Assembly (NCBI GenBank): GCA_051439605.1
Contig: JBFRWN010000032.1
Span: 64,001-128,000, forward strand
Source: Synechococcus sp.
GTDB lineage: Bacteria > Cyanobacteriota > Cyanobacteriia > Thermostichales > PCC-7336
Length of the DNA: 64,000 nt
Direction of reading: 5' to 3'
The position numbers were made by a program, and so were the translations under genes. Shown in pieces: positions 1-64,000 of the stretch. The notes below the pieces were generated by a model. That model was not told where the DNA came from. It worked only from the letters and a program-made list of their open reading frames with translations, and searched no databases. Within the stretch, counting starts at the first letter, position 1. Every line of letters begins with the position of its first letter.

Positions 1-261
1 AACCTTGCGGGCTCCTCGCCAGGGAAAGCGGCTCATCGCAGAAACCGACAGGTTTACAGCCAGCAAGAACATCAGAAGCCCGAACCAAGCGCTCTTATAG
101 ATATCCCGCTGCACAATCTCTGAACCCACCCGCGACTCGTAGAAGGTGGTCCCCATCAATACAGCCGCGATCGCCATCAACAGCGGGACAGCGAGCTGTA
201 TGGATCCCAAAAACTTAATCAAAGGATTTTTGACGCTGGAAGGGCTGTGTTTCGCCGGCAT
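1..261 (-). CDS. ResB/Ccs1(CcsB)-like cytochrome c biogenesis protein, N-terminal part (runs off the window's left edge)
   Basis: Hand translation from ATG at 261: MPAKHSPSSVKNPLIKFLGSIQLAVPLLMAIAAVLMGTTFYESRVGSEIVQRDIYKSAWFGLLMFLLAVNLSVSAMSRFPWRGARKV. It is open to base 1. The 'FLGS..LAV.LL', 'GT..ES', 'IY.S.WF..L..LL.VNL' and 'R.PW' pattern matches ResB N-termini. Not in the supplied ORF track. Confidence 0.75.
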   Translation of the reverse strand, partial: MPAKHSPSSVKNPLIKFLGSIQLAVPLLMAIAAVLMGTTFYESRVGSEIVQRDIYKSAWFGLLMFLLAVNLSVSAMSRFPWRGARKV

Positions 262-445
262 AAGCTTGCCAATCAACTGCGATCGTATACCCACACAAAC
301 AAATCAAAAGCAAAGGAGTTTGTGCCTTTGAGTACAAATCAAAGGAATTACTATGCTTGGATGAATAATTATTATGCAATTTCTGCAATAGAATCAAGCC
401 GGTCGTTTGATTTCTGTTGCCGAATTCGGAACAACTGGCGATTTT

Positions 446-461
446 TGTATTTATGGTTACA
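446..461. promoter_or_regulatory. NtcA-type binding site (TGTA-N8-TACA)
   Basis: TGTA TTTATGGT TACA, flanked by a T-run and an A-rich run, in the AT-rich divergent intergenic region 262-974. No canonical TAN3T -10 seen ~22 nt away. Confidence 0.55.
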
Positions 462-974
462 GAAAAATAAACTGTTGTGTTTATTGCGTGGCTTGAGAGA
501 TTGCCATACAGTCAGATTTCCCACAACCAACTAACCAGCAATCAGAAAATTGGGCAAAAATACGTAAATGCAAAGAACGTATTTAAGAAATGTAAAATCT
601 ACAAAACCTTCGCGATAAACCTAAAAATGGTATTGCTGGCTACGATTCCTGGTCTCTGAAGCGCCTAAATTTCAGACTTAACGCACCAACGTGCAATTCA
701 AGCTCCCACTTTGTTTAATGCGGTTTATCAGTAGAAATACTGGAAAATCTTACACTGTTCGATTAATTCCTGCTCTAAAGCAAAGCCTACTCGATGCCAA
801 CGTTGGCAGAAAATCTGGCGATTTCTATGTTGGATGGCGGGTTTCTAGTGGATATCTAACAGGACTTAGAGGAAGTGTTTTAGCCGGTGTGACAATCACT
901 TGCCGAGTTTCCTTTACTGCGTAAAGAGCTCTAATTGTTTGTCCGCAGTCTCACAGTAACGAGGAAACAAAGAC

Positions 975-1505
975 ATGTCTTTGAAGGTTGAGCTCTTAGA
1001 AAGCAGCTTTGAGAAAGTGAAGCCCAACGCTGCAGCTTTTGCAGACTCTTTCTACAGCAATTTATTCACAACTGCTCCCGAAGCAAAGCCCCTGTTTGCG
1101 AATACAAACCTGGAAGAACAGAAGAAGAAATTGCTGGCCTCTTTGGTTTTAGTGGTGGAGAACCTTCGCAACGGCGATGTCCTCGGTTCTACTCTTCGAG
1201 GGCTAGGGGCTCGTCACGTCAAGTACGGAGCATTACCTGCCCATTACCCTATTGTCGGCGGAGCGCTGCTGGAAACCTTCGAGCAGTACCTGGGAGACGA
1301 TTGGACTCCCGATGTCAAGCAGGCCTGGGTGGATGCCTACGGGGCTATTACAGAACTCATGCTGGATGGTGCTGACTACTCTTCTGAAGAGGTTGCTCTG
1401 CCACCCGAGCCTTCCGTATCCGTTAGCGATGGCGATCGCAGTGGAATGCTTCCCATTGCTGGGGCTGTCATTGGGTTTTTGATCCTGGGTCTTTTCCTTC
1501 TCTAG
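975..1505 (+). CDS. Single-domain globin (flavohemoglobin/Vitreoscilla-type globin domain) with C-terminal hydrophobic membrane anchor
   Basis: FY(B10)..LF...PE.KPLF, Q(E7)KKKL, LGARH(F8)VKYG, HYPIVG.ALL, AW..AY. RBS GAGGA upstream. Tail GMLPIAGAVIGFLILGLFLL. Confidence 0.9.
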   Translation: MSLKVELLESSFEKVKPNAAAFADSFYSNLFTTAPEAKPLFANTNLEEQKKKLLASLVLVVENLRNGDVLGSTLRGLGARHVKYGALPAHYPIVGGALLETFEQYLGDDWTPDVKQAWVDAYGAITELMLDGADYSSEEVALPPEPSVSVSDGDRSGMLPIAGAVIGFLILGLFLL

Positions 1506-1643
1506 GTCTAAGGCAATAGAGTGTGCGTTCTTCCACTGGCATCCAGTCCACGTCTGTCTGGACATAGACGCTAACGGCAGACCGAACTCATTCGATGAGC
1601 TGAGGGCTTCTAGCTCCGTTGTGTTTGTGGTTATCCAGTTTGC

Positions 1644-2264
1644 ATGTTGAAGTTGAGAACGGCGGCGATCGGAATAGCGTTGATAGCGCTTACTGCTTGG
1701 GCCGTTATTTTTGCCCTCGGGCTCGACCAACGCATTGCCTTCTTGCCCGGCACCACCTCTTCAGGACACCACTTGTTTGAGGCCTCCTGCCAATCCTGCC
1801 ACCAAGGATTTCAGAAAGTCTCAAATGACACCTGCAACCGCTGCCACGAAGCGGAGCTAGCAGAAGATATTCACGGCCGGAAAAAATTCCGCGATCCCCG
1901 TTGGGCGGTCTACATAGAAGAGATTGATGTGTTGACCTGTACCACCTGCCATGAAGAACATATGCCCATGTCTGGCAGGGGCGTCAATCTGCCGCCAGAC
2001 CTATGCATGAGCTGCCACGACCACATTATTGAGGCGGGCAACTCCGACAGCTTAGATAGTCATCTTGGCTTTACCCCCGATGGATGCTGGACTGCAGGCT
2101 GCCATAACTTCCACGATCACCGCTCGATCTCAACAGGGTTCTTGAGGACAAACCTGGACCAGCCCAACTGGTTGCCAGAACCCGATCGCCTAGAGCGCGA
2201 CATTCAGCCACAGGTGGCAGTGGCTCCTGCCCCCGATCTCAATCGCGAGTTATGGGGGAACTGA
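1644..2264 (+). CDS. Exported/membrane-anchored multiheme c-type cytochrome (4 CXXCH + 1 CX4CH)
   Basis: N-terminal hydrophobic helix. Motifs CQSCH, CNRCH, CTTCH, CMSCH and CWTAGCH. Confidence 0.88.
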   Translation: MLKLRTAAIGIALIALTAWAVIFALGLDQRIAFLPGTTSSGHHLFEASCQSCHQGFQKVSNDTCNRCHEAELAEDIHGRKKFRDPRWAVYIEEIDVLTCTTCHEEHMPMSGRGVNLPPDLCMSCHDHIIEAGNSDSLDSHLGFTPDGCWTAGCHNFHDHRSISTGFLRTNLDQPNWLPEPDRLERDIQPQVAVAPAPDLNRELWGN

Positions 2265-3130
2265 TCGTGCATTACCTTTCTCGGCTGCGAACTAGATGCT
2301 TGAGTGGTAACTTACCCCTTCACTCCTCATTAGCCACAGTTCTTGTCGTGGGGCTCTGCTGCTGGCTGAGCTTGAGTTCTCCTTCATCAGCCCTAACTTT
2401 TGAAGAGGCGACAGAACTCTGGACCGGCAGCACCCATTCTCTTCAGAACGTGAATTGCTCCAGCTGCCATCAGGTAGAGGATAGCGGTGCATTCGTCACA
2501 GCACCCAATCGCGAGAGTTGTCAGCAATGCCACGAATTTTCAACACAAACGTTTCTATTGGGCAAACACGGTATCCGGATGTTGGAGGGGCAATCTGCAC
2601 TCACTCCAGAGATGGCATTACTTCCCATGAAACCGGCATCCCACGGACTAGAGATGAACTGCAACGTTTGTCATGACGTGCACGCTCAGAACGTGCGGAC
2701 TGCTGCAGTGGATGCCTGCCTCACCTGCCACAGCGACCGACATTCTCTCAACTACGTCAATTCCAAGCATGCAGGCTTGCTTGTAGGGAATGAAGATTTG
2801 CCCAGGCCGGGGGGGGCTGAAGTGACTTGTGCAACTTGTCACCTACCGCGCCAAGCAGTCAACGGAGCTGTAATGGTGAATCACAACAACACCTATACCC
2901 TGAAACCGCGCGATCGCATGGTGGCGGATGTTTGCATGAATTGCCACGGCATGGAATTTGCCTACAACGCCATTTTTGACGATGAGCTGGTCACGGGTAA
3001 TTTCGACCGTTTCCCTGACATGAAGCACCAGTCGCTGCAAATGTCGCGGGCGGAGCGAGACCGAAGACAATCTCGCCACCCCCCACAGATTTCCAACCCT
3101 AACAAGTTGGTCGCTTCTCCACCGAATTAG
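2252..3130 (+). CDS. Exported hexaheme c-type cytochrome
   Basis: Motifs CSSCH, CQQCH, CNVCH, CLTCH, CATCH, CMNCH. Signal-peptide-like stretch ending SSPSSA. Overlaps the previous gene by 13 nt; exact start uncertain. Confidence 0.88.
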   Translation: MGELIVHYLSRLRTRCLSGNLPLHSSLATVLVVGLCCWLSLSSPSSALTFEEATELWTGSTHSLQNVNCSSCHQVEDSGAFVTAPNRESCQQCHEFSTQTFLLGKHGIRMLEGQSALTPEMALLPMKPASHGLEMNCNVCHDVHAQNVRTAAVDACLTCHSDRHSLNYVNSKHAGLLVGNEDLPRPGGAEVTCATCHLPRQAVNGAVMVNHNNTYTLKPRDRMVADVCMNCHGMEFAYNAIFDDELVTGNFDRFPDMKHQSLQMSRAERDRRQSRHPPQISNPNKLVASPPN

Positions 3131-3155
3131 TACTCTCTCTCAAGGAAAAACAACC

Positions 3156-3833
3156 ATGGATGTCTTGACTTCTATCAGAGCCTGGATCGGGCGTTTTAAG
3201 CCCCGCACTCTGGCGATTTCTACCTTCTTAGTAGCAGCGGTTTTCACCGTTGTGGCATGTGGTGGTTCTACCCCGACAGCATCTGCCCCCACTGGCATTC
3301 CCCCCGAGCAAGTGGTTGACTACATTGCCGTTACAGCAAAAGGTGCCCGTACCGCCTACGTGAAACACGTCGTCAACCGCGTAACCGAGTTGGAAGGGGA
3401 GCCTGTGGCGCGCGAAGGTGCAGTCGTTGACGCCAACTCCACCGAATTCTGGCAAGACGAAGATGGTATTCCTTTACCGGCTCAAATGTTCCGCTTGGCT
3501 TCTGAAATTACCTCTGATAGCGATCTGGCCAGTGGCATGACCATCGGTCTAATTTCTAGCTGGAACATCAACGACGCCCACTCCCCCAAAACCGAGTTTG
3601 AGAAAACTGCCATTAAGGAGATGGAGGAAACTGGCGAGCCTGTGAAGATCGAACAGGAGATTGCCGGTCAGCGCTTCATGACTGCGATGTATCCGGATAA
3701 GGCTGTAGCCGAAGCTTGCGTCACTTGCCACAACACCCACCCCGTTCACCTCGAGCGCTACCCCGACAAGGTATTTGCTCTTGATGATGTCATGGGTGGC
3801 GTCGTTATCAATCTGCCCTTAGGGGACGCATAA
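3156..3833 (+). CDS. DUF3365/Tll0287-like monoheme c lipoprotein
   Basis: Lipobox-like VVAC. 'PLPAQMFR', 'IN....PKTEFEK.A', 'YPDKAV.EACVTCHN', 'DVMGGVVI.LP'. RBS AAGGA. Confidence 0.8.
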   Translation: MDVLTSIRAWIGRFKPRTLAISTFLVAAVFTVVACGGSTPTASAPTGIPPEQVVDYIAVTAKGARTAYVKHVVNRVTELEGEPVAREGAVVDANSTEFWQDEDGIPLPAQMFRLASEITSDSDLASGMTIGLISSWNINDAHSPKTEFEKTAIKEMEETGEPVKIEQEIAGQRFMTAMYPDKAVAEACVTCHNTHPVHLERYPDKVFALDDVMGGVVINLPLGDA

Positions 3834-4043
3834 GCCGATTTGTAGAGCAGGTTGCTCGTTCGGCGGGTGGCCTGTTCATTTGGAATTCCCCCTTGGCGAG
3901 TTTTCTGAACCCTAGACTGTGCAGAAGTTTTATAAGTTGTCGCTTGCGCTATGGGTGGCAATTTTAATCGATCTTGTTTCAGGGGAAGTATCGAATATTC
4001 CTACTTTGCAGAGTCGAGACATCTAACAGTCCAAGGCTGCTCT

Positions 4044-4631
4044 ATGAAACCCACATTCCCCACCCTTTCCGTACTGGCTGCAATCTCGGTTTTATTGGTC
4101 GTACCCTTTATCATCAGTGACTGGTACGTTCCTGCCATCCGCGACACTGTCTTTTACACCCATCAAATTTTGCGTCGCGGACTGTACAAAGAAATAACCG
4201 GTTTCGTTTGTCTGGGATTTTTTGCCATTGAAATGGTCCTTACCCTGCGCAAGCGCGGGGGACGCTGGAAAATTAAGTTGCCAGGTTCAATTTTCTTCTG
4301 GCGTAGCTTGCATATCTTTTTGGGAGTGGGTTTTATTGCTGCTACCCTCATCCACAGCGTCGGGGTACACGGCAGCTTGTTCAATCATGTTTTTCTGGCT
4401 GTCTTCATCGTGCTTTCTTTGATTGCCATGATGGGCGTTGCGCTAGAAACTCGTCTCGTGGGGTTGACCGCTCGCAAAGTGTCTTTACTGCCCGTCGGAC
4501 TTCCTGCGATCCCTAAAGGTCAATTAATTCGGCAGCTTAGATCCGTATGGTTAGGGGTGCACATTGTCTTGGTCAGCCTGTTTACTGTGTTATTGGGCTT
4601 TCATGTCCTTTTGGCTTTCTACTACGAGTGA
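4044..4631 (+). CDS. Integral membrane protein, ferric-reductase/cytochrome b-like (putative diheme b)
   Basis: About 5 hydrophobic helices. Two carry H-X13-H pairs (LHIFLGVGFIAATLIH and VHIVLVSLFTVLLGFH). ATG 4044 preferred over the ORF start at 3951. Confidence 0.65.
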   Translation: MKPTFPTLSVLAAISVLLVVPFIISDWYVPAIRDTVFYTHQILRRGLYKEITGFVCLGFFAIEMVLTLRKRGGRWKIKLPGSIFFWRSLHIFLGVGFIAATLIHSVGVHGSLFNHVFLAVFIVLSLIAMMGVALETRLVGLTARKVSLLPVGLPAIPKGQLIRQLRSVWLGVHIVLVSLFTVLLGFHVLLAFYYE

Positions 4632-4700
4632 AATTCTGCTTACGAGGACACTTTTCAGATAACACTCTAGTCGAGTTCTCTGTTTGTCAATCCATCAACT

Positions 4701-5186
4701 ATGTTTACTCAGCTCTCTTCCCTAAGAAGCCTATCTGTCTGTTTAATTATCGTTGTAAGTCTTCTGCTGATGCTTCAGCGCCCTTCTCGTGCTAACTCGC
4801 TGCTGTCTGGGTATGCAGCCCTGAAGCAAGCCGTAAACGATTCCGTCCTCTTATCTGCAGCAGTCGCGGACAATAAGCCTGCGCTAATAGAGTTCTATGC
4901 CGATTGGTGTAGCGTCTGTCGATCCATGGCCCCCACAGTAGGACGATTGCGCGCACATTATGGAGAGCAGATTAACTTTGTCATGCTAGACATTGACGAT
5001 CCGAGATGGAGCAAGCAGGTGCAAGACTTTGGGGTTATCGGAGTTCCCCATTTTGCATTTATCTCCGACCTGGAATCCCCGTTTGGATCTCGCCAATTGC
5101 AGCAGACCCTAGTGGGCAGGCAACCCGCCTACGTGATGGCCGCCGCCCTCGAAGGCTTGTCAATCGCAGACCCCACGGCAAACTGA
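4701..5186 (+). CDS. Membrane-anchored/exported thioredoxin-like protein (TxlA/HCF164/ResA-like)
   Basis: IEFYADWCSVC..MAP active site, GVPHF cis-Pro motif, N-terminal hydrophobic segment. Confidence 0.8.
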   Translation: MFTQLSSLRSLSVCLIIVVSLLLMLQRPSRANSLLSGYAALKQAVNDSVLLSAAVADNKPALIEFYADWCSVCRSMAPTVGRLRAHYGEQINFVMLDIDDPRWSKQVQDFGVIGVPHFAFISDLESPFGSRQLQQTLVGRQPAYVMAAALEGLSIADPTAN

Positions 5187-5220
5187 ACCCACAGACTCTA
5201 TCGAATTTCAGTCTATAAGT

Positions 5221-6147
5221 TTACGCTGGAACGTTAAGGGCTCCCCGCTTGCGCAGATCGGCCTTGAGTTCATCTGTCAGGCCCAAAACGTCCGTCATGC
5301 TGGTACCGCTGACATTCGCCCCCTCAAACAACGCCCCTCGCAAGTTGGCACGCTCTAGGTTGGCATCAATCAGATTAGCTTGCGTAAATACTGCCCCTGA
5401 GAGATTTGCCCCCTCCCAGCTGGTACCAAACAACGATGCGTTTGTGAAGTCTGCCTGGCTGGCATAAGCGCCATCGGCGATCGCCGTATCCAGCTGGGCC
5501 TCGAGAAAGATACTGTCAGCCAAGTAAGCTTCACCCAAGTTAGTGCCGATTAAATCTGCAGAAGTCAGATCGGCCTTGGCCAGTCGCACCCGCGTCAATT
5601 TACTTTTATCCAGTTGGGTCCCCACGAGCTTGGCGCGAGTCAAATTGGCCCCATCCAAGTCCACCTGGACGAGCTTGGCACTGGAGAAATCAGCTTCTGT
5701 CCAGTCTGACGCTTTCATGTTTGCTTTCACTAAATGGGTGGCTTGAAAAACGGCTTTTCTGCCGCTGCAGTCCTCCAGATTCGCTCGATCCATCTGGGCA
5801 AGCGAGGCATCTGCACCATCAAAAATTGCCCCCAGGAACCGTGCGTTCGTCGCTGTTGCTTGTCTCAGGTTCGCCCGTTCCAGTCTTGCAGCAGTCAACT
5901 GGGCATGGCTTAGATCGGCCCCTTCTAATACAGTCTCAACCATCCAAGCCCGAATCAACAGCGTGTTGTTAAAGTTCGTCCGTTTGCATGAGGCTTGAGA
6001 GAGATTAGCCACTCGCATGTAAGCCCGCGAGAAGTCCCCCCCATCCAGACACCGGCCTTGCAACTCAATGTGGGCCAGCTCCTCTTTTGTTAAGGGCAGT
6101 CCCTTTTGAAGGCGATCGAGCACCTCTTCAGGGGCTAGTACGCTCAT
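5221..6147 (-). CDS. Pentapeptide repeat protein
   Basis: Almost entirely A(D/N)LXX-type repeats over ~270 aa. Confidence 0.9.
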   Translation of the reverse strand: MSVLAPEEVLDRLQKGLPLTKEELAHIELQGRCLDGGDFSRAYMRVANLSQASCKRTNFNNTLLIRAWMVETVLEGADLSHAQLTAARLERANLRQATATNARFLGAIFDGADASLAQMDRANLEDCSGRKAVFQATHLVKANMKASDWTEADFSSAKLVQVDLDGANLTRAKLVGTQLDKSKLTRVRLAKADLTSADLIGTNLGEAYLADSIFLEAQLDTAIADGAYASQADFTNASLFGTSWEGANLSGAVFTQANLIDANLERANLRGALFEGANVSGTSMTDVLGLTDELKADLRKRGALNVPA

Positions 6148-6329
6148 GGGCTAGATTTTCCTCACCAACCAATGTATTCAGCCCACTGTAAGCATAATCG
6201 GGGTCACGGTCGCCACTCGTATGTCAAAGGACGATAACTGCGATGCAACTTCGGCCAGGAATCCAAGCGAGTCGATTTTAAAGGGCAGGTTAGGGCAACC
6301 ATATAGTGGCAAAATCGATGAAGGCGAGG

Positions 6330-6779
6330 TTAGGACGGCTTAACATTAACAGTAATTTTTGAAGAAATCACCGGATGGTCATGGGGAACGTGCAAGTAGT
6401 TGCCCAGAACCAATTGGAGTGTGTGTTTTCCCGGGGGGAGGGTGATTTCTGCCTCGGTTTGCCCGCCTCCAAAATGGCGTACGCGATCGCTTTTGGGCAA
6501 AGAGGATTTCAGATCGGGTAATTCTGCTACATCAACCAATAAATGATGGTGACCGGTATTGGCTTTATCCACCCCTGCAGGTGCAACACCCATGCCCGAT
6601 AAGCCAAAGCTGACGGTAAAGGTGGGGGGGACGGTGTCACCATCTTTCGGAAAAATAATGTACTCCCGCGCTGTTTCAGGAGCATGGGATACAAATTCGT
6701 CAGCCAGTGCTTGGGTCGGAGATACCAGCCAGCAGCAGACGACAAAGATTACTCCCATTAGGACAGCAATACGGTTCAT
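6330..6779 (-). CDS. DUF4399-like exported protein
   Basis: Signal peptide; 'FGLSGMGVAPAG...NTGHHHLLVD', 'HFGGGQTE', 'LPPGKHTLQL'. Confidence 0.85.
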   Translation of the reverse strand: MNRIAVLMGVIFVVCCWLVSPTQALADEFVSHAPETAREYIIFPKDGDTVPPTFTVSFGLSGMGVAPAGVDKANTGHHHLLVDVAELPDLKSSLPKSDRVRHFGGGQTEAEITLPPGKHTLQLVLGNYLHVPHDHPVISSKITVNVKPS

Positions 6780-7239
6780 CAGTCGATCTCTTGAGCACTA
6801 TTTCAGTAGACCATCAAGTGCCGAATTTCTCCAATCAGGGCTCTCGAATCAATTGCTGTTCGAGAGTCAATCAGCACTCTCGGATGAAGCAGCTGCCCAG
6901 GGACTTCATGTCCCAGCATAAATAGATGCTCAAAAATCTACTCTCATAGTTTCTTTTGACGCCCATTTTTGGTAAAACCTATGTCTGATTTCAGACCGTA
7001 CTGAATTCTGCCTAGAAATGATGCATGCTGTGCGCGCTGGGGCATTCTAGCGCTAAGCTTCGTCCGCTCCGGTAAATAAACCCTTCTCAACAAATTGTAT
7101 TGGGGAAAACGGTTTAGTATGTTGGTTCGATGCTTGAATCAGGCAATAGCTGGTGCAGTCTCAACTGCAATGGTAGCTGTTCCCATTTCGTATCTGCCTT
7201 CAACGGCAATCTCAATTAGCGCGCATTGTGGATAGCCCC

Positions 7240-7452
7240 ATGTCAGATCCTAAACTCCAAGACAGCTTGTATGACCTACTGGAAGACTTCGGTTTAGAAG
7301 ATGTATTGTTTGCACTGTATCGATATGCCGATACCCAATCGCGATTAGCTGCGACGTTGCAACAAGCCCATGCAAGTGAAGACTGGGATCATAAAGCATG
7401 TGCGATCGATGTTGCTTGCGAAGCGATCGACACCGCCCATCGAGGAGTTTGA
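7240..7452 (+). CDS. Small acidic hypothetical protein
   Basis: ORF MSDPKLQDSLYDLLEDFGLEDVLFALYRYA... with helical, protein-like composition in an otherwise empty spacer. Alternative GTG start at 7228. Confidence 0.55.
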   Translation: MSDPKLQDSLYDLLEDFGLEDVLFALYRYADTQSRLAATLQQAHASEDWDHKACAIDVACEAIDTAHRGV

Positions 7453-7776
7453 ATCTTTCGTGAAATGGGTGAATACCCATTATCTGCTGTGGCTTTGACC
7501 TGCTAAGTTCGGGTGGTGGGGTGATACCACCATTTCCTCTCTTCACATAAAGTATTTACAATGACGGACAGAAACTACAGCTTTCTCTCCACAACGAGCT
7601 GATGAAGTCTATCCGTATTGCTTTACAATCAGCAATGTTGCTGTGGGCGTCTAGAAGGATTCTTGTGGAGGTCGGTGGCTGGTCTATCCTGCCTTTCCCG
7701 AAGACTTTCTGAAACCCCAATCGCACCTGATGGTGGTCGCCAATAGGTATGTAGCACTGACTCGTAGAGAACAAAG

Positions 7777-9861
7777 ATGAAAGACCTTTCCAGCTATCGC
7801 AATATTGGTATCTTCGCCCACGTGGACGCGGGCAAGACGACCACGACCGAGCGCATCCTAAACCTCACCGGTAAGATTCACAAGATTGGTGAGGTGCACG
7901 ATGGGGCAGCCACCACAGACTTTATGGAACAAGAGCAAGAACGCGGTATTACAATTCAGTCCGCTGCTACCTCTTGTTTCTGGAAGGATCACCAGCTCAA
8001 TATTATTGACACCCCAGGTCACGTCGACTTCACCATCGAGGTTTACCGCTCCCTGAAAGTGCTGGATGGCGGTGTTGGTGTGTTTTGTGGCTCGGGTGGT
8101 GTAGAACCCCAATCCGAAACCAACTGGCGTTACGCCAACGAGTCTGAAGTTGCGCGGATCATCTACGTCAACAAACTTGACCGTACGGGTGCAGACTTCT
8201 TCCGTGTCGTTAAGCAGGTAGAAGAAGTCCTGGCCGCCAAGCCACTGGTGATGGTGTTGCCCATCGGTATTGAGAACGAATTTATCGGTGTGGTAGACCT
8301 GCTAACTGAGAAAGCATGGGTTTGGGACGAATCTGGAAAACCCGAAAACTATACGATTGAAGATGTCCCCGCCGATATGGTGGATGACGTTGCCACTTGG
8401 CGCGAACTGCTGATCGAGACGGCGATCGAGCAAGATGACGATCTAATGGAGAAGTACCTTGAGGGCGAGGAACTCACCATCGACGAGATCAAGTCTTGCA
8501 TCCGTAAGGGCACCCGCGATCTAGCATTCTTCCCTACCTACTGTGGTTCTTCGTTTAAGAACAAGGGTGTTCAGCTCGTGCTTGACGCTGTAGTCGATTA
8601 CTTGCCCAGTCCTGTTGAAGTCAAGCCTCAGCCTGAGGTGGACCTGGAAGGGAACGAGACAGGTAATGTGGCTTACGTCGATCCTGAAAAGCCTCTGCGC
8701 GCTTTAGCGTTCAAAATTATGGACGATCGCTTTGGAGCTCTGACCTTCACTCGCATCTACTCCGGTAAGGTCTCAAAAGGTGACACCATACTCAACAGCG
8801 CCACTGGAAAGAAAGAGCGGGTCAGTCGCTTAGTGGAAATGCATGCCGATTCTCGGGAAGAAATCGATACCGCTCAAGCTGGGGATATCGTCGCCATTAT
8901 TGGCATGAAGAATGTCCAAACCGGACATACACTCTGTGACCCCAACAACCCTGCCGTTCTGGAGCCCATGGTGTTTCCTGATCCGGTAATCTCCATTGCC
9001 GTCGCTCCCAAAAAGAAAGGGGACTCCGAAAAGATGGGTCTGGCGTTGAGCAAGATGGTTCAAGAGGATCCCTCCTTCCAGGTGGAGACCGACCAGGAAA
9101 CCAACGAGGTGATCATGAAGGGAATGGGAGAACTCCACCTCGACATCAAGGTGGATATCCTCAAGCGCACCCACGGCGTAGAAGTAGAAGTGGGTAAGCC
9201 TCAGGTGGCCTACCGCGAATCCATTACCAAGCTGATTACAGACAGCTACACCCATAAGAAACAAACGGGTGGAGCAGGTCAGTTCGGCAAGATCGATTAC
9301 ACGATTGAGCCCGGCGAACCCGGTAGCGGCTACACCTTTGAGTCCAAGGTCACGGGTGGTAACGTACCTCGCGAATACTGGCCTTCGGTTGAGAAGGGCT
9401 TCGGCACTAGTCTGGATAAGGGTGTTCTAGCTGGATTCCCCTGCGTAGACATGAAAGTCACCTTGATGGATGGTTCCTACCACCCTGTTGACTCTTCTGC
9501 TGTTGCCTTCGAAACGGCAGCACGAGCCGCTTACCGCCAGAGCGTTCCCAAGGCCGGGCCTCAACTCCTAGAGCCCATCATGAATGTAGATGTGTTCACC
9601 CCCGATGACTACGTGGGTGACGTCATTGGTGACCTGAACCGTCGTCGCGGCATGATTAAGTCTCAAGATGCAACACCCACTGGTGCCCGCATCAAAGCTG
9701 ATGTCCCCTTAAGCGAAATGTTTGGCTACATTGGCGACCTGCGTACCATGACCTCCGGTCGCGGTCAGTTCTCTATGTCCTTTGCCAACTACGCACCCTG
9801 CCCTAAGAACGTGGCAGATGTGGTTATTGCCGAAGCCAAGGAGCGCGCAGAATCGAAGTAA
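7777..9861 (+). CDS. fusA: Elongation factor G (stand-alone paralog, not in the str operon)
   Basis: [46 protein letters not shown]; 694 aa. Confidence 0.97.
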
Positions 9862-10238
9862 TGCCTATAGCGACCGTCAAGTCGCTTAGGACATTTTAGC
9901 TATCCCAATCCATTACTGGGCATAGAGGCTTACGTCCAAACTAAAATCTCAAAGACCATAACTGCGAATGGGGTGTTTTGGCACCACCGCTGTATTTTCG
10001 TACGTTTGTCTCTGCTGGCTTGTTTGCTGGCAGGGACATTGATTTATTGTCGAGCAGCTGGCTCATAAAATGTTCCGAGTAACTCGACAGCCACAGCGAG
10101 ACCTAATTTCTGTAGTTTTGAATTTGGAGATCGCAGTATACTAAGCTTCGAACAGTTTTTTGCTGTAAGGTTTCTGCCCATGATGGCTACCGGATTGCAG
10201 CTCAATATCCGAAAGCGTTTTCGACTTGAGACCTAACC

Positions 10239-10712
10239 ATGAAGCATCTTCTTTCCTTATGTGTCGCTCTATTCGCGAGTCTGACGCTGGCGATCGCCCC
10301 TGCCGCTGCTGCAGACCGGTCAGCTGACCTTATGCCAGACAATGCTGTTTTTCCCCATACCTCCACGCAGACTGTGATTACAACTGATTCCGGCCTCCAA
10401 TACGTCGATCTTGTAGAGGGCAGCGGCCCCAGCCCTGAAACGGGTCAAACCGTAGTGGTTCATTACACCGGTACCCTTGAAGATGGTTCTGTCTTTGATA
10501 GCTCGGTTAAGCGCAATCGACCCTTTGAATTTACGCTCGGTATTGGCCAGGTTATTAAGGGCTGGGACGAGGGTGTTGCCAGCATGAAAGTGGGCGGAAA
10601 GCGCCAACTGACCATCCCGGCCGACTTAGCGTACGGATCTCGCGGAGCAGGAGGTGTCATTCCCCCCAATGCCACCCTCAACTTTGAGGTTGAGCTCCTC
10701 GATATTAAGTAA
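10239..10712 (+). CDS. FKBP-type peptidyl-prolyl isomerase with signal peptide
   Basis: [47 protein letters not shown]. Confidence 0.95.
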
Positions 10713-10990
10713 GTGCTCCTCTGAGGTTGGGAAGCAGTCAGAACCCAGAAGTATTGATGTATTAATTAATCCAAGTTGCTTCCCGAAGGTCGGAATACTT
10801 GCCATTGTTATTGCACCATCCCGGCCTCGTATCATTTCGACATATTCTTTGCAGGGGATTTGACAGCGATTTTTTCGCGCTGTTAAGCTTACTATTCGCG
10901 TCTTGAGGATGCCCTTGATGCTGGATGCAGACATTCGGCAAGTCAGGGGAATGTTGAGTTTGCGCTGTTAAACAGGAGAGCAATAACACT

Positions 10991-12355
10991 TTGGCCAACG
11001 TAGTAGTGATCGGCGCCCAATGGGGTGACGAGGGTAAAGGCAAAATTACCGACCTCCTGAGCGAAAATGCCGACGTTGTTGTCCGCTACCAAGGGGGGGT
11101 TAATGCTGGGCATACGGTGGTAGTTAACGGCCAGACTTTCAAGCTACATCTCATTCCATCTGGCATTTTGTATCCCGATAAACAGTGCGCGATTGCCAGC
11201 GGTACAGTCATAGACCCTAAAGTACTTCTCGGTGAAATCGACCAGCTACATGGTCTCGGCGTCTCCACCGATAATCTCTATATTGCAGAAACTGCCCACG
11301 TCACCATGCCCTATCACCGCTTGATTGATAGTGCTGAGGAAGCACGGAAGGGACACCAAAAAATTGGGACTACCGGTCGAGGTATTGGCCCTACCTATGC
11401 TGACAAATCTGAACGCACTGGAATCCGCATTTTAGATTTGATGGATCCCGATGGATTGCGTGAACGTCTAAACTGGGCCATCCCCTACAAAAATGTCCTC
11501 TTAGAGAAGCTATACGGTCTTGAACCGTTGGATCCGGAAGACATCATTGAAGAGTACTTAGGCTACGCTGAACGACTAAAACCCTACGTCACCGACGTTG
11601 GCATCGAGCTCAGCGAAGCGATCGCCAACCGCAAGAATATTTTGTTTGAGGGGGCACAGGGAACCCTTCTCGATTTAGATTACGGTACGTATCCGTTCGT
11701 GACCTCCTCCCACCCAATTGCTGGGGGCGCATGTATTGGTGCTGGCGTCGGTCCGACCATTGTCGATCGCGTGATTGGGGTGGCCAAGGCCTACACTACC
11801 CGCGTAGGGGAAGGTCCCTTTCCAACCGAGCTCATGGACGAGCGAGGTAACTATCTTTGTAAGGTGGGGGCCGAGTTTGGCACCACCACCGGTCGCCAGC
11901 GCCGCTGTGGATGGTTTGATGCGGTGATTGGCCGCTATGCGGTTCGTGTGAATGGCCTTGATTGCTTAGCCATCACCAAGCTAGACGTATTGGACGATTT
12001 GGACGAGATTAAGGTGTGTGTGGCCTACGAATACAAAGGACAGAGGGTGGAGCACTTCCCCAGCGACGCCAACGTCTTTGCCCAGTGCACCCCCATTTAC
12101 AAAACGCTACCTGGATGGAGTACCCCAACCAGTCATTGCCGCTCGATTGACGATTTACCCCCTGCAGCCTACGACTACCTTAAGTTTCTGGCTCAATTGA
12201 TGGATGTTCCCATTGCGATTGTGTCTTTGGGGGCCAGTCGCGATCAAACCATCATTGTGGAAGATCCCATCCACGGTCCTAAGCGAGCTTTGCGTTATGA
12301 AAAAGGTCAGACCGGTGACCATGCGCTTAGCCCAACCCCTGTTGAAACGGCATAG
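10991..12355 (+). CDS. purA: Adenylosuccinate synthetase
   Basis: [51 protein letters not shown] start. Confidence 0.98.
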
Positions 12356-12412
12356 AGCTTCTCGTATCAGAGCTATGCGCTTACTGTCACCAATATAGAT
12401 AGGGGTCACTTT

Positions 12413-13255
12413 TTAATGGCTCCTGGCCGGGTGTGGCCGGAATAAATGGACATGGTTGGGGTGATACAGGCGCGATCTCCGATCTCCACTGACGTTCAGT
12501 GCCGGGCTAATGAGATAGAGCACAGTGCGATTGAGTCTCTGAGCTTTAGTCAGTTCGTGGAGCTGACTGAGGGAACCCGTTAAAATCTGTTCGTCTGGCC
12601 ACCCAATGCGATAGCAAATGGCGATGGGGGTATCTGATTCGTAATGCTCCAGAAGAGTCGCCTGAACGTCTTTGGAATGATGGGCACTCAAGTACAGGCA
12701 AAGGGAAGCCCGATGGGCAGCCATCCCTGCCAAATCCTCTGCGCTTGGCACTGACGTTCGGCCGGTTGCCCGCGTCAAAATAATGCTTTGCACCAAGTTG
12801 GGCACCGTTAATTCAACTTTTAACCGTGCCGCTGCCGCCTGGAACGCACTCACCCCTGGGATAACCTCGAACTCCACTCCCGCCTCCAGGAGCGCTACCG
12901 TCATCTCCTGTTGAGCCCCATACAAACAGGGGTCCCCATCCTGAAGTCGCACCACAACTTTCCCTGATTTAGCATGGGAAATCATGCTGGGTACAAGGGT
13001 TTCTAAAACCTGCGATCTAGTATCGATCGCTTCGGCACCGGGGCGACAATAACGCAACATGCCTGCGGGAACTAGCGAGCCTGTATATACCACTACGTCT
13101 GCTGCTTGCAACAGGCGCCAGCCTCGCACTGTAATCAAGTCGGGATGTCCCGGTCCTGCACCTACGATGTATACCCGCCCGGGAATAATGTCTGTTGCCA
13201 CTGTCCATCTCCAAAGATGTTTACCCAGCATACTGATGGGAACAGATGAAGCCAA
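12413..13255 (-). CDS. cobM: Precorrin-4 C11-methyltransferase
   Basis: VYIVGAGPGHPDLIT, RLQDGDPCLYGA, IPGVSAFQAAAA, ELTVP.LVQSIILTR. True start may be a few codons downstream. Confidence 0.9.
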   Translation of the reverse strand: MASSVPISMLGKHLWRWTVATDIIPGRVYIVGAGPGHPDLITVRGWRLLQAADVVVYTGSLVPAGMLRYCRPGAEAIDTRSQVLETLVPSMISHAKSGKVVVRLQDGDPCLYGAQQEMTVALLEAGVEFEVIPGVSAFQAAAARLKVELTVPNLVQSIILTRATGRTSVPSAEDLAGMAAHRASLCLYLSAHHSKDVQATLLEHYESDTPIAICYRIGWPDEQILTGSLSQLHELTKAQRLNRTVLYLISPALNVSGDRRSRLYHPNHVHLFRPHPARSH

Positions 13256-13741
13256 GAGTTGTCCTTAGATTCAATAACTCTAAACGAGGATAGGCCGTAC
13301 TTCCGCATGTCAAGAATTCAGTTCATAAGCAACTCCTAATGGAATGGGGAATTGCACGTATATTTACGGGAGACCTAGGGACAAGGGGCGGTTAAATAAT
13401 TCGTCAGTATGGGCAAGGTAATTTTGCTGCTGGAACTACCGAAAACTATGACCATAGCTTTTGATACTCCCTTACCGATATCAAGCTGAATCTTGAATAA
13501 CGAACATTTCTAAATCTCAAATGCCTGAGAAAAAATAGACAAATAAGTTAAATAGAGTAATATCTGTTGAGGTTCAAAATGAAAAGTACTAAAGCAAGTC
13601 AAGTGATTCTGCCAAAAGTAATCTGTGACGGTAGTTTCTATTGGGAACGAATTTTTAAAACTAGTAAATATGCACCTCATTTCGATCTCGAATGTATGAG
13701 ACCAGTTATCGATTGCGATGGTAGCTTTCCCATAAAAAACT

Positions 13742-16219
13742 ATGATACATTATCTCGATTTGATATCAGCGCTGCTACCGTTGAATCCCAATTATAGCTG
13801 GGATAGTCACTGGCCATTATCTAAAGACCTCCCGGACTTCGATGGGTTTGTTGATCGAACTGTCAAAGATGTATTATTTCAAGTAGATATTGCTGGAAAA
13901 TGGAAGTTTCTCAGCCCCGACTGGTCCCAGCTATCTGGATTTAAATTAGAAGAAAGTTTAGGATTGTCTTTCCTAGATTTTATCTGTCTTAATGACAGGA
14001 GAGTTGTCCACAATCTATTTCAGCAATTAATTTCTGGGCACCAAACCAGCTTTCGCATCAATACACGATTGCGAGTAAAAGATAGCGACTACCGCTACGT
14101 AGAAATATGTGCCTGCTTACTCTTGAGCGATCGGCAGAAGGTTGTAGGAATGACTGGAACCCTCACTGAAGTAGCTGGACGGAAGTCAGAACTTTGGTCT
14201 AAAAGCTCGCTAAGCTGTTCCAACCGCCATCTGGAAAATTTTTTTCAATCACTTTCCTTTCCTGCGAGTATCATTGAACCATTCGATACTGACATCCTAT
14301 TTCTCTATACCAATAAAGCTGCAGAGGATTTCTACACCCTTTTTCCCGAACAAGAGAATCAGCGTTTTGCTCGAAGATTGGGCATTCCTCAACATTATAT
14401 TTACCCATTGCTAGAATACTGTCATCGCAGCCAGCAGTCTGGCCTGCCAACACAGTTTGAGATTAAGTATGAAAATGGCACAGAATCCAAATGGCTAGCT
14501 CACACAGTTTGCCCCCTAGGCAGAACTGCCAGTGGCAAGCCTATGTTCTCGTTCACTGCAATCGATATCACCGAAAGCAAGCAGACTGTGGAGACTTTGG
14601 TCGCGAGTGAGGCTCGTTACCGTTCGGTTCTAGAAGCATTGACAGAGTATGTCCATTGTTGCTCTCCAGATTACAAATTCACATTTGCTAATCATGCATA
14701 TTGCCAGTTTAGGCAAAAATCTTCAGACGAGCTAATTGGCATCGGAATCTTCGATGATGTTTCACCTGAGGATAGAGAACTAGTTCGTAAACATTTTGAT
14801 TCACTTACACTTGAAAAACCGATTGCAGTTGGTGAGAACCGTACGGTTTCTCCTGAAGGTCAGGTGCACTGGCACCAATGGATTGATCGGGCAATTTTCA
14901 ATGAAAGGGGTAAACTTGTCGAAATTCAATCTGTCGGCAGAGATATCACCGATCGCAAGCGTTCCGAAGAGACTCTTAAACTTCTGAATTCAGAACTTGA
15001 ACAGCGGACTAGTGAATTACAAAAGGCTCTAGAGTTTGATGCCCTTCTCAAACGCATTATCGATCAAATGCGCGACAGTCTCGATGAAAGCCAAATTCTC
15101 AATGTTGTTGTCCGAGAATTGGGCCAGGCTCTCGGTGCTGAATATTGCAATACTGCCCTTTACGATAATGGAAAGATCATATTTGAGAGCCTGCACGAAT
15201 ATTCTAGGTCTAAAGCTCCTATCAACTTGATTCAGATTGCACTTGCAGATTTTCCTAGAGCTTATTATCAGGTGCTTCAAGGAAAGAATGCTTGCTTTTG
15301 CTGGGCGCAACAGTCTGCCGTCCAACAACCTCAGTCGCGATACTCTGTTTTGGTCTCTCCGATCGTTGACGATCGGGGGGTCTTGGGCAACCTGCGGATT
15401 TTTAAACAAGCTGATAGGATTTACGAGCCGTCTGAACTGCGATTGGTTGAGCAAGTGTCAACTCATTGCGCAATTGCAATTCGTCAAGCCAGGCTCTTCC
15501 AGGCAGCCCAGGCACAGGTTCAGGAACTGGAACGACTGAACATCATGAAAGATGATTTTCTCAGTACTGTCTCGCACGAATTAAGGACACCAATCACTAG
15601 CATGAAGATGGCAATCCAAATGCTGAAGGTATCTGATTCGGAGGAGAAAAGGCAGCGATATCTTGCTGCTCTGGAGTCCGAGTGTCAACGAGAAGCCAAT
15701 TTGGTTAACGATCTTCTCGATCTACAGAGGCTGCAATCTGGAGCTAGTCCTCTAGAGATAACCGAAATAAACCTCCAGGCCTGGATTCCCAAACTAGTAA
15801 AGTCATTCACCCCTCGCATTGAACAACGACAGCAGCAGTTAGACATAACAATCAACCCATCCATTGCGCCACTTCGAACGGATGAAAAGAGTTTGCATCG
15901 GATTTTGGCAGAGCTAGTCAATAATGCCTGCAAATATACGCCTGATGGAGGCTCGATCTCTGTTGTCGCTGACACTAGCGTAGATAGTTGGGGACTAATC
16001 AGCGTCAGCAATTCTGGAGCAGAGATTTCACCGGCGGAAATAGAGCGTATTTTTGACAAGTTTTATCGCATTCCCAGTGGCGATCCCTGGAAGCAAGGAG
16101 GTACTGGATTGGGGCTCGCGCTAATCGCGCAATTAGTAGACCATCTTGGTGGATCGATCGAGGTCTGCAGCGAGGATGGACAAGTCACCTTCTCTGTTAG
16201 ACTACCAAGCAATAAGTAG
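13742..16219 (+). CDS. PAS-PAS-PAS-GAF sensor histidine kinase
   Basis: PAS/PAC motifs (DIT), a GAF-like segment, H-box FLSTVSHELRTP, N-box NNACKYT, G-box GGTGLGL. Confidence 0.92.
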   Translation: MIHYLDLISALLPLNPNYSWDSHWPLSKDLPDFDGFVDRTVKDVLFQVDIAGKWKFLSPDWSQLSGFKLEESLGLSFLDFICLNDRRVVHNLFQQLISGHQTSFRINTRLRVKDSDYRYVEICACLLLSDRQKVVGMTGTLTEVAGRKSELWSKSSLSCSNRHLENFFQSLSFPASIIEPFDTDILFLYTNKAAEDFYTLFPEQENQRFARRLGIPQHYIYPLLEYCHRSQQSGLPTQFEIKYENGTESKWLAHTVCPLGRTASGKPMFSFTAIDITESKQTVETLVASEARYRSVLEALTEYVHCCSPDYKFTFANHAYCQFRQKSSDELIGIGIFDDVSPEDRELVRKHFDSLTLEKPIAVGENRTVSPEGQVHWHQWIDRAIFNERGKLVEIQSVGRDITDRKRSEETLKLLNSELEQRTSELQKALEFDALLKRIIDQMRDSLDESQILNVVVRELGQALGAEYCNTALYDNGKIIFESLHEYSRSKAPINLIQIALADFPRAYYQVLQGKNACFCWAQQSAVQQPQSRYSVLVSPIVDDRGVLGNLRIFKQADRIYEPSELRLVEQVSTHCAIAIRQARLFQAAQAQVQELERLNIMKDDFLSTVSHELRTPITSMKMAIQMLKVSDSEEKRQRYLAALESECQREANLVNDLLDLQRLQSGASPLEITEINLQAWIPKLVKSFTPRIEQRQQQLDITINPSIAPLRTDEKSLHRILAELVNNACKYTPDGGSISVVADTSVDSWGLISVSNSGAEISPAEIERIFDKFYRIPSGDPWKQGGTGLGLALIAQLVDHLGGSIEVCSEDGQVTFSVRLPSNK

Positions 16220-16582
16220 CATTAGTGCTGGTACTATTTCCTCATACTAAAGAGAACTACGATTTTTACTAAGCAAACAAAGGCTTCATAGCCTGTTGGA
16301 ACCAACTACTGCTTTCGGTAGCAAGGTTGTTCAAGTCAGTTCGATATTGGCCACCTAATGCAAAATGAGCGACTTCTTGAACAAAAATGTCGGTATTCTC
16401 GGTATTCTAGGCTCTTGTTCCCCTTTCACGAGCCGGCGGGGGACCATCGAACTCAGACTGTTCAGGTGACATTATCCTGCAAATAACCAAATTTTACTCC
16501 GAACGCTAGTAATCGGTGGTCGTTCCAAGCAAACAAGAATTTCTCCTTTGCCAATCGTTACACATCCAGCCTCTGTAGCCAA

Positions 16583-17428
16583 CTACTCCAGCCCACTGTT
16601 GGGAAGATCCGATACAGAGATTAACGGTAAGTCCCATTTTTCTGCAATTTTAGCTAGCTCGCCATTTTCTTCTAGTACCGCAATAGCTGCATTGAATGCT
16701 GAGGTGAGTTCAGGGGTTGTAGGCTGCACTGCAATCCCGTAATACTCGGATGTAAACGGCTCGCCTACCATTGTCAAGGTAGAAGGAAACTGCCGATTGA
16801 TAATATCGGCGGAGGTGGGAGCATCTGTAATCACGGCATCAATATCACCCTGTGCCAGGGCTTGCATGGCTAGGTCGATTGTCTCGAATCGCATGATATT
16901 GCCGTTGGCACTATAGTCAGTGGCGACAAGATCGCCCGTTGTGCCAAGTTGCACGCCCACAACCTTGTCCTCCAGATCTTTCGGACCAGCGATATCGCTA
17001 TTTACTGGAACGGTGACAATCTGACCTGCCTTGAGATATGGCCGAGTAAAGTCAACCACTTGTGCTCTCTCTGGAGTGATCGTAATGGCAGAGGCCACCG
17101 CATCGAACTCGCCTGCTGCTAGGGTTGTAAAAATACCATCGAAACTCGTGCTCTGGAATTTGGGGATACAGTCAAGTAGCTCGCACAAGGCAGCCAGTAA
17201 ATCAACATCAAAGCCTTGAATCTCATTGTCGGCTGTGACGAATCCGAATGGGGGGTACGTTGTATCGGACCCAATCGAAATATCTCGCCCTCCTAGAGTC
17301 GGAAGAGTATTGGAGGGGAGTTTGGCTGTCCTATCTGTAGATGAATTATCTAAGGCAGAAGTCTGTAAAGAGCATCCATAGTTAGCCAATGCTAATGCTA
17401 GGGCCAAACAATGTGAAAGATATTTCAT
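16583..17428 (-). CDS. Polar amino acid ABC transporter substrate-binding lipoprotein (orphan)
   Basis: Lipobox-like NYGC; GSDTTYPPF, GFDVDL, ITITPER...VDFT.PY, VGVQLGTTG. Confidence 0.9.
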   Translation of the reverse strand: MKYLSHCLALALALANYGCSLQTSALDNSSTDRTAKLPSNTLPTLGGRDISIGSDTTYPPFGFVTADNEIQGFDVDLLAALCELLDCIPKFQSTSFDGIFTTLAAGEFDAVASAITITPERAQVVDFTRPYLKAGQIVTVPVNSDIAGPKDLEDKVVGVQLGTTGDLVATDYSANGNIMRFETIDLAMQALAQGDIDAVITDAPTSADIINRQFPSTLTMVGEPFTSEYYGIAVQPTTPELTSAFNAAIAVLEENGELAKIAEKWDLPLISVSDLPNSGLE

Positions 17429-17978
17429 GTTAAATGAGATCGATTGGGAAAAAGTAAAGTTGTTATTCTCAAGCTCTATGCCAACTTGTCATAACTCTTC
17501 CCAATTCAATGAGCTTTATGACACAGAGCAGGATTACAAATGAATTCTGAAGTGCTAGATCGTTTTATCGGCTGCTTTGTGAAAATTAGATATGAAGCCA
17601 ATATTTGAATTAGAGCTGAAGAAGTTACGATCTAATCCTTATCTGAAAGGGATTGTGAGTCATCACAGACTCTCTAACACCATAATATTTCGTTTGAGTA
17701 AGAGCACAAAATGAGTTCGTCATTACATAGGGAACGATGTTATCAATTCTTGCATTCCAGAAAATCTGCAAGTATTAAATTATATGCCTATGCAGCATTT
17801 ATCATACTATGCGATGTTTGTAATGGGTGAATATACTGGTTTTTTTAGGCTTTTCCATCCTCTATCCGTATAAAATCCATCTATAAACGTTACGGTTGTA
17901 GCTCGTTTAGCTGCAGCCTAGTATCGAATCGGACAAATAATTATACCCAAGTGCATCGATCGCAGAGGATTATCTATC

Positions 17979-18749
17979 ATGAAATCGCTAGAACCCCGGT
18001 TTATCTATGCTGAGTGCGAACGCCATGCTCTTGAGCAGATGGAAAAACTGTTTGATTCAGTCCTGTTTACGAGAGAATTTCATCTAGGTCAGGCAACCGA
18101 TCGCGAATATTACAAGCGTCATCTTCTTGAAGCAGTCATTCGAATCGGACTCAATAACGATGTCGATACCTACTGTTTGCACAAAATTGTTAGCAGCAAT
18201 GCTTCAGTAGCTAAAAAATTGCTTGATTATTTGAAAGAGGAATATGGCCACGATAGTATGATTGCAAAGGATTTGGAGAAATTTGGTATTACTGAGACAG
18301 AAATACTGGAAACAAAACCTTTGTTCTCGACTAAGCTGTTGATCTCTTTTATGTACTATGAGATAGATAAAGAAGGGGCAATGCCTACTGTGGTTTGGAA
18401 TTGGTTTGTTGAATGGTACTCTCACCGGTATAATATGACAATTACTCAGAAGGCAGAGCAAGAGTTTGGGCTCAATAAAGTTCGAAATTCTCTGGCTCAT
18501 CTCAGGATTGATGAAGAAATGACTCATGAAGACGATATGACTTCTGCGCTCTCTCTTTTGATTCACGATGAAAGCGAATTGGAAAAGTCCAAGAGTTACC
18601 TGACGAGCTACATTCAATTGATTGGTATGTACTTCCAAGAGCTATACAACCTGACAGTGGGTGCAACTACTGATGTAGATCTTTCTCGAATGTCCTATTT
18701 TGAAACTTGTTTAGGGAACGATAGTAAGCAACAGGTAGTTGCTCGATAG
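17979..18749 (+). CDS. Heme-oxygenase-like (TenA/PqqC/CADD superfamily) iron-containing redox enzyme
   Basis: All-helical acidic protein with EEYGHD..I.KDL, FVEW and HLRIDEEMTH candidate diiron ligands. RBS GAGGA. Confidence 0.65.
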   Translation: MKSLEPRFIYAECERHALEQMEKLFDSVLFTREFHLGQATDREYYKRHLLEAVIRIGLNNDVDTYCLHKIVSSNASVAKKLLDYLKEEYGHDSMIAKDLEKFGITETEILETKPLFSTKLLISFMYYEIDKEGAMPTVVWNWFVEWYSHRYNMTITQKAEQEFGLNKVRNSLAHLRIDEEMTHEDDMTSALSLLIHDESELEKSKSYLTSYIQLIGMYFQELYNLTVGATTDVDLSRMSYFETCLGNDSKQQVVAR

Positions 18750-18879
18750 ATTCCCTTCTGGTCAATCTGCGAAGCGACCTCCGCCAGGAGATCGCTTTGT
18801 GATATTGAGAAGTATTGACTGTCTCTACGCATCAGTTCAAAACTCGGTAATTCCGCGACCAAGAAGTGATAGGAGATAG

Positions 18880-19806
18880 ATGAATCTAAGAAAATCACTT
18901 CATTCAGACTTGATCTTGCTTTTTGTTGCATTCGTCTGGGGATCTACCTTTACGATTGTCAAGGAGGCAACAGCTTTAATCCCCCCATTTTCATTCTTAG
19001 GAATTCGGTTTCTCATCGCATCTGTTGTGTTGGGATTTGGTCTATTACTCAGACCAAAACTAAGAGTGCTGCTAGATAGGGATCTTGGACAAGCAGGAGT
19101 CTTCTTAGGTATATGGCTTTTCTTGGCCTACTCCGTACAAACCATTGGTTTACAGTACACCTCAGCTGGTAGAACAGGTTTTATTACAGGTCTCTCAGTT
19201 TGCCTTGTACCGTTTGTTGCAGTGAAAATTTTGCGGCAGAGATTGCATAGGTACTCGTTCTTAGGTGTGACTTTAGCTGTTATTGGTCTAGCATTTCTTT
19301 TTTTATCTCCGCATTCTCTAGCGATGAATTGGGGGGATGTGCTAGTTGGCTTATGCGCAGTTGCCTTTGCCATCCATATTGTATTGGTCAGTAAATTTGC
19401 CAATACCTATCATCCCCTACTGCTGGGATGGGTACAGCTATTTACAGCAGCAACCTTAAACCTGTTAGCGGCCCTGGTACTAGAGCCTTTAGATAAGGCT
19501 TTAGATCCAGACATACTGTTCCAAACTCAAATACTACAGGCTTTTTTCATTACTTCCTTGTTTGCCTCCGTACTGGCATACGTCGCACAAATTTATTGTC
19601 AGAGGTACACGTCTCCAGTACGAGCGGCTCTTATGTTTTCTGCTGAACCTGTGTTTGCGATCGTAACTGCCTACTGGTGGGCAGGAGAGGTTCTCACTGG
19701 ATGGAATCTCCTAGGCTGTGGTTTGATCTTGAGCGGAATGATAGTACCCGATCTGTTTAGGGTTAGGGAATTATCTCTTTCAATGGAGGACCTGACTAGA
19801 AAGTAG
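18880..19806 (+). CDS. EamA/DMT family transporter
   Basis: VAFVWGSTF, GLQYTSA..TGFITGL, GD.L..LCA..FA.HI, EPVFA; about 10 TM helices. Confidence 0.92.
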   Translation: MNLRKSLHSDLILLFVAFVWGSTFTIVKEATALIPPFSFLGIRFLIASVVLGFGLLLRPKLRVLLDRDLGQAGVFLGIWLFLAYSVQTIGLQYTSAGRTGFITGLSVCLVPFVAVKILRQRLHRYSFLGVTLAVIGLAFLFLSPHSLAMNWGDVLVGLCAVAFAIHIVLVSKFANTYHPLLLGWVQLFTAATLNLLAALVLEPLDKALDPDILFQTQILQAFFITSLFASVLAYVAQIYCQRYTSPVRAALMFSAEPVFAIVTAYWWAGEVLTGWNLLGCGLILSGMIVPDLFRVRELSLSMEDLTRK

Positions 19807-19948
19807 GCTCCATAGGGTTGCCAAGAAACAATTCATGATGGCTTTCTTGCATCATTTCTTTTAGGTTATAAAAACTAGCCAGAGGATGGGACCAACTTGT
19901 TCTTTTGCGCTTATTTCGTTCAGCAAAGTCAAAAGCTATCCGGATTTT

Positions 19949-21265
19949 TCATTCATCCAGCCAACATTCCTCATCGATCAATAAACTGAGCTGCTCATGC
20001 TCGGGAATCCATGCGGTTTCTTCTTCTACCCAATTGCCCCAGTTAGAAAGGGTGTCTATTGCCAGTTGGCGAGCAGCTTGCAGCATATCTTGCCTCAATC
20101 CACTCAGGTCCTCGCGAACCTGCAGGTAATGTTCTAGGGCCTCGATAGGGCTGAGGTCGGGGGCTGCCAAGCTGGGTAGACGGGTGCGACTGGGGGTGAT
20201 GACTTCTGGGCTGATGGAATAGTTGGATGCTGAGGTGAGTAAGTCGTGCAATTGTCGATCGCTAATTTCGTCTACACGGTCGGAGCGAATACGATAAATT
20301 AGTCGCACGACAGCATCGGCAATCTCTTGGCTGGCGATCGCCTGCTGTAGGATGCGCATGGGTGAATCTTCTAAGTTCGCTTGGGTTAAGTCCACCCGAA
20401 TAGTGCAAAAGCGACGGACATTGAGGGGAATAAATTCGTAATCGGTTCCCTCGGCAGTAACCTCCGCTAATATAAATCCCTTTTCCTCTTGTTCTTCGCC
20501 AAAATCCACCCGCTCGATGCTGCCAGGATAGATGACAGGAGGATTGTCGCAGAGTACTTGATGGCAGTGAATGTGGCCGAGTGCGACGTACTGGTAGGCC
20601 GGACGAGCCACTAACTGCAGAGGAACGGTAAAGCCTTTGCCCACCGCTAGGTGGCGCTCGGCTCCGAATCGAGCCCGATCGATTGTGGTGTGGGCCAGCA
20701 GGATGGCTGGGATAGCAGGATCTAGATTGCGGGTTTCAGCTTCGAGAGCAACGTCCAGCTTTTTAAGCAGATTTTGAGCGAGGGCAATTGAGGACATTCC
20801 CTCTGTTTCAGGACGGGTGAGCAACGCAGAGCGGTTGAGCCAGGGAAGAGTCGTCACCTGAATAGGGCCATTTTGGGTCTCCACTTTGAGGGTGCGAAGG
20901 CGATCGCCAACGAAAAAGCCCGGTACCGAGAGGGTGCGGTAGATGCTGAGGCTGTTGCCTTCCAGCCCTTGAGCCTGCTGATCGTGATTGCCCACCAGCA
21001 ACACGGTAGGGATCTTTGCGGCGGCAAGGCGACTAAATTGGGTCGCAAAAGCTTCTTGGTGAAGCGGAGGAGGCGTGGCATCAGGAAAGGCGTCGCCACC
21101 AAATAGAACTAGGTCAACGGGTTCTGCAATGGCGCGATCGATGCAGCAACTGAGGCTGGCAGTGAAATCTTCGAAGCGGGTGTTGAGTCCAGTTTGGGGG
21201 TTAATACAACCGTGCTTGAGACCGCTGCCGAGATGAATATCAGATAGATGCAGAATCTTGACCAT
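19949..21265 (-). CDS. sbcD: SbcCD nuclease subunit D
   Basis: Metallophosphoesterase motifs HLSDIHLG, GGD.F, VGNHD, ALGHIH, YPGSIERVDFGE. Confidence 0.92.
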   Translation of the reverse strand: MVKILHLSDIHLGSGLKHGCINPQTGLNTRFEDFTASLSCCIDRAIAEPVDLVLFGGDAFPDATPPPLHQEAFATQFSRLAAAKIPTVLLVGNHDQQAQGLEGNSLSIYRTLSVPGFFVGDRLRTLKVETQNGPIQVTTLPWLNRSALLTRPETEGMSSIALAQNLLKKLDVALEAETRNLDPAIPAILLAHTTIDRARFGAERHLAVGKGFTVPLQLVARPAYQYVALGHIHCHQVLCDNPPVIYPGSIERVDFGEEQEEKGFILAEVTAEGTDYEFIPLNVRRFCTIRVDLTQANLEDSPMRILQQAIASQEIADAVVRLIYRIRSDRVDEISDRQLHDLLTSASNYSISPEVITPSRTRLPSLAAPDLSPIEALEHYLQVREDLSGLRQDMLQAARQLAIDTLSNWGNWVEEETAWIPEHEQLSLLIDEECWLDE

Positions 21266-21471
21266 GATGAGGAAACGGAACGGGCAAATGCGATGGATGG
21301 GGCCATTGAATCAAAATTCGCCTGCCACAAGTCGCTCCCTTCCCGTGGGAACCATGCTTCAGTTTTGCGATTGCTTAGCTTGCGCGATCGTCATCTGCAG
21401 TCCATATCTCTCTTTCTCGCTTGCATCCCCCCTCTACACTGTCTGGCAAAGGTTTGAGTGCTGGGAAATGT

Positions 21472-21701
21472 TTGCCCATACTGGCTAGTTGGCTGTGGAT
21501 TTTATTGGGGGGCTGCTGGCCGGACAACTTGCTCGTCGATCGGGGGTACCCCCTTTGTTGGGGGCGTTTGTGGCTGGACTGCTACTGGCTTGGGGAGAGG
21601 GGATTTCTCCCGATGTGATGGAATGGACCAGGCGGATACCCTGCGCAACGGGTTTAACGTCCTGTCAGAATAGAGTTATGAGCGCTGATTGCGAGGGTTG
21701 A
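21472..21701 (+). pseudogene. Degraded 5' fragment of a cation:proton antiporter-like gene
   Basis: LPILASWLWILL(G), then a frameshift in the G6 run at 21507-21512, continuing GLLAGQLARRSGVPPLLGAFVAGLLL...ISPDV. Resembles a CPA antiporter N-terminus and ends within ~230 nt. Confidence 0.45.
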
Positions 21702-21784
21702 GGAATGGTTTCGCTCAACTGTGGATTTTTGAGAGAATTTGCTCGCACCCACCACTTCAATAATTTTTTTAGGAGAGCGATCGC

Positions 21785-22288
21785 GTGCTACCCTCCAACG
21801 GCCAGCCCCACAAGTTCCTGACTCAAGACCTGCTCGATTCGGTGACATCCGAAGCTATCAAGAGCTCAAGACTGCGCAAAAACTATAACTTTCATCAGCT
21901 GGATGAGCCGGTGCAACGGATGCTCAACGTCATGCAGCCGGGTACCTACGTTCGCCCCCACCGCCATGTACGTCCCGAAACCGCGAATGGCTTCGAATTT
22001 TTCTTGGTGTTGCAAGGGAAGGTGGGGATCTTGACATTTAACGAGCAGGGCATCATTCAGGACCGGCTTACCCTTTCGGCAGCAGGCCCTACCTACGGCA
22101 TTGAACTGCAGGAAGGGGAATATCATTCGCTGGTATCGTTGGCCCCCAACACCGTTATTTTCGAACTCAAAGAAGGCCCATACAATGCTGCCACTGACAA
22201 AGATTTCCTGCAGATGTTTCCCCCGGAGGGCACTGCATCCGCAATGGAACTTGCAAGCACAACCTGGCCCCGCGAATTTGCTGATTAG
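21785..22288 (+). CDS. WbuC-family cupin-fold metalloprotein
   Basis: S.RLRKNYNFH, VQRMLN.MQPGTYVRPHRH, YHSLV, FELKEGPY. Confidence 0.85.
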   Translation: MLPSNGQPHKFLTQDLLDSVTSEAIKSSRLRKNYNFHQLDEPVQRMLNVMQPGTYVRPHRHVRPETANGFEFFLVLQGKVGILTFNEQGIIQDRLTLSAAGPTYGIELQEGEYHSLVSLAPNTVIFELKEGPYNAATDKDFLQMFPPEGTASAMELASTTWPREFAD

Positions 22289-22433
22289 TATCCCTCTTTG
22301 GGATCGCTTGATTTGTCCCCGGAACATTTTTAGAGTGATACGGCGTGGAAATCCCCTGCACGCTTTTTATGCTGCGAGATTTTTTCACTCTTAGCCGTTT
22401 CAATCCCTCTTGCGAGATAGCGCATCGATACCG

Positions 22434-23417
22434 ATGGAAGAACAACTAGCCACACTGAAACAAGAACTCACCACCGTGCTATCTCAGGCGCAAACGTTGG
22501 AGGAGTTGGAAAAAGTCCGCATCGACTTCCTGGGCAAAAAAGGCAAGCTATCCAAGATTTTGGCCTCCATGGGCAAGTTATCTGCGGAAGAGCGACCCCG
22601 GATGGGTGCCTTAGCTAACGAAGTCAAAACCCAGCTGCAAACGAATCTTGAAGAGCGCAAGACCGCTCTGGAAGATGCAGCGTTAGAGGCTCAAATTGCT
22701 GCAGAGACTTTGGATGTCACGATGCCCGGTCCCTACATTCCCATCGGACGAGTGCATCCTCTGCAGTCCACGATCGATCGCATCCTCGATATTTTTGTGG
22801 CCATGGGCTACACCGTTGTCCACGGCCCCGAGATCGAGACGGAATACTACAACTTCGAAGCCCTCAACACCCCTGAAGACCATCCTGCCCGCGATATGCA
22901 GGACACCCTCTATCTAGAGGATGGTTACCTACTGCGCACCCAAACCTCTTCGGTCCAGGTGCGCTATATGGAGGAGCACACCCCCCCCTTCAAGATTATT
23001 CACGCGGGGCGAGTGGTACGCCGCGACACCGTTGATGCTACCCACTCGCCGGTATTCCACCAAATTGAAATTTTGGCTGTCAGCGAAGATGGCCTCACGT
23101 TTGCCGATCTTAAGGGCACCCTGAATACCTTCATCACCAAGCTGTTAGGGGAGCGGGAAACCCGCTTCCGCCCCAGCTACTTCCCCTTCACCGAACCGTC
23201 AGCAGAGATGGACGTGAAATTTGGCGATCGCTGGTTGGAAATTTTCGGTTGCGGCATGGTGGATCCCAATGTGTTTAAGTTCGTTGGTTACGACCCTGAA
23301 AATGTCACTGGATTTGCGGCTGGTTTTGGTGTCGAGCGATTGGCTATGGTGCTGCATGAAATTGACGACATCCGCAATTTCTATAACAGCGACCTGCGTT
23401 TCTTGAAGCAGTTTTAG
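22434..23417 (+). CDS. pheS: Phenylalanine-tRNA ligase alpha subunit
   Basis: [50 protein letters not shown] 22434 preferred over TTG 22410. Confidence 0.97.
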
Positions 23418-23500
23418 TGGCTGTATTTCAATAACCCACACGTGACTTTCGCCCCGTCCCGATCTACACTGCCTGCGGCCATCTGGAAGGGTAGCGAGAC

Positions 23501-24220
23501 ATGAGAGCCACCATCGTGGGTGCGGGACGTATCGGTACGGCATTGTCCCAAATGGGGGATGCAATCGTCGTGCGCCGGGGGGAGCCAATTCCCTCTGAGG
23601 AAGGCCCGATTTATGTCTGTGCTCGCAATGACGACCTAGAAGCCGTTTTAGGGGCTACGTTGCCGCAGCATCGGAAGGATTTGGTGTTTTTACAAAACGG
23701 CATGTTGCAGTCTTGGCTGGAAAAACATGGACTGCAGGACAACACCCAGGCATTGATTTATTTTGCGGTGCAGAAGCTGGGGGATAAGCCGGTGGACGGG
23801 GGCGGTTCTGTGGTGTGCGGGCCTTGGGCAGAGACGTTTGCTCAGATGTTGCAGTCCGCGGGGATTGAATGCACGGTGGTGGATCGCCCCACCTACCAAC
23901 GGCAGATGGTGGAAAAACTGCTGTGGAATTGCATTTTTGGTCTACTCTCCCAACGGCATGCAACCACGGTTGGGGATGTGGTCGATCGCTTTAGCAGCGA
24001 GGTCGATACGTTGGTTAGTGAATTGGTTCCGCTAGCAGAGAAGGAATTGAACATTCAGCTAGAACCCGGCGTATGCCAGCGCCTCTGTGACTATTCCAAA
24101 TCCGTTGCCGATTACCGGGGCGCAGTCAAAGAATTGCCCTGGCGCAACGGCTGGTTCCTCAACATCCAAAAGACCCCCAAGCACGTGCAGTGGCTGCAAG
24201 AAGTTGGAGTTGACATCTAG
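23501..24220 (+). CDS. Ketopantoate-reductase-like Rossmann-fold protein
   Basis: IVGAGRIG dinucleotide-binding motif, LVFLQNGM, EKLLWNC (ApbA-like QNG and KL..N). Confidence 0.65.
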   Translation: MRATIVGAGRIGTALSQMGDAIVVRRGEPIPSEEGPIYVCARNDDLEAVLGATLPQHRKDLVFLQNGMLQSWLEKHGLQDNTQALIYFAVQKLGDKPVDGGGSVVCGPWAETFAQMLQSAGIECTVVDRPTYQRQMVEKLLWNCIFGLLSQRHATTVGDVVDRFSSEVDTLVSELVPLAEKELNIQLEPGVCQRLCDYSKSVADYRGAVKELPWRNGWFLNIQKTPKHVQWLQEVGVDI

Positions 24221-24265
24221 TAGTAGGCTGGAAAGCCGAAACCTGTGGACGAGGAGAACTGAACA

Positions 24266-24745
24266 GTGACGTTAGAACCGGGGACATTAAATATTGGCGA
24301 TCGCGCCCCCGACTTTACCCTGAAAGACGGAGAAGACAACGAGGTTAGCTTGAGTGACCTCAAAGGCAAAACTGTAGTTCTGTATTTCTATCCCCGCGAC
24401 AACACCCCTGGCTGCACCAAAGAAGCCTGCAACTTTCGGGATAATTACTCCAACTATGAAGCAGAAGACATCGCTGTTTTTGGAATCAGCACTGATTCCG
24501 TCAAGTCCCACAAAAAATTTGCCGATAAATACGATTTACCCTTCCCGCTACTGTCGGATGAAGATACCAACGTCTCCACCGCCTACGGCGTCTACGGCCT
24601 CAAAAAGTTCATGGGCAAAGAATACATGGGCATCAAACGCACCACATTCGTCATTGCCCCAGACGGAACCATCGCCAATATTTATAAAAAGGTAAAAACC
24701 GCTACCCATGCAGAGGATATCCTACCCGACTTAATCAATCGTTAG
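24266..24745 (+). CDS. bcp: Peroxiredoxin Q / BCP
   Basis: VLYFYPRDNTPGCTKEACNFRD. Confidence 0.93.
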   Translation: MTLEPGTLNIGDRAPDFTLKDGEDNEVSLSDLKGKTVVLYFYPRDNTPGCTKEACNFRDNYSNYEAEDIAVFGISTDSVKSHKKFADKYDLPFPLLSDEDTNVSTAYGVYGLKKFMGKEYMGIKRTTFVIAPDGTIANIYKKVKTATHAEDILPDLINR

Positions 24746-24946
24746 GTTTAGGTAGAAACTCCTTAAAAAATGTAATCTAGCCCCGCAGTCCGCCGTTTGC
24801 ATGTGTTTAGCTGAAGACTGCATGAAGCCTGCGGAGTTGAAAAGCCCAAAGACTACAATAGTTTGCGGATTGTGTAAGCTAACGGCGCGCACGATTCAGT
24901 CAGTCCAGAGCACTTCAGCTCAAACCGCTTTCTAACCAGGAACCCT

Positions 24947-27076
24947 ATGGAACTCGCCTATCAATATGTGTGGCTGATTCCCCTCTACCCGCTAATTTCA
25001 GCGTTTGTAGTCGGAGTAGCCATCCTGACCGCCAATAGCTGGATTCGTTCGATCCGCAAGATTGCATCCGGCTTCTGCGTCTTTTCCATCGGCACCGCGA
25101 TGGTTCATTCCTTTTCCATCTTGATTGACCAAATCAAGGGTGGAGAAGCGTTTCGCCAAACCTTCACCTGGGGTCAAGCCGGAGACTTTGTTCTGCGCAT
25201 GGGATTCGGTGTGGATCACCTCGCAGCCATGATGCTGGTGGTTGTTTCCACGGTGGCCTTTTTGGTCATGGTGTACACCGACGGCTACATGGAACATGAC
25301 GATGGCTACGTGCGTTTCTATTCCTACCTCAGCCTGTTTAGTTTCTCGATGCTGGGGCTGGTACTCAGCCCGAACCTATTACAGGTTTACGTGTTCTGGG
25401 AATTGGTGGGGGTTTGCTCCTACCTGCTGATTGGCTTCTGGTACGACCGTCCGTCTGCAGCGGAAGCTGCCCAGAAGGCCTTTGTCACCAACCGAGTGGG
25501 AGACTTCGGCCTACTGCTCGGTATGTTGGGTCTTTACTGGGTGACTCGTACCTTCGATTTTGAAGCGATGGGACGTGCAGTCGAGACAGCAGTCCAGTCT
25601 GGAACCGTCAGCGTTGGCTTAATTACTCTGTTCTCTATCTTGGTATTCCTCGGCCCTATGGCTAAGTCCGCGCAGTTCCCACTGCACGTTTGGCTGCCGG
25701 ATGCGATGGAAGGTCCAACACCCATTTCAGCTCTCATTCACGCTGCCACAATGGTCGCGGCGGGTGTGTTTTTGGTTGCACGCATGTTCCCCGTGTTTGA
25801 AGGGGTGTCCGTTACCATGCAGACCATTGCATGGATTGGTGCTGCCACTGCATTCTTGGGAGCCAGTATTGCAATCACCCAAAACGACATCAAGAAAGGG
25901 TTAGCTTACTCAACTATCTCCCAGTTGGGCTACATGATCATGGCGATGGGGGTAGGAGCCTATGGTGCAGGCCTATTTCACCTGATGACCCACGCCTACT
26001 TCAAGGCCATGTTGTTTCTCTGCTCTGGTTCTGTGATTCATGGGATGGAAGGGGTTGTAGGACACAATCCGGCGATCGCCCAAGATATGCGCGTCATGGG
26101 GGGCTTGCGCAAGTACATGCCGATTACAGGCACCACGTTCTTGATTGGCACCCTGGCCATCTGCGGGATTCCTCCGTTTGCGGGCTTCTGGTCCAAAGAC
26201 GAAATCCTAGGCTCCACCTTTGCCGTTAACCCCGCCCTGTGGGCAATTGGGTTTGCTACGGCGGGCATCACCGCGTTCTACATGTTCCGCATGTATTTCC
26301 TTACCTTTGAAGGGGACTTTCGCGGTAACGATGAGGAACTTTGCGCCCAAGTCATGGTGAGCGATGGTCAGCCGGTACCGGCCTACAGCCCTGCCTTCGG
26401 CAGCTTCAGCGCTTTTGAGGCTGCTGCTAGCAGCCATCATGACTCCCATACTCATGACTCGCATGATGGCGAGCACGAGCATGCCCACGAGCCCCACGAA
26501 TCCCCCTGGACCATGACCCTGCCGCTGGCAACGCTAGCGGTGCCTTCAGTCATGATTGGACTGTTGGGAACGCCCTTTGCCAACTTCTTTGAAGGGTTTA
26601 TTTATCCCCCTAGTGAAGTCGTTGAAGGAACAGCCATCGCCTTCGGACTCGAAGAATACGCCCATTTTGTCACTGGCGAGTTTGAGTGGTCAGAGTTTCT
26701 GCTCATGGGCGGTAGCTCTGTAGGCATCGGCCTGATAGGGATTACGCTTGCCGTGCTGATGTACGGCAAGCGCAGCATCGACCCTGCCGCCATCGCTGCC
26801 AAGATCCGCAGCTTCTACTTCTTCTCACTCAACAAGTGGTACATCGACGAGCTGTATCACAACGTGTTTGTGAAAGGGACCCGCTTTGCGGCCCGAGAGG
26901 CTTTGGAGGTGGATCAGCGTATTGTCGATGGTGTAGTCAACTTCACCGGGCTTGTTACCATGCTCTCTGGCGAAAGCCTGAAGTATTTTGAGAGCGGTAA
27001 AGCCCAGTTCTATGCCCTAGTAGTGTTTGCCTCAGCGATTGTCATCGTTGTGGCCTCCGGTAGTGGCCTATTCTAG
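24947..27076 (+). CDS. ndhF1: NAD(P)H-quinone oxidoreductase subunit 5 (NdhF1)
   Basis: WELVG.CSYLLIGFW, NRVGD, AKSAQFPLHVWLPDAMEGPTPISALIHAATM; His-rich loop before PHES. Confidence 0.93.
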   Translation: MELAYQYVWLIPLYPLISAFVVGVAILTANSWIRSIRKIASGFCVFSIGTAMVHSFSILIDQIKGGEAFRQTFTWGQAGDFVLRMGFGVDHLAAMMLVVVSTVAFLVMVYTDGYMEHDDGYVRFYSYLSLFSFSMLGLVLSPNLLQVYVFWELVGVCSYLLIGFWYDRPSAAEAAQKAFVTNRVGDFGLLLGMLGLYWVTRTFDFEAMGRAVETAVQSGTVSVGLITLFSILVFLGPMAKSAQFPLHVWLPDAMEGPTPISALIHAATMVAAGVFLVARMFPVFEGVSVTMQTIAWIGAATAFLGASIAITQNDIKKGLAYSTISQLGYMIMAMGVGAYGAGLFHLMTHAYFKAMLFLCSGSVIHGMEGVVGHNPAIAQDMRVMGGLRKYMPITGTTFLIGTLAICGIPPFAGFWSKDEILGSTFAVNPALWAIGFATAGITAFYMFRMYFLTFEGDFRGNDEELCAQVMVSDGQPVPAYSPAFGSFSAFEAAASSHHDSHTHDSHDGEHEHAHEPHESPWTMTLPLATLAVPSVMIGLLGTPFANFFEGFIYPPSEVVEGTAIAFGLEEYAHFVTGEFEWSEFLLMGGSSVGIGLIGITLAVLMYGKRSIDPAAIAAKIRSFYFFSLNKWYIDELYHNVFVKGTRFAAREALEVDQRIVDGVVNFTGLVTMLSGESLKYFESGKAQFYALVVFASAIVIVVASGSGLF

Positions 27077-27189
27077 CGACCCCTAGAGCTCTTGTTGCTC
27101 TAGCGATCGCTGCCAAAAAGAGTCTCACCACCAGAGAGTGCTCAGTATTTCCCTAGTGTTATTGGACGTTTGAATACTCGGAGCGCGTA

Positions 27190-28803
27190 ATGGAGTTTCC
27201 CATTCCCCTAAACGAGTTTCCCTGGCTCACCACCATCATCCTATTTCCGGTGGTGGCAGCCTTGGCAATTCCTTTTATTCCGGACAAGACGGGCAAAGGT
27301 CGCCCCATCCGCTGGTATGCCCTGGTAATTGGCCTGATCGATTTGATGATGGTGGTGGTTGGCTTCTACAGCAGCTACGACCTTGGTGCTGCGGGCATGC
27401 AAATGTCAGAACACTACGATTGGGTCCCTCAAGTAGGCCTCAGTTGGTCGGTGGGGGCTGACGGCGTTTCAATGCCTTTGATCCTGCTAACTGCTTTTAT
27501 TACCACCCTGGCAATCTTGGCCGCTTGGCCTGTAACATTTAAGCCCCGGCTATTCTACTGCCTGATTCTGTTCATGTACGGCGCTCAAATTGGTGTGTTT
27601 GCCGTACAGGATATGATCCTTTTCTTCTTGATGTGGGAGCTGGAGCTGATCCCCGTTTATTTGCTCCTGTCCATTTGGGGTGGCAAGAAGCGTCTCTATG
27701 CAGCAACCAAGTTTATTCTCTACACTGCGGGGGGCTCTCTGTTCATTTTGGTGGCAGCCTTGGCAATGGCCTTCTATGGAGGCACCACCACGTTTGATAT
27801 GACAGAGCTGGCTAATAAATCCTATCCGCTGCAGTTACAACTCTTGCTGTATGGTGCCTTCTTAATTGCCTACGGAGTCAAACTACCCATCTTCCCTTTG
27901 CACACTTGGCTGCCTGATGCCCACGGTGAAGCGACTGCCCCCGTGCATATGTTGTTGGCAGGAATTTTGCTCAAGATGGGTGGTTATGCTCTGATGCGCA
28001 TGAACGTTGGCATGTTGCCTGAAGCGCACGTGTATTTTGCTCCTATCTTGATTGTACTGGGGGTAATTAACATTATTTATGCAGCCCTGACATCCTTTGC
28101 CCAGCGCAATCTCAAGCGCAAGATCGCCTACTCTTCCATTAGCCACATGGGATTCGTTCTCATTGGTATAGGATGCTTGACCGAAATCGGGATGAGCGGT
28201 GCCATGCTCCAAATGATCTCCCACGGATTGATTGGTGCCAGCCTCTTCTTCTTGGTAGGAGCAACCTACGATCGCACCCACACGCTGCAACTGGAGGAGA
28301 TGGGTGGAGTGGGTCAAAAGATGCCGCGCATTTTCTCGATGTTCACCGTCTGCTCGATGGCATCTCTGGCATTGCCTGGGATGAGTGGATTTGTGGCAGA
28401 GGTGATGGTCTTCTTAGGATTAGCCACAACCAAGGCCTTTACCCCTGGTTTCACGACGGCCATGGTGATTTTGGCGGCGATCGGCATCATCCTGACACCG
28501 ATTTATTTGTTGTCTATGTTGCGTCAGATTTTCTTTGGTCCCGAAAACCAGGAGCTGGTGTCTCAGGAAGAGCTCGTGGATGCAGAGCCCCGCGAAGTCT
28601 TCATTATTGCCTGCCTATTGATCCCCATCGTTGGTTTGGGCATTTACCCTAAGATGATGACTCAGGTCTACGACATCAAAACGAATGCATTGGTCGCAGC
28701 TTTGCAGGAATCTGTAGAGTCAAATACTGCCACTGCTGCATCATTAATTGATGGTCAACCGGCTTTGTCTTCCGCTAACGTGCTCAATGCACCAACTCTG
28801 TAA
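27190..28803 (+). CDS. ndhD1: NAD(P)H-quinone oxidoreductase subunit 4 (NdhD1)
   Basis: [43 protein letters not shown]; directly follows ndhF1. Confidence 0.92.
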
Positions 28804-28931
28804 AGGGATTGCCTCAGTTTCTGGGTGTTAGTCCTGCAAAATTGAGTGTACATACCTCGACTGATTGAGTCGACTAAACGCTCGCCATAACTGGCAAATC
28901 TCGATTCATTGAGTGATTGAAACTTACAATC

Positions 28932-28966
28932 CAAAACCGCCAGTAGGATTAACACTGGCGGTTTTG
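28932..28966. terminator. Probable bidirectional intrinsic terminator
   Basis: CAAAACCGCCAGT-N9-ACTGGCGGTTTTG, a perfect 13-bp stem between convergent genes. Confidence 0.75.
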
Positions 28967-29106
28967 TTATGTCTATTTAATAGACGATTAATGGATTGGC
29001 AAAGCCGCAATTCAACGACAACTCTCGGACTCTTGAGGATGGCGGGCACTATCACATAGCAGCATTCCCCCCCCTCACATAGTGCAGTCTCGAGCTGCTG
29101 CTTGGT

Positions 29107-31707
29107 TTAACCTCGCGATGCACGATATTCAAGACAGGAAGACACGTTGATTTTCAGACGATCTCCCAGCTGCGTAAGCTCCGAAAGGGGAACCGCAGCA
29201 CCCGAATAAGCTGATGCCTGCAGATGCTTAGCCAAACAGCTCAGGTAGTTTTCTTGAACGCGATCGCTGTCAATCGGCAAGTTGAGTAATTCAACCACGT
29301 CTAGACAGCGATGAATAACGGGTAGTGGTTGAGCAATGTTCTCTAACTCTCTTGCGTTTAGCACCTGCCAAAACTGCTGATGCAAAATGCGATTGAAGGT
29401 GTCAGTTGCTTCCTCCAGCTTTAACTCGCAGCCCAGTTCCTGCACCTCTTGAATCAGTGTTTGCAGATCCTTTAGGGCCTGAGTGGACTCTAATACATCA
29501 GACTCAAAGCTTTGGATCAGACTGCTGAGTCGCTGATTCAAGGTGATGTTGGCAGCTACCTGCAGTTCCATTGGAACCTGTAAACCATCTCTGCGGAACG
29601 CCAGTAGAACCCGATAGTTATCGCGATAAATCTGGGAATAAAAGCGGTTAAGTTGACCCAAGGTGGTTTGGGTGAGCATGCGCATGATCTCGTGGCGATC
29701 GCGCATCATCAGATCGTCGAGGGTGTAGTACTCTTTGCCAAAGGATTCTTGCATGGCGATCGCAGCTTGAGCCCTGTGCTCCAAGCAACCAAAAAGGCGC
29801 TGTTGAATCTCCTCAAATCGCCTTTGACCGGGAAAGGGCTGTACGCAGCAATGGAAATCCCAGCCCCCAAAGTGCAGAACGCCAAACATCAGGTCGTGGG
29901 TATTCAGGGTGATGCTAGAACGTACCAGAATTCGCCCCACGGCCAGCGTGTCGCCGCCAAAGGTGGCCCGATGGGGAGCAGCATCCGCATGCTGTTGTTC
30001 TACGGAGTAGCTATACACCTTAGTAGAGCGAGGATAGGAAGAGAATAGGGATTTCATTGCATAGTGAGCCGCCACCCGCTCGGGGGTTACAGAGGAAGGC
30101 AACACCAGCTGGCGATAGACATCAGCCCCATGTTCGTAGAGGTCCTTGTAGTTACTGGGGGCTTCGGCCAAGCGCTCCAAAAATTCTGGTTCTAAATATT
30201 GTCCGGAGACCTCTGCGGCCAACTCGAGGGCTCGCGCTGCATAGCGCAAGATTTGTACCCCCTCCGGCCGTGATAGCTCTTCGAAAAACCAGCCACAACT
30301 GGTAAACATTAATTGGCTGTTGCGTTGCATTTCAAGCAACCGCAAGCAGTCAATCTCCTCTACTGAATTCATCTCGCGGCGGCGATGTTCCCGGAAAAAA
30401 CGCGCAATCGTTTCAGGGGTACGGTTGAGGATAACTGATATGTATGCATCTCGAGCCTCCCAGGGATCTCGTAAATACACGGAGGAGCGAGTTTCATAAA
30501 TCTGGATGAGGCGATCGCGCAGCCAATTGAGGGCATTGCGTAGCGGAGCACGCCATTGCTGATGCAAACCCGATTCGCTGGCACAGCCACAGTCTCGCTC
30601 CCATCGGCCCACTCCATGGACGCAGCTCCAAGAGGAAACGGGTTTGAGTTCCACCTCCCACGTGGGGTGATATAGACTCAGATAGTGACCGTAGTTAGTG
30701 ACGACAAACCCCTGTTCGGGGAAATCTCGCGCAAAAGCATAGGCCAGCGTGCGCTCTTTGAAAGCCTTGTGGTGGCCAAAGGTCTCACCATCGGTTGCGC
30801 AATGAATCAATTGGGGACGATCGGTATCGTGCAAGCATTGCTTGAGACGACCCACGAAGTTCTGGCTACTGTCCACCACATCGTTAAAGCTCATGTCGGC
30901 GGAGACAGGACCGTCGTAGAAAAAGATATCGATAAACTGACGTTCCCCAGCGATCCCCGTTCTATAACTTTCGGGCAGGTAGCAGCGATAAGGTTGTGTC
31001 GGATCGATTTGACCGTTCCCCACCTCTAACCAGTCCGATCGATCCGCATTCTCACCGAAACCATGCATGGGGCGACAACGCTGGGCTTGAGACGGGGCCA
31101 AAATAACAAAGCGAACGCCCTCGGCAATCAAAGCCGCAACCGTTGCGAGATCGATCGCAGCCTCTGCAAGCCACATCCCCTCAGGGCGCCGCTGAAAGCG
31201 ATGTTCAAAATCTGCGATCCCCCATCGAATTTGCGTCACGCGATCCTGCTGATTGGCCAAAGGCAAAATCACATGATTGTAGGGTTGGGCGATCGCATTT
31301 CCGTGGCCGTTCAATCGACGGGCACTGGTGCGATCGGCGGCCAAAATGCGCTGGTAAACCTCGATGTCGTGTCGTTCTAACCATGACATCAACGTAGGAC
31401 CAAAGTTAAAGCTCAGGTGCTCGTAATTATTGACGATTTCTATCACTCGACCGCGTTCATCTAAGATGCGAGCAAACGCATTGGGCCGATAGCATTCTGC
31501 CAAAATGCGCTCGTTCCAATTTTGGTAGGGTGCTGCAGAGGGCTGTGGTTCAATCGCATTTAGGTAAGGATTCTCACGGGGGGGCTGGTAGAAATGCCCG
31601 TGAACCGTGATGTAAACAGCGTGACGTCCTGGGGCTGCCTGAGCTTGTTCGTTCGCCACTCCAAGAAAGGCTAAAGAACCGCCTGCTGGCTGACTCGAAG
31701 TATTCAT
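29107..31707 (-). CDS. Glycoside hydrolase family 57 / DUF3536 protein
   Basis: HGHFYQPPRENP, SFNFGPTL, HGNAIAQ.YNH.ILPL, EGMWLAE, ATDGETFGHH, SWSC.HGV.RW, FTSCGWFF. Confidence 0.9.
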   Translation of the reverse strand: MNTSSQPAGGSLAFLGVANEQAQAAPGRHAVYITVHGHFYQPPRENPYLNAIEPQPSAAPYQNWNERILAECYRPNAFARILDERGRVIEIVNNYEHLSFNFGPTLMSWLERHDIEVYQRILAADRTSARRLNGHGNAIAQPYNHVILPLANQQDRVTQIRWGIADFEHRFQRRPEGMWLAEAAIDLATVAALIAEGVRFVILAPSQAQRCRPMHGFGENADRSDWLEVGNGQIDPTQPYRCYLPESYRTGIAGERQFIDIFFYDGPVSADMSFNDVVDSSQNFVGRLKQCLHDTDRPQLIHCATDGETFGHHKAFKERTLAYAFARDFPEQGFVVTNYGHYLSLYHPTWEVELKPVSSWSCVHGVGRWERDCGCASESGLHQQWRAPLRNALNWLRDRLIQIYETRSSVYLRDPWEARDAYISVILNRTPETIARFFREHRRREMNSVEEIDCLRLLEMQRNSQLMFTSCGWFFEELSRPEGVQILRYAARALELAAEVSGQYLEPEFLERLAEAPSNYKDLYEHGADVYRQLVLPSSVTPERVAAHYAMKSLFSSYPRSTKVYSYSVEQQHADAAPHRATFGGDTLAVGRILVRSSITLNTHDLMFGVLHFGGWDFHCCVQPFPGQRRFEEIQQRLFGCLEHRAQAAIAMQESFGKEYYTLDDLMMRDRHEIMRMLTQTTLGQLNRFYSQIYRDNYRVLLAFRRDGLQVPMELQVAANITLNQRLSSLIQSFESDVLESTQALKDLQTLIQEVQELGCELKLEEATDTFNRILHQQFWQVLNARELENIAQPLPVIHRCLDVVELLNLPIDSDRVQENYLSCLAKHLQASAYSGAAVPLSELTQLGDRLKINVSSCLEYRASRG

Positions 31708-32132
31708 ATATAACTACCGCCGATGCGAATGAGAGAAGAATTATTTTGACAGACACATTGAAGAAGTCCTCAAGGGTAGATAGAGCTACCCCAATTAAGG
31801 CCAGATAATTTGTTGCGTCTCCAATCCCCAAGCTATGCCAAGACTTGCGATAAGTTCGAAAAATCAACAAAAGAAATAGAAAGATCGCAATAAAGTTTAA
31901 CTCTTTTGTTTTTCTTAATATTCAAGAAATGCATTTGTATTGTATGGGCAAAGTCCTGTGCTGCAGATGGACTATTTAATGTTGATTGCCTCGCCTTGCG
32001 CAAAATAGAGAGCTTGAGATGGACGAAAAGACTTATCCTAGGTTAGAAATCTACCCCATCTTGAACCACAGTTTTACACTTTACGCAGGCTAGGCTGCAA
32101 CAGTTGGATTCATGGATTGTAAAGAGGAGTGA

Positions 32133-32420
32133 ATGATGGCAAACAAACTTGAGGCTTCCGATATCCAATCCGCCCTAGAGCAACTATCGCTTTGGACAAT
32201 CGAGAATGGAAAGCTGCACAAGGAATATCGATTTAGCAGCTTTATCGAGGCCTTTGGCTGGATGAGCAGCGTAGCCCTAGTCGCCGAATCTATGGGACAC
32301 CATCCCGAATGGTTTAACGTTTATAGCAAGGTGGTGGTTGACCTAACAACCCACGATGTGGGGGGGATTTCCAATCTTGATTTTGAGTTGGCTAGCAAAA
32401 TGGATGAACTGGCCAGTTAG
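32133..32420 (+). CDS. Pterin-4-alpha-carbinolamine dehydratase
   Basis: F.EAFGWM..VAL.AE.MGHHPEWFNVY.KV.V.LTTHD; RBS GAGGAG. Confidence 0.92.
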   Translation: MMANKLEASDIQSALEQLSLWTIENGKLHKEYRFSSFIEAFGWMSSVALVAESMGHHPEWFNVYSKVVVDLTTHDVGGISNLDFELASKMDELAS

Positions 32421-32478
32421 AGATTTCGCAAGCTCCACATTCTGATGCAAGATGCTGGACGGTGACTGAAGCCACATT

Positions 32479-32512
32479 AAAAGGGTATTGGGCGAGCGCC
32501 CAATACCCTTTT
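32479..32512. terminator. Bidirectional intrinsic terminator
   Basis: AAAAGGGTATTGGGCG-AG-CGCCCAATACCCTTTT, a perfect 16-bp inverted repeat between convergent genes. Confidence 0.8.
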
Positions 32513-32637
32513 GGTTATACCTGCTCTCAATTCTCAGTTAAGGCTGGTGCGTCTCAGATGGAACAATCATCTCTATGCCTAGTCAGAGTTCTGAATCGCT
32601 GTGATGGTTTGGGTGAATTGTCGGTCGCTTCACCCAA

Positions 32638-33288
32638 TCATTCCTGAACACCGACTAGCACCATACCTTCCTGCTTCGGGCTAAACCCTTTATCAAATAA
32701 CGTTTCAGCGTTATAGCGAGCCTCTCGTAGATCCGCGTGCAGTAAGATGGTTCCCCGTAAATCCGCACCGCACAACACCGCGCCTCGTAAATCCGCTCGC
32801 TCTAGCGAAGCTCGTTCCAAACGTGCCTCCGTGAGAAAAGCCCCCCTCAAATTGCACCGTTCCATTCGGGCTTGGGACAGGTTTGCACGGACTAAATTCC
32901 CCTTACCGATCGTAGCTCCACGAAGGTCAGCCCCTAGGAGATAAGCGGATTGGAGACTAGCTTTTGTCAGATCCGCCCCCCATAGCTGGGCTTGCCACAA
33001 ATTCGCTCCGCTCAAATTTGCCTGCGTCCAATTACTGCCCTGTAAGTGAGCTCCACTGAGATTAGTGCCAATAGCTTGAGCTCCACTTAGGTCGGAACCC
33101 TCCAAGCACGCCCCACTGAACTGTCCCCCACTTAAATCCGCCTGTCGCAGGTCAATACGTTCGAGCTGTGCTCGACTGAGCTGAGCCCGCTCAAGTTGTA
33201 TGCCCTGAAAATCACGTTCTCCGCTGCCATAGCGCTGTAGCAGTTCTTTGGGAGAAATAGAGTTAACTGAAGAATGAAATTGAACCAT
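32638..33288 (-). CDS. Pentapeptide repeat protein
   Basis: ELLQRY..GERDF N-cap followed by A(D/N)LXX repeats. ATG 33288 preferred over TTG 33333. Confidence 0.88.
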   Translation of the reverse strand: MVQFHSSVNSISPKELLQRYGSGERDFQGIQLERAQLSRAQLERIDLRQADLSGGQFSGACLEGSDLSGAQAIGTNLSGAHLQGSNWTQANLSGANLWQAQLWGADLTKASLQSAYLLGADLRGATIGKGNLVRANLSQARMERCNLRGAFLTEARLERASLERADLRGAVLCGADLRGTILLHADLREARYNAETLFDKGFSPKQEGMVLVGVQE

Positions 33289-33937
33289 GAAAATAGGCCC
33301 CTCGATCTCGATCGGGTGGTCGTGCAAATTCAATACAAATCAAGGAATTCCATCGATTGATGGATTCCAGCTGACTCCTCAGCGTTCGATGTTCATACCA
33401 ACACGCTAATCTACCAAGCAAGGCAAATCAGCGATCTCTAATACATAATGCTGTCAAGCGAGCATTTGCCCCCAATACACAGCATTCACAAGGTATTACT
33501 CCAGCTGCAGGCATGAAGCTTACAGTTCTGCCGTACTCGGCTAGCAAAATGAATCTGCAGCCTCGTCAATGCAGTCTAGATTTAATGCTATGGACCTTTA
33601 GAACGCCCGAATTGGATGTTCCATAGGAGAAGTCAACACCAAGCAACACAGCGGGCAAGCATTGCGGAATCCCGTATACAGCCAGCAGGCAAAATATCAT
33701 TAAAAAAACGCCAAAAAAATGAGAGTACGAAAGCATCGGCGGTAACCAATGTTCATGCTTGTGAAGACGCAAGAAGAACGAACTTACATTCCCTTTTCAT
33801 GGCGACGCTAACATCATAGAAGGTAAACTTGGGAAACGCCAAAAGATTGATAGTGTCTGCAATACAGCGTCATGTTTTGTAACGCAAAAATCTTATCCGG
33901 GGATCGCTGTAGTGTTCTATAAAAGGGCGATCCCCAA

Positions 33938-35161
<1,224 letters not shown>

Positions 35162-35264
35162 TTAATCCTAAGGATTGGGCTTTATCGTCCTACAGTACTT
35201 AGGAATTCTGGCAAGGCGCCACTTGATTGCAGCAGATATCGATATGACAGACATCAAGTAGCTG

Positions 35265-35801
35265 CTAACCCAATCTCTCTAAGCCGCGATCGAGTGTGTT
35301 GTAGTACAGTTCGCGATACCCTACCCGCAGGTTGCTATTGGCGCTATCCAGTTTGGAGGTGCGACTGCGGCCGCTGTAGGAACTGTAGACGGTGTAGCTA
35401 TCGCCATCAAAAGTGAAGGAGGACACATCAGAGAGTTCTTCTCCCCCCAGCAAAGTCCAGCGATCGCCCGCAAAGGCAAAATTGTAGTGGGCTAGATCTA
35501 GCATGGTGGAGGGTCGATCCATGACTGCATCGATACGACCCAACAGCTGCCCAGGCTCGGACTCACTGGGAGTGACATTGACTTTGATGTCCTTGAATTG
35601 ACAGGTTGCCCGCCCACAAAAGCGAATGAATTTCATATTCTCTGCAATTTTCTGCAGTCGGACAGTCGCAAGATCGACCGTGGCTAACTCTATTGAGCTT
35701 CCATCGGCCGCAGATGCGCTAGACCAACCAGCCCCTCCTCCAAAGGTCAATAAGATCGCAAGCATGACTACTTGCACATATCGAAGGAGGGACTGATACA
35801 T
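35265..35801 (-). CDS. Exported hypothetical protein
   Basis: 178-aa ORF with a signal peptide (…SASA) that fills the gap. Confidence 0.65.
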   Translation of the reverse strand: MYQSLLRYVQVVMLAILLTFGGGAGWSSASAADGSSIELATVDLATVRLQKIAENMKFIRFCGRATCQFKDIKVNVTPSESEPGQLLGRIDAVMDRPSTMLDLAHYNFAFAGDRWTLLGGEELSDVSSFTFDGDSYTVYSSYSGRSRTSKLDSANSNLRVGYRELYYNTLDRGLERLG

Positions 35802-36139
35802 GGAAGGTGGGCCTAATGTTAACGAATATTTCTACATTTAAGCAGAGAGGTAGACTCTATCGCCTAAGAATCATTTAGCTCCGACTCCTAATCCAGACTC
35901 CCACTGCTCAGAACGTCCTTTGGGAACTGGGACTTTGCGAAACTGATACTTTACAGATCCTCAGATCCAGGCAAAGTGTGGGTATTGAGGCACTTTCCTC
36001 AAAACTTTAGGGTGATGCACGCTTATATCTCGGCTGTTAAGCCATTGAGGATCTTCACGAACCCGATCTCCTCACTGGTTTTGATACACGATCCCCAATT
36101 AAACTACCTTCACGATAGTCTGTATTCCCAGCTCGTATC

Positions 36140-37006
36140 ATGTCTGCTTCATCACCTCAATCCAGTGAATCCAGAGGCTTAGATCGCCTGAACACTGTAC
36201 GCATCGTGCTGGTGGAACCTGCTGGTCCCTTGAACGTAGGGTCGATCGCTAGAGTGATGAAAAACATGGGGCTATCCCAACTTGTGCTGGTGAACCCCCG
36301 CTGTCATCCTCAGCAGCAGGAAGCCGTGCAGATGGCCGTCCATGCCGCCGATATATTGGAGGCGGCACGGCAGGTGAATTCATTAGAGCAAGCCTTACTC
36401 GACTGCCGTGGAATTGCGGGGACAGTGGCACGCACCCAGCCAATGGATTTTGAGCTGGGACATCCACGAACCGTGGTTCCCCCATTGCTGGCTGCTCACA
36501 ACAGCCCCAGCGCCTTGGTTTTTGGCCCAGAGGATCGAGGATTAAATAATCGGGAGTTGGGCATGTGTCAGCAGCAAATTTCCATTCCAACGAACCCCGT
36601 TTATCCGTCAATGAACCTGGCTCAAGCGGTGGGGGTCTGCGCTTACGAACTCCGCCAGGCGGCGCTCTCTTCAATGCAAGAGAAAGATGAGTACTCTCAA
36701 GACATTCAATCTCCAGCCACGCAAACGCAGGTTGCAACTCCTGCTTTTACTCAAAGGGCACCTTCGCAGGCAACCGAAGGGTTTTACAACCAACTGGAAC
36801 AGGTATTGCTGCAAATTGGATTCCTATACCCCCACACCGCCCCGCGCAAGCTGCTGAAATTTCGCAGGCTGTTCGATCGAGCGCAGTTATCGCTACAAGA
36901 TTTGGCTCTCCTGCGTGGCGTATTGCGACAATTGGCCTGGGCAGACCGAAACCTGACCCACCATTCTGCCCCACCAGATTCTGGAACTGAGCCCGATCGC
37001 CTTTAA
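36140..37006 (+). CDS. TrmJ/LasT-family SPOUT RNA methyltransferase
   Basis: RIVLVEP..PLNVGSIARVMKNMG, ALVFGPEDRGL.N.EL, YPSMNLAQAV. Confidence 0.92.
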   Translation: MSASSPQSSESRGLDRLNTVRIVLVEPAGPLNVGSIARVMKNMGLSQLVLVNPRCHPQQQEAVQMAVHAADILEAARQVNSLEQALLDCRGIAGTVARTQPMDFELGHPRTVVPPLLAAHNSPSALVFGPEDRGLNNRELGMCQQQISIPTNPVYPSMNLAQAVGVCAYELRQAALSSMQEKDEYSQDIQSPATQTQVATPAFTQRAPSQATEGFYNQLEQVLLQIGFLYPHTAPRKLLKFRRLFDRAQLSLQDLALLRGVLRQLAWADRNLTHHSAPPDSGTEPDRL

Positions 37007-37362
37007 GACAGGAAAAGCCTAGACCGTTTTAATGGCTATAACCCTTTCAATTTAGCCAGCAAGATTTCTGCCCAATTAATGTCCTGTTATAACTGGGTTG
37101 CATAAACCACAAGACGGTTGCTCTTTCGCGAACCCTTATCCATCAAGCACCAGCCTTGAACTTGAAGGATCGGTTGACTCAAGTTTACTAAACCACTGTT
37201 TTTCTACAGTCTTCTGATTCGTTCTACAGCAACCCACAAAGGGATCGAGTAGGCTGAGAAGCACTTCAGCCAGCAATCCCCACATTTGATAGCTGTATCT
37301 CTTCGCTACAGCTTAAGAAATGTCAAGATCGCCGTTGATGAAAGAGAGGTGAGGAATTTACT

Positions 37363-38952
37363 ATGCCAAGCGATCGCTCTCGTCGAAATCGGCACTCTGG
37401 AGACAGACGATCTAGGAACCCCCACCTTTACAATCAGCATCCCGATGGCCAGATCTTTAGCGATCGATCTCATCACAATCTTCCATCGGATAAAACTAGA
37501 CCTGAGAGAATCAGGCCCAAAAGAACCAAGCCCGAGCTCGAAAGCGCCAGACACAAACCATCGAGAGAACCACATGCACGCGATGCCCGTGCAAGAGATA
37601 GGCGAATACAAGATAGGCGAATACAAGATAGACAACAGGGAGAGCGGCAACAAAGAGAGCGTCCCGGCGAAGAGCGACAGCGAAGGGATCTCCGACCGCC
37701 TTCTTTAAACTTGGAAGCTACCCAAGACAATCGACATGCCCAGAGCTATCCTCGCGATAACATCCGTTCTCTTAGGCCCGTCGGTTCTGACTCAAAGGGC
37801 CATTTCAATCGACCAATCCCCCGCAAACGTCCCACACAGCCCCAAGTGCCCCAATCTGGCTCTGACAGCATCCATCCTTTTTCCGATCCCCCCCCGGTCA
37901 ATTCATCGAGCCTCCGGTCCAAGCGCTCGCACTCGCATAGGTCGTCGAAAAGTAGACAGCCCCCCTCTTGGCAGGCAATCGCCTTTCAAGGATTTGTATG
38001 GAGTGTGGCGTTAGGGTTGGCCTGTGGTGTAATTGCCCGTCGGTGGGGCAGCACGCTCTCCGCACTGCCTGATGCTAGCGATCGCTACAGCACCATTTCC
38101 GCTCCAGCTCCGAACTCATTTATTGCCCCCTCCAGTACCTCCATCCGGCCTGGTTCCCCCATTGCCGAGCTCAATCAAGCACTACAGAATCTCGATGCAG
38201 AATATCCCAACCTGCAGATGGGGACCGTACTGGTGGATATCAGCCAGCGCAACTATGCGGGGCTGCGGGACCGCGAGGCTTTCCCGGCTGCTAGTACCAT
38301 CAAGATCGCAATTTTGGTGGCTTTGTTGGAGGCTGTAGACCGCTCAGAGATCAATTTAGATGAAACCTTAGCTCTCAGCCCCAACTTCATCGTGGGGGGG
38401 TCAGGCACTCTGAGCAATCGGTCCGCAAACTCGCAGGTACCTGTGGTGGAAGCTGCGGAACTGATGATTGCAGTTAGCGACAACACTGCTAGCAATCTCC
38501 TGCTCGATCGGCTTGGGGGAGTTGAGGCCCTCAATCGTCGGTTTCGGGCCTGGGGATTACAGCACACGCGCCTGCGCAATCCTCTCCCCGATTTAGAAGG
38601 CACCAACACAACCAGTCCTGGAGACTTGGCGTTGCTGTTGGGGGAGCTCGAGCGAGGGCAAATTTTGACCATGCGTAGCCGCGATCGCTTCTTCGAAATC
38701 TTGCAAACAACCCAGAACAACAGCTTGCTGCCACAGGCGTTAACAGAGGACGATAGGATTGCACATAAAACCGGCAATATCAATTCTTCTTTAGGAGATG
38801 TGGGCTTAGTGGATTTACCCAACGGCCAACGGTATATCGTGGTTGTTCTGGTCAGACGAGAAAACGGCGACCCAGAGGCTGAAACGGTGATTCGCAAGGT
38901 ATCTCGACTTGCGCGTGACTATTGGTCTAGTCAGGGTGAGGCTTCTCAGTAG
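37363..38952 (+). CDS. Class A beta-lactamase-like serine hydrolase with disordered Arg-rich N-terminus and TM helix
   Basis: FPAASTIK (SXXK), SDN, HKTG motifs. TM segment AFQGFVWSVALGLACGVIA. Confidence 0.88.
   Translation: MPSDRSRRNRHSGDRRSRNPHLYNQHPDGQIFSDRSHHNLPSDKTRPERIRPKRTKPELESARHKPSREPHARDARARDRRIQDRRIQDRQQGERQQRERPGEERQRRDLRPPSLNLEATQDNRHAQSYPRDNIRSLRPVGSDSKGHFNRPIPRKRPTQPQVPQSGSDSIHPFSDPPPVNSSSLRSKRSHSHRSSKSRQPPSWQAIAFQGFVWSVALGLACGVIARRWGSTLSALPDASDRYSTISAPAPNSFIAPSSTSIRPGSPIAELNQALQNLDAEYPNLQMGTVLVDISQRNYAGLRDREAFPAASTIKIAILVALLEAVDRSEINLDETLALSPNFIVGGSGTLSNRSANSQVPVVEAAELMIAVSDNTASNLLLDRLGGVEALNRRFRAWGLQHTRLRNPLPDLEGTNTTSPGDLALLLGELERGQILTMRSRDRFFEILQTTQNNSLLPQALTEDDRIAHKTGNINSSLGDVGLVDLPNGQRYIVVVLVRRENGDPEAETVIRKVSRLARDYWSSQGEASQ
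37596..37631 (+). repeat. 15-bp in-frame tandem repeat (AGATAGGCGAATACA x2 plus partial third)
   Basis: Encodes DRRIQ DRRIQ DR in the serine hydrolase N-terminus. Confidence 0.8.
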
Positions 38953-39293
38953 GCCTACAGTACGATGCCAAGCACCTACGCTTAAGCTTGTTTTAGAGAT
39001 GGCATTCAATCCGGTTGGGAGCAAAAATTAAATCCGCTGTAGGGATGGGGTGTGCCCAACAGGGGAGCGTACTACGGTTGTCCAAGACAGTGAGAACCCT
39101 TACGGTACTTGAATAAAATTCACATTAGTCACTGTTCTACAAAGAGCACAGGTCAGTTGTTTTTGCTTTACTAGAGCCTGTGTTGGGGAGTTGAAGATTG
39201 GAGGCGAAACCATATGGGCCTTCTCACCCTACGAAGATCCATTGCCACTGAGTAGGCAAGCTCTTCAAACTGCGGATATTTGGATGATTAGTT

Positions 39294-39530
39294 ATGACCC
39301 CTGCGCAGCGATTTTGCAATCGTATGGCCGAAAACGTGGAAGCATGGTGCGGTCTCCACGAAGTGGCAACGCACTTGAGAACGCTGTCACCCGATCCGGC
39401 GTCGAAGTTGATGTCTGAGCTGACTGGTTTAGAGGCTCCTGACGCGGTTCAACGATGCTTGCAATTTCTTGAACGGCACCAATTTGCTGGATACGGATAT
39501 AGTTCTAGTGGAAAGCATGACTTGAACTAG
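39294..39530 (+). CDS. Possible small hypothetical protein
   Basis: 78-aa ATG ORF followed by a hairpin TTAAAGCTA-N6-TAGCTTTAA (39572-39595). Confidence 0.35.
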   Translation: MTPAQRFCNRMAENVEAWCGLHEVATHLRTLSPDPASKLMSELTGLEAPDAVQRCLQFLERHQFAGYGYSSSGKHDLN

Positions 39531-39739
39531 ACATGACTGCGGATTGGGACCTGAGCTAAAGTTTGGGGCCATTAAAGCTACAGCGATAGCTTTAAATGGC
39601 AAGGCCGGGAAAGCCTCACAAGATCTTTTTAGTGAGGAATGTATTTTTTATGCAGGGGATGTGTTTTCGCAATCAGTATATTCTCGGTGAGCGTTCGGGC
39701 ACAATAACTGAATAGCCAAAATGACTCTCTCCACAAGCG

Positions 39740-40432
39740 ATGCATCTTTCAGCTAGCGAATGCCAGCAACTGACCGATACCGTTAGTTACCTGTTTGCCA
39801 ACGTTTCTCGCGAATCGATTGTTCATCAATTTCGCATCGAGTACGTTCGTTTGCCCAGCAATCGTGAGATTCTCGAACGGTCAGTTCACTATGAAGATGC
39901 CGTCGCTAAAGCTCAATCCATTAACCAATACTTTCAGGTGACCGGTTCCCAGCAGGCGATCTCCCCCGAACAAGTTCTAGAAATGTGGGAACGAGAAAAA
40001 AAGGGGATAGAGTTCACCCCGGAGAATATCGAACGAATTTGTCGAATTTCCCTCGATAACATTCACTTTCAGCTTCAGACAACCTCAGATTGGGCGATCG
40101 CTTGGCTGTTTACCACTCGCATCACAGCCAGTCACCTGCCATCAGACCTACCGCTTCTGCTATCGCAAATGGTGCTAGATGCTTATCGCCAGGTAGACCG
40201 CTGCCAATCGGCAGCTAACAAACCTATGCCCCATTTCGTCTGGCGATCGAAGTTTTCCAAACAGAAGGCGGCAAGACGTCTATTTGGTCTGTCGGAGAAT
40301 GCCACTTTAGATGAGGTGCGTTCCGCCTACCGTACTCTGTGCAAGCAGCATCACCCCGACAACGGTGGTTCGCAGGAGGAGTTTATCCGCGTACGCGAGT
40401 CATACGATATTTTGGCGGCTTCTGCCATATAG
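39740..40432 (+). CDS. C-terminal J-domain (DnaJ-type III) protein
   Basis: LFGL...AT.DEVRSAYR.LCKQHHPDNGGS.EEF.RV.E.Y.IL, with HPD motif. Confidence 0.85.
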   Translation: MHLSASECQQLTDTVSYLFANVSRESIVHQFRIEYVRLPSNREILERSVHYEDAVAKAQSINQYFQVTGSQQAISPEQVLEMWEREKKGIEFTPENIERICRISLDNIHFQLQTTSDWAIAWLFTTRITASHLPSDLPLLLSQMVLDAYRQVDRCQSAANKPMPHFVWRSKFSKQKAARRLFGLSENATLDEVRSAYRTLCKQHHPDNGGSQEEFIRVRESYDILAASAI

Positions 40433-40557
40433 CGACTGTCAAGTCGCTGTTGATATCTCAGCTGTCCAGCCCTCTGATTGGGCAAAAGCCCTGCTATTCT
40501 GGCTGAGATTCCAACAGCTTTATGTTGGTACGAACTCACTACAATTGAGCCAAACGA

Positions 40558-41289
40558 GTGACTGTAACGCGTGAACCACATCCCTTCATATCCCCTAGTG
40601 ACAATAGGCTAATCCTGCCGTTTGCAAAGGCTGAAGGGAAAGTTCAGATGGCCCACGATCGGGAACTGTGCGATCGGGTTTTTCACAATCAACAGTCAGC
40701 TCCGATCGTCAGGTTTTACCAGTGGGCACGACCGACGCTTTCTCTGGGATACCACCAGAAACGCGATTCCTTAGGTCATATGCCAGACACCATAGATGTT
40801 GTCCGCAGACCCACCGGAGGGCGAGCGGTTCTGCATCAAGCAAGCGGTCCTCATGCGGATCTAACCTATTGCATCGTGGCTCGAGATCTTGGACTGAACC
40901 GCCGCCAAGCCTACGAGTTTCTCTGTCAGTTTTTGATCGATGGTCTCCATCGGCTAGGGATACCCGTGCAATTTGGGCAGGGGGAACGAGGATATATCGG
41001 AGAGGCAAGTTGTTTTCGCACCTCCACAGCCGCCGATTTATGCGTTCGAGGGAAAAAGATCGTCGGTAGTGCCCAGTTGTGGCGTAAGCATGTCGTACTG
41101 CAACATGGCACGATTTTGCTCAAACCCGATCGCCTTTTGTGGGAGAACGTTATCCCTGGCTCTAGCGAGAGTGTGGTTGGGATTAACGAAGTGCTAGACA
41201 GTCCCGTTACCGTCGAAGAAACGATCGCGAGCTTCAGCTATGCCGCTGAGGCTCAATTTGGTAGTAAGACTGAAACTCTGATGAGGTAA
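40558..41289 (+). CDS. Lipoate-protein ligase A family protein
   Basis: RFYQW..PTLSLGYHQ, VRRPTGGRAVLH, KIVGSAQ, LQHGTI. Confidence 0.88.
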   Translation: MTVTREPHPFISPSDNRLILPFAKAEGKVQMAHDRELCDRVFHNQQSAPIVRFYQWARPTLSLGYHQKRDSLGHMPDTIDVVRRPTGGRAVLHQASGPHADLTYCIVARDLGLNRRQAYEFLCQFLIDGLHRLGIPVQFGQGERGYIGEASCFRTSTAADLCVRGKKIVGSAQLWRKHVVLQHGTILLKPDRLLWENVIPGSSESVVGINEVLDSPVTVEETIASFSYAAEAQFGSKTETLMR

Positions 41290-41484
41290 GCTGCTGATTT
41301 TGAAAAATGCCAATGGCGCATACAGGTAAAGGTAATTGAGCGCAAGCTAGGGCCAACTAAGGGGTAAATCCTAAAAGATCTCTCAGGTCAAGCGAGCTTA
41401 AGTGCAGGCAGTTCATTCTGATACTAGCGGAATACGCATGGAGTTGGGAACAAAATGCATTAGCTTATAGCTGCTGGCCGTGGA

Positions 41485-42174
41485 ATGACGATTGTGAACG
41501 GAAAACTATGGATTCAAAGAGCTGCGCTCCTTCTCACGGTGTCTTGCTTGGGATGGAGCCAGAGGGCGATCGCGGCTGAAGATCTTGTCATTCTGGTTTC
41601 AGGTGGCAGCCGCACCATCCCTGTGGAGGATTTGGAAACCTTTGCCGATCGGGGCCAGATGAGTCGCCAACTGGAAATCTACATCAACGACTACCTGGAT
41701 GCCACCGATGCGGAGGAATATCGCAACGGGCTGAACTTTGAGATTGAGGTGGATTTTGTTCAATATGCCAAATTTCTTGAATCCGATGCAGGCCAATGCG
41801 TTCTGAACGTCCTCGCACGCGGTATCAAGCCAACTCCCACGGACACCAGTGGAGTGCAATCGGTCAAAGCAGGACTGGTCAACGGCGCAGCTCCAGATGG
41901 CCGCCTTACCATCATTGATTTGGTGCGGAGCTACCCCAACAAAAAATTGCATATTGACACCAATGAAGTCACAGGATCCAGCGGCATTTTAGAAGGAGCT
42001 TGGGAAGATTTACGCGCCAGTATCGAGCAAGCAGGGGTGCCGGTGGAGGCCGATGCATGGGCGGGACAAACCTCCCTCGACCTCAAAGAAGTTGATTACG
42101 ACATCCTGGAAACAGCTGCTCAAGATTTGTTTTGCGAACGGTTAGCGGATCCTGTCAGTAATTCCACGAATTAG
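41485..42174 (+). CDS. DUF1400-like exported protein
   Basis: Signal peptide (AIA/AE); 'RTIPV.DLETFA..G', 'DG.LTIID.VRSYP...L.ID'. Confidence 0.7.
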   Translation: MTIVNGKLWIQRAALLLTVSCLGWSQRAIAAEDLVILVSGGSRTIPVEDLETFADRGQMSRQLEIYINDYLDATDAEEYRNGLNFEIEVDFVQYAKFLESDAGQCVLNVLARGIKPTPTDTSGVQSVKAGLVNGAAPDGRLTIIDLVRSYPNKKLHIDTNEVTGSSGILEGAWEDLRASIEQAGVPVEADAWAGQTSLDLKEVDYDILETAAQDLFCERLADPVSNSTN

Positions 42175-42322
42175 CCACTTGAATCTCCCTAACGATCGCC
42201 AAGACAGTAGGATTTGGCGTCTTCAGCCTTTCATGACAATCAACATCAGCATCAAGCTGTATTTGTGTTCTCAACCATCCTCTTGAAGGTGTTAAAGGTT
42301 TCATCTCGATAAGTAGTTTCCT

Positions 42323-43156
42323 ATGGATGTGCGCGCATGTTTGAGCCAAACCCAACTTCAGTGCGTTGGCGATGGCGAACTATCCCCCTTTCTGCCTTCC
42401 TTTCCCACCTCCACTCCTTTGCTGTTGTTGATTTGGCCGCAGTTGGGAGACTTCGACAGTCTGGAATATGCCTGGTGGATTCATAAGGAGCGAGAATTTT
42501 TGGATGCCCGAAATCTGTCCATTCGAGCAGTAGGGATTGGCGATCGCGCCTCGGGAGAACGATTTTGCGCATTCACCAGATTTCCAACCTCCGATCTGTG
42601 GGTGGACCCAACAGCAAACCTCCATCGCCTACTGGGGCTGTACGCAGGATTATCCTTCAAACTACCAGGGGGATCCCCGTCCACCAATGCCTATCTCAAT
42701 CTGCTGTTGATGTGCGCTGGCATTGGCAGTCCCGGTACGCTCAAAGAGGTATTTCGGGGATATCGGGGCGATCAGCAAGCCCCACAGCTCATCGAAGATG
42801 ACGAAGTTGTTAAAGCCACGCCACTTCTTCCCATCAAAGGCTCGTTTTTCCGGTTTGCTGGTGGCAAAGGCTTCCAGCGTCCCTTTGAACTGGCTACATT
42901 GCGGCTCAGAAATATGGCTGAGGTGCTGGGTCATTGGTCTGCCTATATCCCCAACGCTGCCTACCTCACACAGCGAGGGGCAACCTTCCTGTTCGATCCT
43001 CAGGGAACGCTGCTTTACGAATATCGAGCTCGCAACTTGCTCGGCTTTGCTCCCAATATGAACCAACCCCTATCGTTTCTTGCCGATCGACTAGAGCAAC
43101 AAACCAAGCAACCAGAGCAGAAATCCACATCCGACAAGACCGTCACTTTGGGGTAA
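42323..43156 (+). CDS. AhpC/TSA-like (peroxiredoxin-like 2) protein
   Basis: PQLGDFDSLEYA, LLMCAGIGSPGTL.EV.RGY.GD, QRPFELATLRL.NM, TQRGATF. Confidence 0.8.
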   Translation: MDVRACLSQTQLQCVGDGELSPFLPSFPTSTPLLLLIWPQLGDFDSLEYAWWIHKEREFLDARNLSIRAVGIGDRASGERFCAFTRFPTSDLWVDPTANLHRLLGLYAGLSFKLPGGSPSTNAYLNLLLMCAGIGSPGTLKEVFRGYRGDQQAPQLIEDDEVVKATPLLPIKGSFFRFAGGKGFQRPFELATLRLRNMAEVLGHWSAYIPNAAYLTQRGATFLFDPQGTLLYEYRARNLLGFAPNMNQPLSFLADRLEQQTKQPEQKSTSDKTVTLG

Positions 43157-43409
43157 CCCATTTCTGGTTCTGCGCACGATGAAGATGTGATAGCAAACGG
43201 CTGGCTTGCGCAGGAGAGTTTCAGCTGTTGCCCACCAGCTTGTACAGTACTAAAGCTGTAACGGTGAGTTGGGCAGCAGTTATAGCTCTGCGGCCTTTTC
43301 AGTTTGGACCGCCGGATCTAAGTTCTGTACGGGTCTCTGCCACTGAGATGTCCTAAGCGACGTAAAAGTCGCTATATCTGCCAGTCAATCGAGGATGAGA
43401 GGAAAAACG

Positions 43410-44291
43410 ATGACCACTGCTTGGGTATTTCCGGGACAAGGCTCGCAGGCGGAAGGAATGGGGAGAACCCTGGTAGACCTGCCAGGAGCATCCGAAAAAC
43501 TAGCACAAGCTGAAGAGATTTTGGGGTGGTCGCTGCTGGATATAACTGCCGAAGATCTCAAGCAAACCACTTGCACCCAACCGGCCCTCTACCTGGTCGG
43601 GGCCCTCCTATCTGATGCTCTCAAGGCAAACCACCAGCCCGATGCAGTAGCGGGACACAGCTTGGGGGAATATAGTGCTCTGTATTGCGCGGGTGTTTTT
43701 GACTTCAAAACAGGGGTCGAGCTGGTGAAGCAACGCTCGAAATTGATGGCTACCGCAGAAGCGGGCACCATGGCCGCTGTCATGGGCTTCGATCGCCCTC
43801 AACTTGAGCAACTATGTCAGCAAACCCCCGATGTCGTAATCGCCAACGACAACAGCGACGACCAAGTGGTGCTTTCGGGAAGCAAAGCCGCCATTGAAAG
43901 CGCGATCGCTGCAGCCAGACCCAAGCGCAGCATCTTCTTGCCCGTTGCCGGTGCGTTCCACTCCCCCTTCATGGCCGACGCTGCCGAGAAATTTGCCTCT
44001 GTTCTGGAACAAGTCATCTTTAATTCTGCCAGTATCCCCGTCTACAGCAACGTCACAGCTAGCCCTACCCAAGACCCAGCAAAGCTAAAAGAGAATCTCT
44101 GCAACCAAGTCACGGGCTCTGTTCGCTGGCGAGAAACTGTCAACGCTATGAGCGCCAGTGGCATAGACACCATTTGGGAGGTGGGACCGGGGAAAGTGCT
44201 AACGGGCTTGGTCCGCCGCATCGATCGCTCCCTGACCCGCGTCAATATCTCAGATGCTGCCTCCATCACCAAGTTGAATGTCGGAGAGTAG
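43410..44291 (+). CDS. fabD: Malonyl CoA-ACP transacylase
   Basis: WVFPGQGSQ, AGHSLGEY, LPVAGAFHSPFM, EVGPGKVL. Confidence 0.96.
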   Translation: MTTAWVFPGQGSQAEGMGRTLVDLPGASEKLAQAEEILGWSLLDITAEDLKQTTCTQPALYLVGALLSDALKANHQPDAVAGHSLGEYSALYCAGVFDFKTGVELVKQRSKLMATAEAGTMAAVMGFDRPQLEQLCQQTPDVVIANDNSDDQVVLSGSKAAIESAIAAARPKRSIFLPVAGAFHSPFMADAAEKFASVLEQVIFNSASIPVYSNVTASPTQDPAKLKENLCNQVTGSVRWRETVNAMSASGIDTIWEVGPGKVLTGLVRRIDRSLTRVNISDAASITKLNVGE

Positions 44292-44468
44292 GGAAAACCC
44301 TCCGTTCCCCCTCACCTACGATCGTTCTGAGTGGTTCTACTTAACGTTTCGTAAAACTGTACTATGGGAAAGACTTCCCTTGAGGGGATATCAAGGTCCA
44401 GAGCTGGTACTGAGCGGCTGAACTGGGGTTACTCTCCTTAGCTGAAGGTTGCGCTTGAGGAATGTGCA

Positions 44469-44990
44469 ATGCCAAACTTGGTTGACGATTTATTTCCGGA
44501 ACCCGAATCATTGCATCCGGTGCCGGAAGAACAACAACCCATCCGCGAGTACGAGGCACTGAGGGACTCTGGATTATTCCGGTGGGCAACCCTAGATTCC
44601 ACCGTCTATTTCCGCCGATTGGGGTGGGTGGGGTTTTGGGCCGCACTGATCGCTTTTCCCATTGCTGCATCTTGCTTTCCCACCGATAGCCAGCTGGGGC
44701 ACACTATCCTCTCCATATTTGAATTCAGCTTATTTTGCGTGGCATTAGCCACCGTGCGTCAGGTACTAGGCTGGTCTTATGTTCAGCGGCGCCTCTCCCA
44801 AGCCGCCATCGTCTACGAAGAGAGCGGTTGGTATGATGGCCAGATTTGGGAAAAACCTGATGATGAATTAGCCAAGGATCGTCTGGTGGTGGACTATCAG
44901 GTGAAGCCAGTTATGGCCAGGCTTTACCGCACGTTTGCGGCGATCGCCGTCATTGCTGTCTGCGGGGCATTACTCTGGCCATTTGTTTAG
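44469..44990 (+). CDS. ycf36: Ycf36/CGLD27 (DUF1230) membrane protein
   Basis: PVPEEQQPI.EY..L, LGWSYV..RL, YEESGWYDGQ.W.KP. Confidence 0.85.
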   Translation: MPNLVDDLFPEPESLHPVPEEQQPIREYEALRDSGLFRWATLDSTVYFRRLGWVGFWAALIAFPIAASCFPTDSQLGHTILSIFEFSLFCVALATVRQVLGWSYVQRRLSQAAIVYEESGWYDGQIWEKPDDELAKDRLVVDYQVKPVMARLYRTFAAIAVIAVCGALLWPFV

Positions 44991-45054
44991 CGTTTGGCCT
45001 CTAGCTTCTTATTTCACGTTGACATGAACTCCCCGCATTAAAGGATTTTGCCTA

Positions 45055-45984
45055 GTGCATGTGGTTCGAACTCTAGCTGAAGTCCGCTGTCCGGCTGCCG
45101 TTGCGCTGGGAAACTTTGACGGTGTGCATCGGGGGCACCAACAGGTGATTGCCCCCGTTGTGGCTAGTCATCGCGGCATTAGCACCATTCTCACCTTTGA
45201 CCCTCATCCCCGCGAGATCCTGACGGGTCAGACACTGGCCACCCTCACCCCCCTGCCCGAGCGCCTGCAGCTGTTTGAAGCGTACGGTGTTCAGCAGGTG
45301 GTCATGCTGCCCTTCACCCCAAAATTTGCTATCCAATCTCCAGTGGACTTTATCGAGACTGTATTAGTCGCGGGGCTCAGGAGTTGTGCCGTCAGCATCG
45401 GCGGAGACTTCTGCTTTGGTCATCATCGTTCGGGGACAGCCAAGACATTGCAGGAGTGGGGTAAGCGGGTTGGAGTGCCAGTTAATGCCGTCAATGCCGT
45501 GGAGTTTAACGGACAGCGGGTAAGTAGTTCCCGTATTCGTGAGGCATTAGCCGAGGGAGATGTCGAACTGGCCAAAGCCTTACTCGGTCGAGCCTATCGC
45601 TTGGTCGGAAAAGTCGTGAAGGGGGATCGACGGGGCCGACTGTTGGGGTTCCCAACAGCCAATATCGAGGTGGCTGACAGTAAGGTTCTTCCCCGCTTCG
45701 GTGTCTATTGTGGCTGGGCTTGTTGGAGCGATCGCGGTCAGGAGTTCCGACAAGCTGCAGTCTTAAATGTCGGGATGCGCCCCACGTTTGATGGGCAGCG
45801 GCGGTCGGTGGAGGTGCATTTACTCGATTGGACTGGAGATTTATACGGTCAAACCTTGACAGTGGAGTTGCATCACTTTTTGCGACCCGAAATCAAATTC
45901 GACTCCGTCGATCGCCTCCAGAAACAGCTTGCCCTGGACTGCCAGCAAGCCCGCGAGGAATTGCTGGGAGCCATGACCCTCTAG
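45055..45984 (+). CDS. ribF: Bifunctional riboflavin kinase/FAD synthetase
   Basis: ALGNFDGVHRGHQ, TFDPHP, VSSSRIR, GR.LGFPTAN, G.RPTF, EVHLLD. Confidence 0.96.
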   Translation: MHVVRTLAEVRCPAAVALGNFDGVHRGHQQVIAPVVASHRGISTILTFDPHPREILTGQTLATLTPLPERLQLFEAYGVQQVVMLPFTPKFAIQSPVDFIETVLVAGLRSCAVSIGGDFCFGHHRSGTAKTLQEWGKRVGVPVNAVNAVEFNGQRVSSSRIREALAEGDVELAKALLGRAYRLVGKVVKGDRRGRLLGFPTANIEVADSKVLPRFGVYCGWACWSDRGQEFRQAAVLNVGMRPTFDGQRRSVEVHLLDWTGDLYGQTLTVELHHFLRPEIKFDSVDRLQKQLALDCQQAREELLGAMTL

Positions 45985-46019
45985 CTAGTAACCTTCTGTG
46001 GATCGGGGTAGGGGGCAAA

Positions 46020-46185
46020 GTGCAGCGGTTTTCCGCGCACAGTGTCATCAATTTCTCCATCCCGCGCAGTCAACATTAGAGGGAGAGAGGTTTCGACTCC
46101 AGGCACCCCTGATGGGGAATGGGGGTAGGGTTTTGACTTCTCCTCCAGGGTATGGGGGGCGCGAGAAGAACTATGCAAACAATTG
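46020..46185 (+). ncRNA. ssaA: Probable 6S RNA (ends approximate)
   Basis: Intergenic. Core GGGAGAGAGGTTTCGACTCCAGGCAC (46081-46106) resembles cyanobacterial 6S RNA as I recall it. Nested pairings CGCGC/GCGCG (46034-38/46159-63) and AGTCAA/TTGACT (46068-73/46133-38) fit a rod structure. Confidence 0.6.
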
Positions 46186-46192
46186 CGGGGGG

Positions 46193-46957
46193 TCAGGGTA
46201 AGGGCACTCCAGAAACCCGCAACCACATTTTCTGGCTGGGGTAATCAGGCAGACTAATGGAAACACTGCTGGAGCCCTGCAAGAAGATTTCTGGGATTCG
46301 GACTACACCACTGTAAACAGGGCTGTAAGGTGGTAATTCCCCAGGCAAACCCGAGGCGCTGCCACTGAGAACACGACCGTTGTTATCTCGTATATCCATA
46401 AAACTGTACAGAAAACGCACGGTTTGTCCGCTATTGTTCTGCATCGTCACATTCAGCACGACCGATCCCCCTTGGCGGCTAGCAGACAATACATTCATGA
46501 CGACACTGCCCGCTGGGGGCACCGCTTGAACGGGAGGTGGTGTTGGCTGGGTAGGTGGAGGCAGGGTTGGGGTTGAAATGGGTGCTGGAGTGGAATCTGA
46601 GTTTGGGGAGGGGGAGGGGGCTGGGGTGGGAGTGGGGGCTACAGGTATAGATGCCGAATTAGGATTACTGCTCACTAACAAGCGATTGGGAGGGGCGAGC
46701 TTCGGAACCGTTTCGCCCACACTATCGACTTCCAAGATTAAGGGGATGGTGCCTCTAGCATTAGGATTTCGAGGCTTTCCATCGGGGTTGCCGGTCTCAA
46801 ATAGCGGGGTTACTCCCTCCAGAGCCTGTTCTCCAAAACCATATCCAAACACAAAGGCGATCGCGCCGACAATCACTGTCACGATGACGGCACCCAGCCC
46901 TGTAAATATCAAAATTGAATAGTTGCGGGCCTTGGGCACAGCAATAACCCTCCTCAA
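46193..46957 (-). CDS. Membrane-anchored Pro-rich hypothetical protein
   Basis: N-terminal TM helix, PT/PS-rich linker, C-terminal beta-rich domain (VRFLYSF). Confidence 0.75.
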   Translation of the reverse strand: MRRVIAVPKARNYSILIFTGLGAVIVTVIVGAIAFVFGYGFGEQALEGVTPLFETGNPDGKPRNPNARGTIPLILEVDSVGETVPKLAPPNRLLVSSNPNSASIPVAPTPTPAPSPSPNSDSTPAPISTPTLPPPTQPTPPPVQAVPPAGSVVMNVLSASRQGGSVVLNVTMQNNSGQTVRFLYSFMDIRDNNGRVLSGSASGLPGELPPYSPVYSGVVRIPEIFLQGSSSVSISLPDYPSQKMWLRVSGVPLP

Positions 46958-47402
46958 ACCTCAACCAAGTCCCACTTGGCTTTGCCCACAATATCTCATG
47001 TCGAGGTTATTGGGAGGGGCAAATTTGCACTGTTAACCGCCATAACAAACGCTGACAAACATTAGATCCCATGGGTGCCCCAAAGTTTAGGCGCGGTTTT
47101 ATAGTCAAACCTAAATTCCATGGGAAGGAACTCTTGCGCTGAAGATCTAGATGCGATCTCCAAAAGCTGTAAGTCTTGAAACTCTTTGCATGAGAGTTAA
47201 ACCTCACCCCAAATGAAATCCGTAGTTCTTATTCGTTGCGTAAAAACACCAAGCTACAATTTTGACGCGAGTTAGCATTCCCAAAGAGCTTGTTTTATCA
47301 ACCCTAATTGTTGTAATCTGAGCCGAAGTGTGAAGATTCGTTGTGAATCGTCACATTGATTTGGTGTGTATGTCCTAGCCTAACAAGCTCGGAGGCTAAC
47401 TA

Positions 47403-49067
47403 TTGGGACGAGGCGATCGGCCAGCGCAAGAGACTTTCAAGCAAAGCTCTTCAAGGCTTGAGGGATTAAGCCGCAATTTAACCCGAACTTGGGGAGGCGC
47501 AGGTCGCCTACCCAAAGGTTTATTGCAATCTCCTTTCCCCAAGTCCAGCCGCAAGTCTTCACACTTGCACAATATGGATGCAAGCCACGATTCCGTCTTT
47601 GGTGGAAAGAAAAAAGGGGGCTCGCGAAATTCCCTGATAAGCAGTTATAGAGGTCGCGATCGCCCCTCTTTGACCGCCCAAGCCTCTTCCACCCGTTTGC
47701 GGAGGTTTGTCACCGTAGCTACCGCCGAATACGGGGTTACGAAATTAGTCCTTCATTTCATTAAACGTAGGCCCCGTCTCAGCACTGGCCTTACTCTGTG
47801 GGTAGGCATGGCTGTAATGGTTCTACTTCGTAGCCAACAGCATCCTTTTCCGTTAGAGTTTCCCCCTGAAGAAGCTCTGACAGCATCAGACAATACCATT
47901 CAGGGTGTTCTGCAGCAGAATTACGATCGCAAACTTGATTTGGCAAATCAAGCGCTGGTGGACAACGAGCTTGTGCCGGCAGCACCCAATTTTGGAATTA
48001 TTAGTCACGAGGTGAACGAGGGGGAAACCCTCTGGCATCTGACTAAGATGTATCAGCTTGATGCAGCGGCGATCGCCACATCCAATGGAATTAATGCCCG
48101 TACGGATCTAGAACCCGGTCAGATCCTCTATATCCCTCGGATCGAAGGCTTAGTTTACACCGTCGATGAAGGCGACACATTAGCCAGCATTGCCGCGAAT
48201 TATCAAGTTAGCCAGGCGGATATTGTTTCCGCCACTCCTCTCGATGATGGCAGTAACTTAGACACTGGACAGCGGGTGTTGATTCCCGGAAAGGTGGAAG
48301 AAATATTAGCAGTGCGTCGCAAGCGTTTGGATGCGATTGCTGCGGGTGTAGACGAACGACCTACGGATTTGGCCTATACCGTTTCTGATGGGGACACTCT
48401 GCCTGCAATTTCCCAGCAGTTTGATACCTCTGTGCGGGCTTTAATGAATGCCAATCCGGATGTCCGTTCAACTCGCCTGCAATCTGGCCAGCAGCTCTCT
48501 ATTCCTAAAAGGCCTGCCCAAACCTATCAAGTGCAGTTGGGGGACACGCTTGAGAGCCTTGCCCAGCGGCACGACATGACTGTGAATGGTTTATTGCGGG
48601 CTAACCCCACCATTCGAGCCAATCAGTTACAGGTGGGTCAGACCATCAAGATACCGGCATCCAATTCCATCGTGGCAGCTTCGCCGCCTATCATCAGCAG
48701 CAGTGGGTTCCATTGGCCGGTGGCAGGACGAGTGAACTCTGGGTATGGCTGGCGTTGGGGGAGGATGCATAATGGTGTTGATATCCCTGGTGCCTACGGT
48801 TCTCCAATTGTTGCAGCACGCGCGGGCACAGTGATTTCTGCCGGGTGGAACGGAGGATATGGCAACGCAGTAAAAATTCAACATCCTAACGGCCTAGTGA
48901 CCTTTTATGCCCATGGGACAGCCGTATACGTCAGACCCGGTCAAACGGTAGAACGAGGACAGGCAATCATGACTCGGGGAAGTACCGGTTTGAGCACCGG
49001 TCCACACCTGCATTTTGAGGTGCACGTGGACGGTGTCCCCGTAAACCCGATGATCTATTTGCGATAG
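47403..49067 (+). CDS. LysM (x4)-M23 peptidoglycan endopeptidase (NlpD-like)
   Basis: Four Y/H.V..G(D/E)TL LysM repeats; HNGVD, YAH, STGPHLHFEV; TM helix; start uncertain. Confidence 0.9.
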   Translation: MGRGDRPAQETFKQSSSRLEGLSRNLTRTWGGAGRLPKGLLQSPFPKSSRKSSHLHNMDASHDSVFGGKKKGGSRNSLISSYRGRDRPSLTAQASSTRLRRFVTVATAEYGVTKLVLHFIKRRPRLSTGLTLWVGMAVMVLLRSQQHPFPLEFPPEEALTASDNTIQGVLQQNYDRKLDLANQALVDNELVPAAPNFGIISHEVNEGETLWHLTKMYQLDAAAIATSNGINARTDLEPGQILYIPRIEGLVYTVDEGDTLASIAANYQVSQADIVSATPLDDGSNLDTGQRVLIPGKVEEILAVRRKRLDAIAAGVDERPTDLAYTVSDGDTLPAISQQFDTSVRALMNANPDVRSTRLQSGQQLSIPKRPAQTYQVQLGDTLESLAQRHDMTVNGLLRANPTIRANQLQVGQTIKIPASNSIVAASPPIISSSGFHWPVAGRVNSGYGWRWGRMHNGVDIPGAYGSPIVAARAGTVISAGWNGGYGNAVKIQHPNGLVTFYAHGTAVYVRPGQTVERGQAIMTRGSTGLSTGPHLHFEVHVDGVPVNPMIYLR

Positions 49068-49267
49068 CCATCTCCATCGCGCGCTTTCGAGTATAAAGAC
49101 CGTGAATCGCATGAGACTTGACAGCCGTTCATACCCCTTACGGGACGTAGAGCTTTCAATGTAACAATCGTTAAGCCGTCGATTCTTGGTCAGAAACGGC
49201 AGCAGTTCTTGTCCCTGATTGAGCAAGTAGGCCAGGGCAAGATTCAAAAATCGCCCCTGTAAAGTCT

Positions 49268-49900
49268 TTAGCGTTTGCTAAGGCTACCTTCCATTGCCCA
49301 GCGAGCTAACTCGGTACGGTTGTGAAGTCCCGTTTTGCTAAGCATGTTACTAACGTGGCTTTCAATCGTCCGCTGACTAACACTCAGGGTGGCGGCAATC
49401 TCGCGGTTGGACATGCCTTTTGACACCAACTGGATCACGCGCGTCTCGGTGGGGGTCAGCTCTACCTCGCGATCGAGGGTCAAGGTGGGCTGTAACATAC
49501 CCCCCTGCATGTGGAGTAAGCGTTCTGTATGCTTGAGGGATGATTCCACCTGTGCAACCAATTCTTCAGGTTCAAAGGGTTTCACCATATAGACATCAGC
49601 CCCGGTGGTGAGTCCGCGTACGCGATCGGCGCTTTGCCCTTTGGCCGATAGAAACATAATTGGAATCCAACTAGTGTCGGACTCCTCGCGAACTTTCTCC
49701 ACGAAGCTATAGCCATCCATTTCCGGCATCATGACATCGCAGATGATCAAATCCGGACGGAAATCCTCCATAGCAGTGAGAGCTTCTTGGCCGTTACCGG
49801 CAGTAATAACTTCGTAACCACGAAACTCTAAGTAATCTTTAACCAGCAAAATCAGGTTTGGATCGTCATCAACTAACAATAATTTTTTGGGAACATCCAC
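49268..49900 (-). CDS. NarL/LuxR-family response regulator (Ycf29/Rre1-like)
   Basis: LLVDDD, CDVMMP, KPF receiver motifs; LTPTE..V...V.KG.SNREIA..L.VSQRTIESH HTH. GTG 49900 chosen; ORF extends to 49981. Confidence 0.9.
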   Translation of the reverse strand: MDVPKKLLLVDDDPNLILLVKDYLEFRGYEVITAGNGQEALTAMEDFRPDLIICDVMMPEMDGYSFVEKVREESDTSWIPIMFLSAKGQSADRVRGLTTGADVYMVKPFEPEELVAQVESSLKHTERLLHMQGGMLQPTLTLDREVELTPTETRVIQLVSKGMSNREIAATLSVSQRTIESHVSNMLSKTGLHNRTELARWAMEGSLSKR

Positions 49901-50584
49901 GCCATTCACCCTAATGGTATTACAAGTCCAGTTCGTAGTTTTACGGTCACAAGCATCAATTGATAACAGAATACGCCGCAATCAAGTATCCTTAAGCACT
50001 TCGGAGTCTGTTTGGGAGTCTATTTGGCAATTTAACGCTTGCCTCATGCAATATTTCACCGTGAAATAGAGGAAAGCTTGTTCAAAAGGAAACATGCTCT
50101 CAACTTAAGACAGTCTGGTGCTTTCGCAGCAGCAATCTGTCGAAAGTAGGGAGATCGCACACCATTCATCTACACACCATCTGAGACACCGATCCTTTTC
50201 GATTTAAATCTACTCTAATTCTATACTTACTGCATACTGACTTTGGAGGTTTATCCGGGAAAGATAAGTTAACTTCCTATCTCAATCCACGAGTATATTC
50301 GGAGATTGTGCTCAATAAGAACCGTGTAAATGCGGTTTTAGTTCTTCTTCTCAAGCAGGTAAATCATTATCTCCGGCTCTTATATATTTGCAAAGGATCG
50401 TTGTTTCTTGTTCGAATTCACTTCCAATCCATTCACTGTGGAGGTCTCTTTCATCTTTCATGCATCTTCTAGATTGTTGTAGCTGCAGGGTTCCGGTGGT
50501 CGCTGTTATCTGTCCCGAAGCTGTAGGAGGAGACGCATTCAGTAAATGGATCGATAAGAGGGGCTGAATGCTTGGAGGGGGCGG

Positions 50585-51148
50585 ATGTTGGGGCTGATGG
50601 ATCGACAGATAGTGACCGCAATCCTGCTTGCTGCGTCTCTCCTGCAAGGGGGAGCAGCTCATTCAGGAGAGTATGTTGTCAATTGGGAACCGCGCTATTC
50701 ATCTGCAGGGCAATTGTTCGCAGGGGAGTGGCAGGCCGACGAGGCGCAAGTTCTCCTAACAGAATCCTTTATACAACTGCAACAGCATCTGGAGAGGAAA
50801 GGGTTTGAAGTGCGCCTGCAGCGGCCACCCTTGAATGGAGCCTATGGTTTGTTAGAAGCTAGTTCAAGGACCATTTGGATTCATCCCGTTGTATTTGATT
50901 TAGGCATCGCCCAACCGGTCCTCGTCCACGAGGCGGTGCATGCAGCCCAGGTTTGCGCGGGTAACGGAACTGTGGCGGCGTTAAATCTTGGTCTAGATCC
51001 CCCCAATAACACCCGCCCATTTTTTCTCAGGTATCACAGCTATCGTCGTCAAATTGAATCTGAGGCCTATGCCATTCAGGTGCTGCCCGATAGGTACGAA
51101 CGAGTCTTGGGGCTGTTGGAGCAACATTGTGGTGCTGAGCTTCCATAA
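50585..51148 (+). CDS. Exported hypothetical protein with HEXXH motif (zincin-like)
   Basis: Signal peptide; VLVHEAVHAAQ plus downstream E.EAY. Confidence 0.65.
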   Translation: MLGLMDRQIVTAILLAASLLQGGAAHSGEYVVNWEPRYSSAGQLFAGEWQADEAQVLLTESFIQLQQHLERKGFEVRLQRPPLNGAYGLLEASSRTIWIHPVVFDLGIAQPVLVHEAVHAAQVCAGNGTVAALNLGLDPPNNTRPFFLRYHSYRRQIESEAYAIQVLPDRYERVLGLLEQHCGAELP

Positions 51149-51312
51149 CCTTGGGTCAGAACAATAACCGACTGGATGGGAGGGGCCATCGCTCGAAGTT
51201 TGTCTCGAGATGACAGCCAAGGGGGAGGGAATGTTTCAAACCGGCTAGCTGTCCCAGCCGTCGGATAATTTGTACAGATAAGTCCAATTCAGACTGCAGT
51301 TAGAGATATCGA

Positions 51313-52479
51313 ATGCTGGTAGTTGTCCAGGGATTATTGTTAGTGGCGATCGCCGCTTCTATGGCGTTTTACTGCTTTTGCGCCTATTGCACCTTAGTGT
51401 TTAAGCCGGCAAGGCTGAAGCTGGATCGGAGGCTGGCGAATTCTCCGGAAACACTGCCCTCTCCGCCAGACCCCGTCTCCATCCTGATCCCGGTGAGGGG
51501 TTTAGATCCTGGGGCTTTGGCCAATTGGCGCTCCTTTTGTCAGCAAATCTATGGGGAATACGAGGTGCTGTTTGGAGTGATGGATAGCACCGATCCGGCT
51601 ATCCCCATTTTGAAAACGTTAAGGGCTGAGTTTCCCGAGCGGGTGCGGCTACTGACCGATTTGACTCCACGCGGTATCAACTATCAGATCAGCAACTTAA
51701 CTTACCTCTACGAAGCGGCTCGCCACAAGACGATTATCTTGGCGGATAGTGACATTCGAGTGGGGCCAAATTATCTGAAGACTGTCACCGCTCCATTACA
51801 AATGGAAGGAGTGGGTTTAGTCACCTGCCCCTACGTAGAACGGCGACCCCGCTATGCTGGTGCAGCCATTCACGCCCTCAACCGCTGCACGGAATTTATC
51901 CCCAGTTTATTAATTGCTCGTCTGCTGGATGGGGGATTGCGCTGTGCTTTGGGGCCAACGATTGTGACACGAAAGTCAGTGATGGATTCTTTTGGGGGGT
52001 TGAATTACGTCCTCAACCGCATTGGGTCTGATTTTCACATCGGTAAGATGACGGCCAATTCAGGATATCGTGTGGAACTGTGCGGATATGTCTTAGATAA
52101 CGAGGGAGATGAGTACCTGAGTCAGGTATTCAAGCGGGAGTTGCGCTGGGCCCGCACGATCCGCATTAATCGGGGAGGAGAGTACTACGGCATGGTGTTT
52201 ACCTTCGGCACCGTCTACGCTCTGCTGCTGATGCTGTTGTCCGGCTTCGCTTACTGGAGTATTGCGGTGTTTTTCGCCACTTGGGGGATGAGGTTGCTGC
52301 AGGCTGCAATCGCCATCGTGCAGCTGGAACGGCCAGGATTATTCCGCTGGATATGGCTATTGCCTTTTCGGGACGCCATGAGTTTTGTCATTTGGGTGGG
52401 GGGATCTTTTGGCAGTCGAGTCTATTGGCGTGGCCGCTGGCTTAAGATTGGTCAAGAGGGATTGCTCAAAGAAGGGTAG
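51313..52479 (+). CDS. GT2/GT21 glycosyltransferase, HpnI/ceramide-glucosyltransferase-like
   Basis: VSILIPVRG.D, ADSDI.V (DXD), RELRWARTIR, V.WRGR; N- and C-terminal TM helices. Confidence 0.82.
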   Translation: MLVVVQGLLLVAIAASMAFYCFCAYCTLVFKPARLKLDRRLANSPETLPSPPDPVSILIPVRGLDPGALANWRSFCQQIYGEYEVLFGVMDSTDPAIPILKTLRAEFPERVRLLTDLTPRGINYQISNLTYLYEAARHKTIILADSDIRVGPNYLKTVTAPLQMEGVGLVTCPYVERRPRYAGAAIHALNRCTEFIPSLLIARLLDGGLRCALGPTIVTRKSVMDSFGGLNYVLNRIGSDFHIGKMTANSGYRVELCGYVLDNEGDEYLSQVFKRELRWARTIRINRGGEYYGMVFTFGTVYALLLMLLSGFAYWSIAVFFATWGMRLLQAAIAIVQLERPGLFRWIWLLPFRDAMSFVIWVGGSFGSRVYWRGRWLKIGQEGLLKEG

Positions 52480-52701
52480 TCCACACAGAAGTAACATTCG
52501 CCTCAACAACACCCCTAACAACACTATGTTGAGCAAACAAAATTTCCCTCTTACCCCATATCCCACCTGGGAGAAATGGCAAGATGAGGGCTATTCTGAC
52601 CAGCGAAGCTTAACACTGGTGGGAGTTTAATGGTAGCTAGACAACTGCTCGGGTAGTCTAAACACAGCCAAACAGTATGGCGCAATGAGGAAGCAATTCG
52701 G

Positions 52702-53421
52702 ATGAGCGATGACGGTCTAGATAAGGTAGCAGCAACGCTAAGGGCGTTGAGCTTGCCAGACAATCGCACGGGCCTAGAGGGAACTACCAAGGCCCACTTG
52801 GATTTTTTGTTGCTTTCCCTAGAAACGTTAAGCGACGAAGGTTCGGAGGTCATGCTCGCGGCGGCGGCGGCTCTGGGGTTAGAGTCCACCATCGGCGATC
52901 GCATCACCCTATGGCGGCTCAGGAATGCCAATCCCTTGCGCCAAAGCAGGGGGGGTCGAAAGAAGATCGATGTGGACGAAGTGCGAGCCCTGGTGATGGT
53001 CACTTGCTATCTGGCCCGTCAACATCATTCACATATCCGCACGGTCATCACTCGGTTGGAGGAATGCTTTGCTCAAGAGGTTTCTCCCCTAAAAGAGCCT
53101 TTAGTTGCCGACTATTTAGACGCCTTTCACACGACCTATCGCGAGCGAATGGTGGATGGAGATCGCAAGCCCCAACGGGACATTAGCGAGCTTGCCCTCA
53201 GCCTGCTCGTAGAGCTTTTGTTCTACGGCAGCCAGTTTGGCCCCATGCGCCTGTGGAATTCGCTGGTCACGCGCCCGAAAATGCAGTTGCCCCCCCAAGA
53301 CGAGGGTAAGCCTCCGGAATCTGTAGACCCTGAAGCCGATCGGTCAGGAATCAGCCCGCCAGAGGTCGTATCAGAATTGGCCGCCAGTAGCGAACTCCCC
53401 ATACAGCGATCAGATGGCTAA
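52702..53421 (+). CDS. DUF3038-like cyanobacterial protein
   Basis: LD.LLL.LE.L, LWRLR.ANPLR, LL.ELLFY...G..RLW.SL. Confidence 0.8.
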   Translation: MSDDGLDKVAATLRALSLPDNRTGLEGTTKAHLDFLLLSLETLSDEGSEVMLAAAAALGLESTIGDRITLWRLRNANPLRQSRGGRKKIDVDEVRALVMVTCYLARQHHSHIRTVITRLEECFAQEVSPLKEPLVADYLDAFHTTYRERMVDGDRKPQRDISELALSLLVELLFYGSQFGPMRLWNSLVTRPKMQLPPQDEGKPPESVDPEADRSGISPPEVVSELAASSELPIQRSDG

Positions 53422-53637
53422 TATTGCGATCGCGTCGAAGAGTCCCAGAATACTATTTGTTGCTGAAAGCGGTTCGTTTCAGAAAATGGAATCGACGGCA
53501 CTTTGCTCGCCATTCCCCCCACGATTAACCGTAGGACCTTTGCTCTAGAGATTCCTGCGATCTCGCGAATTCCGATATCGAGTCAAGTTCGACCCAAACC
53601 ATCAGTATTAGAGCCTCTAGCCAGACCCAAACCTGTC

Positions 53638-54867
53638 ATGCCTACCACCCAACTGTCTAAAAGCTACTCACACACCAGCTGTACCATCTCTGTCGAGGGG
53701 CAGACACTAACCCCTGACGATGTTGCTAAGCTAACTGCTCCGGTCAACTGCACCATCCAACTGCAAATAGGTGGAAAAAGCCACGAGTTTTCTGGGGATG
53801 GGGAACTTCTCAACGACCTAGTCACCACCGTCGATCGCTATCTCAAGTATCAGTTATCTGCTCAATCGCAGGGCACATTCAGCGGTAGCGTGGCTATCCG
53901 CCCCCTCAACGCCGTCCGCCATCGCATCACCCTCCGACAGGGAAACGGGATCGGACAAGCAGACCTGACAACAACGGAACTTTACGATTTAGCAGAGTCC
54001 TTGGGGGAAGTCGGGCAGGCCATTCCCCACCTAGCCCGCCTCAAGACTGCGACCCGAACCGTCGTTTGGTATCGCCAGCCAGTAGCGGCTGTGGCGGCAT
54101 TGGCAGTGGTTGGAGTAGGAGTACTTGGGGCTAGCTTGATCCTCACCCGTCCTCCAACGGAAGAACTGGCAGAAAATACCGCTCGACAGGAGGTCACCGG
54201 GCTAGTAGAAAGTCAATCGCCCACAGCTGCTGCAGATTCACCCCCCGCTGACTCGGCCCCTTCCGTACGCCGCTCTCTAGCAGAACCAGATATCCCAGAA
54301 TCTGAAGTGGCAGATTCTTTAATTACAGAGCCCTCAGCCCCAGCCCCTGTAATACCTGCACCTGAAGCCACAGAATCCAGCGTGACGGATACCCTACAGT
54401 CAGCCCCTTTACCCTCTACTGCTGATGGTGACGATTTATCCTCTGAACCTTCACAGGCTGAACCAGACGATGCAGGGAAGGCGGTTGAGGATGCCGATCT
54501 CGGAGACTTAGCTGCACTGTCCCAGTCAGATGTTCCAGCACCTCAGGAGCAACCGTCTCAATTGAGCGAGCAACAATTTGCAGACCCAGTAGCAAAGCTG
54601 GCGATATCCCAACAGCAGTTACAGGCAGCGTTGGCTACTGACTGGCAAGCCCCAGAGTCTTTGACAGGTCCCATTGAGTACAATCTCACCCTTGCCCCTG
54701 ATGGCACCATTTTGACAGCGGTCCCGGTTGATGAGCGGGCAAGGGAGCTACAACCTCAAACCCCTTTTGCTGATATTCCGGCAACCTCCGACTCGGAGGG
54801 TGTTCCAGCTAGAGCAACGTTAGGAGCAGACAGCACTGTTTCGGTTACCTTATCCCCGCAGCCGTAA
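53638..54867 (+). CDS. DUF4335-like membrane protein
   Basis: Y....CT..VEG and L.TTELYDL.E.L motifs, central TM, acidic linker; usual partner of DUF3038. ORF extends to 53503. Confidence 0.7.
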   Translation: MPTTQLSKSYSHTSCTISVEGQTLTPDDVAKLTAPVNCTIQLQIGGKSHEFSGDGELLNDLVTTVDRYLKYQLSAQSQGTFSGSVAIRPLNAVRHRITLRQGNGIGQADLTTTELYDLAESLGEVGQAIPHLARLKTATRTVVWYRQPVAAVAALAVVGVGVLGASLILTRPPTEELAENTARQEVTGLVESQSPTAAADSPPADSAPSVRRSLAEPDIPESEVADSLITEPSAPAPVIPAPEATESSVTDTLQSAPLPSTADGDDLSSEPSQAEPDDAGKAVEDADLGDLAALSQSDVPAPQEQPSQLSEQQFADPVAKLAISQQQLQAALATDWQAPESLTGPIEYNLTLAPDGTILTAVPVDERARELQPQTPFADIPATSDSEGVPARATLGADSTVSVTLSPQP

Positions 54868-55008
54868 CTGAAAGTTCTGTAACTGCAACCGCCACAACCC
54901 ATACCGCCATAATCTTGTTCGATGGTAGGAACTATTGCACTGTTGCGATCGTCCCTGGACTGATACCATTCGGGATCCCATGCCAAACCGTTTAGGAAAA
55001 CAAGCCGC

Positions 55009-55863
55009 ATGAAGCCCTATCTTGCTGCTGCGATTCAAATGACCAGTAAGCCCGATCTGGAGGAAAATCTGGAACAGGCTGAGGAATTAATCGATTTTGC
55101 GGTCCGACAGGGGTGCAAGCTCATCGTATTGCCGGAAAACTTTGCGTATATGGGGGACGAGCAAAAAAAGCTCGAGCTGGCAGAGGAAATTTCCACCCGC
55201 ACCGAAGAGTTTTTGCGCACGATGGCCCTGCGCTACCAAGTGTACGTGTTGGGGGGAGGGTATCCCGTACCAACCCCAGAGCAGAAAACAGGTCAGGAAA
55301 AGCAACCTGATGGGAAAAAAGTCTACAATACCGCAACATTGCTCAGCCCCAATGGAGCCGAACTGGCCCGCTATCAAAAAATCCATCTATTTGACGTCAA
55401 CCTGCCGGATGGCAACACCTATCGCGAATCCAATACGGTAATGCCAGGGTCAGGGCAAATGCAGTCCTGTTATATCGAGACCCTCGGCACCCTTGGGTTG
55501 TCCGTCTGCTATGACGTGCGTTTTCCCGAACTTTATCGCACACTGGCATCTCAGGGTGCTGATGTACTGCTGATTCCGGCTGCCTTTACCGAGTTCACGG
55601 GGAAGGATCACTGGCAAATTTTGATTCAAGCTCGGGCGATCGAAAATACCTGTTACGTGATTGCTCCGGCTCAAGTGGGGGTGCATTATGCCCGTCGCCA
55701 AACCCACGGACATGCCATGATTGTTGACCCCTGGGGGACGATATTAGCGGATGCCGGAGGCATGAAGCCTGGGGTGGCGATCGCCGAGATTAATCCAGAA
55801 CGCCTGCAGCAGGTGCGCCGCCAGATGCCCAGCTTGCAGCACCGCCGCCTATCGGCGTTTTAA
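55009..55863 (+). CDS. Carbon-nitrogen hydrolase (Nit1/deaminated glutathione amidase-like)
   Basis: LPENF, YQKIHLFD, VCYDVRFPELYR, ARAIEN, HAMIVDPWG. Confidence 0.92.
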   Translation: MKPYLAAAIQMTSKPDLEENLEQAEELIDFAVRQGCKLIVLPENFAYMGDEQKKLELAEEISTRTEEFLRTMALRYQVYVLGGGYPVPTPEQKTGQEKQPDGKKVYNTATLLSPNGAELARYQKIHLFDVNLPDGNTYRESNTVMPGSGQMQSCYIETLGTLGLSVCYDVRFPELYRTLASQGADVLLIPAAFTEFTGKDHWQILIQARAIENTCYVIAPAQVGVHYARRQTHGHAMIVDPWGTILADAGGMKPGVAIAEINPERLQQVRRQMPSLQHRRLSAF

Positions 55864-55965
55864 GTTGTCGGAACATAAGCTGTCAGTACCTGCGCCAGTC
55901 CGCCTATTTTCTAGCTCGTGGCTCAATATCCTGCCGTCCAGAGAAATTGACAGGAACACCAGATT

Positions 55966-56769
55966 TCACTCACTAGGAGAACTGCAGAGTTGGCCGGTAA
56001 TGGCGGGCCAACCGGAGGTCCAACTGGCCACCTCTGCCTCCAGTTCAGCGTCGCTTACCTCCCGCTCTAGATCGACGCTAGCTGAAATGGCCATCCAATC
56101 AGGGGGAGGGATATCGGGTTTCACCTGCACTTCCCGATCTCCAATGGCAATTACTTGAGGCAGGTCGAGGAAGTCGCTGACTGCAAACAGCACGCGATCG
56201 TTACTAGAACTGTCCCAGCCCAACAACACGGTAGCTGGGAATTGAGGATCGGGGGTTCTGGTGGTGAGTTGGGCCGGCTTCCCTCCCTCCTCAGGAGACC
56301 ACAGCACTGCCCGATTGAGGATAGCTTGAGACCGAAATAGGCCGGAATATTCCCGCACGAGGACCTGACCGTTACGCCACTCCATCGGCAGAAGGAACAA
56401 AAAATCTAGTCCCAATTCATCCCCTTCGCGAAAGACAGAACTGGGATTGTAGATGGTCTGTAACTGTTGGGTTTGATTGTCTTGGGCAAACAGGACGCTA
56501 CTGAGGCGACCCAAGCCCACCGGGGTGATTTCGTAGGTAATACGGCTGTATACCTGCCAGCGACCATCACCCGAAATCAAAGGCTGGCTGCGCAGCAGTC
56601 CCACCAGCCTGCAGTTGCGCTCGAAAGATTGCTGCTGCAAATCCTGAAGCCACAGTCGGGGAATCGGAGTGCCCTGAGCGTGGGCATGGGGGCTGTGGGG
56701 ATGGAGCACTAAGCTCAGCAGCGACGAACTCAACATGGCTAGTAATGCGGTCCTTGGCTGGACGTTCAT
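55966..56769 (-). CDS. Exported hypothetical protein
   Basis: Signal peptide (AHA/Q); 'RSQPLIS.DG...VYSR' beta-rich domain. Confidence 0.7.
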   Translation of the reverse strand: MNVQPRTALLAMLSSSLLSLVLHPHSPHAHAQGTPIPRLWLQDLQQQSFERNCRLVGLLRSQPLISGDGRWQVYSRITYEITPVGLGRLSSVLFAQDNQTQQLQTIYNPSSVFREGDELGLDFLFLLPMEWRNGQVLVREYSGLFRSQAILNRAVLWSPEEGGKPAQLTTRTPDPQFPATVLLGWDSSSNDRVLFAVSDFLDLPQVIAIGDREVQVKPDIPPPDWMAISASVDLEREVSDAELEAEVASWTSGWPAITGQLCSSPSE

Positions 56770-56837
56770 ACCAATGACACAACCTCTCTATGCCAGCGAT
56801 CGAAGGGAGACCTTATTATGAAAGCTCTCTCCATCAA

Positions 56838-58178
56838 TCAATCATTCATCCCCGCTTTGTCAATGCGCAACTGTACCGAAGCACCGTGCGAGGGCAGTCC
56901 CTCTGCCTCGGTCAATGCTGCAATCGCCCCAGAGACCTCTTGGAGGGCATTAGCGCTGTACTGAATGACGCTGGAATGCTTCATAAAGGTTTCCACCCCC
57001 AGGGCGGACGTGTAGCGGGCGGCTCCGCAGGTGGGTAGCGTGTGGTTTGGACCCGCGATATAGTCTCCCACCGCCTCAGGGGTGTTGTGACCCATAAAGA
57101 TGGCCCCCGCATGGCGAACCCCTTCGATGACTTCCCAGGGACTTTCTACTTCTAGCTCAAGGTGCTCTGGGGCGAATAGGTTTGAGAGAGCAACGGCCAC
57201 ATCCAAATTTTCCACAACGACTATTACGCCGTAGTGGGCGATCGCTTTTTCAGTTAAGGTGCGGCGGGGGTGGTTTTCCAGCTGTTTTTTGACTTCAAGG
57301 GTGACCTGTTTCGCTTGGTCATAATCGGTGGTGAGCAAAATGGCAGCAGCTAGAGGGTCGTGCTCTGCCTGTGCCAGAAGGTCTGCGGCTAGGTAGGTGG
57401 GATTGGCACTGCTATCGGCGATGATGAGCACTTCAGAGGGTCCCGCCAAGGAATCAATGCCGACGGTGCCGTACACCTGCTTTTTGGCCAAAGTGACGTA
57501 GATGTTGCCGGGGCCAGAAATGACATCAACTTTGGGGATAGATTCGGTGCCGTAGGCTAAGGCCGCAATGGCTTGAGCCCCTCCGACGCGGAAGATTTTG
57601 TCGATGCCCGCCTCTTGGGCTGCCACTAGGACGGCGGGGCTGATGCTGCTGCTTTTTTGGCCGTTATCAGGGCCAAAACCAGCGGACCCTGGTGGGGTAA
57701 CCATGATAACTTCTTTCACCCCAGCCACTTTGGCGGGTACTGCATTCATCAGCACCGTACTGGGATAGGCAGCCCGGCCACCGGGAACGTACAAACCAGC
57801 GCGATCGACGGCGGTGTAACGCTTACCCAAGACAATATCGGGCTCTGAGAAGGTAACCCATCCTTTGGGAACTCTCTGGCGGTGGAAGGCTTCGATACGC
57901 TGTTGGGCCATACGAATGGCGTCTACCAACTGGGGGGACACCGCCTGGTAGGCGGTATCTAATTCGGCACCAGAAACCTGCAGGGTATCGACCGTGAGTG
58001 TCACCCCATCAAATTCAGCGGTGTAGTTCAGTAATGCTCGATCTTTTTTTCGTTGGACGGTTTGTAAAATCTCTTGAACTGTTGCTTCGCGATGCACCTG
58101 TTGGTCGGCCTGGATGCGATCGCTAATCCGCTTTAATTCGGCCTCGGCTTCGGTGCGCTGGGTGACAATTCTCAACAT
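56838..58178 (-). CDS. hisD: Histidinol dehydrogenase
   Basis: GLYVPGG.A.YPS, GGAQAIAALAYG, GPGN.YV, AGPSE, QAEHD, APEHLE, GDY.AGPNHTLPT. Confidence 0.97.
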   Translation of the reverse strand: MLRIVTQRTEAEAELKRISDRIQADQQVHREATVQEILQTVQRKKDRALLNYTAEFDGVTLTVDTLQVSGAELDTAYQAVSPQLVDAIRMAQQRIEAFHRQRVPKGWVTFSEPDIVLGKRYTAVDRAGLYVPGGRAAYPSTVLMNAVPAKVAGVKEVIMVTPPGSAGFGPDNGQKSSSISPAVLVAAQEAGIDKIFRVGGAQAIAALAYGTESIPKVDVISGPGNIYVTLAKKQVYGTVGIDSLAGPSEVLIIADSSANPTYLAADLLAQAEHDPLAAAILLTTDYDQAKQVTLEVKKQLENHPRRTLTEKAIAHYGVIVVVENLDVAVALSNLFAPEHLELEVESPWEVIEGVRHAGAIFMGHNTPEAVGDYIAGPNHTLPTCGAARYTSALGVETFMKHSSVIQYSANALQEVSGAIAALTEAEGLPSHGASVQLRIDKAGMND

Positions 58179-58208
58179 GGCGATGGTGACTCAACATGGC
58201 GATCGTGA
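58171..58208. repeat. 19-bp tandem duplication spanning the hisD start codon
   Basis: CTCAACATGGCGATGGTGA / CTCAACATGGCGATCGTGA (18/19 identical). Confidence 0.85.
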
Positions 58209-58612
58209 AACGATGCAGGGCTGTCTGGGGCGTTGCTGCTAACCCCAAAGGGGTCTCGTGCAATAGCTTAGCTTGATTTTCTCTACTGAACGGTGGGGTG
58301 AGGACCGATGGAGGCTATCTTATGCAGGAAAGAATGTCTATTATGCCTTGCTAGTCGGGGAGGATTGGCAGAGCAATCGCTTCGGGGATGGGTATATAGA
58401 CGGCAGATTTTCCACCAATGGGAATGTTGAGGGGATTTCGTCCGGGGTAAACTGCGACCCTACGCAATCTTCAGTCTGTGGGGTTAGTCAGTATCTGTCG
58501 AGATTAGTCTTAGGGAAAAGCCAATTTCCGAGAAAAATTTAGTTGGCAGCGATCGCTTCAAGGTGGTACCTTAGAACCCGACTTGAACACATTGTGAAGA
58601 TTCAGTCGCAAT

Positions 58613-58684
58613 GGCACAGTAGCTCAGTGGTAGAGCAGGGGACTCATAAGCCCTTGGTCACGTGTTCAAATCACGTCTGTGCCA
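58613..58684 (+). tRNA. trnM: tRNA-Met (CAT), probably elongator; CCA not encoded
   Basis: GGCACAG/CTGTGCC acceptor stem, TAGCTCAGTGGTAGAGC D-arm, CT-CAT-AA anticodon loop, GTTCAAATC T-loop. Confidence 0.93.
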
Positions 58685-58740
58685 TCTAATATTAGAAAGA
58701 GTATTCGCGTCTTAGCTATTGCTATGCAAGGGGTTCAGTA

Positions 58741-58965
58741 TTGAATGAACTCGCTGCAGCATTGGTGAAGAGTGGCTACAAAGTTGCCATCTTCAGCCAG
58801 AAAAACGAGTCCATTTTCAAATCCGCCGCGTTAACCCCCGGCGACATTCGCAAAGCTAACGATCGCATCAAACTGCAGCGAGTCTCGCTTAAGGTCAAAA
58901 ATAATCAGATTTGGATGCAGGGTACCCTTCCTCTGCGACCTGGGAGCGATGACGGTTTGCTCTGA
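58741..58965 (+). pseudogene. Truncated N-terminal fragment of a cyanobacterial phage-type integrase
   Basis: IRKANDRIK...VSL.VKNNQIWMQGTLPLRPGS resembles the AN.RLK...V.I......L.L.ATLPP.PGS N-terminus of cyanobacterial tyrosine recombinases. Starts 57 nt after the tRNA and has no catalytic domain. Confidence 0.5.
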
Positions 58966-59410
58966 ATCCGCTACTGCGTGAGGAGCCATCCAAGTTTGAG
59001 AAAAGATTTCACCCTTGGGATAGCGATTGGCTTCATCGATCGGTCAGTTCCTTTGCTGGAGAGTCTCTCCACTAGAGACTTGCAGAACATACCCTGAAAA
59101 GAGAACAATGCCCAAAATTATGTCCCGATTGATGGGGCCGAAACGAATGGCCCATTGCTGAGTTCGACATCCTGCAGCACAGCAGAAATATTAGGCAATA
59201 CACTGGGCAAATATTCTAGTAGCCATAACTGAGATCGGGCCACAGTGGGGGATATTATCTTAGCCACTGGGAGCGATCGCACCATTTGCAGCCTTAGCTC
59301 CATCTCTAATGCCAAGATATCCAGCTCGAGCTCAAGCAGGTTCTGTTGTAGGTCGGTATTCATCACTCTCTAGCCAAACAGAATAAATGCAACGCGATTC
59401 AGAATGCGCC

Positions 59411-60304
59411 TTAGTTCAGCAATGAGGCCCTAATCGACTGGGGATTAAATCCGGAAGGGAAAACCGTAGTGTTGTCATGCTGGGCTCCATCCAAAATGCT
59501 GCCTTCTAAGTTTGCCCCCATCAAGTTTGCCCCCCGCAGATTGGCGTCCATCAAAATAGCCCCGGCCAAATTGGCATTGCTCAGATCGCTATTCTGAAAA
59601 CTAGCCCCTTGCATGACAGCCCCCTGCAGCAGCGCCATTTGCAAGTTGGCATTGCTGAAATTGGTTTCAATCAAGTAGGAGTGCTGCAGATCGGCCCCCT
59701 GCAAATTGGCCCCACTTAAATTGCTGCCAATCAGGCGACTCTCCTGCAAAATGGCCCCTTGGAGGCAGGAATTGGTCAAAATGGCTTTACCCAGGTTGGC
59801 TTTGCGAAAATCAGCATCGCTACAATTCGAATCGGTCATTTGGGTAGCGATTAAATAGGCTTCCGAAAGCTCTGCCTTATTGAGACGAGATTGAGCAAGG
59901 TTGGCTTCCACTAATTTGGCTCCTGCCAAATCTATCCCCGTCAGATCGGCATCCTCAAGATTAGCTCGACTGAGGTTCGCCTCCCGCAAATCAGCATGGC
60001 AGAGCTGGATTCCCGCAAGTTCCAAACCAATGAGGCGCAAGTTACGAAAATCTCGTTCCCCTGCGGCATACCGATCCAGCAATTGTTTCACTGCTGTCGT
60101 ATCTCGGAAAAAGGAATGAATAGAGGCCCCTTCGGAGTCCTCTTGAAAGCATAGACTTGCCCTAGGAATAGGGCTGGGCTCATTGAGTTGGCCATTCTCA
60201 GGCAATTGCTGGAGTTCAGTAAATTGCTCGAGATCGGATCGTTGCTCAATAGAAATGGCATCAGTATCCGAGATCTTCTCTGGGCTAGAAACGTTCAACA
60301 CCAC
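59411..60304 (-). CDS. Pentapeptide repeat protein
   Basis: LLDRYAAGERDF N-cap plus ~35 A(D/N)LXX-like repeats. Confidence 0.9.
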   Translation of the reverse strand: MVLNVSSPEKISDTDAISIEQRSDLEQFTELQQLPENGQLNEPSPIPRASLCFQEDSEGASIHSFFRDTTAVKQLLDRYAAGERDFRNLRLIGLELAGIQLCHADLREANLSRANLEDADLTGIDLAGAKLVEANLAQSRLNKAELSEAYLIATQMTDSNCSDADFRKANLGKAILTNSCLQGAILQESRLIGSNLSGANLQGADLQHSYLIETNFSNANLQMALLQGAVMQGASFQNSDLSNANLAGAILMDANLRGANLMGANLEGSILDGAQHDNTTVFPSGFNPQSIRASLLN

Positions 60305-60483
60305 TCATCCCCTTAACCAGATTTGCGTTGACCCTCCAAGGTGGTTAGCCCCGCAAAAGATTGGGTATGAGTGTATCCGCGTTCCCTAAACTTGTCCTGC
60401 ACCTTTAAGCAATTCACGATCGCTGACCAATGACTTATGACCACCGACCTCCTCAGCAAAAAGAGCAAGTTGGTCACGCAAAT

Positions 60484-61665
60484 TTAAGAGGGAAGCCCCG
60501 TTAAGTGCACCTCAGCCCCTAACCCAGCAGCCATTTCTGCCGGGGTGATACGACCATCACCATCGGTATCTAGAGCATCGAAGACGGCGTCGGTACCAGC
60601 CCACTCCTCTCGAGCGATCGAGCCATCGCCATCCAGGTCATACACCTTAAAAATATCGGTGGCTGCGTGGGTAAGGGTTTCTTCCCCCTCCATTTGAGCC
60701 AAGCGTCGGGCCAGCATTGCTTCAAGAGCTTCCAACGCCTTCGAGAATTTATCAATTCCTTCCGATAGCTTCTCAGATGCCATTCGATCGGACTCGTGGA
60801 TGCGGTTGAAGGTGACCCAATCCATCGGAATTTTTGAAATATTTTGGCTGGCTGCAGTGGCCGGATCGAGCTTGCGGGGGAGCTCCTCCAATTTGGTATT
60901 TAACTCATCCAAAAGCTTGGGAGAAATGGTCAGCAGGTCGCATCCTGCTAGCTCGCAAATTTCACCAATGTTGCGGAAGCTGGCCCCCATTACCTCAGTT
61001 TTATAGCCAAATTTTTTATAGTAGTTATAGATTTGGGTTACCGAGACCACTCCGGGGTCTTCTTGCGCAGGATAGCTCTCTCGTCCCGTATCTTTTTTGT
61101 ACCAATCTAGAATACGACCCACAAAGGGAGAAATCAGGGTGGCCTCCGCCTCGGCACAGGCGATCGCTTGGTGCAGACCAAACAGCAGCGTCAGATTGCA
61201 ATGAATGCCCTCTTCCTCCAGGATCTCTGCAGCTTTAATGCCTTCCCAGGTGGAGGCAATCTTGATCAAAATACGTTCGCGAGAAATTCCGGCTGCCTCG
61301 TATTGGGCAATAATGTCGCGGGCTTTTTCAAGGGTAGCTTCCGTGTCGTAGGAGAGACGGGCGTCTACCTCTGTGGATACCCGACCGGGAATGATGTTGA
61401 GAATTTTGAGGCCAAAAGAAACCGCTAAGCGATCGATCGCGCGGCTAGCCACCTTAGTCGCCGTCGCCGTGGTTCCTAGCTCTTGGCGAGATTGCTTGAG
61501 GGTGTCGTCCACAATATCCTTGTATGCAGGCATTTGGGCTGCAGCAGCGATCAAAGAGGGGTTAGTTGTCGCATCGCGAGGGGTAAAGTCTTCGATGGCA
61601 TTAATATCTCCCGTATCAGCCACCACGATGGTGTACTGTCGCAATTGCTCGAGCAGGCTGGGCAT
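60484..61665 (-). CDS. tal: Transaldolase with C-terminal EF-hand pair
   Basis: [64 protein letters not shown] and [15 protein letters not shown] 61665 follows AGGGAG. Confidence 0.96.
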
Positions 61666-61875
61666 GGCGCTCTCCCTGTTTGCTAGTGGCGTTTCTATTC
61701 TGACTTGGTTTAAGACGATAACCGCCTGCGATCGTTCTATCTTCGGATGTGTAATTCTAAACAAAAATAGCTCTGTATCTTAAGCTTATTTGACCTCTTA
61801 ATTTGCTTGTCAGTAAATTATTTTGTATTTATTGTTTGACCTATGATAGTGTTTTTCTTCAGTAGAAACCTCGTG

Positions 61876-61925
61876 CTAAGAACTGTAGATTGACGAAGAA
61901 AATAACAAAACTCTACAGTTCTTAG
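61876..61925. repeat. Perfect 14-bp inverted repeat, 22-nt spacer
   Basis: CTAAGAACTGTAGA (61876-89) ... TCTACAGTTCTTAG (61912-25) in the divergent intergenic region. Confidence 0.8.
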
Positions 61926-62004
61926 TTAAATGTGCGAGCCTTAATGAGGCTGCCATCTTAGACTTGAATTATGGCGACCATAGGCAATTGCTGGAGAGAA
62001 CGCT

Positions 62005-62391
62005 ATGTCCCCGATGCGCTCCGAAGAGTTAGCAAGCCGTTCTGGTCGATCGTTCGATCTGGTGCGATTTTTGGGTGCTAAATTGTGGCGGGAAGCCGAG
62101 CAAGAAGCGCTCTCGAATGCATCCGCTTCGACGAACTGGATCGACAAACGGTATTGGGAAGATCGCTTTAAGGAAGCATTTTCCAAATGCGAACAATACG
62201 ACATCCCGGAAGAAGATTTAAAGATTTGCACTCCCGATCGGTTTTGGATGAACGTAGAACATTTAGCCCACAACAAGCTACACGAGAACCTGTCGAACGA
62301 CGAATGGGGCTATTGGGCTTCCATTTTGGCAAAGGCCGCTGTGGCTATCTCGGAAGTCGAGAGTTCTCGTGCCAGTCAGACCTTCCATTAG
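62005..62391 (+). CDS. Hypothetical protein (acidic, Trp-rich)
   Basis: 128-aa ORF with GGAGAG upstream; converges on larE with a 12-nt gap. Confidence 0.65.
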   Translation: MSPMRSEELASRSGRSFDLVRFLGAKLWREAEQEALSNASASTNWIDKRYWEDRFKEAFSKCEQYDIPEEDLKICTPDRFWMNVEHLAHNKLHENLSNDEWGYWASILAKAAVAISEVESSRASQTFH

Positions 62392-62403
62392 AAATTGCTG
62401 CGG

Positions 62404-63330
62404 TCATATTACCTGGGGAGGCTCAGTCGTGGTGGAAGACTGATTGCTGTACTGCTGACGTTCTTGGCTGGATAGTACTTGATTGAGCTTGCCGCTGCGA
62501 TACCCTTCAAGATCTAATGAAACGTAAGTAAAACCAGCCTCCTGAAACGCATTGACTAATGCCGCAAGGTCGGTGGAAGAGGTAAATTCTGCAATGCGAT
62601 CGGGGGCTAATTCGATGCGGGCAGTGTCCTGTTCGGAGCGGACTCGCACCTGCCGCCAGCCCAGATTACGCAGGTAGCGTTCCCCAGCGGCCACCCGAGC
62701 TAACTTCTCGACCGTAATCGATTCTCCATAGGGGAACCGGGAGCTGAGGCAGGGCTGCGCTGGCTTATCCCACCAGGGCAATCCCAATGCTCGGGAAAGC
62801 TGTCTTACCTCTAACTTCGTAATCCCCACCTCAGCCAGCGGCGATCGCGCCCCTCGCTCTTTGGCCGCCTGCACCCCCGGGCGATAATCCAATAAATCGT
62901 CGGCATTGACTCCATCGACCACATAGGGATAGCCCCGCTCTTTGCCCAATGGCTTTAAAGTGTCGTGTAATTCGCTTTTGCAAAAGTAGCAACGATTGAC
63001 GGGATTACTCGCATAGTTCGGATTCTCCATCTCGTGGGTTTGCACCATTTCATGATCGAACCCAATATGAGCTGCCTGTGCGATCGCCTCATCCAAATCT
63101 TCTGGCATCAGGGATGGGGAAACCGCCGTCACAGCTAGCAACTTAGTCCCCAGAACATCCCACGCCACCTTGGCTACCAACGTGCTGTCAATACCACCGG
63201 AGTAGGCCACCAATCCGCAGTCCATCTCCGCAATAATCTGCCGCAGGCGATCGTATTTCTGTTGCAGCTGCGGCTCTATTGAAATCTCGAATTGAGCAGC
63301 AACATGTCCTGGGACAGAAGAAGCAGTCAT
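62404..63330 (-). CDS. larE: ATP-dependent sacrificial sulfur transferase LarE-like (PP-loop)
   Basis: VAYSGGIDS, NRCYFCK.EL, DG.NADD..DYRPG, WDKP.QPCLSSRFPYG, DL.GYRSG. Confidence 0.88.
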   Translation of the reverse strand: MTASSVPGHVAAQFEISIEPQLQQKYDRLRQIIAEMDCGLVAYSGGIDSTLVAKVAWDVLGTKLLAVTAVSPSLMPEDLDEAIAQAAHIGFDHEMVQTHEMENPNYASNPVNRCYFCKSELHDTLKPLGKERGYPYVVDGVNADDLLDYRPGVQAAKERGARSPLAEVGITKLEVRQLSRALGLPWWDKPAQPCLSSRFPYGESITVEKLARVAAGERYLRNLGWRQVRVRSEQDTARIELAPDRIAEFTSSTDLAALVNAFQEAGFTYVSLDLEGYRSGKLNQVLSSQERQQYSNQSSTTTEPPQVI

Positions 63331-63478
63331 GAAACCGTTGGGGGCTAGAGGGAACAAGAAAGAGGTGGGAGTGAAGGATGTGGGAAAAATGGGGACCGAA
63401 AGAGAGGATGTTATCCCCAGGAAGTAACAATAAACTCACTGTAACTGCTTTGAATATGTCAATTGGGTAGCAAATTTG

Positions 63479-64000
63479 ATGGCATACGTAAATTCTCTGC
63501 TGGCGATCGCCGAGCCGGAACTATTGGAATCCAGTGCCCGTATAGCAGTGGAAAACGGGATTGAACGGTTTGTATTGGTGTTGACGGTGTCGCTGGCGGT
63601 GGCGACGATTTCAAGATTTAGTAGTTGGTTGCGTCAAGTACCCTACACCTTGCTGTTAGTAGTTGTTGGCTTAGGGCTGGCTTTTTTAGATGTCCGCTTG
63701 ATCGATCTGTCTCCTGAGTTAATTTTGCTCATTTTTTTGCCCCCGCTGCTGTTCGAGGCCGCCTGGAATTTGGAATGGAAACGACTTCAGCAGGATTGGG
63801 TGCCCATTGTCCTCTATGCCATTTTAGGAGTTGCGATCTCGGTGGTGGGGATCGGATACGGCCTCAATCGCTGGGGGGGGCTATCGCTGCCGATTGCTCT
63901 ATTGATTGGGGCTAGCTTATCGGCCACCGACCCAGTATCGGTAATTGCGCTGTTTCGAGAATTAGGGGCTAGCAAGCGGTTGACGTTGCTGATGGAAGGA
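63479..64000 (+). CDS. Na+/H+ antiporter (CPA1/NhaP family), 5' part; runs off the right edge
   Basis: Hand translation: MAYVNSLLAIAEPELL...RQVPYTLLLVVVGLGLA...LSPELILLIFLPPLLFEAAWNL...GASLSATDPVSVIALFRELGASKRLTLLMEG. Confidence 0.9.
   Translation, partial: MAYVNSLLAIAEPELLESSARIAVENGIERFVLVLTVSLAVATISRFSSWLRQVPYTLLLVVVGLGLAFLDVRLIDLSPELILLIFLPPLLFEAAWNLEWKRLQQDWVPIVLYAILGVAISVVGIGYGLNRWGGLSLPIALLIGASLSATDPVSVIALFRELGASKRLTLLMEG

Follow-up and report, generated by a model that had tools for sequence, protein, structure and literature searches.

At the left end of a 64,000-nucleotide stretch of Synechococcus sp. DNA (the window), a conserved operon with an NtcA-type promoter may encode an outward electron conduit for NO or nitrite handling, together with a globin that would oxidize NO to nitrate; taken whole, we advance this reading tentatively, at slightly below an even chance. 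In the mechanism that we propose, the operon would be switched on under nitrogen scarcity, ferredoxin would reduce a predicted di-heme membrane protein, electrons would pass outward from it through an eleven-heme wire to the heme of a lipoprotein, and a tethered globin would turn cytoplasmic NO into nitrate.

The first-pass annotation of this DNA had described six co-oriented reading frames, from the globin through the thioredoxin, and all were found where it had placed them (Table 1). Its count of five and six hemes for the two cytochromes stands, although the fifth site of the pentaheme protein is a non-canonical CX4CH, and the membrane protein does carry an H-X13-H pair twice, as His 90/104 and His 173/187 numbered from the ATG at 4044, the start that its homologues share. 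The divergent ResB-like gene is likewise present and continues leftward to its full 622 aa, and beyond base 1, where a ccsA/resC gene had been suspected, there is indeed a predicted CcsA/ResC. As all other stop-to-stop frames of at least 60 codons across the 4.9-Mb genome have two CXXCH motifs at most, the multiheme genes represent more than chance. The pentapeptide-repeat gene just beyond the 5186 end is linked to the cluster. Rfam families had no match in positions 1-7800, and no plasmid match was found.

Table 1. Features of the cluster and its flanks (window positions, or contig positions where so labelled)
Feature	Position	Strand	Details
ccsA/resC	G000:C32:60574-62349		591 aa; left of window, next after resB; tryptophan-rich motif
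resB/ccsB, N-terminal part	1..294	-	622 aa, G000:C32:62426-64294; runs on left of window
Palindromic NtcA-type box TGTA-N8-TACA	446..461	.	motif match
Canonical NtcA-type promoter	630..671	+	GTA-N8-TAC 630-643, 22 nt, -10 box TAAATT 666-671
Single-domain 3/3 globin with C-terminal membrane tail	975..1505	+	Pfam Globin E 1.8e-17
Pentaheme cytochrome	1644..2264	+	4 CXXCH + 1 CX4CH; N-terminal hydrophobic anchor
Hexaheme cytochrome	2252..3130	+	6 CXXCH; N-terminus signal-peptide-like
Monoheme Tll0287-like (DUF3365; sCache_heme, PF11845) lipoprotein	3156..3833	+	Pfam E 1.6e-17
Four-His integral membrane protein, predicted di-heme b	4044..4631	+	open frame from 3951; ATG 4044
CXXC thioredoxin, exported or anchored	4701..5186	+	WCSVC
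Pentapeptide-repeat protein	5221..6147	-	308 aa; family in 23/41 cyanobacterial loci

Comparison across genomes, which had been proposed as a check, bears out a conserved neighbourhood. The hexaheme gene occurs in 39 of the 301 cyanobacterial genomes sampled, and the core gene order is kept in 38-41 of 41 cyanobacterial loci. The same core is found in Planctomycetota, Verrucomicrobiota, Pseudomonadota, Myxococcota and others; in these non-cyanobacterial loci the two cytochromes form one undecaheme protein (80/80), the Tll0287-like lipoprotein gene adjoins (72/80), and a globin gene (60/80) or, in its place, a truncated haemoglobin (9/80) is present. As the tree was quickly built and midpoint-rooted, no donor lineage is claimed.

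Judged by sequence, the pentaheme protein is the N-half and the hexaheme protein the C-half of one undecaheme, a relation that the earlier reader had missed. Five invariant spare histidines in the pentaheme half and six in the hexaheme half match the five and six hemes (64 sequences), and the CX4CH spacing can be dispensed with, since 11 of the 66 long homologues listed have an ordinary CXXCH at every one of the eleven sites. The top 11 Foldseek matches of the hexaheme were HAO, HDH or IhOCC (best E 5.6e-4), and structure alignments to the HAO family gave middling Z scores of 8.2-8.7 (rmsd 3.8-4.7, 185-190 residues aligned), the best being Z 8.7 at rmsd 4.1 over 188 residues. The hexaheme half thus has the fold and heme run of the HAO / ONR / NrfA family (6H5L, 4N4J, 4QO5, 2OT4), but is shorter (292 vs ~500 aa), has conserved His enough to close all its hemes, and is accompanied by a pentaheme half that looks unrelated. 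Unlike that family it also has no counterpart, in sequence alignment only, of the fourth heme motif of 6H5L, the position that we take to be the catalytic heme. The catalytic heme of the family is penta-coordinated (PMC9250108). No CXXCK occurs in the window proteins, in which every Cys is accounted for. The hexaheme thus has an HAO-family fold from which the catalytic heme motif is missing, and as eleven spare His match eleven hemes, the undecaheme is probably a wire; on the same grounds the notion that the multiheme cytochromes are themselves the enzyme found no support.

The four histidines of the membrane protein are invariant in 94/94 sequences and lie on two helices of the predicted structure (pLDDT 92.5), at the heme-ligating spacing of di-heme cytochromes b of the b561 or ferric-reductase type; we predict that it is a di-heme b protein. 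It reached the cut-off of no Pfam family, and across the 94 sequences matches were weak (E up to 0.5) to DUF4405 (63/94), Ni_hydr_CYTB (39/94) and Ferric_reduct (6/94). Searches of PDB sequences with membrane-protein profiles found nothing, no Foldseek match reached E 0.001, and the fold match to CybB (Z 9.9, rmsd 3.2, 130 aligned) was equalled by unrelated helical bundles. A sequence search for longer forms came back blank through a failure of sensitivity, and it was gene context that brought out the fusion: in 73 of the 80 non-cyanobacterial loci the homologue is the C-terminal tail of an NADH-FAD-[2Fe-2S] protein of NirB type, whose positions 493-665 the window protein matches (E 1.3e-16). 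The head matches positions 1-464 of the 794 of NirB (E 7.8e-123), below the NirB cut-off; the fusion has no Pfam match to NIR_SIR, the siroheme / [4Fe-4S] domain being absent, and unlike the NADH-nitrite reductase it ends in the four-His membrane domain. This fusion of membrane domain and diaphorase supports the transmembrane electron conduit of the first-pass annotation, and a route from a di-heme b protein to the multiheme cytochromes is very probable. An NADH diaphorase head favours outward electron flow, as in NirB chemistry, and outward flow is the direction we consider probable here.

Cyanobacteria keep the membrane domain only, with an FAD head in 0/41 loci. A donor in the quinone pool or the cytoplasm had been suggested; its cytoplasmic part gains from the homologues, which indicate a donor on that side, and the quinone finds no support. 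In two headless sister-group loci (L185 and L192), ferredoxin and NirA-type nitrite reductase genes lie directly downstream, and from these two related short contigs, on which the inference rests, we put ferredoxin as the cyanobacterial donor at an even chance. Loop charge was tried as a sign of ferredoxin docking; the cyanobacterial cytoplasmic loops are more basic (7.0 vs 5.1; 3.9 vs 3.0) but also longer, so the measure is uninformative. A stand-alone FAD protein (G000:C52:4533-5834), considered as the lost head, was rejected as a general donor, having close orthologues in 9/301 genomes, 4 of them carriers of the cluster. Its five weaker matches include Rieske-FAD proteins (three examined).

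The lipoprotein scores 64.8 bits against the PF11845 cut-off of 24.1, and is, like Tll0287 and members of the sCache_heme family, an exported Cache domain that stands by itself and has a single CXXCH (here CVTCH), although its match to Tll0287 itself is remote (E 0.021). Tll0287 proper has a His/Cys heme with Cys as sixth axial ligand; the window protein has cysteines only at 35, 188 and 191, none free as distal ligand, and Met111 and His195 are near-invariant. Unlike Tll0287 it sits in a multiheme operon. Judged from its lipobox-type Cys35, the exported part of the system probably faces the periplasm rather than the lumen. A 2026 preprint finds stand-alone sCache_heme proteins not associated with signalling genes, with their function left open (10.64898/2026.02.01.703092). 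It is conceivable, if on balance doubtful, that the HAO-like half, which lacks a heme open to ligands, borrows one in trans from this lipoprotein. A fuller version, which we consider somewhat unlikely, would have an HAO-derived wire without its catalytic heme feed the Cache lipoprotein heme, which in trans would reduce periplasmic NO or nitrite, cyanobacteria having exchanged NADH for photosynthetic ferredoxin and tethered the globin to the same membrane; in this widespread salvage system oxygenic phototrophs would scavenge nitrogen oxides as a nitrogen source by light-driven multiheme export.

The window globin (176 aa) has neither an FAD domain nor an adjacent flavin reductase, and as it has no signal peptide it is predicted to be cytoplasmic. 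Tyr27, Gln49 and His81, which we take to be the distal Tyr (B10), distal Gln (E7) and proximal His (F8), are invariant in 51/51 non-cyanobacterial globins and kept in 39, 41 and 42 of 43 cyanobacterial ones. It shares this set and the 3/3 fold with NO-dioxygenase globins of the Hmp/Vgb/Cgb type, and is likely a cytoplasmic NO dioxygenase. The membrane tail is found in 32/43 cyanobacterial versus 0/51 non-cyanobacterial globins, and some cyanobacterial globins are doubled or tripled.

All three gene types of System II maturation (CcsB/ResB, CcsA/ResC and a ResA-type thioredoxin) flank the cluster, with Pfam matches of E 4e-28 to Cytochrom_C_asm for the cluster ccsA and E 7e-13 to ResB for the L013 homologue. 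The cluster resB and ccsA occur in 32/41 and 33/41 cyanobacterial loci; this second pair is longer than the housekeeping one, ccsA (C47) with a ccs1-like gene (C24), and appears dedicated to the cluster. The thioredoxin gene, found in 35/41 cyanobacterial versus 0/80 non-cyanobacterial loci, likely encodes a ResA/CcsX-type apocytochrome reductant. The cluster thus has its own System II genes, as had been claimed, and to that extent is a self-contained module; for electron supply it is not, the locus being without a flavin or Fe-S reductase.

The NtcA-type promoter, absent from the earlier description, lies ~300 nt upstream of the globin and has the form GTA-N8-TAC-N22-TAN3T, of which the source genome holds 16 sites. 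The consensus for NtcA activation is GTA-N8-TAC with a TAN3T -10 box downstream (PMC3898017). A canonical promoter faces the globin in 15/37 loci from 8 families and none is reversed, against a mean of 0.12 and a maximum of 2 in 500 shuffles; a relaxed form occurs in 24/37 loci at spacing 22 and in no more than one at every other spacing. The box at 446-461, one of a type with 25 copies in the genome, is followed on neither strand by a TAN3T at 21-23 nt, and sigma-70 promoter and terminator scans were at chance level. The counts of the canonical promoter make it highly probable that NtcA activates the cluster. As NtcA binds at very numerous sites (PMC3898017), its promoter does not name the substrate.

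The link to nitrogen oxides, another first-pass suggestion, gained support from the non-cyanobacterial copies, in which nitrate-assimilation genes lie near 41/80 loci and Rrf2 regulators near 10/80, the two that were scanned having NsrR or RirA as top match at scores under the cut-off. Against it count the 39/80 loci with no nitrate gene within 10 kb (20/51 of near-full-length ones), the 8/51 near-full-length loci without a globin, and the presence of nrtA near only 1/41 cyanobacterial loci. narB is found in 39/39 carrier genomes but also in 271/301 of those sampled, so its co-occurrence is weak, and most nitrate assimilators among the 301 do without the cluster. NO synthase (PF02898) was rejected as the NO source, occurring in 9/301 genomes, 1/39 carriers and not in G000, where the denitrification context is limited to one COX1-family match, with no Hcp match. 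Overall a nitrogen oxide is somewhat favoured as substrate. Among the nearest described systems is Bjgb-Flp of the Bradyrhizobium narK-bjgb-flp-nasC operon, proposed to clear NO from nitrate assimilation; Bjgb resembles our globin in being a single-domain homologue of the Hmp/Vgb/Cgb heme domain, in sharing its regulation with nitrate assimilation and in using a separate electron donor, whereas the operon, so far as described, includes neither a membrane cytochrome b nor a multiheme cytochrome, a lipoprotein or any maturation gene (PMC4724949). The cyanobacterial cluster, in contrast, has an NtcA-type promoter and no flavoprotein, and does not adjoin narB.

In an alternative that we regard as unlikely, the headless cyanobacterial chain runs backwards, with periplasmic or lumenal electrons, from the oxidation of hydroxylamine or another donor or from a linked Rieske protein, re-reducing the tethered globin. 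Loss of the FAD head coincides with the gain of the globin tail and the multiplied globins, in 22/41 loci the neighbour of resC is a Rieske gene whose product has a twin-Arg-like N-terminus, and the distribution of the stand-alone FAD protein does not follow that of the operon; yet an NADH diaphorase forms the head of the ancestral-type fusion, headless sister loci have ferredoxin, and the G000 locus is without the operon-type Rieske gene, its best genome match being weak (E 1.6e-16). Decidedly unlikely is an undecaheme that is itself an enzyme akin to HAO/NrfA and reduces nitrite, NO or hydroxylamine in the periplasm, its active site being the CX4CH heme or a labile His and the lipoprotein an accessory carrier. 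The missing motif at the fourth-heme position of 6H5L, the lack of CXXCK, the match of spare His to hemes and the dispensable CX4CH oppose it, despite the fold and sequence matches, a homologue named 'NrfA- nitrite reduction protein' in one source, and the nitrite or NO reductase activity of all HAO-family members in vitro (PMC9250108).

The chain might also be a valve through which nitrogen-limited cells dump excess reductant on O2 or an Fe(III)-like external acceptor, the globin buffering O2. NtcA promoters do become active when nitrogen is short relative to carbon and reductant (PMC3898017), the best natural fold match of the membrane protein is a cytochrome b561-type superoxide oxidase, and one headless homologue clears the Ferric_reduct cut-off (28.2 vs 28). 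We nevertheless find such a valve highly unlikely, given the nitrate-assimilation genes, NasT and NsrR-like regulators that recur by non-cyanobacterial copies, and the 41 cyanobacterial loci, in which no outer-membrane porin or surface cytochrome of the Mtr/porin-cytochrome kind, nor any other outer-membrane partner family, recurs; the extracellular electron transfer first suggested thus gains no support from these loci. That lipoprotein and globin merely report NO or redox state without turnover is scarcely credible: some sCache_heme domains are NO sensors (10.64898/2026.02.01.703092), but those of the sensor class come fused to signalling domains and ours stands alone, no kinase or cyclase neighbour is conserved (a histidine-kinase family in 6/41 and 13/89 loci), and an eleven-heme wire with private maturation genes would be excessive for sensing.

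A description of the cluster was not found in the literature searched, which mostly lay outside subscription papers. Multiheme c-type cytochromes are not generally counted among the components of cyanobacterial physiology, and yet 39/301 genomes carry the hexaheme, mostly behind an NtcA-type promoter and together with maturation genes of its own. As cultured strains have homologues (Synechococcus sp. PCC 7336, the S7335_5184 record and Rhodopirellula baltica), the system is directly testable. If the proposed outward conduit is correct, stand-alone sCache_heme proteins, of open function in 10.64898/2026.02.01.703092, would gain a defined partner and an assay. The nitrogen cycle would then also contain a sink for NO or nitrite that has gone unrecognised, and photosynthetic electrons would have a natural way across the plasma membrane.

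Reading of open reading frames, Pfam families and motifs confirmed all six co-oriented genes that the first-pass annotation had described from the sequence (see the table below). The divergent resB (622 aa) extends beyond the left edge of the window and is followed by ccsA (591 aa); as the source genome carries a housekeeping ccsA (contig C47) and a ccs1-like gene (contig C24) elsewhere, the resB-ccsA pair beside the cluster is an extra copy. The pentaheme and hexaheme cytochromes are the only frames in this genome with more than two CXXCH motifs, and the closest named homologue of the hexaheme protein is that of Synechococcus sp. PCC 7336 (67%).

Features of the cluster and its surroundings (positions in the window, which is G000:C32:64001-128000, G000 being the source genome)
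Feature	Position	Orientation	Remarks
Predicted NtcA-type promoter	630-671		16 such sites genome-wide, this one included
Leader implied by the predicted promoter	672-974		about 300 nt, ahead of globin; no Rfam match
Globin	975-1505	co-oriented with the five other cluster genes	
Pentaheme cytochrome	1644-2264	as globin	four CXXCH and one CX4CH
Hexaheme cytochrome	2252-3130	as globin	six CXXCH
Monoheme lipoprotein	3156-3833	as globin	PF11845 (Tll0287-like)
Membrane protein	4044-4631	as globin	H-X13-H twice
Thioredoxin	4701-5186	as globin	WCSVC
Pentapeptide-repeat protein	5221-6147	minus strand	about 308 aa; family near the cluster in 23/41 cyanobacterial loci, position and orientation varying
Elongation factor G gene	7777-9861		at least three full-length paralogues in the genome, 46-52% identical to this copy

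The hexaheme gene occurs in 11 of 61 relatives; across the class, 39 of 301 genomes have it. We compared 41 cyanobacterial loci, several of them cut by contig ends, comprising the source genome, 10 other carriers among the 61 and 30 of 31 further carriers among the 301 (a contig-edge fragment in G120 was omitted). The hexaheme and lipoprotein genes are present in all 41, the membrane protein in 40, the pentaheme in 39 and the globin in 38, along with the thioredoxin (35), ccsA (33) and resB (32). Gene order is almost constant, and the carriers besides the source genome span 12 families, kin among them not being independent. Thus the genes of the proposed redox module, whose standing the first-pass annotation had tied to their co-conservation, are kept together across the cyanobacterial loci. 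In 22 of the 41 (e.g. L134:15340-15813), though not in the source genome, ccsA is followed by a gene for a Rieske [2Fe-2S] protein whose N-terminus is twin-Arg-like and which could be a further redox partner. A ChaN-family heme-binding gene adjoins the cluster in 10 (e.g. L143:3654-4568), possibly serving heme supply.

Among the 399 representatives from a profile search, many are 400-500 aa long and have ten CXXCH and one CX4CH, or eleven CXXCH. Of 600 stretches scanned in named genomes, 571 were confirmed; the best 80 of these, skewed to a Planctomycete-like query, were used as the non-cyanobacterial set. Both cytochrome halves form one protein, an undecaheme, in all 80, and in 73 a protein of the FAD / rubredoxin-reductase-type / BFD [2Fe-2S] kind has the membrane domain as its C-terminal part; of the other seven, three are cut at a contig edge and four lack upstream DNA. 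The fusion head matches NirB positions 1-464 and lacks the siroheme domain, and the membrane gene of the window matches the tail of the fusion profile (E 1.3e-16). Of these 80 loci, 72 contain the lipoprotein, 51 a 3/3 globin, nine a truncated haemoglobin and ten an Rrf2 regulator; genes of nitrate ABC transport, of the nas/nir family or for NasT accompany 41 of them and 31 of the 51 near-full-length ones. Among 80 metagenome loci sampled independently, mostly on short contigs, the fusion occurs in 53, the lipoprotein in 65, a globin in 35, a truncated haemoglobin in four and nasT in 16. In eight Verrucomicrobiota loci (L055, L056, L060, L062, L077, L079, L082, L087) an NsrR-like regulator lies ahead of the operon, the 3/3 globin is mostly swapped for a truncated haemoglobin, and the regulator-operon gap holds a conserved palindrome or a sigma-54-like element. 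Two Rrf2 proteins scanned scored highest with NsrR or RirA, both below cut-off, and in L062 one sequence nearly matches the NsrR palindrome as given in the available text of PMC1274295. In one homologue, P0154 (831 aa), the undecaheme follows a long, transporter-like domain with multiple membrane passes, a fusion that could be a gene-calling artefact.

All 94 sequences compared conserve the four His of the membrane protein, which sit as pairs on two helices of a confident model (pLDDT 92.5). Family profiles match weakly to DUF4405, cytochrome b561 and ferric-reductase, one headless homologue narrowly passing the Ferric_reduct cut-off, and the best fold match among natural membrane proteins is CybB (Z 9.9), tied with unrelated bundles. 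The protein is a predicted di-heme b cytochrome. None of the 41 cyanobacterial loci encodes the FAD head. A stand-alone FAD oxidoreductase of 434 aa homologous to the NirB head (G000:C52:4533-5834, L168) was rejected as a lost donor, as the distribution of its close orthologues (9/301 cyanobacterial genomes) does not track the operon. A branch with SH-aLRT 99 in a quick tree has the cyanobacterial hexahemes (22/84 rows) on one side, and a scan with sister-group proteins gave headless non-cyanobacterial loci, L183/L184, L185 and L192, with the cyanobacterial gene order. Downstream of the cluster, L185 and L192 encode a cytochrome c, a ferredoxin with a single cluster and a nitrite reductase of the NirA type, which in L192 ends in a C-terminal Rieske domain. 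The change from NirB to NirA is a switch from NADH to ferredoxin, and because the headless context of these two related contigs parallels it, we infer that the cyanobacterial donor would be ferredoxin.

We took up to 700 nt of upstream sequence from each of the 37 loci, out of 41, that allowed it. The box GTA-N8-TAC is found in 20 of them against 4.1 expected (other spacers, 0-6), and GTA-N8-TAC-N22-TAN3T directed toward the globin in 15, from eight families, as compared to none in reverse orientation and to a mean of 0.12 (maximum 2) in 500 shuffles; a relaxed form peaks at 24/37, at spacing 22 only. As canonical NtcA-activated promoters such as those of nirA, urtA and glnA have the same architecture in the available text of PMC3898017, these counts strongly suggest that NtcA activates the cluster.

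The lipoprotein is a remote match to Tll0287 (E 0.021) and has no Cys available for His/Cys ligation of the Tll0287 type. Of 113 sequences, 111 keep Met111 and 108 keep His195, the remainder being gaps; extrapolating from the 5B82 alignment, and from an assumed position of the distal Cys of Tll0287, Met111 may tentatively fall within a few residues of that Cys. Stand-alone sCache_heme members are redox-like with weak NO binding, their function being left open, in the accessible part of a preprint (10.64898/2026.02.01.703092), which supports a redox role for the lipoprotein and counts against strong NO binding.

The globin retains Tyr27, Gln49 and His81, and a hydrophobic tail is carried by 32 of 43 cyanobacterial globins versus none of 51 others. 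Its top PDB matches are a 'hemoglobin-like flavoprotein', a bacterial haemoglobin, a flavohemoprotein and a single-domain haemoglobin; it may resemble Methylacidiphilum-labelled or Vitreoscilla-type haemoglobins. Operon globins in cyanobacteria are often doubled and once tripled ahead of the membrane tail (L139:7030-8550; L145:7183-8148). A second, soluble globin of the source genome (G000:C111:1815-2312, L169) is close to the flavohemoglobin heme domain (E 1.5e-51) and lacks a reductase domain.

The hexaheme model (mean pLDDT 82.8) best matches HAO, HDH and IhOCC (Foldseek E 5.6e-4; Z 8.2-8.7, rmsd 3.8-4.7, 185-190 aligned). Aligned to 6H5L, the hexaheme protein has counterparts of heme motifs two, three, five and six and none of the fourth, which we take to be the catalytic one. 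Catalytic members of the HAO-type family carry penta-coordinated hemes in the available text of PMC9250108. Across 64 sequences, invariant His outside the motifs number five in the pentaheme half and six in the hexaheme half, so all eleven hemes can be bis-His, and such an undecaheme would suit a wire or an electron store. That the undecaheme is itself catalytic we consider improbable.

Our best reading, drawn from sequence and predicted structure and given a little less than an even chance, is an NtcA-controlled outward chain fed by ferredoxin. NtcA activation would turn the cluster on, ferredoxin would reduce the predicted di-heme membrane protein and electrons would run outward via eleven hemes; the lipoprotein heme that receives them would act on NO or nitrite, the tethered globin converting cytoplasmic NO to nitrate for NarB. 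The narB gene is present in all 39 carriers, but also in 271 of the 301 genomes overall; NO synthase was ruled out as NO source, and the source genome shows one COX1-family gene and no Hcp. Counting against this outward chain, adjacent nitrate genes are missing in half of the non-cyanobacterial and nearly all cyanobacterial loci, and some loci have no globin. Electrons flowing inward to re-reduce the globin is unlikely, if slightly less so than catalysis by the undecaheme. An electron valve to O2 or a metal is more doubtful still, and a sensing role is very improbable.

The cluster would work like the NO sink of Bjgb-Flp, as presented in the accessible part of PMC4724949, and adds an NrfHA-like periplasmic chain, but it departs from each likened system in a defining feature, having no flavoprotein, catalytic heme, distal Cys or siroheme. 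The literature searched, with few subscription papers among it, yielded no description of it, and we rate the cluster as a new kind of system assembled from known parts.
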